From: Klebsormidium nitens
Lineage: Eukaryota > Plantae > Klebsormidiophyceae
Assembly (NCBI GenBank): GCA_000708835.1
Contig: DF237602.1
Location: 1-46,224, forward strand
Direction: 5' to 3'
DNA length: 46,224 nt
Part shown: positions 1 through 46,224 of the stretch, one piece after another
Layout of the letters: the number at the start of each line of letters is the position of its first letter
Numbering within the stretch: the first letter of the stretch is position 1
Notes under the pieces: model-generated
The model's database searches: none
Seen by the model: the letters and a program-made list of their open reading frames with translations, nothing else
What the model was told of the DNA's origin: nothing
Translations under genes and position numbers: made by a program

Positions 1-870
1 GGCTCCTGTCTTCCGGCGAAAACCACCAGGTGTCTGACGGGGTTTCCTGAGCAGCCTGGAAGCCAAACACTTCGAGCAGTTCCTCTCCTGCCAATTGCGC
101 TCGCGTTCTCCTGACGAGAATGTGCACTCTCCTGAAGTCTTCGTCCCTGGCCTCAGCTCTAGCACACTTCTCTTCTGCCAGTTTGGTTTGGTACCTTCCT
201 TGCGTAGCCTGAAGCCTCCATTTGAGTTTATCTGACAGCACTGCCCTGTCTTGCCTGGTCAGCAGCCCGAGCTGGTCGAGTTTCTCTTCAGCGATTCTAA
301 AAAGAGGTAGTCAGGAAACTCCACACCTTGGCATGCGTCAAATTCCCCAACCGCATCGACCAGAGCCGGACCTAGAGCGTTCAGGAACGCATCACTGAGT
401 CTCCTCTTGGCCACATTCAGGAAAAGCTGCTTTTCGAGCGAGTCGCTGACTTCTTCATCTGCTTCCAGGGCTGAGAAGTCTCTTCCATCGAAGGCTTGCA
501 CCACAACCTTGAATGGCGTTTTTTCGAGGGCCTGGACGGGCGCCCTGTGCCCCTCACCCGCTGCGCCCCACTGCTGTAAGTTCATGCACTCTTTTCTCAC
601 AATGCTGTCCAAATTTCTATCGCGCAAATTGCATGGTGTCCAGCGCCCCAAAAAGCTCTTCTGAAACTCCTTCCAGCTCAAACTCCGAATGCTGAAATAC
701 GAAGTTCCTTCTCTCTCTTTTGAGCTTAAAGTCGAGTCGAGTTTAGATCGAGCATTGCGGTCGATGTTCACGTGGCACAAATCGACGGCTCTGAAAAGTA
801 TTCCTTTAGCGAAGAACAGGCTGGCAACGAGGACGTTGCCGAGGATTCGGGGGGGGACTAGCTGTAACAC
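1..870 (-). mobile_element. Degenerate retrotransposon gag-like coding remnant, frameshifted at 299-303, continuing off the window
   Basis: ORF 259..870 contains SWKEFQKSFLGRWTP...ECMNLQQWG and DAFLNALGPALVDAV, resembling the retrotransposon gag pattern WxxFxxxFLxRF...LxQ.G...FxxGL. A second frame (LFRIAEEKLDQLGLLTRQ...) takes over at the A5 run 299-303 and stays open to position 1. No LTR, PBS or pol domain is visible. Confidence 0.35.
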
Positions 871-1035
871 GTGGCAGCTCAGTATCCTTTTTGGACGATT
901 ATAAGCCGTCGATCATAATCTGTCATATTCGTGTTCGTTCATTCTAAGCCATTAACGGCTAGTCTATCCAATAGGAACGTTGAGACTCTTGCTGCTCAGC
1001 CTTAGCTATGTTGTCCAGTCTGCACAGGTCTGCCG

Positions 1036-1063
1036 TGAGCTCGGATCTGAGGATCCGAGCTCA
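1036..1063. repeat. Perfect 12-bp inverted repeat with 4-nt loop
   Basis: tgagctcggatc (1036-1047), tgag, gatccgagctca (1052-1063). Confidence 0.85.
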
Positions 1064-1520
1064 ACCTATAAATGGTGAATCTCTTCACCTTCAGGGCTCA
1101 TTCTCGGATTCCTGGAATTCTTGAAAGTTGACAAGAGCTCTGCTTTCTTCTCTAGACGCTTATCAGCTAGCCTATGCCTTGTAAAAATCAGAGCTTTTCC
1201 TAGTGAAAAGAGCTTCCGATTACACCTATGATGCCTATGATACCTCCTCGCAGAATGTACACACCATTGGCCGGGAAGAAGGAGAACCGGCTGGACTTGT
1301 AGAACCGGTAGTCCTCCTGGTTAGCGGCCAACCTACGCAACCCAGCCTGAGCTACTAGCAGCTGATCGAAAGTACGCGCGCGTCTAGATTACGAGCTGAA
1401 TGTGTGGATCCAGATTGAGCTCGCAGCACTGGCATTGCACCATTAGACACAGCTTTTCAGCATCCTCCAGCAGAGCATTGTGGTTTTGCCGCTGCAGGGG
1501 TCTGCTTCTTTCGATGGTCA

Positions 1521-1943
1521 ATGCCGGCAAGCAAACCCCAGCTGCACGAAATAACCATGCAGATTGAGATCACAGAAAGCACCTTTCAGCTGAGCTTCAC
1601 TTCGTTCCTGGACAAACTGCTTGCCCTCGTCTTCTTGCCTACAAGCATCCCCCTGAATGACATCCAGCTGCCTCTCCTTAATTACGAAGACTACAAGTGG
1701 CACTGGGGGTTACGAGTAGGAACATCCCTCCCTGGAATCTTCACCGACGCAAGACGATACTTTGGCTTTTGGGGGGACTATGAGTTCATTCACACGCACT
1801 ACAGACCCCCCGGAAATATCTTGATTGAGACGAAAGCGGGTCGACTGAAAAGAGCGCTGGTTGAGCTGGATGAAGGGATAGATGTGGGGATTTTGAGGGA
1901 GCAGATCACAGCGGCGGTGCGGAGGGCTCAGCACCTTAGCTGA
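1521..1943 (+). CDS. Hypothetical 140-aa ORF, unrecognised
   Basis: ATG-started ORF with protein-like composition; no motif recognised; lies antisense and upstream of the gag-like remnant. Confidence 0.25.
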   Translation: MPASKPQLHEITMQIEITESTFQLSFTSFLDKLLALVFLPTSIPLNDIQLPLLNYEDYKWHWGLRVGTSLPGIFTDARRYFGFWGDYEFIHTHYRPPGNILIETKAGRLKRALVELDEGIDVGILREQITAAVRRAQHLS

Positions 1944-4362
1944 TGGGGCAGCCGAATTAGGGTGACTCTCTGTCTATTGCAGGTAAGCAACGCCCTTTTG
2001 ATACAACGAATGCAGCACGGACGAATCTTAGCTGGTAGCTAGTAGTGTGCTTGTGCTGGTTGATACGTCTGGCATTATCTTCCGGTAAGTAGCTGCGAGC
2101 GATGGAGGCTTGGCATCAAGAAATGTCTGAGCGTTCCGTCGGCCATGGAAGAAGCCCTGAGTGAGTCTCACTGGTTGAAGCTGCACTCATGATGCAGGAT
2201 GTTGTCTTGGCATCTCTCCAATGAGTGTGAAACGATTTCAATAGATCCTGTAGCACCAAACAAGTCAGCACAGAAACGAAGTAACACTTAGAAGGAATAA
2301 CGCCCCAGAAGGACCAACGCTCAAACTTCGAAGCTCAAGGGAGGCCAAGGCCCAGTTCTTGCTCCTCTACGTAGTCAGTGATACAGCCAGCCCACCCTGC
2401 CTAAAACAAGCGAAATAATCAAGTGTTTAGGTCGTTGATGAGGCCAGCTTGCTCTGCCAAAAGGCATCCCAAAGCCTCACTTGATTGATGTGGCCTTCGA
2501 ACAATGACAATCTCGTGTTCCTGGTTGGAGCTGCACTCAGCGACTATCTCAGATTGAAAGATGATCGTCAGGTTTTGTCTTGACACGTCCGGTTCACAAC
2601 GGAGGAAGCAAGTGCACGAGGTAAACGGATTAAGTGTCCATCTTTCTTCTCATTTCTTTGCTCGTGTTTGCACATGCATGGACCGGGTCTGTAGGAGTCT
2701 GACTGGTGGCTGACCCAATTCTGCTTTGTTTCAAAAATTGTTCCGCAGCAGATTTGTGTTTTCGGCTCAAGAAGCGATGTAGCCTGAACAATCCGGACGG
2801 CGCAGCCGTATGCAGATTGGCCAGGATGCGCAAATGGGCCGCGGGAGGAACAGACAAGCGGAAACACAATTGCAATTTCAGGAGAGAAACCTTTTCAATG
2901 TGTCCTTCTAATCCACTTTCGTCAATTTCTGCAGACGTACTAAGGTCGTCCACCCGACCATGTGCGAACCACGTGATGCTCGAGATCGTACGTACCACGC
3001 AACGCGTCAAAACCGTACGTCGTAGACAGTCGAACATTGTCAGACTGGCTCTTCCAAGGCTCTTTCACTACTAAGCCGTAAGGGCGCTGCTTGTTTCAGG
3101 TTGAGATTGTTTCAGGTCACCGATGGGACGGCTGCAACCTTCTAAGAGCCGAACTTCGAATAATGGAGGGGCCGACTGCCCTTGTTAGGACCGATACAAA
3201 AGGATCTGATACTAGAATGTAGAACTGCTGTGTATATTGCTACTGCCTAGAATTGTGAACTCCATTGCGACGCGGGCTTCATGTGGAAGCGGCTCAACTT
3301 TTGCCAGACGGCAACCGGTGATTAATGTGTTGAAAGGACGGTTCGTGACCATTCCAGTATGCCTTACTGACGTCAAGTCGGCTCCTTGAAAGCTGCTGTC
3401 GGCAGATGTTGCAAGCCAGATCCAGTCTTCATAAGGTTTTCCAACTAAATCTAATGTGGCTTCTTGATTTCGTGAGGCGAGGTCCCTAACTACACCATTC
3501 GTTGGTCAATATTCGGCGGGGTGCGTTGGTTAAGCGACTCGCTTGCTTATCGAATATGCACCAGACGGCCTTGCAGAAATCTCTGGCTTCTTGCTGCTTA
3601 CAGAGCGTACTGTCATTGCGTGTGTGCTGCTAGCGGCAATTTTCGTCCATTATCATAGTATCCGCTCGAGCTGCTCATTGCAGTACGTGAAAGCGCCGAT
3701 TGTTCTGTGGTGAACTGAAGACCGATATATATCAGGCCGGGCTGTCGATATCGCTTATAACGCTGTTACGTGCACCATACATATTCAGCCAGCAAATGGC
3801 TTCGATAATGATGGCAATACAATGATGTACGGCACCTGCAAGATTGTGCCGTCAATTTCATGCAGGCGGCTTCACAATTATAACATTCCCGTATCGGCGT
3901 TTATGTCTGATGTTTTGCCCAATTTATGAATCTTAGCGGGACAACTATGAATAGCCTAGCAGCTGCGATCGCGGCCTTAAAGCCCGTAGCAAATCGGATG
4001 CCCGACCTACGTGTTCTCTGGGCTTCTTGCCTAGGGAACTAGTAGCAGATTCCTGAGAGAGAAAGGTCTTGTGCGCATACTAATCCCAGCACATACGATG
4101 AAGCAAACATCGTGACAATTGGAATGAGATAATGGACGAGTACCTTTGAAGTTTGACCTCATGCATATGGGGCAGGCTGAGCGACCATTGACGGAGTGTC
4201 TAGTTTCCTAGACATGAAGGACTTTAGGCACCTTCTGTGGACTTTGCAATCGAAGGTAGCATTAACGACCTGGGTTCATTTGTATAATTTCCGTATGTGG
4301 CTACGAGCCTACTATTTCAAACCTGTAACGAAGTTTGCTGGCCACATATTTGTTTCCCTCCT

Positions 4363-5858
4363 TCAAGCTTCCTCCACCTTGATTTCCTCAAGGGCACGAA
4401 CGTACGCATCCTTCTGTCTACGAATGAGAATCGTTGTGACGGACGCCAGAACGCCTACGAGCACAGCCGAAGATGACACTACCACACTCAAAGCTTCGAC
4501 GGGATTGAAAGGCGGGGCGTCTGGTTGTGTTGCCGTTTGTAGGATGGTTGCCAGGGGTAAAATCAGGGGTGAGGCATACGAAAGGGCGAATCCCGATTGC
4601 GGAAGAAGCTCCCACTCAGGGACGGGGACGGGCAGGGGAAGCTGCCGGGGCATCGGCAGGATGACGATCCGTTTGAAGTTGAGACTGAAGGCGAACGGGT
4701 GGAGTCGCCAACCGAGGCCGGGGCACAGCGCGCGGAGGAGCGCCGTAAGCAGAGACAGGTCTTCGCGCGTTTCGCAGGGCGGTAGTTTCTCCCGGGCGGC
4801 TTCTTCTAGCACCTTTAACAGGGATTGTGTCTCGGGGACCAGGCTCCCGAGCAGCGCCAGGGACAAAGCGGCTTCCCACCAGACCGCGGTAGGGCCTTGT
4901 AGAAGCGGTGTGAATAAGGGGTTTGAGCCAAGGGCGATGGCGAGAAGGGGCAGGGGCTGTGGAAGGGCGAAGAAGGAAATGGCCAAAAGCAAGGGATGCC
5001 AATCCCATGGGGCGGAATGCTCCAATAACCAGTAAACTTGGTATGCTAACCCGCCGTAAACCCCTGCGGTGACCGCGGCTTTTAGCAGCGTGGTCGCCGT
5101 CCTCCTGGCTCCAGTAACTAGGTAGGACGTAACCAGGTCGGATGAAGTCTGGTTGACGTCAAATTCAGTGCCCGGGACGAAGGGACCCGGCTCGGGGAAT
5201 GTCCACTGAGAAACCTTTGTGACCGAGTTGTAGTAGAAGGTCAGCTCCTCGGTTGGGTCGTACAGGTTGTGCCATTCGGGGGAGAGCTCTGGCTCACGCA
5301 GCTGGAAGTGGCCCTTCTTGGCACTCACTCCCAGCTGCCAGTACAAGCCCACACATTCGCAGCGTCTATAAGCAAGCGCCAGGGCTCTTGTGTGACTACC
5401 TCCAAGTCGTGAATCAGGCTATCGAAGCTTGTTACAACGATGAAGAGATAGAGAAAGAGCCAAGGAGAGGGGCCCCAGTCGGTGCTGGGGGACTTGAGAG
5501 GGAACCGTCTGTTCTGCTTGGAGACGCTCGGCGGGCCTTGGAGGTCGAAGCTGCTGAGCCGGACTCGCGTGAGTTTGGTGGATCTTCTCAGGGTCCTGAA
5601 CATGAAGCTGCATCTGGCTTCTCTGCTGCCGAGAGTTGCGGATTGACCGAAATGCTTTACACAAGGAGGACCGCGTGATACTTGCTGTGTCTCCCTCCGT
5701 TGGACTTGGAAAGTCATCGTTTGTAGGCTGCAGCAAGCTTCAGTCTTCAAGGAACCTAAAGACCCTGAGCACGTAGCAACGCTCGAAAGTGGGGTTAGAA
5801 CAACGCCCTTGTAAGCAAGCAAGACTGGCTGTGTCAGCATTTGAGTAAGCGCAGCCAT
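4363..5858 (-). CDS. WW-domain multi-pass membrane protein, paralog 1 (intronless; apparent 1-nt frameshift at 5348-5350; ~498 aa if repaired)
   Basis: ORF 5325..5858 (ATG 5858; ...PSTDWGPS) joins ORF 4363..5352 (WW motif LSPEWHNLYDPTEELTFYYNSVTKVSQWTFP; LPQPLP; LCPGLGWRLHPFA; PVPVPEWELLP) if one base is added to the run at 5348-5350. Collinear with paralogs 2-4. Confidence 0.8.
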
Positions 5859-6395
5859 CTGACCTTCTGCAAGTTACTTCCTGACCACAGCGGCGGCAGA
5901 GTCAACTCTGAATCCCCGTTTTTATGTGTCTACTAGGCAGAAACGCAGCTGCTTGCGGATGGACGATGCTTTGCGAATATGAAAGGCGCAGGAAGATGAA
6001 ACTTTGTGCCAAAGAGCCTCGTCGCGCATGCCGCGCGGCCGCGCTGATTCAAGCCTGTGGAAGGGTTTGGCGAGGTCGACGGTGAAGCCATTTCCGTGTG
6101 CGCGCGCACCAGTGCGCACATGCCACTGCCGCGCGCCTGAGGGTCGGCGCGGCCGCTGAGTTGGAACCCGGCCGGCGCGCCGCCTGGGGCCAGACTCCGT
6201 TCTTAAACCTTCGTTGCGTCACCAGCGTCCGCGTCACATCATAAACAGACTAGGCCAAGGCGCCTGATCAGTTCACAATCAGCAGCCCCAACATTGAACA
6301 CACGTTTTCTGACTTTTATTATTCTTGCCGCCAGAAAGGAGACGCCGGCCACAACGTCATATGAGCAACCTGCTCGAAAGAAAACTTAGGCAAGC
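5859..6395. promoter_or_regulatory. Putative shared promoter of head-to-head paralogs 1 and 2
   Basis: Short intergenic gap between divergent starts, with a GC/CpG-rich core (about 6020-6200; repeated GCGCGC and GCGGCCGC). Confidence 0.4.
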
Positions 6396-8108
6396 ATGTC
6401 TTGCAGTCTGCTGTATGGAGGCGCTGGTGTGGCGATCATGCGGAGCACTTGTATCAGGTCAAGGGTAGGGAGGAGAAATCAAAAGATGGACAAGAGTCAC
6501 CTTTCAAGGCCGTGCAATGAGGCTTTCTCTCCGCCTTATGGAACTAGCATGAAAGTTGGCTTTGTTCAGCAAAGCAGCTATTATATATATTTCATCATTA
6601 GCTTTCAGGGCTCTTAAAAAACCGATGAACGGAAGGGGTGTCACAGATGGGAGAGTCCAAGGAGCAGGGACTTGCAGGCTTCGAGGTACGAACGGACGTC
6701 AGATGAGGTGCGGCTGGCTCTCTACTGCTGCTCAGAATAGGGGACACAGCTCCGCGGCATTGACAATCACTAGGCTGGTGCTTGGTAGTCCCAACTGCAG
6801 CGAAAATCCGCTAGAAAAGCCACCAGCTGATCCCCCGAGCTCAGATTGGGGACTTTCTTTCTTCACCGTCTCCTTCTTCGGCGTTTCTCTCCTTTCGGCG
6901 GCTCTCATGTTCTGCGCCCGCGACGCGACCCTCTTCACTCTCGCGCTGATGCTCGTGCTGGCAGTCGTTTCGTTTACCATCGCTTATAATCCGCTCGAGG
7001 AAGACGCAAAGAAGGGCGAGTTCCAGCCTCGACAACCGGGGCTTCCACCCGGGTGGCACAACCTGTATCACCGTGAAGAACAGCTCACCTTCTACTACAA
7101 CTCGGAAACGAAAGTCTCCCAGTGGGAGGCCCCCGAGCTTCTGATCTCGCCAGCAGCCCCTGACGTCAGCCAGACGTCAGACGATCTGGTAGCATCCTAC
7201 GTTGGTCACGCGATAGAGAAGCTGTGCTCTGTTCTGCTGAAGCTCCCGTCACCGTTGGCCTGTATCTTGCCCCCCTGTACGAAATCCTCTGGCTTCTGCG
7301 CCACGCTGGACGCTTCGGGGTTTGGACGTCCGGGGTTTTAGCCGCGGCCGCGGCCGCGCTGCCGCAGCCCCTCCCGGCGCTCGTGCTCGCGCTCAGTCCC
7401 CTCCCCTTCGGGGTGGAAAGCAGCACCTTCGACTTCTTCCAATGGACCGTGACTGTCGGGGTTTTTTGGGAGAGTGTTCTCTGCCTGGCGCTTCTTGCGA
7501 GCATCGGCTATGAGATCCAATCGCTTATGGCGACGTTGAAGCGCGCGGCGCGCGCGCGACTGCCGCCGTGCGAACCGGCCGGGGACTCGTCTCTCATCAC
7601 CAACCTGTTCTGCGCGTTGTGCCCCTCGCTCGGGTGGAGGCTTCACCCGTTCGCGTTTGGCCTCAGCTTCCGGCGGATCGTCATTTTGCCGCTTCCCAGC
7701 AAAGTTCCGTTTCCGGTTCCGGTCCCTCGGTGGGAGCTTCTACCGGGCACTTTGGTCGCCTTTCTCTACATTGCCCCCATGATTCTTCCACTGGTGAGGT
7801 GCCTTGCAGCAGCGGCCGAGAGGTCCCAAGCACTTGGCCCGAGCACCTTGCTTAGAATTCTGCTGTCGTCGCCTGTCGTTTACGTAGGAGTGTTTGCGGC
7901 GGTTGCAACGGCGCTCATTCGCTGGCAGAAAGAGGCGTACGAAAGAGCGCTTGCTGAGTTTGAGAGGACGAGTGAACGGACGGAACTGCAGGAGACAATG
8001 TCTGGGAAGATTGAGGGAGGTGAAAGTCGGCCTGGGGTTTTGGATGATGCTTTCGAAAACCTGCTGAAGAAGGACTTTGACGCGAGGCTAGGTGGTGGTG
8101 GTCCGTAA
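6396..8108 (+). CDS. WW-domain multi-pass membrane protein, paralog 2 (apparent 1-nt frameshift at 7245-7247; 5' end uncertain)
   Basis: ORF 6556..7341 (PPSSDWG; WW LPPGWHNLY...FYYNSETKVSQWEAP) joins ORF 7224..8108 at CTC CC GTC, where LKLP-VTVGLY matches paralog 3 LKLPVTLLLY. Possible first exon 6396-6457 plus intron 6458-6608 (phase-compatible, ~520 aa); alternative ATG at 6625. Confidence 0.8.
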
Positions 8109-8955
8109 ATTGGTTATACATCGAGGATCTTATTCGCATGTTTCAGATGCGACGTACAACGTCACATCTTAAGTGAATAGCTCCGCTCTTCAATGCTCGT
8201 ATACTTTGCTGCTGGGAAATCTGTTACATCTCACGCTTTATGCACGATTGGAAAGGTTCACGAAGTCAGTCTTTTTCTTTTGTGGAGGGCAAACCTGTTG
8301 CGTGGATTCGAGTTGGTTCATTGCATCAATTGCAACTAAGAAGGGGGCTGTTTGATTTGTAGAGGGTTCAGAGTGTCCGTACTCAGCATGCTTGCAGTCT
8401 GTCGTCTCGAAAGATTTTCACCTTTTCTTTCTCGGTGCTTGGATGCGCAACATCATCTTGGCGCGTGTCACTGATTACGTGAGTCCAAACTTTCTTCAAG
8501 CAATAGGAATCCAATCCGCATGCAAGCGAAAGACATGCGAGCCTGGCAAACCGCGTATGCAGCTTGGACAAAAGCGACCAGTGTCCAGATAACCGTCCCT
8601 TGATTCGCACAAGCATGACGTCTTTCTAGCTAAGTGCATCCAATCGAGATACTTGAGTATAACATGTCAACTTGGGTGCCACGTAACGCACTGGCGTCAA
8701 CTTTCTGAGACCATAGGTAGACAGTCGCAAATCATGCAGATTTACGACATGCGCAATTTTGCCGGCGGTTTCCATGTGGAGCTACTTAGCCGCCTATGTT
8801 TCGTGCACTTGCAGATTTTACGACTTGCTGTCTTGAGAGCTCATGTCTCAATCGAATCTGCCCTAGCTCACTATGGACACGTAAGCAACACAAGATGCAC
8901 ATTATGATTGCTTGTTGAGGAACTCAACAGCATCCAACTTGGGTGATGACTGGCG

Positions 8956-8984
8956 GCGCCAGTGGGCAGGCCCCCCACTGGCGC
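8956..8984. repeat. GC-rich 11-bp hairpin
   Basis: gcgccagtggg (8956-8966), 7-nt loop, cccactggcgc (8974-8984). Confidence 0.8.
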
Positions 8985-9644
8985 GGCCGCGCGCCCTGGA
9001 GGTGATGCAGACTACACAGCCGCGATAATATTTGTCGCTGGATGCAGTGATGCACATCATTGGGGGCCCCCGTTCATGTGTCTGATGATCACGTACGGGC
9101 AGAACGTTAAGGAATGGGCTCTTCTGAAGGTTCAAGGTTGAGACAAACATGTAAGACATGATAATACTCTGATGTGTGCTTCAACGGCTTGAATCGACTG
9201 GATTTTCGCAGCAGGAATTTCCACCGTTACGCTACGTTAAGGATCTTTCCTTGTGAGAACGCCACCGAAGCAAAATGTTTTAGGACGTAAGCCATATGGG
9301 CTGTCAGAAACAATTGAGAGGACGATGCGTCTTTCTTACAACAGAAACGTTACCAAATCTTGCAAGCTTGCTGCATTATACCTATAACCACAGCTCGTCC
9401 AGTGATGCAACTTCCCTACAGCCTGTGACTCGCATAACTGAGAATGCTAGTTCAATCAAACGCTTCAATACCATACGGCTGACCAACACATTGTTTACAG
9501 CGATTCAACATGCACACGTCTTTCATTTCCAGTGACTAAATCTCGAGCCTTACGACTCAACCTGAGTATTGCTTACGTGTCTTGAATTGTACACAACATC
9601 TGAATCTTATCTGACGAAAACTCTGATCAAAACAGCAACACAGT

Positions 9645-11945
9645 TCAATCGTCCTGGGGCCCGAGTCTTTTGTCGAAGTCGTCCTTCCACCTCTCCTCAA
9701 TATCTTCCAACAAGAGCAGCGAATTCGACTGGTCTGCTTTCTCCTCCTTTCCTAAGTTCTCCCCAGCCGCTTTCTCGCGCTCTGATTCCCATTCCATCAA
9801 CGCACTTTCGTAAGCTTCCTTCTGCTTCCGAATCAGTACTGTGGCCACGGATACAAAGACCCCCACCCACACAGCCGGAGACGAAATCACCGCTTCAATG
9901 AAGACTCCCGGTTCAAGGGCGCCTTCTGTCGCCTTCGAAACGACGTTGAAAAACTTCATGTAGGCACTCCGTTCAGGCGCCTGGGCGACCTCTATCGGCG
10001 TCGAAAGCGCTCTTGCCAAGGGGAGCACCAGGGGTGAGGCGAACAAAAGGGCGACCAACGACCCCGGTAGAAGCTCCCACCGCGGAACGGGCACCCGAAG
10101 CGGAACTTTGCACAGGAACGGAACGATCACGATCCGCTCGAAGTTGAGGGTGAGGGCGAACGGGTGGAGCTTCCAACCGAGCCCGGGGCAAAGAGCGCAA
10201 ACTAGGTTGGTGAGAAAAGAAGAATCCGCGGTCATCTTGCGGGGGGGGAGTCTCGCTCGGGCGGCTTCGTCTAGTGTTTGTATCAGGGACTGAACCTCTG
10301 AGGCGAGGCTTCCGAGCAGTGCCAGGGACAGGAAAGCCTCCCAACCGACCGCGACTGGGCCGTCGAGGAAAGGCGTGATTGCCGGTTGGGATCCCCCGAG
10401 AGCCAGGATGAGAAGCGGGAGGGGCTGGGGCAGGGCTGCAAAAGAGGGGTAATAAACATGCGTTGAGAAATCGTGACTTTGTTGGGTTAAGACGCTGCCC
10501 AGGGGGACGGGCTGGGTTGGTTTGAGGGTTAAGGTGTTTACGGTGCGGAGCACGTTAACTTCGGCTTTGGTTTACTTCGTCTATGTAAGCCCGGAGAATC
10601 TAAAGTTTGCTGAGCGGTTTCACACGGCAGCTACTTGTGGGAGTGAGAGGAGGACCCGCAGAATCGTGAAAGCCTTGGTTTCTGTCGAGACAGGAATCGG
10701 CTCCAAACTTTCACCGATAAGCGCGCCAAACCACTTACATGAAGCTCAAAATCGGAGGAATCCGTTCAGCATCTTGTCGTCCCACAGCGGAAACATACAA
10801 CGGTTCAGCCGAATTGGGGCGGCATCTAGCCGGAATCTCAGCCAGGAAGTCAGCAGCCGGGTTGATCTGACTCGATCTAGGCCACGGAACCGAAACTTAC
10901 CTGCAACAGCGCTCGCCAGAAGCCAGAAACTCCACCCCCCAATCGTATGGTCTTTGTAGAGCTGGATCAACCACTGGAGCTCGAAGAGAGGGGCGTAATA
11001 CAGCAGCAATGTGACCGGGAGCTTGAGCAATGCGGAGAAGAGCTGCCCGGTTCCGTCCGCCAGGTACGAACCGACCAGCTCGTCTGACGTCACGCTGACG
11101 TCAGGCTCGTCCGGGGGCGTCGGGAGGTCGGGGTACTCCCACTGGGAGGCTTTAGTGACCGAGTTGTAGTAGAACGGGAGCTTCTCTCGGGGGTAGTACA
11201 GGTTGTGCCACTCGGGGGGAAGCTCCGGTCGCCTAGGTTCGAACTGGCCCCTCAGCTCGGCTTCGATTCCGAGTATCTGATAAACGGGAACCGCGAAACA
11301 TGCAATGATGGCTAAAAGGAAGATGAACGCGCTCATGTCCTCCCTGTTGGTTGGGTCGATTTTTCCGGCGATGCACAACTGGATGAGGAACCAGGTCATA
11401 GCAGCTGTGAGGAGGAACGCAATGAATGTGCCTGCAGAAGGGCCCCAATCTGTCGGCGGGGAAGAGTAGGGGACTCTCTCCGGGGGCTCTGGCCGGCTTG
11501 CCTGGGCGCATATGAGGCGTCTCTTTGCCCTGGTACTGCCAGACTGCCTTCCCTGAAGTCTGTTGCTGTGAAATCCTCCCAAAGTGAGGCTTTGATGCCC
11601 CTCTGACAAAGTTCTGAAGCCTGATGGCATGCGGACTATATCTGCTTTGGTTGGATGAACTATTCCTAGCTGGACTCGCTGATGACCTCCCCTGAAGCTC
11701 ATGTGGTTTCCTCGTGCTTTGCAGATGTTAACATTCTGCCCTGCCCTTGTGCAACTCCACAGCTTCTGACGACTTGCAACCCCATGGAATGCGCTGTCTT
11801 GATCAACCAGAGCGACCACCCTACAACGACGCTGGCCACTAGTGTGCAAGCTTGCTGACACAGCGGCTGTGCTGATGCTATGCACACTCCTGGTTTGGGA
11901 GCCAGCAGACACGTGGCCCCCCAGGGCAGCACCTAAAATCACCAT
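9645..11945 (-). CDS. WW-domain multi-pass membrane protein, paralog 3 (exons 11945-10901 and 10435-9645; 611 aa)
   Basis: ATG 11945; donor GCAG|GTAAGT at 10900 and acceptor TTTTGCAG| at 10436; phase-1 join restores SAVA-ALPQPLP as in the paralogs; WW LPPEWHNLY...YYNSVTKASQWEYP; 1836 nt in frame. Confidence 0.9.
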
Positions 11946-12323
11946 GAGAGAAGGCGCTCTACGCAAATACAAGCCCGCAATAAGCAGTGGCCGTCGTTTC
12001 TGCCCGCATCGATCCGCCTCTCTTCAAGAAGAAGCGCCAAATGCTGACTTCTTCAGCTCTCAAGTCTAGGTATGCCATAGTTTCAAACTAGACGCACTCG
12101 ATCGGCTACGTGCGGCGCGGTCGCGTTTCGGTAACGTCACCGGGCAGGGTTTGGGGTTTGTTTTGACGACCCGGCTACACGCGGCCGCCCGGTGACGTGA
12201 CTAAGCGGCCGCGCGCTCGACGGTGGATTGCAAAATCTTAAGTAGAGTCCATGGTAGTAATACAGAAACGTTCAAGTTGTTTGGCAGAGAGAAGGAAACT
12301 GAAGAGGCGCCACTTGAACAGCA
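11946..12323. promoter_or_regulatory. Putative bidirectional promoter of paralogs 3 and 4, with a 12-bp inverted repeat carrying TGACGT motifs
   Basis: 378-bp gap between divergent ATGs; acgtcaccgggc (12134-12145) and gcccggtgacgt (12187-12198); CpG-rich with two GCGGCCGC. Confidence 0.5.
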
Positions 12324-13985
12324 ATGGCCGGCGTCAGGCAATCAGCCGGAGCAACACCAACAGTGCTGACTACTAATCTGACGTCAGTGGAACGCTTCCA
12401 CAGAGTACGTTCAAAGGGGCCTGAGAGTGGCCCCTTGAATAGACAGGGAGCCTTGGTTTCGTGTCAAGGCTTCAGCAAAAAGGCCGCAGCAACATCAGCC
12501 TTTTGCAATCGGCAGAGGCTTGCTCCTTTAGGCAAACCTGGAGGGCTGATTCTTTTGGCTCCTTTTGGCAGTGTTTCCGCTTCAAATTTTAGCGAGCATT
12601 CACTGGAGAAGCAGGCTGATCCAATTTTGGCGCGGCGGTGGAAATCAAGGGGCACTCATGGGTCGTCTGGCGGGAACAACGTTTGTTCAGACACTCCAGA
12701 GGACCAGCAGCCTTCCTCCCCTGTCTCTGCACAGCCTTCCCCAGGAGGACCACCCCCTTCCAATTGGGGCCCCTTTGTCCCGGGCCACCTTTTCTTCATT
12801 GTTTGTCAGATCTTGCTGTTGAATTGGACGAGATTGGACACTTCCGTAATCTTCCTATTAGCATTTTACACGCCGCTTTTGTTCATGGGGATCGCTTATG
12901 GGCTTCAAGAGGATGCTAAAAAGGGACAATTCTTGCCAAGGCAACCGGGTTTGCCCCCACACTGGCACAACTTATACGACCCCACCCAGAACCGGACCTT
13001 CTTCTACAACTCTCGCACCAAAGTTGCTCAGTGGGCGTTGCCCGGTGACCTCATTCACCCCTCCACTGACGTCAGCAGGACGTCAGACGAGCTCCTCGTG
13101 TCTTACTTTCTCCAGGGTGCGAGAGAGCTCGTGGCTTCCATCTTCAAGCTACTTGGAACGGTTGGGTTATACGTCGCTCACGTATTGGAGCTTGCGTGGA
13201 GCATAATGCTGCTTTGGAATATACTCGAGCAATCTTGGGTGCTCCAGGGACTCCTACCGGTCGCTTGTCTCGCCCTGCCTCAACCCCTGCCAGCTGTCAT
13301 CCTGCTCCTCGGAACATTTCCCGTGAGGCTCGTAGTAGATAACGTTTCCGCCCAGTCTCTACGACTCGGTTGGGAAGCCCTCCTGTGCGCGGCGCTCCTT
13401 TTCAGTCTCGTTCCCGAGGTTCGGTCGTTGCTGGCGACTCTGAAGCGGGCGGCTCGAGCCAGGTTGTCGCCGTGCAAAGCAACCGGGGACGTGAAGCTCC
13501 TCACCGACTTCCTCTGCGCTTTGTGCCCTGGGCTCGGCTGGCGGCTCCGCCCGTTCGCTCTCCGTCTCAGCTTCGATCGCTTCGTCCTCGTTCCGCTGCC
13601 CTTCAGAGTTCCGCTTCCGGTTCCGGTCCCCGCCTGGGACCTTCTCCCGAGGTCGGGGGTCGCCGTTCTGCACGGCCTGCCCTTCGTTTTACCCCTGGTA
13701 AAAGCGCTTGTGGCAGCGAGAAAGGGAGACCTGTGGCTCACCCCGGGCGCTTTTGCGAAGTCGGTTATTTTGACGCCGTCTGTTTTGGTGGGCGTCTTTG
13801 CGGCGTTGACGGTGGTTTTCATACGGAGGAAGCGGGAGGCATATGCGATTGCTCTAGAAAGAGTTAAGGGGGCCCAGCTAAAACGAGAGAAGGGGGATGA
13901 GGTGGTGCTCGAAGATCTGGAGACGAAAGTTAAGAGGGACTTCGACGAGAGGCTTGGATTTGGAGACAGTTTATTCTCTATTTAG
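12324..13985 (+). CDS. WW-domain multi-pass membrane protein, paralog 4 (intronless, intact, 553 aa)
   Basis: Single ORF: Ser/Arg/Ala-rich N-terminus, PPSNWGP, hydrophobic segments, WW LPPHWHNLY...FFYNSRTKVAQWALP, LCPGLGWRLRPFA, C-terminal DFDERLG. Confidence 0.9.
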   Translation: MAGVRQSAGATPTVLTTNLTSVERFHRVRSKGPESGPLNRQGALVSCQGFSKKAAATSAFCNRQRLAPLGKPGGLILLAPFGSVSASNFSEHSLEKQADPILARRWKSRGTHGSSGGNNVCSDTPEDQQPSSPVSAQPSPGGPPPSNWGPFVPGHLFFIVCQILLLNWTRLDTSVIFLLAFYTPLLFMGIAYGLQEDAKKGQFLPRQPGLPPHWHNLYDPTQNRTFFYNSRTKVAQWALPGDLIHPSTDVSRTSDELLVSYFLQGARELVASIFKLLGTVGLYVAHVLELAWSIMLLWNILEQSWVLQGLLPVACLALPQPLPAVILLLGTFPVRLVVDNVSAQSLRLGWEALLCAALLFSLVPEVRSLLATLKRAARARLSPCKATGDVKLLTDFLCALCPGLGWRLRPFALRLSFDRFVLVPLPFRVPLPVPVPAWDLLPRSGVAVLHGLPFVLPLVKALVAARKGDLWLTPGAFAKSVILTPSVLVGVFAALTVVFIRRKREAYAIALERVKGAQLKREKGDEVVLEDLETKVKRDFDERLGFGDSLFSI

Positions 13986-15016
13986 ATGAAAACACCAATT
14001 CTGTAGCTCCAGAAATATCTGAGATTGTCAAGGTCGATTGAACGGCAGACACGTGAGTCGTAATTTAGTATTTGGACTCGGTTCTTGGACTTGCACGGCG
14101 GACCGTCGGACTGGAGAATCAGAGATACCGCTTAGTGCGAGCTATGCTTGCATGGTCGTTTTTATATGATCTTAAGCATTTGGTTGATGACCCGGTCGGT
14201 AGCCCCACGGGCTGGACGGTACAGAGACCTCATGTACCAAAATACGCACATGAGAAACGCGGCTCAGTGGTTGAGAATGAATGCAAGCTTTGCTTTTCGA
14301 GCGATGCGCTCACGTGAGTCCGTCAGTGTGGCACGGTGACGGGCGCAGCTAAGTCGTCAGCAGCCGCGCCGCGCATGGAAGTGCCACGTGCTGACTGTGA
14401 TATGTTTGAGAGCTTGCACACACGCGACGTTTAAGTAGCATGGATCAAGATTTACATCCGCAACTGCACACAAATACAGTATTCTCAACATATATGTTTC
14501 CCGGGCTGCCATACATACTCAACGCGTGCATTGTTAAATAGTTTGTTAAGAAAGCTAGAGTTGCTGCATGTACCTGCTAAATGGCATGCGCATAAGGAAT
14601 GCCACAGCAGCACCAAGCCCTCACAATAATGAGACACATGAGCTGGAGATGCGAAACCAGCAGAAATCAGCAACGAATGTTTGGTGTCCTTATGCATCGG
14701 GTCGCCTTTCAATCGCGCTATTGATGACCTGACCGTCGAAGGAGTGCTTTAGGTGCACGTCTTTCAGCCCGGCCCGGCCCAGCGGCGTTGACTACACGGC
14801 CATATTCAATCATAGGTTTCTGATTACACTCTCAGAGATGAACACCTGTAACGTATCTTAATGTCGCTTTGACTCAAGACCGGGACAAATACCTTCCTTA
14901 TAACGGAAACTTTCTGAGAAACCAATCACCTTAGCATGATTCTCTGATCTAAGCGGGCCAGTATCTCAAAGGCAAAGCACTGGCGGACGGACCTCAATTA
15001 CTTCTTTTAGGCGTGC

Positions 15017-18000
15017 CTATGTTTCGGCACCATACTCAACCAGCGTATTGTAGATGACTTCCCGAGAGTCTGCCATTAGTTGGTTTGGGTCCGTGCCCAT
15101 CATTGGCGGATGCACGATGATCTTGACACCGCCCGAATGCAACGAGCCCTCTTGGCCGCTCGGCATTAGCTTGCCGGTGCCGACGAGTGTAATGGGGACG
15201 ATCGGCATCTTTGCTTTGGTGGCTATGCTGAAAGCTCCTTTCTGCAACACACAAAAGATGCGAACAAACATATCAGGCACTTTACATTTATGACCTCAAG
15301 ACCGGAAAACTCAAGATTCCGTGCCTGCAGAAGTGGCTTTGTCCTGCCTAAAGCATCTCAAAAGCGTTGGTCTCTCGTTGATAGCGAGTTAGCGAGAGCA
15401 TCAGCGGACGGGTACGGTGTTTCTCATGTCCTCCGGACCGAAGGAACGTACGCAAACTGTCCGCAAAGTAGATGACAAGGGAACCAACGAGGGCCACTAG
15501 CAACGCGATTCTGAAGTTCTCAACTTTCAGCGTCGTCCCATACGGTTGGCCGAGAGAACAAGGGGACTTATTGTTGACACAAAGCTCCTGTTCAAAAGCT
15601 TAGGAAACCCGTTATTACCATTGCAACACGTTTTCACAGAGCTTGTTGCAGAAGACGTACCTTGAACGGCGCTAGTTTCTGGTCCAGGGAGCGCGTGCCC
15701 TCCGGGAAGAAAATCACGGATCCCCCGTTGTCGAGCATCGTTCGGCACGCCTTGAGGCATTGCTGCACGGGTCGACGGAAACTTGTTGAAAACTTTGTAG
15801 ACATGGGCAGATTGTTCTGGCTGATGGGGTGACGAATACGGCTTGAGTTACATAGAACCAATACAAGTCCCTCGGAGACGACGCTTAAACGGTTTGAACG
15901 TTTTGAGTCCGGCAGTACAGCGATGCATAGCCCTCGTTTTCGACGATAGACTTCGCGTACAGACACCGCAGAACGTGTTCCATGTTTGCAGTCCCTCTTG
16001 ACGTCTGTGCGACCTGTTTCGGATTCTCAAATTCGCTTACGAAGCCGCGGTGGATGCTTCACCCCGTCTTCTCGAAAGCCTTGTGTTGCATCCAGTAAAG
16101 GACGCCGAAGGCCTTTCCCAAGCGGAAAATACAAAAGCGAGCGGTGCGGATCGCTTGCTGTGCTTTTTGAACAACGGCGACGATAAAATAGACAACAACG
16201 CGCAGAACTCAAGGAGATGGTTAGACATCCAGTGTGCACCGCTGAAGGACAATCTGACTATGCACTATAACAGATACATCGGGGACGTTTGCTCAATCTT
16301 GTCGCCCTTCCGTTGCTCTTCTCCCTTTTCCGACTTCTCTCGTTTCCATTCTCCTCTCCGCAGAAGCATGGTGAGGAAGGGGGTTACAACGCCTTCTCGC
16401 CGCTTCGGTTTGTCCGTCCGTTTGCTGAAGCGAGATGTAGCCCCCTTACAGCTTTGGTTTACGACTCCATCAACCGCTGTCATTCGGTTCCAATCCGTTT
16501 TCGCCATTCTTTATCAGGCAAGAATAGTCTTTACCAAGAATTCATGTTTCATCGACGTTCCTTTAGTTTTAGTTTCCTGAAAGTAGGGAGAGCGTCAGTC
16601 TCACCGCTTGACTCCGCGCGTCCATCCGCTTGAGCGGTACTTGGCCCTTTATTCAACTTCCGTTTCCGACACCATGTTTGCAACCGCTTTGTTCGGTTCC
16701 AGCCCGTTCCCGCCACTCATCAGACAGGAATAGGTCCTTCTTTAACGCTTCAAGTTTCATCATTTCAACTCTCTAAAAATTACGCGGAGTGCAGCCTCAC
16801 CGCTTGGCTCCGCGCGTCCATCCGCTTGAGCGGAATGTGCCCCGTCAGGAACATGGACCAGCCGACGATGGGGAGCAGGAAATTGCTTGTTTTCGACACG
16901 AACTTGAAGGGCACCCATAACCGGAACAGCGAGAAGATATCCAGGTAGCTCTGGTGGTTGGCGATGTACACTGCGGGCGTGCCTTTTGGCGGAAGATTTT
17001 CTGCGCCGATGACTTCAATCCTGGATGGAATGGGTTTGAGAGGTGAACAAGAGCACAATGAAGGCGTGCGACTATTTTTCTTTTCCTTCTGCTTGTGCCT
17101 GAGCGGAAATGATCATGGAGAACGCGTTCAAGAAACAAAGAGCGAGAAGTGATTGAGATAGCTCTGGTGGTTGGCGATGTAGACTGCGGGGGTGTCTTTT
17201 GTCGGTTGGTTCATGCGCCGATGACTTCGCATGCACGAGGACCATCCGATGAATACGTATTTCGGTCTCTGCGGTACGAAATTCAACAATCGCAAAACAG
17301 AACATGAGAATAAAGAAGCGTGCAAAATAACCCATAAGAATCCACAGTAACAAAAACAGGTAAGTCAAAGAAGAAGCAACCCGAGAGGCTTACTTGTAAA
17401 AGAGCGCCGTCGTCAGATTAGCCCACAGATTGTTCACGACGTGTAGGCCCCGGCGGCGGTATTTGTCAAAGAGGTACTGGAAGGGGAAGATAACCAGCAT
17501 GACCACAAACAGAGGGATGGCGATGAGCAGCGTTGTGACGTAGAAGAGGATTGCTCGCAGCTTGGACCCAAAAGTCGATTCTGCAAGAGGATGATGAAGG
17601 TGGTGTCAAGGAACATCGAAAAAAGAAGTGAAAGATAAGTGAAAAAGTGCCTTTGAATGGACATGATTGGATTCTGGTCACCGTGTGGTGAATGGAGGCG
17701 TTACAGATGTTTCAAGGCGGTTCGTGATTCGTGTCCCTCCGTCAAACTCGTGTTCGCGTCAACCTGGAACAAACGGGGTGAAACACAGCTCCCATGCCAC
17801 CACTTTGAAAAAGGTGAACCAGAGACTTAGATTCGGTAATTGTCACCCACAAGGAACTGCTGGCGGTACTCGTGATGTGTTGGAATAATAAGTGGTAGTG
17901 TCGAGTATCGGGGTTCAAGGATGTGCCTTTGATTGGTTGATCGTGGGAGAAGTTACTCCGGATGGACCTTGATCACTTCTACGTACGTGGACATGTTGTG

Positions 18001-18918
18001 GATCACTTTGCCTGCTCTGACCACCGACAAGCATCATGTTTCTAGTGGATTCTCCGGCGCACTTTGACACCGGGAGATTGGACCGGCAACTTGGACTATC
18101 TTGTTGTGGACAGTGGTCAAACGCCGCAGCTTTTTTGGTGCACTTTCATATCTTCAAAAGTCATCTTCAGGCCCTGATGTTCCTGTCCAGCAGAATGTTC
18201 GTCCAGTCAGATTGTTGAACGTGCCTTCTTCATTAACACAACTTCCGGTTTTCTTCAGTCTCTCTCGCAGGGCTCCTTTAATACTAGACACGGCCTGCGA
18301 TGCTACGACTTCTCCGGTGCACTTTCTCGCTTCTGTACTTAATCCATAGGCACAGAAGTTCCCCGTCCACAGACATTCACCGGGCCAGCTCTGGAACGAG
18401 CCTTGTTCATTTGCGCAACTTAAAGTTTCTTCGGTCTCTTTGGCGGGCTCTTCTACAAGTTAATCGTAGTGGGCTTCTCTTCTAATCAATCAACAAGTCT
18501 GCGTCCAACAAATCTTTGTCGAGTCAAGCTTTGACATGCTTCGTCGGCGAAGCAACTCACTCTTTTGTTCTTCAGTCTCTTTTGCGGGCTCCTCGACGGG
18601 CGTATCTCCCGCGGCCGTGCCTGCCATTGAGCACACTGGAGCCCCTCTCCTCCCTTTCATTTGCCGGCTCGCAGTCGGAAGCTTGAACCCTTTCAGCCGT
18701 TCTGATTGGCGTCCCGCAACTGATCGACCACCGCACAACCTAGATACCTTGCATCTGCTCTCTCCATGTTGTGACGAATGCAGTGCATTGAAAGCGGAAC
18801 GGCTGGTGGCATCCACAGGAAGATGACCGGACCTTTCACTGCGCTGGCCAAGCTTGGTCCTCTGGACTATTCCCTGAGCAAACGAGCGAACGGCCACACC
18901 GGCAACCGCAGACGCCAT
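15017..18918 (-). CDS. LPAT1: Plastid 1-acyl-sn-glycerol-3-phosphate acyltransferase (exons 18918-18561, 17580-17394, 17020-16801, 15762-15661, 15241-15017; 363 aa)
   Basis: Acyltransferase blocks NHQSYLD, FVSK, FFPEGTRS and PIVP; order and wording match plant plastid LPAT1/ATS2 as I recall it; transit-peptide-like exon 1; all four introns are GT-AG with consistent phases. Confidence 0.93.
16596..16680 (-). repeat. Decayed intronic copy of the 3' end of LPAT1 exon 3, including its donor site
   Basis: ctcaccgcttgactccgcgcgtccatccgcttgagcgg nearly matches 16796-16833; translates GQVPLKRMDARSQA|GTGAG; gtttccgacac near 16662 echoes the KFVSKT segment. Confidence 0.85.
17091..17228 (-). repeat. 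Decayed intronic copy of LPAT1 exon 3 (5' part plus fragments of the 3' part)
   Basis: 17141-17228 aligns with 16928-17016 (EVIGA...TPAVYIANHQSYL) with a 1-nt deletion and a stop; tgagcggaa and catgga near 17100-17119 echo the exon 3' end. Confidence 0.85.
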
Positions 18919-19775
18919 TGCAACGCCGCGTTTCTGCTACACTGTCTTTTCGTTGCGCCTTCCTATTCCAAAGGCTTATGAAAGCAACACAGGAGCAGGA
19001 AAAAGACTTCTTCTCAAGTTTTCCAGAAGACAGAAACACAGCAGCTCAATCAGTACTCCCCAATGGCGCCTACTGAACGTGGAACTTCAGCAGTTGGCCA
19101 CACGACGCTCTTCTGCTTTGCGCCCTCCCTTTTAAATTGAAGTTGAGCACAACAATACTTAGGGCTGCTGCTGGTCACAGTGCTTCCTACGGTAAGTTCC
19201 TTCGGACGTCCAAAATCTTCTGATCCCGGTCGGATTCCAGACCTGTCCCGACCCGGCACTGACCATATAAGGTAAAGTACCGGTAGGCGGAAGTTCCAGC
19301 TACGGTATAGGTAAACCCAGGTAAACCACGTCTAAAATCTGGCTGGACAGCCAATGGCCGGCCGTCCGAATATACCATTGCATTCTGGCCTTGGTTGCCA
19401 CCGTGGCGCCTTGAATCGACACTGACCGTCCGTTCTAGGGTTTGCATCCGAAAAGCTTCGTCGAGTGCCACGCGGCACGTTCTTAGCGGTCCATCGTCCC
19501 AGGATTCGGCTCTGAGCAGTGAGGAGAATCTGCTCAGCATTCTTCCTTTCCTTCTTGCACAAAGCAAACCTGATGTCAACAGTACCGGTACTGACTGAAG
19601 GCGGCAAGGCTGCCTGTCAACAGCGAAGGAAGGCGCCTTCTTCCTTGGTAGCAGCAGGACCCAACTTGAAGTTGCTGCATTTCATGTCTCTGGGAGTGCA
19701 TTGATGCATTTGTAGACCTATCTTGAAGGGCGCTCTCAGCTGTCCGTCGAGGCAAGTTCTGCAGCAAGTTGCGGA

Positions 19776-22700
19776 ATGGTTGCGCAGGCGCTGGCTCGTC
19801 AAGCCAGTGCATCCTTGAAGCTCGGTGCAACCGCGAAGCACACTGCGAATCTTTCCACAGATCTCCTTCCTGCTGCATGTTTTAGATCACAAAAGCTCCG
19901 GCAAGCATCAAAGGTGCAAGGTAGATTTGGTATTACAACATCCGGTGGGGTTCCGTACACGCCTGCTACAAAGAACGACAGTGCCAGAGCTGGACTTAGA
20001 GCATCCGCAGCAACTTTGGATCAAGCAGAGGGTGTCAAGATGGAAACTGGGTATGGGGGCCTCCCGCTCTTGACACCGGAGAGTGTAGATCTGCTGCCTG
20101 TTGATGAAAAGTACTCTTTTGCGGTACTTGGAGATCTGCATCTGGAGCCAGCTCAAATGGGAGTGTGTCATGAGGGCAGGGAACTGATTCTCAAGCAGGT
20201 GAGGTTTCGATAAGCCCCCAAGCGGATTTTCTGACTGCTATCACCAAATGCCTCGAGTTTTAGTGGTGCAGAATCACAGAGCGTGCCGCTTCAAGCTTTG
20301 CATGCTTAAACAGGCTGAAGCCTATTTTAGCAGATGGAAATGTCACAGGCGTGGCCCTAATGCGCGTGCAAGATGCTGCCGAAAACTTGTAGCACACAGC
20401 GAGACTGCGGTCGATCCTTATAGCATCTGATGGTGTCAAAAAAATTCACCATCTGACATGCTTATAGTCCAACTATTTCTGTGTCTCCGCTTTTCTGCGC
20501 TTCGCTCCTCTTTGGAGAAGTTTTCAAAACTACTCTTAAATTTCACCAATATAACCTATTCATTCCCTCCATTTGATGTTGCAGCTCTCAGCAGCTTCTG
20601 GTGAGCTCTTACCTGGCGCTCAGGTGTTTCAGTTGGGAGACTTGGGAGGTTACAGCCACCGGCCAGGCTCTAATAACTGCTTCAATGTGAGTTTCCGAAA
20701 CATGAATGCATTGGTGTGCCTAAAGTGCTTTTTGATGGGTCAACGTCATATCCATGTGCAGGCTAGCGCACATTCTGTGCGTGCTTAAGGTTAGTTGATG
20801 TCTTGCTCCACCGATAGGAATCAAATAAAACAGAACAGCTGCAGCGACACACGCAATGTTGCAACATCTTGCAGAAAGTCTCCACATTCTTTAGAAAGTG
20901 GACACGTGTGGTCGAGCAAGGTTCTAGATAGATACCTTTATGATGTGTTCATTGTGCAGGTCGCCAAGGAATTTTTGGATTCTTTCAAGTTGCCCGTCAA
21001 CATCGTGCTCGGAAACCATGATCTTGAGGGCTTCGATGACTTCCAAACAGATGCGGAGAATCTAGAGGGATGGAGGCAGCGTTTTGGAGAACACTACTGG
21101 ATGCGAGAGATTGGTGAGGACCATCGGAAGGCCGGGAATGAGTGCAGGAAAGATCAGTCTCCTTGTAAATTTGGCGCGGATGCTGTGATCAGACTGTTGT
21201 TCTGGTTGATCATACTTACGATTGAAATGAAGCCAGCGAACCCGGCCACACGTAGCTTGGTATCTAGATTGGCCACGCCGGCATGCTTTGCAGCAGCTAC
21301 TGCATCTGAATCTTGTGTCACTGACAATTTCCAGTTTGTTTCCTTTCCACCGATCATGTGGCACCTCTCACACCAGAAACAACAAGTTCATCAGAAACGC
21401 AAGTTACAACCATACACAATGCTTGTCGCTGTGCAAGCTGTGGCGATTGCCACTGTCGCGATTGGCCTCTTCAGCTCTGACGCCGACCTATGTTTCGTTT
21501 TCAGGACTTTCATTAACACGCCACCAGTCAAAGATATACCATAATAGATTCTCGAACTAAAGAGGTGGCAGTTGGTGATACGACTTTCGGACTTAGCATA
21601 ATGCTTGTCCTACTTTCTGGGTCTAACCGTGGCTTGTCCTTCTGTCTTGCCTGATGTAACCACACCTTCGAAAACGTGTGGCATCACAAAGGATGCCTGT
21701 CATAGCCGCACAGCCTACAGCCGAAGTGCCAAAACCTCAACATTACAAACTTTTGCAGGCAACGGCGCGGCGATTGCAATCGGCATGTCCACGGTGCGCT
21801 TTCGCGACGCCGAGCATAGCTCGCACGAGGTGTATCTAGACCAGGAGCAGGTCAACTGGTTCCGGGAAACGCTCGCGCAGCACGCCGACAAGCCGGTGTT
21901 CGTCTTCACGCACGCGCCCCCGATGGGGTCCAACCTCACGAGCTTGCAGGAGGTGCATGTGCGCAACCGCTGCGCGTGGCTGAACCACAGCGAGCGGCCC
22001 GAGGCGTTCATCGACATTGTGCGGCAGAGCCCACAGGTGAGACTTTTTAGATTCGACTTATAAGAAGAAAAGGTATCTGCAGATGGTTGGATGATTCGTG
22101 GCACTTCAATTCTGGCTGGAAAGGATGAGTGATTGATCCAGAGAGGCAGAGCCCACATCTGAGGCCTTCTTGATGAGGTCGTTGAGAAATTCAGGTATGC
22201 GCAGACCGTTGAAAGTCGGGATTGGCGAGCAAGAGTGAATGGCCGAATGGAAAAGGCATGGCAGTCAGTCATGGAGGCTGTGGGGAAGAAACCGATCTTA
22301 TCTAACCGGAGGAGTAGATGGCAAGACGAAGAAGGACTCAAGACGGCATCAGCTTGAAGCGAATCGAAGTACGAACTCCTTTGTTTGAAGCGGTATTATG
22401 AAAGCATCACGAAGCATCATGAGCATTTCAGGAGGGCATTGTTCGCAGTCTGGAGGCCTTGAAGTATGCTTATGATACCACAGAGTGAGCTATAAGCTTT
22501 AAGGCCCACATTACATGCAATACCTCCCTGCGCATCCCCACCCTTAAGGAATCAGCCAGCTGACGTCAGCAGAAGTCTTTTTCGGTACAGAGTTCAAGCT
22601 GTTGCTGCCATGGCACTGCAGTCGGAGCGCACGGTACTTGTTATGACTCGAGGACCGTCTATCCTTTGAAAGATGACGTCAGCTGACGTCAGCAGATGTT

Positions 22701-25034
22701 TCCCCCTGTGCACAGATCAAGCTGTGGTTCTCGGGGCACTACCACCTGAGCCACGACTACGACCGCTCCATGAACGTGGTCAACAACTGCCTCTTCGTGC
22801 AAGTCGGCGTCATGGCCCAGTGCGACCGGGACGGCCGCCGGCAGTCGCGCATTGTGCGAGGGGGGGAGAAGGGCTTCAAGATCTGTGAGTTTGATCGATT
22901 CACAATAATCCTTGTCTGACCTGTTTGCGAGTGCCGTCGAAACAGCTGACTTCCGAGATTGGTATATGACATGCCATGACGACTTCGTTTGGTTCTGTTT
23001 GGGCGTCTCAATTGATGACTGATCCGTGTGCTTCTCGAACTGACCCGATCTGTAGTCCGCTTCTAGCTAAACACGACTCCATAATGTTGTACTTTTTCGA
23101 GTACGAACATCGAATGCTCAGTTTTAAGCGCCCAATAAAACCGACGCCATTCAGGCAAAGCTCTCAAAGTCTTCAGACGTTGTTTCTCTCAGACACGCTG
23201 GACCGCGTCACCTGCCAGCTGCCGCTCGACCTCGTCCAGTCGTACGACTCTCTCAGGAAACCTAGAATATCCAGGTTCTGGATCTAGCCAGTCCTCTGAG
23301 TCTTCACGCGCCCCTCTCACAGACACGCTGGACCACGTCACCGGGCAGCTGCAGCTCGATCTCGTCCATACGCAAGACTCTTCCATCCAAGACCTCTAGG
23401 ATGGAAGCCTAGACATCCAGATCCTGAAGGCCATCTAGCCCAACGTTCTGACTCTTTAAGCGTTTCTCTCCCAGACACGCTGGACCACGTCACCGGGCAG
23501 CTGCGGCTCGACCTCGTACACTCGTACGACTCCCGCATCCAGGAACTCCCCGAAAAGGTCCGGAGATATCTACCGGGCACTCTTACGGACGCCCCGACCG
23601 GACCGGTGTGGCTCGCGGGCAGCCCGGGCCTGCCCGGGGTGCACTCCTGCAGAAAGGGCGGGGCGTTTTCGCCCATGATCGGGGAAGAGAAGGCGGGGAG
23701 CTCGGCGAACGAGAAGGTGAGGATGGCACACCGATTATCGAAAAGGGACTGAAAAAAATGGGACAAGAGGTCAAAGGGACTGAAAGGTCGGGAGAAGAGG
23801 TCAGTGCGTAGGGTGCGAAGTTCGTAGAGCTTTGTCAGCGCCCGTCAGCCTTTGATTCACTCCGACGGAGGAAGGGAATCTCGGCTACGTAACCTCGCTA
23901 AGGCTTTGTTGTTGAGTAGTTGAGGGGCAGTCCGTAGCACCTCCTTTCTGTGCTGGTCACTCGAACGCCATTGCCGTTCTTCTGTCTTCATACGCGAAGT
24001 GATATTTTGACGCTTAAGTGCCGCTGTCTGCAGACATGGTGTTGGCGAGACCGTTGTTTTCCTTGTAAGCACCACCAGAAATCGTTTTCCTTGTAAGCAC
24101 CACCACAAATCGTCAAAGGATAGGTTGCGAGCAATGCGCGACCACCCAATGTGAGGTATACTTCGCTGATGTGCCATCCGCCTTGCTCCGTACAGGTGAC
24201 CTGGATCTCTCAAGGCAGCGCGCTATTCTGCGTGAACGCAAACCAGGTGAGAACCGCGTCTTATCCCGACTGCAAACGTGCTGTGCAAACCTAGCACGTT
24301 GATCTGATCGTATTGTAAACGTCCTGTCTATCCCACGACTCGGTGGATGCTCGCTCGGTTGCTTCGAGTGGCGCCCCGGTTGGTGCTTGCGCGGTTGCTC
24401 CAAAGTGCGCAAATGTTTGTTTGGTGTGGTTTCGAGTCGAGCTCTTTGAGCTGCGCATCAGTAGACACTGCCAGCATCTTCCAGATCCTCGACATTCCTT
24501 CGCGAAAGCTTGATGCAGGGTTGCATATGAAGGCATGTCAAGATTCTGGTCCCTGAGACAGTTGCAACAGCTTTCTAAGGGCTCGAAACTGTGGTACGAT
24601 TGCACATCTCACCGTGTGTCCATCCTGATTGTGGTCATTTGCTCTTCTTCTTCCAGCTTGTTCAGTACGATCCGATTGCGGTCGCTCCAGTGGGCGTTGT
24701 GTGCGACCGGATCGACGGCCGCAAAATTCGCCTCCTCACATCCGACGGCAGCGAGGCGTCCACGTCGGACCAAGAGGTTGAATTCATTGAGCTGGTCGGT
24801 CCAGGCAGAGTGGGTTCCGCTCCAGTCAATGCGATCAACGGAAAAGGAAGTTTTGCGGGCGAGGTCGAGCGGATTGAGCGAAATGAAGAGGGTGGGTTCT
24901 GGTACGTTTACCAGTACAACAAATACAAGCTGCTGAAGCAACGGCAGGCGGCACAGGAAGCGCAGAAGTCGGTTGCGGGCAACGGGGCGCAGCCGAAAGT
25001 GGTCTCCACACTGCCCTATTCTTGGCAACATTAA
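19776..25034 (+). CDS. Calcineurin-like metallophosphoesterase (CpdA/Icc-like fold), probably plastid-targeted (exons 19776-20198, 20585-20686, 20960-21113, 21759-22036, 22716-22884, 23475-23716, 24196-24246, 24657-25034; 598 aa)
   Basis: Five metal-binding motifs in order: VLGDLH, LGDLG, GNHD, FTH, SGHYH. All introns are GT-AG and phases join to 1797 nt. Ala/Ser/Arg-rich N-terminus. The 3' end of exon 6 is the least certain boundary. Confidence 0.88.
22558..22604 (+). repeat. Upstream duplicate of the branch point, acceptor and first bases of phosphoesterase exon 5
   Basis: agctgacgtcagcaga...tacag|agttcaagctgt versus the real site agctgacgtcagcaga...cacag|atcaagctgt (22681-22725). Confidence 0.75.
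23181..23470 (+). repeat. Two decayed tandem copies of the acceptor and 5' part of phosphoesterase exon 6
   Basis: cag|ACACGCTGGAC starts at 23193, 23323 and 23475 (real exon). The copies read YTLDRVTCQLPLDLVQSYD (TAG 23285) and YTLDHVTGQLQLDLVH (TAG 23397). Confidence 0.9.
24056..24111. repeat. 28-bp tandem duplication in intron 6 of the phosphoesterase
   Basis: gttttccttgtaagcaccaccagaaatc twice, one mismatch. Confidence 0.9.
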
Positions 25035-26624
25035 CAACAACATGCAACATTCCGCATGACTGAGTTGGGGGTGCACGCGGCCTCACTTGTAATAAGCCGT
25101 CGGCTTTCAAGCCGGGACTTTGTAATATCAGTTCGTCAGCAGGATCTGCGGACCATTAGACGGATGTCCACAAGATAGAAACGAACGCGAAGCCAACAAC
25201 GTGGACGTTATAACAGGTAGCTCGCGCTGGTTTTAACGCACAAATCTACTAAAAGGTCACATTGAGCCTTAAAGTTAGTCGTCAAGCACACTACCAGCGA
25301 GTAGCTGATCGACTCGTTCATTGCGACTTGGCAATTACCATTGAGTATGATGACTCAGGCTGCAAGTACAAGGTGTGACCGTCTGCAGGAGTCGCTAATA
25401 TCCCAGCGCTTTGCACTCGGAGGACGTTGTAACCGTCGGTTCTAATCAAGTCAACGCCCAGCGATCATCATGGCATTGAAGCGAAATATTGGTACCAAGA
25501 GGCTCAGTGATAGTATGCAGGCTAGCGTGCAATCTAGTGACCACGAGCCGCGCACTTAGTGACGCTTGGTCGTTACATTCTGCAATTCAACCACAGGCGC
25601 CAGGCTTTAGGTGACTGCATCCTACCTATACCATATCTCAGCGCGCGGCAGCTGCAGCATATGATATTGCACGGTGGTGCGATCATCGACCGTCTCATCT
25701 GGCACATAGGTATGGTATACGTATGCTTGCCGCCAAGCTAGCTACCGTGCATCATGCATGCACAAGTCAAAGCATATATATGATCGACCCAATTTAATGA
25801 TTGCGTGATAATAAGTTTGGTCGGACGGTTGACGCGTGCAGTGGGCCCCGGGCCCCGGGTTGTGCAGAAGGAGAAGGGATTAGTGGTCCGTTAAAGACAC
25901 TCGACCAATGCGTTTGATCAACTATGAAGCATCCTTGTACTAGCCGAATGATTTCAAACAACCCGCTTATAAAATCCGGGCCACGCTTTTCCGCTTTGGC
26001 TTGAAACGAGGTTTCCTTACACGTTCGTTGACATGACGTTCTCCTAACACGAGCAATCCAACGGAGCACATAGTGACCGCTACGGGTTTGTTACTGGACC
26101 CAGCGTGGTTTGTGGGCCGGTTACTACGCAATTCCGAATCCGTGAAAGTCAATGAAGCACTCAATCATCCTACCTCCGACCAAAATTGCGGGAAGGTAGC
26201 TTATACAGTGTTACCAAGAACGGCTTTCTCGAAGAGGCTTTGACCCTGCCAACGGGCCGCCCAATCACGTAGAAGTGGCAAGAATAATTTCTCTCAAAGA
26301 TGCAAAATCATGTCTGGCCCGGCACCGTCCGACTGCATCTTGAGTTGTTCTCAACGCCTGGGCCGGACTCTACAGACTCTTCTTGTGAAATCAACCCTGA
26401 TGACTACATTGGTCAATCAAAACCCGCTGCAGCAAACCACGAAGAGCCCTTGTGTTCATTCTGACGCCAGGCTCTACAAAAATGGAATTCAAATCCAGGA
26501 AACCGAGAGGTTGTTGATCAGGAGAAAACCGGGTTCTACATTAGGAATATGAGAACCTAAAAGCTGGTAGACAAAGCTGCCTGTTGGGTACTGCAGCCGT
26601 TTGCAGACTACTTGGGCCGGTCAC

Positions 26625-29600
26625 TCAATGACCGCAAAAGGCCAATGCGTACGCCAAGGTTGCTGCCTGGGCACTCTCGTACGCGGCTTTAGAACCAAAG
26701 TCGGTGCTGCAAATGCGGACGCAATTATCAGCATATTGACGTCACAATGCGCGCACTGATTCACAACGTCACTCGTCTGCTTCGAATGATGATCTCGAAC
26801 CAATGCTCAGTCAAAGAACTAGTTGATAGCAAGCCTCCGACACTCTTATGAGTACCCAGCTGGAGACCCATCTCAAGAGCGCTCTGTCGAAGGAACCTGC
26901 CACTTACGAGAAGAAGAGGCGTCCGACCCGTGCTGTCATGCGGCATCGGGCCGCCGCAAATGACGTAGGCACCACATCGCAGGCTTCGCGGGTGCGTACG
27001 TAAAGTTCGTCGTCACAGGTAGATTTGCTGGCGCCAGGAGTTGAGTAGCACACGTCATGGAAGTTGCAACCAGGTGCGAACAAATCGCTGCTTCCAGCAC
27101 CACCGATGAAGTTGATAACCTTTCCCACGAGTCCTCCTGTATCACAGCAAAGAGCGGATAGCGAATAGCGGTCAGCGGATAGGGGATAGCGGAGAGCATC
27201 GGAAAGCGGTTCAGCGCGTGGCTGCAAGAAGCATCACTGGACGTAATGACGCCGTCTGTTTAAACCGACAAAAGAGTCAGCCAGCAGTGTTGCACTTTCA
27301 CTGGATCAAAACGTTTGGCACAGTTCGTCTCACCATTGGACACCTGTCCACACGCGTTGTAGTCCCCCGGGTAAGCAGGGCACTTGACCCCAGGCGCACG
27401 AGACCGACAGCATTTGCTCCCGCATACCAGTACGCCGCCAACACTGTAGGGACAATCCTTGGAGCAAACCGGGTCTGCAGGTACACATGTACGGATCAAT
27501 CAGTGGCGAAGTGAACACGTCAATCTGCTGATTAGACCTTTAGTCAATTCCACAGCCGTAATAGCGAGCTAGAGAAATCAATTGTTGCCCGAGAGCAACT
27601 TGCATGATGGAAGTTGAACCTAAAATATATGGAGTGACCGTCTGGCAGCTTGAGATAGAGACGAAATTTAGAGAAGCGTGCACTGCGGACAGGGGCCCAC
27701 ATGGGCACCCAAAGGTGACCGAATCAATTTGACAGGCATTGACCAAGCTTTTCCTTGGTAAGAAACGTCCGCTGTTGACCTTTCAAGTACGTTACTATCC
27801 ACCGTCGTTTATTCATGCGACTGCATAGTAACTGAAAGCGCGATCAGTTTTTGTAAGAGACATAGCAAAAGTGACACGTGAGCAGGAGTAAATATGAACC
27901 AATCCAGGGCCGCCAGGCACGAGAACTGAAAACAACGGAACTTCACTACCTGACGTAGTAATGGGAGGAGCTGAAGATGGGGAAGGGAAGCCCTTTGCAA
28001 ACAGGCTGTTCGGATCGATATCCGTCTCTCCAACTGCCGGCTCCAGGGCGGAAACGAAGCCAGATGTAAAGGCCGTGAGAACCTCTTCAACGGCCTGACC
28101 ATCGACCGTTATTGTCGTCTCGACGATACTACCGGCGCCATCGTTGGTTGGCTGAATGCTCGTGATCGAGACCTGCACCGTATCGGTCGGTTTGTAGAGG
28201 GGACAAGCTTGATCCTTCATATATGTACACACAAGTTGAGGCAGCCTAGAGAAACGTTTGACCCCCGTTTGACCTTCCTTAATCTGGACGACGATGCCTT
28301 ACGCAAAAGTTTGCAATCTAAAAAGCTGGCCCCGAGGTTCCTAAAAATAGTTGCTGCCATGATGCATTCATGCATCAAGACCCCTCAGAAAGTTGCGCCG
28401 GTCAATACAAGCTAATTGCAGCCTATTTCACATTCAAAGTGCCGTTATAGGAGCCGGCCTGATTAAGGACCGTCTGCCACTGAGCCGATCTCATAGGCCG
28501 CATGATGATCAGGTCGGAACCAAGCCGATACAAAACAAGAAGCCTGAAGAAGAAAGCTTACCTCTTCTACCGCAGTCGAGGACTGCAATAAAGCCTGTAC
28601 ATAGCTCGTTTGTTTGTCAGCATCAAAGCTCTCCGGTGGCAAGGTTCTGATGGTAAATGACCCCACAATTTGGAATTGAGTATTGGAGTCTGTCAAAGAG
28701 AAGCAGAGGAATCCTTTAAAAGAGAAGCAGAGGAATCCTTTGAAAGAATCTTTTTAGGAAGGAAAGCGACGAGAGCACGGTTGAAGAGAGTAACAAAACT
28801 TGCAATCGAGGGGACGATGAAGTACGAGAGCAAGTTCATCACATGATCTGTCTATATAGTCCAACGTGGCCGCAACGGTATCAAGACCAACTGAATTGAT
28901 TCCGAAATCTACTTGCCGTCACACCGCATACATTTTCGTGACGAGGAACTTCAAACAACATGCTTTACAGATGTGATCATCTGTTGCTAGATCATTGTGC
29001 AGATTGCGCAAGAGGTGGCTGCTGGTGAATCGGACAGCAAGAAAAGGACCCACCTGTAGGCCTAGGAGTTGAACTTTTTGGGGTCGGGGTTGGAGTGACT
29101 CGAGTGGTCGGAGTAGGAGTAGTGGGCGCAGGAGTCGTAGGCATGGGAGTCGTGGGGGCGGGAGTTGTGGGGGCGGGAGTTGTAGGAGTAGGAGTTGTTG
29201 GGGTGGGAGTTGTTGGGGTGGGAGTTGTTGGGGTAGGAGTTGTTGGGGTAGGAGTTGTCGGGGCGGGAGTTGTTGGGGCAGGAGTTGTAGGAGCGGGGGT
29301 TGTTGGGGCAGGAGAGTTTGGGGGCAGAGTTGTGGGGCTAGGAGTGGCTGGCGGGAGGGTGGTAGCCAGCGGGGCCAAAGTGCTTGGGGTGGGGGTGGAG
29401 ACTGTTGGCTGGGGAGTAACCGAGGCCGTAGGACTGCCCGTTGTTGGAATGGGAGACACTTTTGTTGGACTGGGGCTGGTAGACAGGGATTGGCAAGAAG
29501 GGGGGTTGGTCGGCGGGTTAGCACATTGATAACCTGAGGCACAGCAGAGAGGACCTTGACCCTCCGGTCCATAGCAGGGAGTGGCGCCGTCTGCGGAGCA

Positions 29601-30722
29601 AGAGACTTGCCCAAGCGAAGCGGCAGCGGTCCCTGTAGGAGTTGGGGACTGAAGCGGGGAGCTTGGTGCCGAGCTGGATGGGCCCCCTAGATTGCTTTTG
29701 ACGCAAGCAGGGGGGCTGGTGGGTGGCGAAGCGCACTGATACTCTGGGCTTATGCAGCAGATCGGGCCCTCCCCCCCTGGCCCATAGCACTGAGTCGTCC
29801 CCATATTGCTGCAAGGAACCTCCCCTGCGGATGCAGTGGCGCTTGGAGCAGGGCTGCTTCCGGAAGCCCCAGGAGGGGGAGGAAAGACGGGGCTGGGGTT
29901 ATCGACACGTGGGTAGATTGCCTGACAAGAAGGTGGGCTCGTTGGGGGGGTGGAGCACTGGAACAGCGGACCCGCACAGCATACTGGGCCTTCTCCCATT
30001 GGGCCATAACACGCACTTGCTCCCTCCGCTCCACAAGGAACCACGCCCTCACCTGGGGCAGCAAGCCTAGAAACCAAACGGACAGGTGGTGTGTCCAGCG
30101 CGTATGAGTTTTTCTCAAAGCAGTAGCCTGCTGAAGGGGCAGGACACCGAATGAAACCGTCGGAGTTATCCCCTGATCTCACGCACAATGGTTCACCGTC
30201 TGCTAGCACGCAACACTCGAAACCAGGCTCGCAGCACAGTGGAAAGAAGTTCTTCCCCCCCACGCATTGACGTTTGGGAGGCAGGCACTTTGGGACGCAG
30301 CCATAACCCCCAAGATCGCAGTCATAATCCGGTAGGCAACAATCAATGGCGTAAGAAGGGGGTGGGCCCGCCGAAACAATCTGGCTCGAATAGCAACATG
30401 TTGTCCCGGGTGGGCAACCAAAGGTATCGTCCGGCTGATGGCAGCACTGATCCGTGGCATATATACGGTTTGCACCACAGCATACTTCCCCAGGGAAAGC
30501 ACAAGCAAGCCGGAGCAAACCGTATCGGGTACCCAAGCAGCAGGTTGCTTCATTAAGACAGTAGACATCGTCTCGGATGTCCACACTGGTGCAGCATTTT
30601 GAATCCGGATTTAATGCGGCCTGCTCGCATCGGTCGACCCCTTCAACTAAAAGCAAGACAGTGACCAACGTAACCCAAAACAGGGCCTGCTTGCTGCGCA
30701 TTGTGTTGGCTAAGCTGCTCAT
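26625..30722 (-). CDS. Secreted mosaic protein: Cys-rich region, 3 CBM1-like modules, Pro/Thr stalk, SEA-like segment, secretory phospholipase A2 domain (exons 30722-29054, 28689-28562, 28172-27950, 27474-27334, 27136-26908, 26706-26625; 823 aa)
   Basis: Signal peptide MRSKQALFWVTLVTVLLLVEG. Five GT-AG introns with matching phases (2472 nt). C-terminal NACG...FAPGCNFHDVCY...KSTCDDEL...AC...FGSKAAYESAQ matches the sPLA2 His-Asp motif (group XII/conodipine/microbial type). Confidence 0.82.
27147..27215. repeat. Degenerate heptamer array (GATAGCG-like) just upstream of the exon 5 acceptor
   Basis: gatagcg aatagcg gtcagcg gataggg gatagcg gagagca; on the minus strand it contains the branch-like CTGAC. 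Confidence 0.6.
28695..28741. repeat. 24-bp tandem duplication of the polypyrimidine tract of the exon 2 acceptor
   Basis: aaagagaagcagaggaatccttt at 28695-28717 and 28719-28741; acceptor AG ends at 28690. Confidence 0.9.
29103..29312 (-). repeat. Coding 15-bp minisatellite, 14 units, encoding (P[A/T/M]PTT)14
   Basis: Seen directly in the ORF 28992..30782 translation and DNA. Confidence 0.95.
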
Positions 30723-30871
30723 ATGAATGCCAGGCCAATGCAACCTAGTCTCAAAGATGCCCGAGATTTCCTTCGGGTACAATCACCTGCCCTTCTCGGG
30801 TCAAAGACAGCAAAGAGATGCGCCTGCTTCAATGTCCACCAAGCTGCCCAATGGCCCCTCAATGGAATGTC

Positions 30872-30900
30872 GCAGGAACTGCAGGAACTGCAGGAACTGC
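30872..30900. repeat. 9-bp tandem repeat (gcaggaact)x3, 150 bp upstream of the mosaic gene start
   Basis: Seen directly. Confidence 0.9.
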
Positions 30901-31205
30901 GCGGTCCCCCTCCTTTGAAGACTAGCGTGCCGTCTACATCCTACGCGAACTCGGTGGTAGCTGGGAGTGTTGTCAATGTCAGTGTGTCCGGGCCAGTGCC
31001 GAATCACACCCGTCCGCCCGTCTACACGGTCTAGCTCGTTAGAAAACATCATACAGAGGGAGCCGGCGGCCTGTAAAATCTGAGATTAAAAGTTGTTTTT
31101 GGATTTGGATCGTCCGATCCCCGTGACGTCAGCTTACAAGAGCGCTTATTCGTCGATTCGCCTGTCCTTGTTGATTTATTGAAAAATTTGAAATCGCAAG
31201 CATGG

Positions 31206-31783
31206 GTACTGACAAATCAGATGGATTTGTGAGTGTACATGGGGAATTCTAGACCGCAAGGCTTGGACTCTGCACGCGAATATACGTATGTAATTTTGTG
31301 TACCCATCTTATCTATAAATTACGGGGCCGGAACACTGGGGCGAAGTGTGCAGATCCAGGACAACTCATCAATTTGAAAAGTGCCGGCTTCTTCGGAGCT
31401 AATGATTGGCACCCTGTACACCGAACCCGTGTACACACACTGTACCTTGTACATCCCTGAGAGCAGAATTCAGGCTGTTGATGAAACCTCTACCGGAATT
31501 GTCGCACGCGTAACGCATGACCCAGGTTTCACGTTTTTTCCACGGTCCCTACGTCGGTCACAGCAGGTATCCTACCGCCTGCTGGCCTGCGCAGCACGCA
31601 AGTACCTCCGGTTTTTGCGCCGCATGTTTTCATATTACCGGTATCACATGTACTGGTAGGTAGTACCGTTGGTAGTAGGTACTAGGTACGCCAGTACGTG
31701 CTGGCACTCACCTCTTGCGTACCAACATATGTCCGTAGTACTCCGTACGGTACGGCGGTACGGCACCTAATGATGCGGAGTAC
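31206..31783. promoter_or_regulatory. GTAC-dense intergenic patch (possible SBP/SPL-type binding cluster or transposon subterminal array)
   Basis: 19 GTAC counted in 578 bp, 12 of them in 31602-31783; about 2 expected at equal base frequencies. Function is inferred only. Confidence 0.35.
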
Positions 31784-33950
31784 GGATTTTCATCGATGCC
31801 CGCCAATTGGCACCAGGCTGTGGCCCGATCCGGCTGTCTTGACTCTTCATTTCAACCGTCGATTGCATCTACGATGACCAGAATATTCTGGGTTCGCCGT
31901 CCAGATTCGTCCCGGATCCAACGCGCGGAATGATGCCATAGATTTTCGATGACGACACTCTCTCGGGAGTCGGACCCCCCTGCACTGTGAGAGGGCACTT
32001 TGCCTAAAGCTGTCACAGCCTACTAGGTATACCGTAGTATAGCTGGTAGTACTGCAAAGGCGCCTCATGATCACCATGATGGCGGTGATTGCATGAGTTT
32101 TGAAACCACTGAGTGAACCGCCGGGGGAGTTCCAAACTGGATCGGACACACTTCCACACTTCATGATACATGTATGCCATGAGAAGCCTATGACCTATTT
32201 GGCTACGGCGAGTACGAAAAGAGACCATGGGAACTCGGTGGGGAGTTCCGCCATCAACAACTTAGTAACTTGTTCCTGTTCCAGTCTGGCTCGATCGCGG
32301 AATTTTCAAAATGTGGTGCTCTTTGAGCTGCCCAAATTTCACGAGAACTTTGAAGGCTGCTGGACTCACTAAAATGGCCTATTAATTGGACTCCTGATTC
32401 AATATTCCAGATTATGAATCTTGCAGCACGCGATCGGCATAGATCCAAATATCATCCGGCTAGAGTTGATCAAAGTTCGTTTCACAGCACTGCAATACAA
32501 GTGCTAAAGCGCTCTGCAAAAAAGAAGGCGAGCGCCAGCGTAGCGGGGCCTCTACTTTTCGCGCCTTTTTCCACGTTTAACTTCAGTCACGACGGTTCGA
32601 CAGAGGTCCATCACACCAGGCAAACGTCAGCCAACGGAATTGCCACCCGACCAACTACATCGCGAGGGGCCACCGACCGATGCCTCAGCAAAAACGTGCC
32701 GGGTATATTGTAAGTAGGTAGTGAAAGTTGAGATGGTTGAGTGACACAGGCCGACCGGTTCCAAAGAGGCTTACGAAGTGCAGCCGGTTGACCAGAGGAC
32801 AGCCGGCTAGCACTGCCAGCAGGGAGCCAATGCCAAATCAAAACTTCCTGTCGAACGTAGCCTGGTGGTTTGAATCCAGGGGCCACCCCCGGGCCACCTT
32901 GCCAGTTGACCGGACAACTCCAACATGCAAGATACATACCGGTAAACTACGAAACACATGCACCGTTTAGCGTGCTGCCCATGGAGCCGGGTCGCGCCCG
33001 CTTATGCTGAACGACTGCGCGCACATTTGATGCTGCACCCGCCTGTCGCCGGGCTGTCGCCTCGCCGCCTCGAGTCGGCCCCAAGCTTGGGCGCCGCCCC
33101 TACCACTTTCGATTACCTTGCCCGAAGTTAAAAACCTACGAGTCTACCAACAGCTCCCCTCCCTTTCAAAGCTTGCAGTCGTGAGCTTGTGTACTAGTAC
33201 CCAGGCACGTCAAGATTGGTGATTACAGGCAGCTTCCGGTCCGGCCTAACGGTTTATACAGTATGGATATATATTTTCGTTGCGACATCGATCTTGGATA
33301 GCGCTCAGGTGGCAAACGGGGAAAACATTATGCTGGCTGCAATATGTGTTTCAATAACGTACATCGCTCGACTTCTTCTGATCGGAGTTCCCTGCGGATC
33401 TGTATCCAGTGGCGCGCGTTTTTAGCGGTTCCGTCGTTCTAGCTAAAAACGGATAAGATCACTTCCCTTGGCACGTTACGACGTAAGCTGTCAGGACATT
33501 TCTGTGGACCGTCTTCTGCGGATTCTGCGATCTAAAGCCCGTGCATATTGGAGGAGGCATCGATCATGCCATGATGGCATGGTGAAGCAGTGACATTGGG
33601 GGGCAAATTGTGCCATGCTATGTTGCAAGTTGTGATCTTACAGTGCTTTCACGTGAGTATGTGAACAAACTCGACTGTTGCTGCAATTGGAGACGTCTAT
33701 CTTAGGAGGTGTATACGTACCTGGCAGTGCCGGGACGAACTAGGCTACTCTTAGAAGCCTTCAAAACCCCCCGCGATGTCTTTTGAAAAGCGCAGGCGCG
33801 GGCGCGCGCGGCAGTCGAGTTCGAGTCGCGGCTGAGTCAGCGGCTGCATGCGATCCCATAACCGCATGCAGACAGTCTCAAATGAGGCCAGTCGATCGAC
33901 AACAACTTGCAGGACGAAAAGCACAAGCGGAAAGAGGCCTGTTGATCGCA

Positions 33951-35389
33951 ATGGCTCGCTTCACTTTCTTCCTTATCGGCCTTCTCGCCATCGCCGCTGG
34001 TGGTGGTTCTCGTCTACTACCTGCCTCCAAATGCTTACAGCTTCGCGCGCTTTCTGGTTGTTACGACTTTTACAGACGCTATGTCATCATACCAGGTTGG
34101 CGACGGTCGTGAGGCTGCTCTGCTGGCTCATGTCAAGTCTACAGCAACTCTAAACGATCCGCAGTCCGTCCTGGATGCAATTGACAGCTTTGCGTGGTCA
34201 AGCACGTGGCTGGTGAACGTTGGCGATGTGAAGGGGAAGTATTAGACGAGGAGATAGCGAAGCACCAGCCAAAGAGAGCACTGGAAGTGGGAAGCTATGT
34301 TGGTTATTCTGCTGTGAGGATTGCGTCCCAACTGCCGCCTGAAGGGAAGCTCTTTTCCGTCGACTTAAGTCCAGAAAATGTGAAGATAGCCAAAGAGGTG
34401 GTTGCATTTGCGGGGCTCGGTCAGAGGGTGGAGTTCCTTGTGGGTGTTCTTAGCAATGTTACGAAGGTAGGCGTCAGAACACTCCGACCTTTTCCTGCAG
34501 AGATGAATCTGAGAAGCACACAATGATGGAGTGCTGAAGGTCTCAATTAAGTTGAGAACGTCTTCCTCTCCGATTTTAGATCCTATACTTCTCGAAGCTT
34601 TCGAACAGCCTTCCAGTCTAGAGAAGAGGACTTTTGTGCAAATACGAATGCAGACAAATAGGACTCTGGTGCTTGCTCGAACGTTCTCAGGCTTTCAAGA
34701 TTAACCTAGCTGCTCTCCTGCTCATAGCTTTCGCTTGTACCGAGCGTAAGACCAATGCTTCTTGCATCAGCCGCGCAAAAGGGTTCCAAGAAGCAAAGCC
34801 GAATGGAAGCGTCTCTACGCTTGCTGTCTGCACTTAGGTTACATTGATACGGTGTAGAATCCATCTGGTTCACGCTGACTACCGTGAAGGCCTTCATTCC
34901 ACACAAAGACCTTGCTAAACTTGGCTGAACCGTTTGACCTATAAATTCAATCGGATGAACTTCTGAAACTGTTTTCCCAAAATGCATTCTCCTACGACAT
35001 TGAAGCATTTCATCAGATTGAACAGAGGAAGACATGTCAGATATTCTTTTAAAACTCAGCGCTGGAGACCCCGCAGATATTTGGCATCTCTTATCTACGT
35101 GACTCTGTTGCAGGATCTGAAAGCGCGAGCACACAATTTGGACATGGTCTTTCTCGACCACGACAAGTCCTTCTACCTCAGCGACCTGAAGCTCCTCATA
35201 AGCGAAGGGTTTCTGAAGCAAGGCTCAGTGGTTATCGCGGACAACGTCCTGATTCCGGGAGCGCCCGACTACCTGGCCTTCATGGAGGAGTCGAAGGACT
35301 TTGTGACTAAAAAGCACGAGACAGAAGTTGAATACATGAAGCATTTGAAGGACATGGTGACCGTCTCAATTTACCAAGGAGCCACGTAG
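33951..35389 (+). CDS. COMT: Catechol O-methyltransferase-like protein, Mg-dependent animal/actinobacterial type (exons 33951-34466, 35114-35389; two apparent compensating frameshifts near 33994 and at 34233-34236)
   Basis: VGDGREAA, LVNVGDVKG, SAM motif LEVGSYVGYSA, metal/catalytic DMVFLDHDK, ADNVLIPGAPDY and EVEY. Intron 34467-35113 is GT-AG. Distinct from plant caffeic-acid COMT. Confidence 0.85.
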
Positions 35390-37094
35390 AGACAGACTAA
35401 TGTGCTGCACGTACACGTACGTAGACGAGCTCTTGATGTGTACGACAGAGGCCGTTTGGGACCGGTATATGTTCTTATAGATTCCATTCGAAGCGGCTGT
35501 CTAGGTTGGTGACTTTTGCTAGACACGATTGCAGTTTTGCAAGGTAGGCGCAATTGTGGTTTCCTATTTGAATTGTCGTAAAGACAGGGGAAATGTAAAC
35601 GTCCGTATATATAAGGGAAACGAGGTTCGAATTGAGTTGCAAATGGTCACCAGAAAATGACGGGTGCTCGCAATACTCTCAAGGCCCGCAGGCACGGCCA
35701 GGCATAATAGAGTCGCTCTTCTCATGTAAGGAAAATGTCAATAAGTCTCTAGTACAAGCATCCAACTCCGAAATGTAAGATCGTGGGCTAAAACACAGCA
35801 GCATGGAAAGAGGGAAAGAGGCTGGGGTAAATCCAAGCGTACAGATTTGGCATTATATGATGTCATTTAGGGTCGGGCTGCCTTCATGCTTTTTACATTT
35901 TCCCTGCGCATGCTCATGTAAGAAGAATGCCGCATAGCTAAAATTAAGAAGATGCTCACGGCACATAGGGCCCCCAGCGGCTAGTGCGTTTTTGCCCAGT
36001 AAGCGCAGCGTGGCGGGTTTATGCCGCGGGCCGGGGAATGCTCGTTTATGACGCCTTACTCTACATGGTAGCTGAGCATGCAATACATCAATCATGCCCG
36101 TGCCTTCGTTCGACCGTCGTCCGGACACCTTCTTTATGATCCTGATTTCCTGAGTGGTTGGGTTGTTCACATGTAAACATCACCTCGGATGCATCAAGAC
36201 CGTGAATTTGGCAAACGCACCTTGACTTGGCGGCCGCCTTTCAATCAGGGCGGTCTTGAGATCAATGATCATTTCTCATGGTACCCAGCGCCATGGTCCG
36301 ACCGGCGCTACCGTCACATCCGGCGCTACCGTTATACATGCTTGCAACAATGATCTAACCGTCTGGCATGCTGAGAAAGCGTGCATATACTAATGAAGCT
36401 AAGTGTCAAGTAAAACGCCGCTGCGCGCTTGTGTGCCAGCGCCAGAGATACCCATGGCCTTGCATGCCAGGGGTCGGCGGACGTCCGGGATCCGATATCC
36501 GGGTTCCGCACCTGGCAGTCAAAATGGCACTGGCCCTGTCTTGACGTTCATATGATGCAGATACGCAATAGAAAATCACCGAGTCAGGTAGGTGTGCATC
36601 GACCGGCCAAGCAATGTACACTGACCGCGGGCACATTTCCATATTGTGTATATACCTCAGTATGTCCAGCTATATTCTTTGCAGCTTACAAGTCAACGCG
36701 GCGGCCGAGGCTGAGACACAATGAAGTTACGAAATTTCGAATAATTGTAGATTATATAGTCCCCAAACTGAACTCCGAGTTTGCATTTGCCATGCAATAT
36801 GCGTGGACCCCAAGTTGCAAACGGCCATTCCAACCTGATTGAGACGGCAAAAGATTGACAGGCTCCATTTCTAACCCGGGCCCAGTCAAAATTAAGTTTT
36901 CTGTAACCAAGGAGGCACCGCTCAATAAGGTACGTCATCCTGCCACGTCTCTCGGTCTTGCGGCTGACAATGAATCACGTCCGACCTGGTTTCTAGCTCA
37001 AGACAGGCATAGGTCTCGTCAATCCATTCAACAAACATGTACGTGATTTGAATCTACCTTCGAGTGCCTCATATAAACTGGATAGCAAACATTA

Positions 37095-38947
37095 TCAGCT
37101 TACTAACTGAAACTTGGTCGGAGAAGCGGGCGACAGATCCTCGTCCTCGTAGTCACCGTCGTCATACTGGACGCCGTGGAGCTTCGACTTGCTGCTATAT
37201 GACGTCACCAGGCCCTCATACCACGTGTCCTTCAGCACGCCTTTCACGACGCCCTTCTCCCACAGAACCTGTAAGGATGCATCAAATGTCAAAACTTGTC
37301 TGGTAACAACTTTTTATGCTTTCGGAATGAAGGTCATCCTCAGGCATCTCTGGTGGACATAATACAGAAAATCTCAGCACCACGTTTGGAATGTTCCAGA
37401 ATTTGGGGTCAAAAACGTGCTTCGCATCTGTGTTTTTCTACTTTTCCTATGAAGCTTCTGCAGCGAGACTCGTCGTTTGCAGGCTATTCGTGAGTATCAT
37501 TTCTGTGCACTGATGTGCCTCGTGGTCCAAGTCGCTCTGAAGTCTGCGTTGTCGCGAGTGGTTCAAATGCAGGACCCACGAAGCAGCCACGGCCGACCAA
37601 GTATGAGCACCGTCTTGTGGGCACCAAGTTTGAGCATGCGGACTTGGCACTCCCGTGAAGCTCCGACCACAGCGCGGACTAGTCGCTCCACCCAAAGAAA
37701 CGAACGAAACGCACACTGCAGCGGAATGATCGAAATCAGCAGCCCAAAGGCGAGAAACGCAAAGAGCCAGAGAACCAAAGAAAGCAGGGACCCCGGAGTC
37801 TAACCTTTATCCGCTTCCCCAGGTATTCGCTCCCCTCGAGCTCCTGCCCCCCCGCCCTTTTGGCAGCCTTCCCAACCCCCCCACCGGATGCTTTTCGCCC
37901 AGACGCCGTCCCCTCGTTCTCCGCTTTCCGTTTCACCCCCGCCGTTTTTGAAGTCGCCTTTGCCGCACTTTCCGTCTTCTCGGCGCCGCCCTTTGCTTTC
38001 GGCGTTCCTTGAACCTGCCTTTTCGCCGTTGTCTTCACCTTTGAAGGCCCCGTTTTGTCCCCTACCTTCGGGGTCTCCGTCCCATCCCTTTTCGCAGCTG
38101 CTTTGACCTTCTTCGCTCTAGGGGTCGGCTGCTCGTTCACACCAATCTCGGAGACTTCTCCTTCAGTTTGTTTCCTTCCCGTCTTTGGTACCCTTTCTTC
38201 CGCCACCAGAGACGACCTTTTCGCCGGTTTCGGCGTCCGTTTCTCCTCCCCTTTGGCCACCTTCTCCCTCCCTTTTGACGCACCATTCACTTTGGTTTCG
38301 GACACTTTCTTTCCCACTTCCTCTTTGTGCACCTGTTCCATTTTGCCTCCCGAGCCCTCTGTCCTTCCCGCATTCCTCCCCTCAACCGTTGTTCCTGCTA
38401 CTCCCACCTTGCTTTTCTTGACCTTCGGAGTCTCATCGCTCAAGTCTGCCAATCTCTTCATCCCCCTCACCGACGACTCCACCTCCTCCCCCATTTGGGA
38501 CTCCGCTTTCTTGCTTGCCTTTCCCTTCATTCCCTGCGCGTTCGGGGTTCTCGGCGGACTCTTCTGGGTCTCCCTACTTACACCACCTGATACCCCCTTT
38601 GACACCGCTGCTTCCGTGACCCCTTCCGCGCCCTTTGGTGTCGGCGGGGTCAGTTTTGCCGTCTCTGGTTTTGCCACCGGCTGGGACCCCTCTCCATCTT
38701 CCTGTTCAAGCGCCGGCGCAGCTTCTGGGAAAGCAGAACCTGGACCCCCGAGAACGGCGGAACTTTTATTCACCCGAGGGGTGCTTTCGGCCGCCGCCTC
38801 TTCGAGTTTCTCGTCGAACGCGCTGCTGGAGAGAGCAGTGTCAAGGCCGCTGTGAGTGGCATGGTCAGCCGCTGCCGCCCGGGGGCTCAAAACTTTCGAC
38901 ACGAAAGTGCCCACCGAGCGCGCTTGCTCGGTCACAAAGCGAAACAT
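37095..38947 (-). CDS. Lys/Glu/Ala-rich disordered protein with a C-terminal Tudor domain (PDS5/MSH6-type) (exons 38947-37805, 37268-37095; 438 aa; start uncertain)
   Basis: Splice junction gives YLGKRIK|VLW...WYEGLVTSYSSKSKLHGVQYDDGDYEDEDL, the plant Tudor pattern GKRIKVxW...YxGxVxxY...HxVxYDDGDxE. First ATG at 38947; an acceptor at 39015 may indicate an upstream exon. Confidence 0.8.
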
Positions 38948-40947
38948 CGATACGGATTTGGGGGCTTGCGGACCAGGGTGGGAAGACCCAACAAGGGTGA
39001 TTGTTGGTTTGCACCTGGAAGTGACAGAGGGGGGGTGCTTGACGGGTGGGTGGATCAACAGGAAAAGGCTCTGCTGATAAGAGGTGGGTTTGATTGCAGG
39101 GGGCTGATTCCTATCAGAAACCTGATAGAGAGAAAGGGGTTTTGTTGAAGGGATGGGATCTGGTTCAGAGTTGTAGCAATGTGGGGGGCTCTGCTTTAGG
39201 GGGGGTGGTTAAAGGAAAGGCTTTGAGAATCCCAGTGACAGTTACATCCCTCTACTTCCGCTATAATAAACTTGCGGCACCGCGCAATCTGGCTCCTCGA
39301 ACCAGGGAGGGATGCAGTGCCAACTGAAACATGGAGCAGTGGCGATACCTGGAGACAGAGAAAAGCACCGCTTGAGTCTGGTTCTTATTTGAGAAGGTAG
39401 TCTTTCAGTACTTGGTGTAAGATTTGCTCATCTCTGTCAAGTTTTGCCCTTTCCAGCACAAGTTTTTGCAGATATCGAATTGCTTTTTGGCAATGCACCT
39501 TTCTGGAGAAACGGAACCTCGTCGCAACTGCAATCTGTTGCAGCTACCATGTGACATGCTGGCGGCAGCCAATGTATGATGCAGGTGGCGAGTAAATGAT
39601 GTCTGGTAAACACAAGCGCTTCATCTTCCCACCGCACTTGCATTCCGCACCCAAGGAGTGCTCTGGGAGTGCTTGATTCAGTGCCCTAACTTTTCTTTGT
39701 GTACCAAAATGTGCAGCTGGTGAGGCACGATCAACGGGAGAGCCAGAAAGTCACAAGATAGGCCCAAGAAACACAATGTCTCTGCTAGGAGTTGCCGCTC
39801 TCATGTGTGTCTGCTCAGACACACAATCAACAGTGACAGAAGTATAACTAATCATGGAGAGTGCCCGACGTGCAGCTTGGTTTCAGCTGCGAAGAAGCTC
39901 CTCGTTTATTCGAATTGGAAGATTGCGCTACCGAGAAGTGCATGCTGTGCTGAAATCAGCAGCTCCCGAAGCTTACGTTTGTCTGCTCACCTGAGAATCT
40001 ACACTTTGATACTCCGCCGCATTGACTGCTCCGGTGCCCACTTAATGCAATGAGGAGAATACTTCAAAGACAGTATCTGAAAGATGTACCTTCTCATGGA
40101 CCCTCAAACGCGCTTGTTGCCGGACAAAATGCAAATGTGCTTCACAGCATGCGGCGAAGCCTCCAATCGAACCGCCCTTCCTTTGGTGTACCTCTCCTTG
40201 CTGGAGGGCTTTCCAGCTGAGCCCTCAACACCACGATGGTTGGTGTGACCGTTTGGTGTCAATGTTGCCAGGCAAGCATAGTCATCGGTGTGCGCGCCCG
40301 ACCAATCGAAGTCGGCGGAGTACTGGCCAGGCGCCCTATGGAACATGCATGTCCGGGCACAAACTCGAATCGGGTTCCTCTCAAAATCCCCGGTTTATGA
40401 CACTACCGTGTGCATGATGACTGTGATCTAGCATCGTTGAGGATGCAAGCGGCTCTGACCATGCTGCCAGTGCTGGTTGGCAACCCCTCACAATCTCGTT
40501 CTAAGCCTCCCTTGCATTGAAGCAGCTTACAGTGGGTATACATGACCGGATTCTAGCTCCATTGAAGTCATGCAGTTGCACTTGCACCGCCAATTGAAGC
40601 TGTGTATCACGACATTACTATGCATGATGCATATTCATTTGTGAGGATGTGCTCTTCACTATGCAACGGCAGGCTTGGAAAGGACAACGAAGGATTTTGA
40701 GATATGAATGGAACCGTCCACACTCCCAGATTGCAGTTCTTGGTCACGTGTACAAAGGAGTTCCACTGTAGAACCGTTGTTATATGCAATGATGCCGCCC
40801 AAGCAAGACGCGACCAGGCTAGTCAAGGGATTACATTTAATATTTTGGCCAATGCAAATCCTCACAGTGCCTTCATAGTATGGCCGTGCAAGTGGCGGAC
40901 GTTCGATTGTTGGGCCCATCACGTCACGTCAACTGATGAAGGCACTG

Positions 40948-43900
40948 TTACAAAGATGTTAACGTCCGTTTGGGGGGTGTCTCCTCAACAACCTTTTCGT
41001 CTCCATCTTTCCAATCTTGTAAGGTGGTGTCTAGTTTCTCTCCAAGTGTGGCAATCCATGCTTGGTCTTTTGGAACAAAGCCTCGAACGGTATCAGTCGC
41101 TGCTAGCAATAATCCTTCGTCGCCTAGAGGCTGCACTATCAAGCCCTGCATGAAAGGGCAACCCGCTGTTGAGTAGAGCAATCAGATTGTTGTTGCAGTA
41201 CGACAGCAGATACTTCAGATACTCCGGAGTTCAAGGTAAGAAACTGACTGTTCTTCTTAGACAGCTAGACGAACGAGCGGAAACTCGAACAAGGGCACTG
41301 CATCCACTTAGCTTCCGAACCAAGCGAAAGAAGCCGGACAGATTGATTGGCAAAAACTCTCAATCGGAGTAGTTTCAAACTAGCGACCAAGCGGAAAAAG
41401 ACTCGAAACGTCTGCTGGTTGTCTGGCGAAACGCAAACACGAATGGCACCGTCCAAGCATCACACTACCTTTCTCGAGTTGATCCGTTTCGGCGCCAATC
41501 TCCGAATCAACCAGTGTCTCAAGCAATCAATGTCTTGATTTCTTCTCCTTTCAGAATGAAGTGCAATCTGTGCTTCCGCGAAGCTTTTATTCCCTTGAAA
41601 GTTGACCGACTAATTGAAGGATCATCAAAAAGGATCATCAACATCAACACACCTGTAGAACAGACATCGCTTCCCTTTACGTGCAAAGGTATTCTTCTGA
41701 TGTCATGTATCAGACTCTTATATGAACACTCCCTGAAACATCCCTCCAAATGTCGCTCGAAATCTTCACCTGCGTGTTCTCCGGAAGGAACCCCAGAAAC
41801 TCGAATCGTCCCGGGAACAGCGCCAGATTCGCGAAGTAGTTTGCTTTTCCCGCTCGAAGCACAGCCGACGAGATTTTTCCCCGCACTAGTTCGGAGGCGT
41901 CAATCTCGGCGGCTTCGTCGGCCCTCTCAGAAGCCCGGGCGGCGCCCGCTTGGAGGGCGACCTTGTTGCGGTAGATTACCACGAGAGCCCGGCATCTGGT
42001 CGCCCTTTGCAGCAGGTCCCACGCCCTGATAAAGTAGCAGAGGAGGGCTGTGACAATTGACTGACTTTGCTTCGGATGAAACTCGAGATCGGAGGAGGAA
42101 CGATTTTTGTTAGTCGGGCTATACCTTGCTCGCTATTCAAGTTCAGATATGAGTACTTGTATCGACGTTCTGCTTCGACGATACTGAAAGCAGCGGCTTA
42201 TGGTAAAGAATGGTCCGGCTTCCAATTTTGCGGATGGCTCGCCAGAAGCGCTCTAACGTGCCCCCTCCCAGCTTACAGTAAGCTTGACCGAAGCTCAAGA
42301 TTGCCCGTCTCCGGATTACAGATGGCTCACCATAGGAGCTCGCCCTTCGCTGCTTTCGGTAGCGACGGGCTTACGCGGAGGCACGGCACGCCGTCTAGTT
42401 CGACGGACACCGTCGGCCGGGACCGGATCGATCTCCAGACGAGCCCCGTGAGCAGTAGCGTCGCGGCGAGGACCAACACCAGGACGTCCGCACGGGACTG
42501 CGCGCTGCAGATGAAAACTTTGGAATCAGTCTCGGGCACTTTCAAACTGGCACATAAGATGTTGCACGGCCAGTCTGCAATTCATCAGGTGCGAAATCGA
42601 TTGGAGTGGACGATATACCCTACTCCCCGCCTTTGCGGTGGCTATCGAACACTTTGTTGAAAACAACATCTTGGGTGCGAGGTTCAAGGGCCCGAGAGTT
42701 GCTTCCGAAACGCGCACGTCCTTCTGATCTCGTCTTACCGACCCCGCAGAATTGGATGTTTTGATCTCCGAGAAGAAGAGGCTGACAACGACTTGACGCT
42801 CGGAGGAGCATGGCTTGCGGGGTTGTGAGATGAACGACAAAGCAAACGAAGCGGAACAAAAAGCGCTCCAGCATGGCTTGCGAAGTTGAGAAACGAACGA
42901 TAAAGAACAACAAAGCGGAATAAGAAGCGATGTAGAAATCTATGTTCACCTGCTTGCGTCAGCAACGGCCGCGATCCCTGAGACTGCCCGGTTGAGAACC
43001 ACCAGCAAGCCCCCGACTCCGCCCGCGATCAATGGCAGGGCCCGCACCGTCCCCTCGTTCTCCACAAAAAAGTCCCGCTCCTCCGGGGGAGCCCCACTTT
43101 GATCGGCGGATGCCTGGAGAAGAGCGGCGACAATCATGTCTGACTTGGACACGAACAGTCGATCTTCTGACCTGCTGTATTGCAGTCGGTTACTCTATCG
43201 TCCCTCCTTAACCCGTACTAGGCATGTCGACCACGTTGCAATACAAAGCAGAGTTTCTTCTTCAGATAGAAGCCCGAGGCTCGGTCCGTTTCCTTGGAAG
43301 CGGGAATTCGACTTCTGATGCACTTTTGAGTCAAGCAGCCTTGAAACCTTGATCCTTTGAGGATTTATAATTATACAGGGACAACCTTCAATGAGACATA
43401 CGATTTGGGCCCCGCAGCTTTTTGAGTAGGCTTCGACGTCTGACGATTTCGAAGCAGCCAGCGTATTGGGCGCAATCCAAAGTCGGAGGAAAATTACGTT
43501 CAAGATGAGCATGTCACGCTTCTCGAATGTTATTGCGTGAGTTTGAAGGAGACATAAGCAGGAAAGGCCCCTGGGTGAGTCTTTTCCGGGCTGAGATATC
43601 AACAAGAACGGGCTAACTCACCAAGACAAGGTTCAGTGCCAACGGGATAGTATGTAATGGAAGAGGGGCTTACCCGGCACAATGACAACCTCCGTCTGAC
43701 GCTCTTTCTGCCAGGGTTCTGATTGCTATCGTGACTTGTCTGGAATGGTGTCAATTGCGCATTGGGCCAGACGAACGTCGGCAACTGCGGTCTCAACAGA
43801 GGTCGTGTCCAACAAGAGCATCTGTGCAGAGAAGGAAGAACGAGACCATCAAGACTTGAAGATCTGCCCGAAACATAGGAGCTACGGTTTTCCCCCTGTG

Positions 43901-44113
43901 CGTTGACTGGGGCTTATCGGCCAGAACTGGCAGAGAATGTCAATGCATCAGTTTAAGTAGGAAAGTCCAAGCAACAGTCCAAGCATTTACTACAATGATA
44001 TAAGAGGGCAAAGACATGTTCTTCTCTTGCAAGCAGTAGAAGCACATCTGGAACCAAAAAGCGGACCTGGTCAAGATCCGGAGCAGAAGCGCATGATGGG
44101 TGAGCAGAAGCAT
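40948..44113 (-). CDS. CCB4: Cofactor assembly of complex C subunit B CCB4, cytochrome b6 heme ci assembly (exons 44113-44067, 43821-43674, 43113-42950, 42504-42331, 42025-41770, 41145-40948; 328 aa)
   Basis: NRAVSGIAAVADASSAQSRAD, LLTGLVW, ELLWAW, YFANLALFPGR and QPLG...RGF...DQAWIATLGEKLD match plant CCB4 as I recall it. Phases are consistent (987 nt). The two transit-peptide exons are less certain. Confidence 0.92.
42807..42929. repeat. Degenerate 63-bp tandem duplication in a CCB4 intron
   Basis: Units start agcatggcttgcg at 42807 and 42870 and share gaacga.aaag and aagcggaa. Confidence 0.8.
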
Positions 44114-46224
44114 GGCGAGGGAGTAAGAACAGCAGATGGAGGGGTGTGACAGCAGGAGGTAGCTCGACGGCTGGACAACCTGTCCAGAGGTGTGCTGCGG
44201 CAAGATTACGAAGAGAATTGCAGCTGAACTTATCTTTCTCCCTAGTATTGCCGCACTTGGACTATATTGAGTCCCCGACTGGTGAACCCTTTGAAAGGCC
44301 TTGCCATCTGCGGGACTGTCAAGTATACCCTGCAAAGAGCAAGCAAATAAATAGTTCAGAATCCAAGAAGAGTGGAAGAAAGCTTGAGAGGTCTAGAAAT
44401 TGTTTGATACGAGAACAACACGTTCAGGAGGTGTATGTTGCTCTGGACATAGACAGCCTCTCAGAAGCCAGTCTGTTCACTCAAAAACGCTGAATATCAT
44501 GTGGAAAATGAGTCATGACCCCATCAGGACAGAACTCAATAGGCCATGCTGTTCCCAAAGTACATCCTATTTCATAAACCAAGTGTCAGTTGTTCCTCAA
44601 TTGAAGAAGGTGTTGTTTCCTTACCAGTCTAAGTTGGTTCCTTGCCGCATGGATAAACGCCATGTCTCTGGACCAGCTGCAACTCTCTGTTGGGTTGGGG
44701 CCAAGAACGGTGTTGCTACTCAACTTACCTGGAACTAACCTGTAACACACGAGAGTTCTACTCAAAAAGATCTCCAATTGCTTGCGGGTTTAAAATGACA
44801 TAGGCTGGCTCTATTCAGACCAAAACTGCTGGTCTTTGACGTTGAAAGAGCGAGACGAAGTTGCTGAGATCAATTGAAGGAATGTAGGTTGTTCCGTAGG
44901 TAGGCTGAGGAGAGGCGAAACAAGAGGCACGGTCTTTGCAACGCTTCTAAGCATGCTGATCTCTCAAATGAGAGAAAGCGACTCAAACAGGCAGGGCAAA
45001 TGAAGAGCGAAGGATTGGAAGCCACCAACATAGCAGTGACTGGAGTTCTGCGTTAAATTTGGAAGGTTGACCCTTCAAAATGATCTCAGCTGTGGCTATA
45101 CAGAACTTGCACAGTAAATACCTCCACGATTGGCACAGCGAATGCAACATTGAAATGCGAAAGTACTATGCCCCCCGGCAGACTTGAACTTTTGGCACCA
45201 ATAGATTAGCCAGCCAAAAGGCAATGCTGTCTCCCAGAGCTCCTATAGGGAACAGTTTTCTGCTGTAAACATCAGGGGGTAAGCGGACTTTTCTTATTGC
45301 GGTGGCAAACCGGTACTAGGAACTTTGTCAGTTTTCCAACTTTATGGAAAACTGGCCTAAATGTCCTTTAGAATGACATTGACTTCAGGAGGGCCAGCTT
45401 TCACAGATTTTGCCACTGTTGTGAATGATGGGGTACCACACACATGTAATTTCTTCAGGTTTGATCTGATTTCAGAGTCAGTCAGGATAGCTAGCCTGCG
45501 CTGCTACAGAAATAAATTTTGTCTCAATACAGTAGGTGTTTCTATCTCACCTCAAGGTTAGCATGGAACCCCCGCTCCTCACTTCATTGACAAGCAACAG
45601 CAGTGCAAGCGGTGGTGCACTTTTTGTTCCTAATGTACAGCTCTATGTACCATTCCAAGCCCCTTGAAATGCAGTCAATGTAAACAGCACGGGCCGCGCT
45701 TGAAAGAAAGCCTGCTTAATTCTGCTTTCTAAAGGGTAACCATATTAAAGTCCAAAAGTTCCTGCTGATACTGTAAAGTTGGCCAGTGGTGCTTCGATCA
45801 AAAGACAAAACCCAGTTGCTTCCCTGAGGAGGACGCCCTTCCTAGCTACCTACATCGCCCCTGCAGTATTAGAAACTAAGAGGTGGAGAGATTGGCTCGC
45901 CAAATTAACCTGAGGCTTAAGAGAATTTTTGAGGGGTGTGGGACATTGGCCCCCCATTGGCCTACCGGCCAATGTTCTCCACATATAGAGCCTTCAATAC
46001 TAGAATATGTACGTATTATGTTTGCATGCTGGATACACAAGTACGTAGGATACTGTGACGGTATCGTAACTATCAGTATAATCAGTCTCAATGTGTAAGA
46101 TAATTGAAAGCTCCGACGTACGCATTACGGTGATTACCATTTCGAGATGGAATTCCTAAGGCTATATATAGGGTCCCATAGGGTCTTTACACACAGGTGA
46201 ACTAGAAATGCCACCGGATCACCG

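Follow-up and report, generated by a model that had tools for sequence, protein, structure and literature searches.

A WW domain joined to a membrane domain without known relatives in a clustered gene family of Klebsormidium nitens

WW domains bind proline-rich peptides and are typical of cytosolic and nuclear proteins. The WW domains of PRP40/PRPF40A (FBP11), TCERG1 and Pin1/Ess1 belong to soluble nuclear or cytosolic proteins, which carry them in tandem or together with a catalytic domain. For polytopic membrane proteins, an analogy is offered by the PY-motif channels and transporters regulated by the Nedd4 family, in which contact between a WW domain and a proline motif likewise exerts control at the membrane surface; there the WW domain sits on a soluble ligase and the proline motif on the membrane protein. 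A cluster labelled 'WW domain-containing protein' in the ESM Atlas, mostly from rotifers, may, going by its automatic name only, be another fusion of a WW domain to a polytopic membrane protein; its listed Pfam families do not include WW.

The locus described here, from Klebsormidium nitens, encodes proteins that differ from all of these, in that a single WW domain lies within the membrane protein itself, between membrane segments and without HECT or C2 domains, and in that the membrane domain is unrelated to the PKD channel of the Atlas cluster (TM-score 0.26), which is of animal origin. Within the window (the whole stretch of scaffold analysed, 46,224 nt), positions 4363-13985 hold four diverged paralogs arranged as two head-to-head pairs and mutually 42-50% identical C-terminal of the WW domain (Table 1). 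All four copies of one family that a sequence-only reading had placed here were recovered, but its four-gene cluster contains only two intact genes, paralogs 3 and 4, since paralogs 1 and 2 carry frameshifts. The six other large open reading frames of the scaffold had no Pfam match.

Table 1 Features of the paralog cluster, in positions of the window.
Feature	Position	Strand	Remarks
Paralog 1 (KFL_006530020)	4363..5858	-	ORFs; frame-broken; lacks the conserved acidic C-terminal tail
WW domain, paralog 1	5194..5286	-	Pfam PF00397, 28.7 bits
Paralog 2 (KFL_006530030)	6396..8108	+	Two disabling lesions; weak transcription
WW domain, paralog 2	7042..7134	+	Pfam PF00397, 36.2 bits
Paralog 3	9645..11945	-	Intact 611-aa protein after splicing; dominant expressed copy; annotated N-truncated as P0009
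Paralog 3 intron	10436..10900	-	465 nt, GTAAGT..TTGCAG, phase 1; RNA-supported joint
WW domain, paralog 3	11130..11222	-	Pfam PF00397, 23.9 bits; all signature residues present
Paralog 4 (KFL_006530050)	12324..13985	+	Intact single-exon 553-aa ORF
WW domain, paralog 4	12951..13043	+	Pfam PF00397, 31.5 bits; three-stranded model superposes on Pin1 WW
Paralog 4 C-terminal membrane block	13056..13982	+	Helices H3-H7, conserved Cys/Pro/Trp loop, acidic tail

The WW domain and its membrane setting

Three of the four copies exceeded the PF00397 gathering score (26.9 bits), and paralog 3, slightly below it at 23.9 bits, aligned with the others column for column. Among 15 family members, the first Trp, the central Asn and the closing Pro were invariant (15/15 each) and the second Trp was present in 14/15, with Phe once; the spacing of the two Trp (about 22 residues) was identical to that in Pin1. 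The best PDB sequence matches were the WW domains of PRPF40A (E 7.9e-9), TCERG1 and NEDD4L. In the model of paralog 4, strands at model residues 80-85, 90-95 and 100-102 form a three-stranded antiparallel sheet, which Foldseek superposed on the Pin1 WW domain (4gwt) with an rmsd of 0.9 Å over 32 columns (TM 0.88 by target) and on Ess1 with 1.2 Å over 36 columns. Profile (Pfam) and structure (Pin1) comparisons, named beforehand as tests on which the WW assignment could fail, both upheld it, as did the sequence comparison (PRPF40A). The domain shares with PRPF40A, TCERG1 and Pin1/Ess1 the 31-residue length, both Trp, the closing Pro, the central Asn and an aromatic second strand, and differs from them in an invariant His after the first Trp and in a Ser at the position of the second-strand His that is usual in PPxY-binding WW domains.

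Hydropathy and the model both placed the WW domain between hydrophobic segments, supporting its location in a multi-pass membrane protein. The order in the intact proteins is a basic extension, a Pro-rich, conserved PPxxWGP segment, a two-helix membrane hairpin, the WW domain, a helical membrane domain of ~300 aa and a tail that is basic and then acidic. Two N-terminal hydrophobic segments, as originally proposed, were found generally but not in paralog 1, which has one clear segment and a second interrupted by the frameshift. Paralog alignments likewise bore out the proposed shared motifs, which were present and conserved: PP(S/T)(D/E/N)WG before TM1, the WW domain, DVSxTSDxLVxSY, LPQPLP (invariant across the aligned family members), ALCPxLxW, PVPxW and IRxxxxAY. 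To these we add a C-terminal tail, LEDLE...DFDxRLG, which the earlier list lacked and which is absent in paralog 1. A CxxC redox motif in LCALCP was ruled out, as only the second Cys is nearly invariant.

The C-terminal block of paralog 4, folded alone, gave a model with pLDDT 81.7 and pTM 0.70. In this model LPQPLP sits mid-helix in the hydrophobic H4, the PVPVP stretch forms a confidently modelled beta-hairpin and the ALCP motif lies within a short helix, while the invariant features comprise a Glu at the start of H5, at the intramembrane edge, the LPQPLP break in H4 and AAR after H5. H3 is the least hydrophobic segment (mean 1.43, vs. 1.78-1.86 in the others) and loop 5-6 has a net charge of +3.2. 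On charge counts, a six-helix arrangement is preferred, with WW domain, large conserved loop and tail facing one compartment; if H3 spans the membrane instead, the WW domain would lie on the opposite side from the big loop and the tail.

Searches with this block matched no characterised family by sequence or fold, in agreement with the proposal that it is unrecognised. Pfam gave only sub-threshold hits (SLATT_1, 16.3 bits against a cut-off of 26.3) and NCBIfam none, and scans of all protein pieces against both found nothing except WW. A profile of the WW-free block reached a best E of 1 against the PDB, and an ESM Atlas feature search returned no usable match. Among fold libraries, the best results were Z 6.2 over 88 residues in VIA wide (ClbP), TM ≤ 0.23 in the Atlas and E 0.16 at TM 0.16 in Foldseek PDB (ASCT2); the ClbP and ASCT2 matches are within the noise expected of helical bundles, and weak or absent matches in three libraries do not prove that the fold is new. 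With the 419-residue model, the search found only WW domains and, for the TM1-TM2 pair, generic helical hairpins. The proteins join a WW domain of PRP40/FBP11-like sequence to a membrane domain without known relatives.

Family range, broken copies and expression

When 1.84 billion proteins were searched exhaustively with a profile, 23 relatives were returned, all with E ≤ 1.6e-14 and with no weaker tail; every taxon-named member was K. nitens, and that search found none outside one lineage. A literature search yielded nothing relevant on the family, including no proteomic or localisation paper. Together these results support an unrecognised protein family. It is not limited to the cluster, as at least five further K. 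nitens copies lie on three other scaffolds, giving at least nine in all.

Both the cluster and its head-to-head layout are kept in a second species, and orthologs of the two species pair in the tree with 100/100 support; the cluster is older than the species split (dS ~0.5). Paralog 4 aligned with its ortholog P0002 from residue 1 in one frame at 67% identity, its reading frame still open at this distance, with dN/dS of 0.41 overall, 0.18 across the TM hairpin and WW domain and 0.71 in the N-terminal extension. Values were 0.29 in the C-terminal block of paralog 1 and 0.30 in paralog 2 downstream of its break. By these sequence ratios the cluster is under purifying selection (dN/dS 0.18-0.41).

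Paralogs 1 and 2 are copies that were broken recently. In paralog 1 a G-run at about 5346-5352 is one base short, and this gap parts the TM1 portion from the WW portion. In the second species the same stretch is read in a single frame and its protein sequence is conserved, which indicates that the 65-nt intron annotated at 5335-5399 bridges a frameshift. Paralog 2 has an N-terminal lesion, in which a 4-nt AT-rich insertion and other indels after the ATG at 6396 lead to a stop near 6615, and, compared with its intact ortholog P0004, it lacks 1 nt at 7246-7250. An RNA-derived contig covers 6750-7449 without a gap, showing that the latter break is in the transcript and not spliced out; this independent contig, colinear across the site, also excludes an assembly error as the source of the frameshift. 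Paralog 2 is probably a young pseudogene. Gene conversion was ruled out as the cause of a frameshift site that it shares with paralog 1 of the second species, because the flanks are paralog-specific. A second locus holds further broken and decayed copies, in one of which the break follows a CCN codon. Given these copies and the frameshifts in paralogs 1 and 2, the cluster is best described as a tandem array from a small gene family in which copies are gained and lost.

Paralog 3 is the main expressed gene of the cluster in the RNA assemblies. Its splice joint (10435/10901) was present in three of them (runs X5, X9 and X13), which represent three independent studies, at a contig word-depth of 118-744, with retained-intron contigs at about 3% of the spliced depth. 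The mRNA extends over about 9283-12059, and the rebuilt spliced reading frame agrees with P0009. The paralog 2 contig had a word-depth of 2-9, so that paralog 3 was 13-370 times higher across the three assemblies. An exact-product look-up of paralog 4 on transcriptome contigs returned no record. Purifying selection, conservation of the cluster in the second species and the splicing and strong transcription of paralog 3 together indicate that function has been retained. Given strong expression of one copy and purifying selection on the intact ones, the family has a function that is so far unstudied.

Proposed function and alternative readings

On balance we lean towards a membrane-tethered docking module, in which the WW domain recruits partners to the novel membrane domain or regulates it, and the N-terminal extension would most likely target the protein to an organelle, probably the plastid. 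By analogy with WW domains in general, the domain would be held at the membrane surface and bind a proline-rich peptide on the same side, belonging either to a partner protein or to the family's own PPxxWGP segment, and this contact would bring partners to the membrane domain or modulate it. Since the PPxxWGP segment and the WW domain flank the two-helix hairpin, both are expected on one side of the membrane, where the segment could serve self-association or autoinhibition; in the model the segment has a pLDDT of ~60 and does not dock confidently on the WW domain. Ser in place of the usual second-strand His weighs against the docking reading, whose mechanism is predicted from general WW behaviour.

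The N-terminal extensions (140-170 aa) are basic, with a net charge of +8 to +16, and contain 15-21% Ser+Thr, 7-12% Ala and only 4-8% Asp+Glu. They have no signal-peptide-like hydrophobic start, and that of paralog 4 is only 48% identical to its ortholog. This composition and fast evolution fit a plastid transit peptide, and an organelle, probably the plastid, is the most likely destination. Within the first 60 residues, 10-13 are Ser or Thr, 5-12 Lys or Arg and just 2 Asp or Glu. A cytosolic disordered region would look similar, and a transit peptide of 140-170 aa would be a long one, which makes such a region an alternative. We regard it as possible, and tentatively suggest, that the extension is a true transit peptide and that the WW domain works inside the plastid, in the stroma or at the surface of the envelope or thylakoid membrane, joined to a membrane domain of new fold that arose in the Klebsormidium lineage. 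To our knowledge, no WW domain acting within a plastid has been described; if the proteins are imported, WW-mediated recognition would extend to a compartment from which it is not known. In any location, a classic eukaryotic peptide-docking module is here combined with a membrane domain that lacks both a known fold and, among 1.84 billion proteins, detectable relatives. Klebsormidium stands near the base of the lineage leading to land plants, and membrane proteins specific to its lineage may have to do with living on land surfaces.

The breakage of two of the four copies, the further broken and decayed copies elsewhere and the restriction to one lineage would all be expected if the whole cluster were non-functional or decaying sequence, or a product of faulty annotation, without a biological role. 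This reading is largely refuted for paralogs 3 and 4, and very improbable for the cluster as a whole, given dN/dS of 0.18-0.41 with the lowest value across the TM hairpin and WW domain, the open frame of paralog 4 at dS ~0.5, the splicing and strong transcription of paralog 3 in independent studies and the full tree support for ortholog pairs. The low ratios downstream of the breaks (0.29-0.30), and branch lengths no higher than those of intact copies, could also mean that the broken copies are fully translated, by -1 ribosomal frameshifting or by slippage of the transcript at a Pro codon: a single base is missing from the same codon, (C/A)TC-CCG-T, in K. nitens paralog 2 and in paralog 1 of the second species, the conserved protein would be restored in both by a -1 shift after the Pro, and the CCN-codon break at the second locus makes a third case. 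We give such recoding very little credence, as there is no canonical slippery heptamer and short runs of C or G are commonly prone to deletion, while the break in K. nitens paralog 1 comes after a Trp codon, which does not allow re-pairing, and the unrelated N-terminal lesion and weak transcription of paralog 2 are what a young pseudogene would show.

Among readings that grant the proteins a function, the original proposal was that the four paralogs form a hetero-oligomeric plastid membrane complex through WW domains binding the family's own proline-rich motifs (LPQPLP, PVPVP and LCPxLGW). These motifs are strongly conserved, the four genes have stayed together across species and their N-termini resemble transit peptides; however, the positions of LPQPLP in H4, PVPVP in the hairpin and ALCP in the short helix leave no free polyproline peptide as an internal ligand, and an obligate four-paralog complex does not sit well with two frame-broken members, the expression disparity between paralogs 3 and 2, which argues against fixed stoichiometry, or the extra copies at other loci, which mean that there is no fixed set of four. 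We therefore consider this complex unlikely. Somewhat less improbable, though still doubtful, is that activity resides in the C-terminal block, as a small transporter or channel of a new kind that uses the H5 Glu and a Pro-kinked, discontinuous H4, with the WW domain as only a cis-fused regulatory handle, comparable to the control of PY-motif channels by Nedd4 WW domains. The invariant Glu, the H4 break and AAR after H5 are in keeping with this, the weak top fold matches (ClbP and ASCT2) are transporters or membrane-domain proteins, and the Atlas cluster, whose members all carry PKD_channel but whose Pfam list lacks WW, hints at WW-channel fusions. Against it, every fold match falls within helical-bundle noise, five or six helices without an internal repeat are small for a transporter, and the block has no sequence relative of any kind.

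Public K. nitens gene models obscure several of these features. Frameshifts in at least three family members are masked by invented introns, and the N-termini of paralogs 3 and 4 are wrong, the annotated 480-aa model of paralog 4 having another N-terminus in place of that of the 553-aa reading frame.

Cluster layout and a proposed membrane-tethered WW module

The four paralogs with shared motifs that the sequence-only reading had described were confirmed in position, every motif it listed was found in alignments, and the genes are arranged as two head-to-head pairs (1/2 and 3/4). Past the WW domain, the other paralogs share 42-50% identity with paralog 4, and the acidic tail LEDLE...DFDxRLG is present in all cluster paralogs except paralog 1. 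The best matches of the 553-aa paralog 4 ORF were hypothetical proteins of the streptophyte alga Klebsormidium nitens, KFL_006530020, KFL_006530030 and KFL_006530050. Spacing within the pairs is short, at ~540 bases (5859-6395) and ~265 bases (12060-12323), such that each pair probably uses one bidirectional promoter. Long ORFs are scarce on the scaffold, as expected for a eukaryotic genome with introns; a 596-aa ORF at 28995-30782 (-) matched no Pfam family at E <= 0.01, and tRNA and Rfam scans of the window returned no matches.

Coordinates of the cluster paralogs and the paralog 3 intron
Feature	Positions	Strand	Detail
Paralog 1	4363-5858	-	frame-broken
Paralog 2	6396-8108	+	broken twice
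Paralog 3	9645-11945	-	one intron
Paralog 4	12324-13985	+	single 553-aa ORF
Paralog 3 intron	10436-10900	-	GTAAGT..TTGCAG

The proposed WW identity was borne out by the profile and structure tests that the sequence-only reading had named as possible refutations, and by sequence comparison. Pfam PF00397 scored 36.2, 31.5 and 28.7 bits in three paralogs, while paralog 3, at 23.9 bits, fell under the gathering score of 26.9. The nearest solved domains by sequence were those of PRPF40A (E = 7.9e-9), TCERG1 and NEDD4L. The AlphaFold model has three strands (pLDDT 80.1, pTM 0.69), and its only credible Foldseek matches were WW domains (Pin1, 0.9 A over 32 columns; Ess1, 1.2 A over 36). Among 15 complete members there is almost no variation at the two Trp, the closing Pro, the central Asn or the aromatic strand, and dN/dS across the TM hairpin plus WW domain is 0.18.

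The C-terminal block matched no characterised family, as had been suggested; searches of Pfam, NCBIfam, PDB sequences and Atlas features gave nothing significant. As the claim depends on relatives being absent and a word-based search was limited to 8,000 candidates, 1.84 billion proteins were searched exhaustively with a WW-free profile, which returned 23 proteins, all at E <= 1.6e-14, with no tail of weaker matches. The named relatives are all from K. nitens (KFL_000100580, KFL_000100610, KFL_001120250, KFL_002450160) and the rest are Logan or JGI sequences; the WW domain and the block co-occur wherever the gene model or underlying DNA is complete. Folded alone (pLDDT 81.7, pTM 0.70), the block had no fold match in VIA (best Z 6.2 over 88 residues), Atlas (TM <= 0.23) or Foldseek (best E 0.16), values that fall inside the stated helical-protein background; an absent match is no proof of a new fold.

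Hydropathy and models uphold a WW domain within a multi-pass membrane protein, in the order N-terminal extension, the Pro-rich motif PPxxWGP, TM1, TM2, WW domain, linker, helices H3, H4 and H5, a conserved loop of ~70 aa, H6, H7, and a basic then acidic helical tail. H4 is interrupted by the invariant LPQPLP, an invariant Glu begins H5, and the H5-H6 loop contains a beta-hairpin and carries the strongest positive charge (net +3.2). H3 is the least hydrophobic segment (mean 1.43, minimum 0.85, versus 1.78-1.86 for the others), with an internal Arg or Glu in several members. The positive-inside rule is best satisfied by a non-spanning H3, which would place the WW domain, loop 5-6 and tail on one side; a spanning H3 would put the WW domain on the opposite side. 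Whichever topology holds, the PPxxWGP segment and WW domain must share a side, since both flank the two-helix hairpin.

The suggestion that the family's own Pro-rich motifs serve as WW ligands is weakened, as LPQPLP lies within a hydrophobic helix and PVPVP in a folded hairpin, and so is that of a four-subunit complex, given two broken copies and very unequal expression. The first 60 residues contain 10-13 Ser+Thr, 5-12 Lys+Arg and 2 Asp+Glu, a composition that, together with fast evolution, would be compatible with plastid targeting. The protein is best read as a putative membrane-tethered WW docking module joined to a new membrane domain, probably in an organelle.

Gene structures and expression

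Paralog 4 is a single uninterrupted ORF to which the ortholog of a second species can be aligned in one frame starting at residue 1, such that the long ORF is likely the gene, rather than the annotated 480-aa model with another first exon. In public model P0001, an upstream exon is put in place of the conserved N-terminus (12324-12560). The paralog 3 splice joint was seen in contigs from three RNA runs of three different studies, giving a 611-aa product consistent with the N-truncated annotation P0009, which starts 182 residues too late. Intron-retaining transcripts (10412-10930) occurred in all three RNA assemblies at ~3% of the spliced-form depth.

Paralog 2 carries two breaks that its intact ortholog lacks: indels past the 6396 ATG, one of them a 4-nt AT-rich insertion, bring in a stop near 6615, and one base is gone at 7246-7250 (CTC-CCG-TCA versus CTC-CCA-GTC). 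One of these two disabling lesions is an AT-rich microsatellite-like insertion, TATATATA, at 6575-6600, within the part that encodes the N-terminus; the ortholog does not have it. Because a 700-nt RNA-derived contig runs gapless over 6750-7449, the break at 7246-7250 is genuine, transcribed and not spliced out by the intron of model P0006. In paralog 1, a G-run near 5346-5352 is one base short; a relative's sequence stays in a single frame here and encodes a conserved peptide, and the annotated 65-nt intron is thus best read as a bridged frameshift. Invented introns bridge frameshifts in models P0007, P0006 and P0012 (window 5335-5399 and 7200-7400; second K. nitens locus, L006, 10794-10906).

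Across 6300-12250, word-depth was 118-744 for paralog 3 RNA contigs and 2-9 for those of paralog 2, contig depths that give a rough ranking only; paralog 3 is transcribed far more than paralog 2 despite probable bidirectional promoters in both pairs. Two of the three RNA runs had zero depth over intergenic 8290-9085, evidence against carry-over of DNA. An exact-product look-up found no transcript contig on record carrying the paralog 4 product.

Recurrent deletions and copy turnover

The same Pro codon lacks one base in K. nitens paralog 2 and in the relative's paralog 1 (L003 ~7950, minus strand), with paralog-specific flanks; these are independent deletions in two different paralogs of two species. 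At the second K. nitens locus, a third one-base deletion (L006 ~10810-10830) comes after a different CCN codon, and in all three cases the conserved protein is recovered by a -1 shift. Recoding of the broken copies is disfavoured, as the second paralog 2 lesion and that gene's low expression both point to pseudogenes. A deletion hotspot in short C-runs is the simplest and the probable reading, although it does not fully explain the coincidence.

The cluster genes grouped with their relatives in a clade supported at 100/100; run SRR23617307 supplied an ortholog for each of paralogs 1, 2 and 4, every such pairing also at 100/100, and the head-to-head order of both pairs was preserved there. At dS of about 0.45-0.85, dN/dS came to 0.35 in the paralog 4 block and 0.71 in the N-terminal extension; beyond its break it was 0.30 in paralog 2 and, counting from the relative's break, 0.29 in paralog 1. 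At the second locus, on scaffold DF236959.1, there are two copies in tandem, one of which has a bridged one-base gap, along with decayed fragments, indicating that the family is a tandem array gaining and losing copies; the cluster breaks are young. The heavily decayed fragments (L006 17819-18960 and 21436-21648; 33-44% identity, several frames) adjoin the tandem copies, and one overlaps the interval annotated as a methyltransferase gene on the other strand.

What the first reader, a model, noticed from the sequence alone, without database searches (positions are those of the whole stretch)
26625..30722. Secreted wall-protein-like mosaic ending in a phospholipase A2 domain
Seen: signal peptide, CC-rich region, three 6-Cys repeats, (PxPTT)14 stalk, a ~115-aa beta/alpha segment and, only after joining exons 4-6, NACG...FAPGCNFHDVCY...KSTCDDELY...AC...FG..AAYESAQ. 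Known: CxxHDxCY with a downstream CD is the His-Asp signature of secretory PLA2; this spacing resembles animal group XII, conodipine and microbial group XIV enzymes more than plant group XI; Pro/Thr stalks are O-glycosylated spacers. Inference: a wall- or mucilage-tethered lipase on a long stalk, possibly for defence, lipid scavenging or surface remodelling; I know of no described protein with this architecture. The raw ORF track hides it because exon 1 alone looks like an extensin.
Basis: partly seen in the sequence, partly recalled or inferred. Interest (0 to 1): 0.82.

Follow-up and report, generated by a model that had tools for sequence, protein, structure and literature searches.

The report
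Stalked secreted algal phospholipase A2
A green alga (reported as Klebsormidium nitens) expresses one 823-residue secreted protein that joins cysteine-rich modules, a Pro/Thr stalk and a SEA-like fold to a group-XII-like phospholipase A2 domain with intact catalytic residues. It belongs to a small, unnamed algal family that plant PLA2 surveys have not covered.

Summary
The six-exon minus-strand model (ATG 30722, TGA 26627-26625) is confirmed. All five GT..AG junctions appear in spliced contigs from four runs of four studies, and overlapping contigs link exon 1 to the PLA2 exons.

Exon 5 alone hits Pfam PLA2G12 (E 3e-5, below the cut-off). It has 56 relatives in 1.84 billion proteins, and 53 of the 55 aligned domain segments hit PLA2G12. 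A profile of these segments finds the solved microbial PLA2s 1faz and 4aup. The window protein keeps every invariant residue (C-x-x-H-D-x-C-Y and C-D).

A model of a 43-44% identical relative has Tuber borchii PLA2 as its top structural match (Z 8.6).

The architecture is not unique. The cassette "ferredoxin/SEA-like domain, Cys knot, PLA2" recurs in a K. nitens paralog (GAQ81272.1), in Myrmecia bisecta (KAK9803982.1) and in unnamed eukaryotic contigs, with different N-terminal modules. All are hypothetical proteins, and I found no paper on them.

SEA membership is unproven: there is no Pfam hit and the fold match is generic. A GS[IV][IVL] motif does sit at the predicted beta2-beta3 hairpin.

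Enzyme activity, tethering and biological role remain inference.

This scan also noted a related PAN/Apple fusion elsewhere in this genome.

The parts
30723..30963 (-). 5' UTR. Transcript contigs start at 30954-30963. It holds a minimal uORF (ATG-stop) at 30939.
29054..30722 (-). Exon 1 (556 codons plus 1 nt): signal peptide, CC-rich region, three six-Cys repeats and the Pro/Thr stalk.
   Evidence: X3 record 13 covers 29054-30954 in one piece
30645..30722 (-). Signal-peptide-like N-terminus (residues 1-26): basic n-region, then the hydrophobic core ALFWVTLVTVLLLV.
   Evidence: hydropathy. No dedicated predictor was run.
30120..30629 (-). CC-rich region (residues 32-201, 27 Cys). No family recognised.
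29487..30047 (-). Three six-Cys repeats (residues 226-268, 300-342, 371-412) separated by Pro/Ser-rich linkers. They resemble the two N-terminal repeats of paralog P0003.
   Evidence: blastp against P0003 E 1e-6 in the small local database
29055..29462 (-). Pro/Thr stalk (residues 421-556). The 14 P-x-P-T-T units lie at 29103-29312.
28562..28689 (-). Exon 2: first half of the alpha/beta (SEA-like) domain, covering beta1 and helix 1.
27950..28172 (-). Exon 3: second half of the alpha/beta domain. The G-S-I-V-E motif lies at 28119-28133.
   Evidence: the fold was tested by proxy on P0025
27334..27474 (-). Exon 4: Cys knot (6 Cys) plus the N-A-C-G loop that aligns with the N-G-C-G of relatives.
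   Evidence: (50% identity to P0003, E 4e-13)
26908..27136 (-). Exon 5: PLA2 core. C-N-F-H-D-V-C-Y at 27045-27068 (His 27057-27059, Asp 27054-27056). The helix-3 Asp of C-D-D-E-L-Y is at 27012-27014.
26625..26706 (-). Exon 6: last PLA2 helix (..AAYESAQAATLAYALAFCGH) and the TGA stop.
26200..26624 (-). 3' UTR, at least 425 nt. The contigs run on past the stretch that was laid.

Best explanation
The locus is one expressed gene for an 823-residue secreted modular protein.

Domain order, from the N-terminus:
1. Signal peptide.
2. An unclassified CC-rich region.
3. Three copies of an orphan six-Cys module.
4. A 136-residue Pro/Thr spacer.
5. A ferredoxin-like (SEA-like) alpha/beta domain.
6. A six-Cys knot.
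7. A helical secretory phospholipase A2 domain of the PLA2G12-like branch, in the same clan as microbial groups XIII/XIV.

Shown: the transcript structure, the homology of the C-terminal domain, and the retention of all family-invariant residues. These are the His-Asp of C-x-x-H-D-x-C-Y, the Tyr, and the Asp on the next helix; the N-x-C-G loop is also present, though not an invariant column.

Inferred mechanism: outside the cell the domain binds Ca2+ through the N-A-C-G loop and the Asp of H-D. The His, held by the second Asp, activates a water molecule. The enzyme then cleaves the sn-2 ester of phospholipids at a membrane surface.

Inferred targeting: the N-terminal Cys-rich modules set where the enzyme sits, on a wall polymer or a foreign surface. 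The stalk, probably glycosylated, holds the lipase away from that anchor.

Paralogs and relatives keep the SEA-like, knot and PLA2 cassette and swap the N-terminal modules. I therefore read the family as one lipolytic head delivered by interchangeable binding parts.

My preferred role is action on foreign (microbial) membranes. Remodelling or signalling on the alga's own surface is second.
For: - One transcript, in frame. All five junctions are present in four runs. X3 record 13 joins E3-E2-whole E1. X2 record 6 and X4 record 15 join the 3'UTR-E6-E5-E4-E3-E2 and, for X4 record 15 (30 nt past the joint), the end of E1. The exon sum is 2472 nt, which is 824 codons.
- PLA2 homology. PF06951 hits exon 5 at E 3.1e-5. 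The language-model look-alikes are PF09056/PF06951 clusters. There are 56 relatives, and 53 of 55 aligned domain segments hit PF06951. The family profile hits PDB 1faz at 4e-11 and 4aup at 2.8e-8.
- Catalytic residues. The invariant columns C23, H26, D27, C29, Y30 and C40 and the near-invariant D41 and C52 are all present in exon 5.
- Fold. The AF2 model of P0002:20-185 has pLDDT 78. P0002 is 43%, 44% and 35% identical to E4, E5 and E6. Its top hit among 48,161 chains is Tuber borchii PLA2 4aup_B, with Z 8.6, rmsd 2.8 A and 92 residues aligned. Foldseek gives 4aup probability 0.96.
- Cassette relatives. These are P0003 (K. nitens GAQ81272.1), P0024 (Myrmecia bisecta), P0025/P0060/P0061, P0047 and P0002.
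- Bacterial relatives. Several are C-terminal domains of RHS-repeat proteins, which fits a membrane-attacking use.
Against: - No activity data exist.
- The Pfam score of exon 5 alone (24.4 bits) is under the 34-bit cut-off. The whole domain could not be scored because joining exons was barred.
- The structural evidence comes from a homolog, not the window protein. Z 8.6 is only just above the level common for helical models.
- From memory: human group XIIA is a weak enzyme and XIIB is inactive, so membership of this branch does not guarantee strong catalysis.
- The loop reads N-A-C-G where relatives have N-G-C-G.
- The total Cys count in E4-E6 is odd (13).
- No anchor motif was found, and the N-terminal modules match nothing known. 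Targeting is therefore a guess.
Confidence: 0.75

Rival explanations
1. The PLA2-like domain is catalytically weak or dead. It would act as a lipid- or receptor-binding module, and the protein would be a structural or adhesive wall glycoprotein.
For: - The closest curated family (PLA2G12) includes weak and inactive members (from memory, not tested here).
- Exon 5 scores below the Pfam cut-off.
- The loop reads NACG instead of NGCG.
- Most of the protein is Cys-rich or Pro/Thr-rich, like wall proteins.
Against: - Every invariant position of 55 relatives is kept, including His, Asp, Tyr and the second Asp.
- The same residues are kept in the algal cassette relatives. That argues for selection on catalysis.
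Confidence: 0.15
2. The alpha/beta domain before the PLA2 is a true SEA domain that cleaves itself at G|S. The lipase head would then be held non-covalently and could be shed by force or unfolding.
For: - GSIVE (window), GSIIA (P0003), GSVIV (P0025/60/61) and GSVLV (P0047) align at one place.
- In the P0025 model, G65-S66 lies in the turn between strands 54-63 and 66-76.
- SEA autoproteolysis uses GSVVV/GSIVA in the beta2-beta3 loop of a ferredoxin-like sandwich (PMC6954182).
- SEA domains 2e7v (Z 7.3), 7sa9 (Z 5.8) and 6v55 (Z 5.9) are among the matches.
Against: - There is no PF01390 hit at E<=10 for the exons or for relatives' domains.
- PheRS, MscS and S6 ferredoxin-like domains score as high or higher (Z 8.1-6.3).
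- The model has low confidence (pLDDT 52-79) and lacks strand 4.
- The window protein has five extra residues in the hairpin (QPTNDGAGS), which could relieve the strain that cleavage needs.
- Exons 2 and 3 match the relatives' domain only weakly: 4.2 and 5.4 bits, reached by 5 and 10 of 500 shuffles.
Confidence: 0.2
3. The alpha/beta domain is a ferredoxin-like prodomain, acting as an intramolecular chaperone or inhibitor. It would keep the lipase latent until a protease removes it, so the protein is a zymogen.
For: - The domain always sits directly before the knot-PLA2 unit in relatives.
- The fold is a generic beta-alpha-beta-beta-alpha sandwich.
- From memory: fungal group XIII/XIV enzymes and pancreatic PLA2 are made with propeptides.
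Against: - No protease prodomain appears in the top 50 structural matches.
- No dibasic or other obvious processing site was seen between the domains.
- This is pure inference.
Confidence: 0.2
4. Two neighbouring genes (an extensin-like gene and a small PLA2 gene) have been wrongly merged.
For: - No single listed contig spans the whole gene. The Pro/Thr repeat breaks some assemblies.
- The tool warns that a contig across two genes shows no single transcript.
Against: - X3 record 13 runs from exon 3 through exon 2 and all of exon 1.
- X2 record 6 and X4 record 15 run from the 3' UTR through exons 6-2 and, for X4 record 15 (30 nt), into exon 1.
- The frame is open across all junctions.
- There is no start codon or signal peptide for a separate downstream gene.
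- Relatives have the same order in one ORF. P0025 is intronless.
Confidence: 0.03

Closest known systems
Group XII secretory PLA2 (Pfam PF06951, PLA2G12)
   Same: - It is the only Pfam family hit by exon 5 (profile positions 101-137, the catalytic helix).
- The core motif is shared: C-x-x-H-D-x-C-Y-x-T-x-G-x-x-K-x-x-C-D.
- An N-x-C-G loop lies upstream.
- 53 of the 55 aligned domain segments hit this family.
   Different: - The score is below the curated cut-off when scored exon by exon.
- A 28-residue insert (with an extra helix in the model) lies between the loop and the catalytic helix.
- An added six-Cys knot precedes the domain.
- The domain sits at the end of an 823-residue multidomain protein. 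From memory, the animal enzyme is a protein of about 190 residues.
Microbial group XIII/XIV sPLA2 (Streptomyces violaceoruber 1faz, Tuber borchii 4aup; Pfam PF09056)
   Same: - The family profile matches them at E 4e-11 to 1e-5.
- 4aup is the best structural match of the homolog model, with Z 8.6.
- The core is all-helical, with His-Asp on one helix and the partner Asp on the next.
   Different: - The microbial enzymes read H-D-F-G-Y without the Cys after H-D, and have fewer disulfides (alignment).
- PF09056 is not hit by exon 5.
- They are single-domain proteins.
Plant group XI sPLA2 and PLA2-like (PA2c domain; PMC9995887)
   Same: They are secreted, Ca2+-dependent, His-Asp lipases found in green plants and algae.
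   Different: - It is a different family. There is no hit to the PA2c-type Pfam model.
- The Y-G-K-Y-C-G-x-x-x-x-G-C calcium loop is absent.
- Plant sPLA2s are 90-191 residues with 12 Cys (PMC9995887).
- That survey counted PA2c proteins only. A non-PA2c domain such as this one falls outside such a count.
K. nitens GAQ81272.1 (KFL_000760015) and [Myrmecia] bisecta KAK9803982.1, both 'hypothetical protein'
   Same: - They share the C-terminal cassette: alpha/beta domain with a GS motif, C-x3-C-P..C-G-x-x-C-C..C-P-A-F..N-G-C-G knot, and PLA2 core.
- GAQ81272.1 also has two six-Cys repeats.
- In GAQ81272.1 the intron between knot and core lies at the same place and phase.
   Different: - They lack the CC-rich region and the 14-unit stalk.
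- The Myrmecia protein has a pentapeptide-repeat N-terminus and a C-terminal Cys-rich tail.
- Identity to the window protein is only 40-50% in E4/E5.
- The public K. nitens model looks truncated.
SEA domain (PF01390) of mucins, TMPRSS and adhesion GPCRs
   Same: - The predicted topology is beta-alpha-beta-beta-alpha.
- A G-S-[IV]-[IVL] motif lies at the beta2-beta3 turn.
- The domain follows a mucin-like Pro/Thr stalk.
   Different: - There is no sequence-profile match.
- The structural match ties with unrelated ferredoxin-like domains.
- No membrane anchor follows it. An enzyme does.

Membership tests
PLA2G12-like secretory PLA2 (PF06951 clan) | Profile match above the curated cut-off | tested here: inconclusive
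   Exon 5 alone scores 24.4 bits, E 3.1e-5, against a cut-off of 34. The domain is split over three exons that could not be joined. Relatives found with exon 5 score up to 57.8 bits.
PLA2G12-like secretory PLA2 (PF06951 clan) | Catalytic His-Asp in C-x-x-H-D-x-C-Y, plus the partner Asp on the next helix | tested here: met
   H26, D27, Y30 and D41 of exon 5 fall in the invariant or near-invariant columns of 55 relatives. In the profile alignment to 1faz, D41 aligns with the Asp of K-S-R-I-D.
PLA2G12-like secretory PLA2 (PF06951 clan) | Calcium loop N-G-C-G upstream of the catalytic helix | tested here: met
   Exon 4 ends ..YNACGQVSN, aligned with the NGCG of P0002, P0003, P0024, P0025 and P0047. 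The Gly is replaced by Ala. Metal binding itself was not tested.
PLA2G12-like secretory PLA2 (PF06951 clan) | Helical PLA2 fold | tested here: inconclusive
   Tested by proxy only. The model of P0002:20-185 (pLDDT 78) has 4aup_B as best of 48,161 chains, with Z 8.6, rmsd 2.8 A and 92 residues aligned. That Z is near the background for helical models. It agrees with the sequence-profile hit to 4aup.
PLA2G12-like secretory PLA2 (PF06951 clan) | Ca2+-dependent sn-2 hydrolysis of phospholipids | not testable with these tools
   This needs an enzyme assay.
Microbial group XIV sPLA2 (PF09056) | H-D-F-G-Y type active-site helix and a match to the PF09056 profile | tested here: not met
   Exon 5 reads H-D-V-C-Y and gives no PF09056 hit at E<=10. 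Only 22 of 55 relatives hit it. It is the same clan, not this family.
Plant group XI sPLA2 (PA2c) | PA2c profile match and the Y-G-K-Y-C-G-x-x-x-x-G-C loop | tested here: not met
   No such Pfam hit at E<=10 for any exon. The loop motif is absent from exons 4-5. The motif is as given in PMC9995887.
SEA domain (PF01390) | Profile match | tested here: not met
   No hit at E<=10 for exon 2, exon 3 or the equivalent domains of P0025, P0060, P0003 and P0024.
SEA domain (PF01390) | Ferredoxin-like alpha/beta sandwich | tested here: inconclusive
   Tested on the P0025 model, residues 13-105. SEA 2e7v scores Z 7.3 and MUC16 SEA Z 5.8. PheRS (Z 8.1, 7.8), MscS and S6 domains tie or beat them. Exons 2 and 3 align to this domain only weakly.
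SEA domain (PF01390) | G|S-V-V-V type motif in the beta2-beta3 loop, and self-cleavage | tested here: inconclusive
   The motif is present: GSIVE in the window, GSVIV, GSIIA and GSVLV in relatives, at the modelled hairpin. Cleavage cannot be tested here.

The most novel reading that the evidence does not exclude
Green algae have an undescribed family of "addressed lipases". One conserved head, made of a self-cleaving SEA-type domain, a Cys knot and a group-XII-like PLA2, is fused to interchangeable binding modules (six-Cys repeats, a CC-rich region, PAN/Apple, pentapeptide repeats). After G|S cleavage the lipase would be held non-covalently on a glycosylated stalk and released by force or unfolding at a target surface. 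This would place functional SEA autoproteolysis outside animals, coupled to an enzyme instead of a membrane anchor.
Probability: 0.15. Interest if true: 0.8.

Novelty: new variant of a known kind. Interest (0 to 1): 0.58.

Why it matters
Plant and algal sPLA2 biology has been written around the small group XI (PA2c) enzymes (PMC9995887). This gene shows that a streptophyte alga close to the land-plant lineage also makes a secretory PLA2 of a different lineage, group XII / microbial-like. Here the domain is built into a large modular extracellular protein.

The gene appears to be missing from public protein sets.

The conserved cassette with swapped N-terminal modules gives a testable case of domain shuffling that directs a membrane-active enzyme to different extracellular addresses.

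If the GS motif cleaves, it would extend SEA-type autoproteolysis to green algae.

On the practical side, the cassette is a compact, disulfide-rich lipase that could be expressed and assayed directly.

Tried and rejected
- Word-index searches found almost nothing. Exon 1 residues 1-330 gave no hit, not even itself. P0024 residues 185-445 found only itself. The cassette alignment A3 added only two near-copies of P0025.
- Exon 5 against PDB sequences by phmmer gave only a chance kinase hit at E 1.3. The family profile was needed to reach the PLA2 entries.
- Foldseek against PDB gave no hit at E<=0.001 for either model. The ESM Atlas shape search of the P0025 model gave only generic or unrelated folds, all with TM <= 0.32 by query.
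- The N-terminal modules stayed unclassified. Pfam at E<=10 gave nothing on three sub-stretches. PDB phmmer gave nothing on two. The Atlas feature search gave nothing. A granulin-like reading of the CC-rich region was considered and dropped for lack of any profile hit.
- MAFFT misplaced exons 2 and 3 when they were aligned as free fragments. They were re-aligned with --addfragments.
- The tree of PLA2 cores has an unresolved backbone, so it says nothing about origin or transfer.
- The two-gene model is rejected.
- The organism name rests on an earlier scan note and on the K. nitens paralog. I did not confirm it for this window.
- As a result, there is no whole-domain Pfam score and no structure of the window's own PLA2 or SEA-like domain.


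Full report
**Observation**

The region holds a six-exon gene on the minus strand. I read the splice sites from the sequence.

| Exon | Coordinates |
|---|---|
| E1 | 30722..29054 |
| E2 | 28689..28562 |
| E3 | 28172..27950 |
| E4 | 27474..27334 |
| E5 | 27136..26908 |
| E6 | 26706..26625 (TGA at 26627-26625) |

The exons add up to 2472 nt, which is 823 codons plus the stop, with an open frame across every junction.

I laid the contigs of four public runs from four different studies on 26200-31100. All five joints were present in all four runs, each with GT..AG ends on the minus strand. The skipped lengths were 364, 389, 475, 197 and 201 nt, exactly as predicted.

The runs are labelled only "RNA?" in the index. 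The spliced joints show that the contigs derive from RNA.

- X3 record 13 (2252 nt) runs from exon 3 through exon 2 and the whole of exon 1 to 30954.
- X2 record 6 and X4 record 15 run from the 3' UTR through exons 6, 5, 4, 3 and 2; X4 record 15 carries 30 nt past the exon 2-exon 1 joint, and record 6's unlisted first 281 nt fit exon 2 plus the end of exon 1.
- No single listed contig spans everything, because the Pro/Thr repeat breaks assemblies. The overlapping contigs and the continuous frame still leave little room for a two-gene reading.
- Low-depth contigs over introns 1-3 look like unspliced RNA.

The only upstream ATG in the 5' UTR (30939) is followed at once by a stop.

**Protein features**

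Exon 1 encodes the following:
- A signal-peptide-like start: a basic stretch, then ALFWVTLVTVLLLV.
- 27 Cys between residues 32 and 201, many as CC pairs.
- Three repeats of the pattern C-x7-C-x9-CC-x5/6-C-x9-C.
- A Pro/Thr region (residues 421-556) that contains exactly 14 P-x-P-T-T units. TRF sees the corresponding DNA array.

None of the N-terminal modules matches Pfam, PDB sequences or the ESM Atlas.

**A rule I followed**

Each exon was searched by reference. The fold questions were addressed through full-length natural relatives returned by the searches.

**The PLA2 domain**

- Exon 5 alone (75 residues) hits Pfam PLA2G12 (PF06951) at E 3.1e-5 and 24.4 bits. The match is on the catalytic-helix part of the profile and is below the 34-bit cut-off.
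- Language-model look-alikes are bacterial clusters carrying PF09056 or PF06951.
- A full HMMER scan of 1.84 billion representatives found 56 relatives at E <= 1e-3, the best at 4e-9. It found no close ortholog and no copy of the protein itself.
- Of 55 aligned domain segments, 53 hit PF06951 and 22 hit PF09056.
- In that alignment the invariant columns are C23, H26, D27, C29, Y30 and C40 of exon 5. D41 and C52 are nearly invariant. The window protein has them all.
- A profile of the alignment finds four solved structures:

| PDB entry | Enzyme | E-value |
|---|---|---|
| 1faz | Streptomyces violaceoruber PLA2 | 4e-11 |
| 7ygk | phospholipase A2 | 5e-9 |
| 4aup | Tuber borchii PLA2 | 2.8e-8 |
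| 8k1w | PLA2 | 1e-5 |

- In the 1faz alignment the family's C-D aligns with the Asp that follows the catalytic helix.
- Exons 4 and 6 are homologous to the flanks of the domain in the nearest relatives. Exon 4 supplies a six-Cys knot and the N-A-C-G loop. Exon 6 supplies the last helix.
- An AlphaFold model of P0002:20-185 reached pLDDT 78. P0002 is 43%, 44% and 35% identical to exons 4, 5 and 6.
- The best match of that model among 48,161 representative chains was Tuber borchii PLA2 4aup_B, with Z 8.6, rmsd 2.8 A and 92 residues aligned. Foldseek gave the same entry probability 0.96, though with a non-significant E-value.
- Z 8.6 alone would be weak for a helical model. Together with the sequence-profile hit to the same entry it is convincing for the family.

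The H-D-x-C-Y motif and the Pfam pattern place the domain on the group XII side of the clan. It is not group XIV (H-D-F-G-Y), and it is not plant group XI: there is no PA2c-type hit and no Y-G-K-Y-C-G loop (PMC9995887).

**A family, not a singleton**

The nearest relatives share more than the PLA2 core. Each has an alpha/beta domain, then the same Cys knot (C-x3-C-P .. C-G-x-x-C-C .. C-P-A-F .. N-G-C-G), then the PLA2.

- P0003 is K. nitens GAQ81272.1, a hypothetical protein.
- P0024 is [Myrmecia] bisecta KAK9803982.1, a hypothetical protein.
- P0025, P0060 and P0061 come from ENA eukaryote-sized contigs.
- P0047 and P0002 come from Logan assemblies.

The K. nitens paralog also has two six-Cys repeats like those of exon 1. 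It has an intron between knot and core at the same place and phase. Its public model appears truncated, and an exon-6-like stretch lies downstream inside the next annotated gene.

P0025 carries the cassette in one uninterrupted ORF.

Another note of this scan (s1-326898) reports a PAN/Apple x3, SEA-like, PLA2 fusion elsewhere in the same genome. I did not check it.

In a tree of the cores, exon 5 groups with the paralog, P0002, P0025, P0047 and some short unnamed proteins (support 81/84). The backbone is unresolved.

More distant relatives include C-terminal domains of bacterial RHS-repeat proteins.

**The middle domain**

A model of P0025 has mean pLDDT 61.5, with 52-79 over the middle domain. 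It gives beta(16-26), alpha(37-50), beta(54-63), beta(66-76), alpha. P-G65-S66 sits in the hairpin between the second and third strands.

Structural matches are ferredoxin-like sandwiches in general: PheRS domains at Z 8.1 and 7.8, and MscS and S6 at about 6. SEA domains are among them: 2e7v at Z 7.3, Gpr126 at 5.9 and MUC16 at 5.8.

SEA autoproteolysis occurs at GSVVV or GSIVA in the beta2-beta3 loop of such a fold (PMC6954182). The algal proteins read GSVIV, GSVLV and GSIIA. The window protein reads GSIVE at the aligned place, with five extra loop residues.

Against SEA membership:
- There is no PF01390 hit at E <= 10.
- Exons 2 and 3 match a small HMM of the relatives' domains only weakly. 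They score 4.2 and 5.4 bits, reached by 5 and 10 of 500 shuffles, though they are collinear and in the expected order.

I call the domain SEA-like and leave membership open. A prodomain role is an equally fair reading.

**Mechanism**

Shown: one secreted-type precursor, expressed, ending in a PLA2G12-like domain with all conserved catalytic and disulfide positions.

Inferred: Ca2+-dependent sn-2 hydrolysis outside the cell; targeting by the Cys-rich modules; spacing by an O-glycosylated stalk.

The recurrence of the cassette behind different N-terminal modules suggests a common lipolytic head with interchangeable addresses. The use of related domains in bacterial RHS proteins tilts me toward action on foreign membranes, but this is inference.

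**Novelty**

The enzyme class is known. Three things are new: its presence as a group-XII-like lineage in green algae, the knot extension, and the multidomain cassette.

I found no paper on this. My searches combined Klebsormidium with sPLA2, PLA2G12 with algae, SEA with PLA2, and group XII with plants. They cover only the held library.

The gene itself seems absent from public protein sets.

The organism name comes from earlier scan notes and fits the K. nitens paralog. I did not verify it for this window.

Noticed in passing
L003:8600-9400 (K. nitens DF237025.1, paralog GAQ81272.1): The public 362-residue model ends 14 residues after the helix-3 Cys and lacks the last PLA2 helix. An exon-6-like stretch (..DAYNVAQTASLDYATRSCGH) lies at about 9331-9396, inside the next annotated gene (8880-10328). 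The paralog therefore looks truncated or split in the annotation.
   Followed up: partly
window:30937-30942 (minus strand): The only upstream ATG in the 5' UTR (30939) is followed directly by a stop codon, making a minimal uORF.
   Followed up: no
window:27448-29083: Low-depth contigs (depth 3-9, against 75-170 for the spliced ones) cover introns 1-3. They most likely represent unspliced RNA. Retention of intron 1 would end the frame 21 codons after exon 1.
   Followed up: no
window:26625-30722: Neither large protein library holds exon 1 residues 1-330, or exon 5 at more than 58% identity, although the K. nitens proteome is in them. This gene appears to be unannotated or mis-modelled in public sets.
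   Followed up: partly
P0017, P0032, P0033, P0043 (bacterial relatives): PLA2G12-like domains sit at the C-terminus of proteins with RHS repeats or an RHS-type core end, like the toxin tips of polymorphic toxin systems.
   Followed up: partly
P0024 ([Myrmecia] bisecta KAK9803982.1): The same cassette is combined with an N-terminal Pentapeptide_2 match (29.7 bits, above the cut-off), and with a Pro/Thr linker and a Cys-rich tail after the PLA2 domain.
   Followed up: no
window:29487-30047 and scan note s1-313253: Another K. nitens gene cluster was noted to carry three copies of an orphan six-Cys module behind a proline-rich stalk. I did not check whether it is the same module as the three repeats here.
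   Followed up: no
window:28695-28747 and 27153-27197: Short tandem repeats lie inside introns 1 and 4: a 24-nt unit x2.2 and a 7-nt unit x6.4.
   Followed up: no
P0015 (1068 aa), P0001, P0004, P0007: Several relatives carry two PLA2G12-like domains in tandem. P0015 repeats a large unknown N-terminal module before each one.
   Followed up: no
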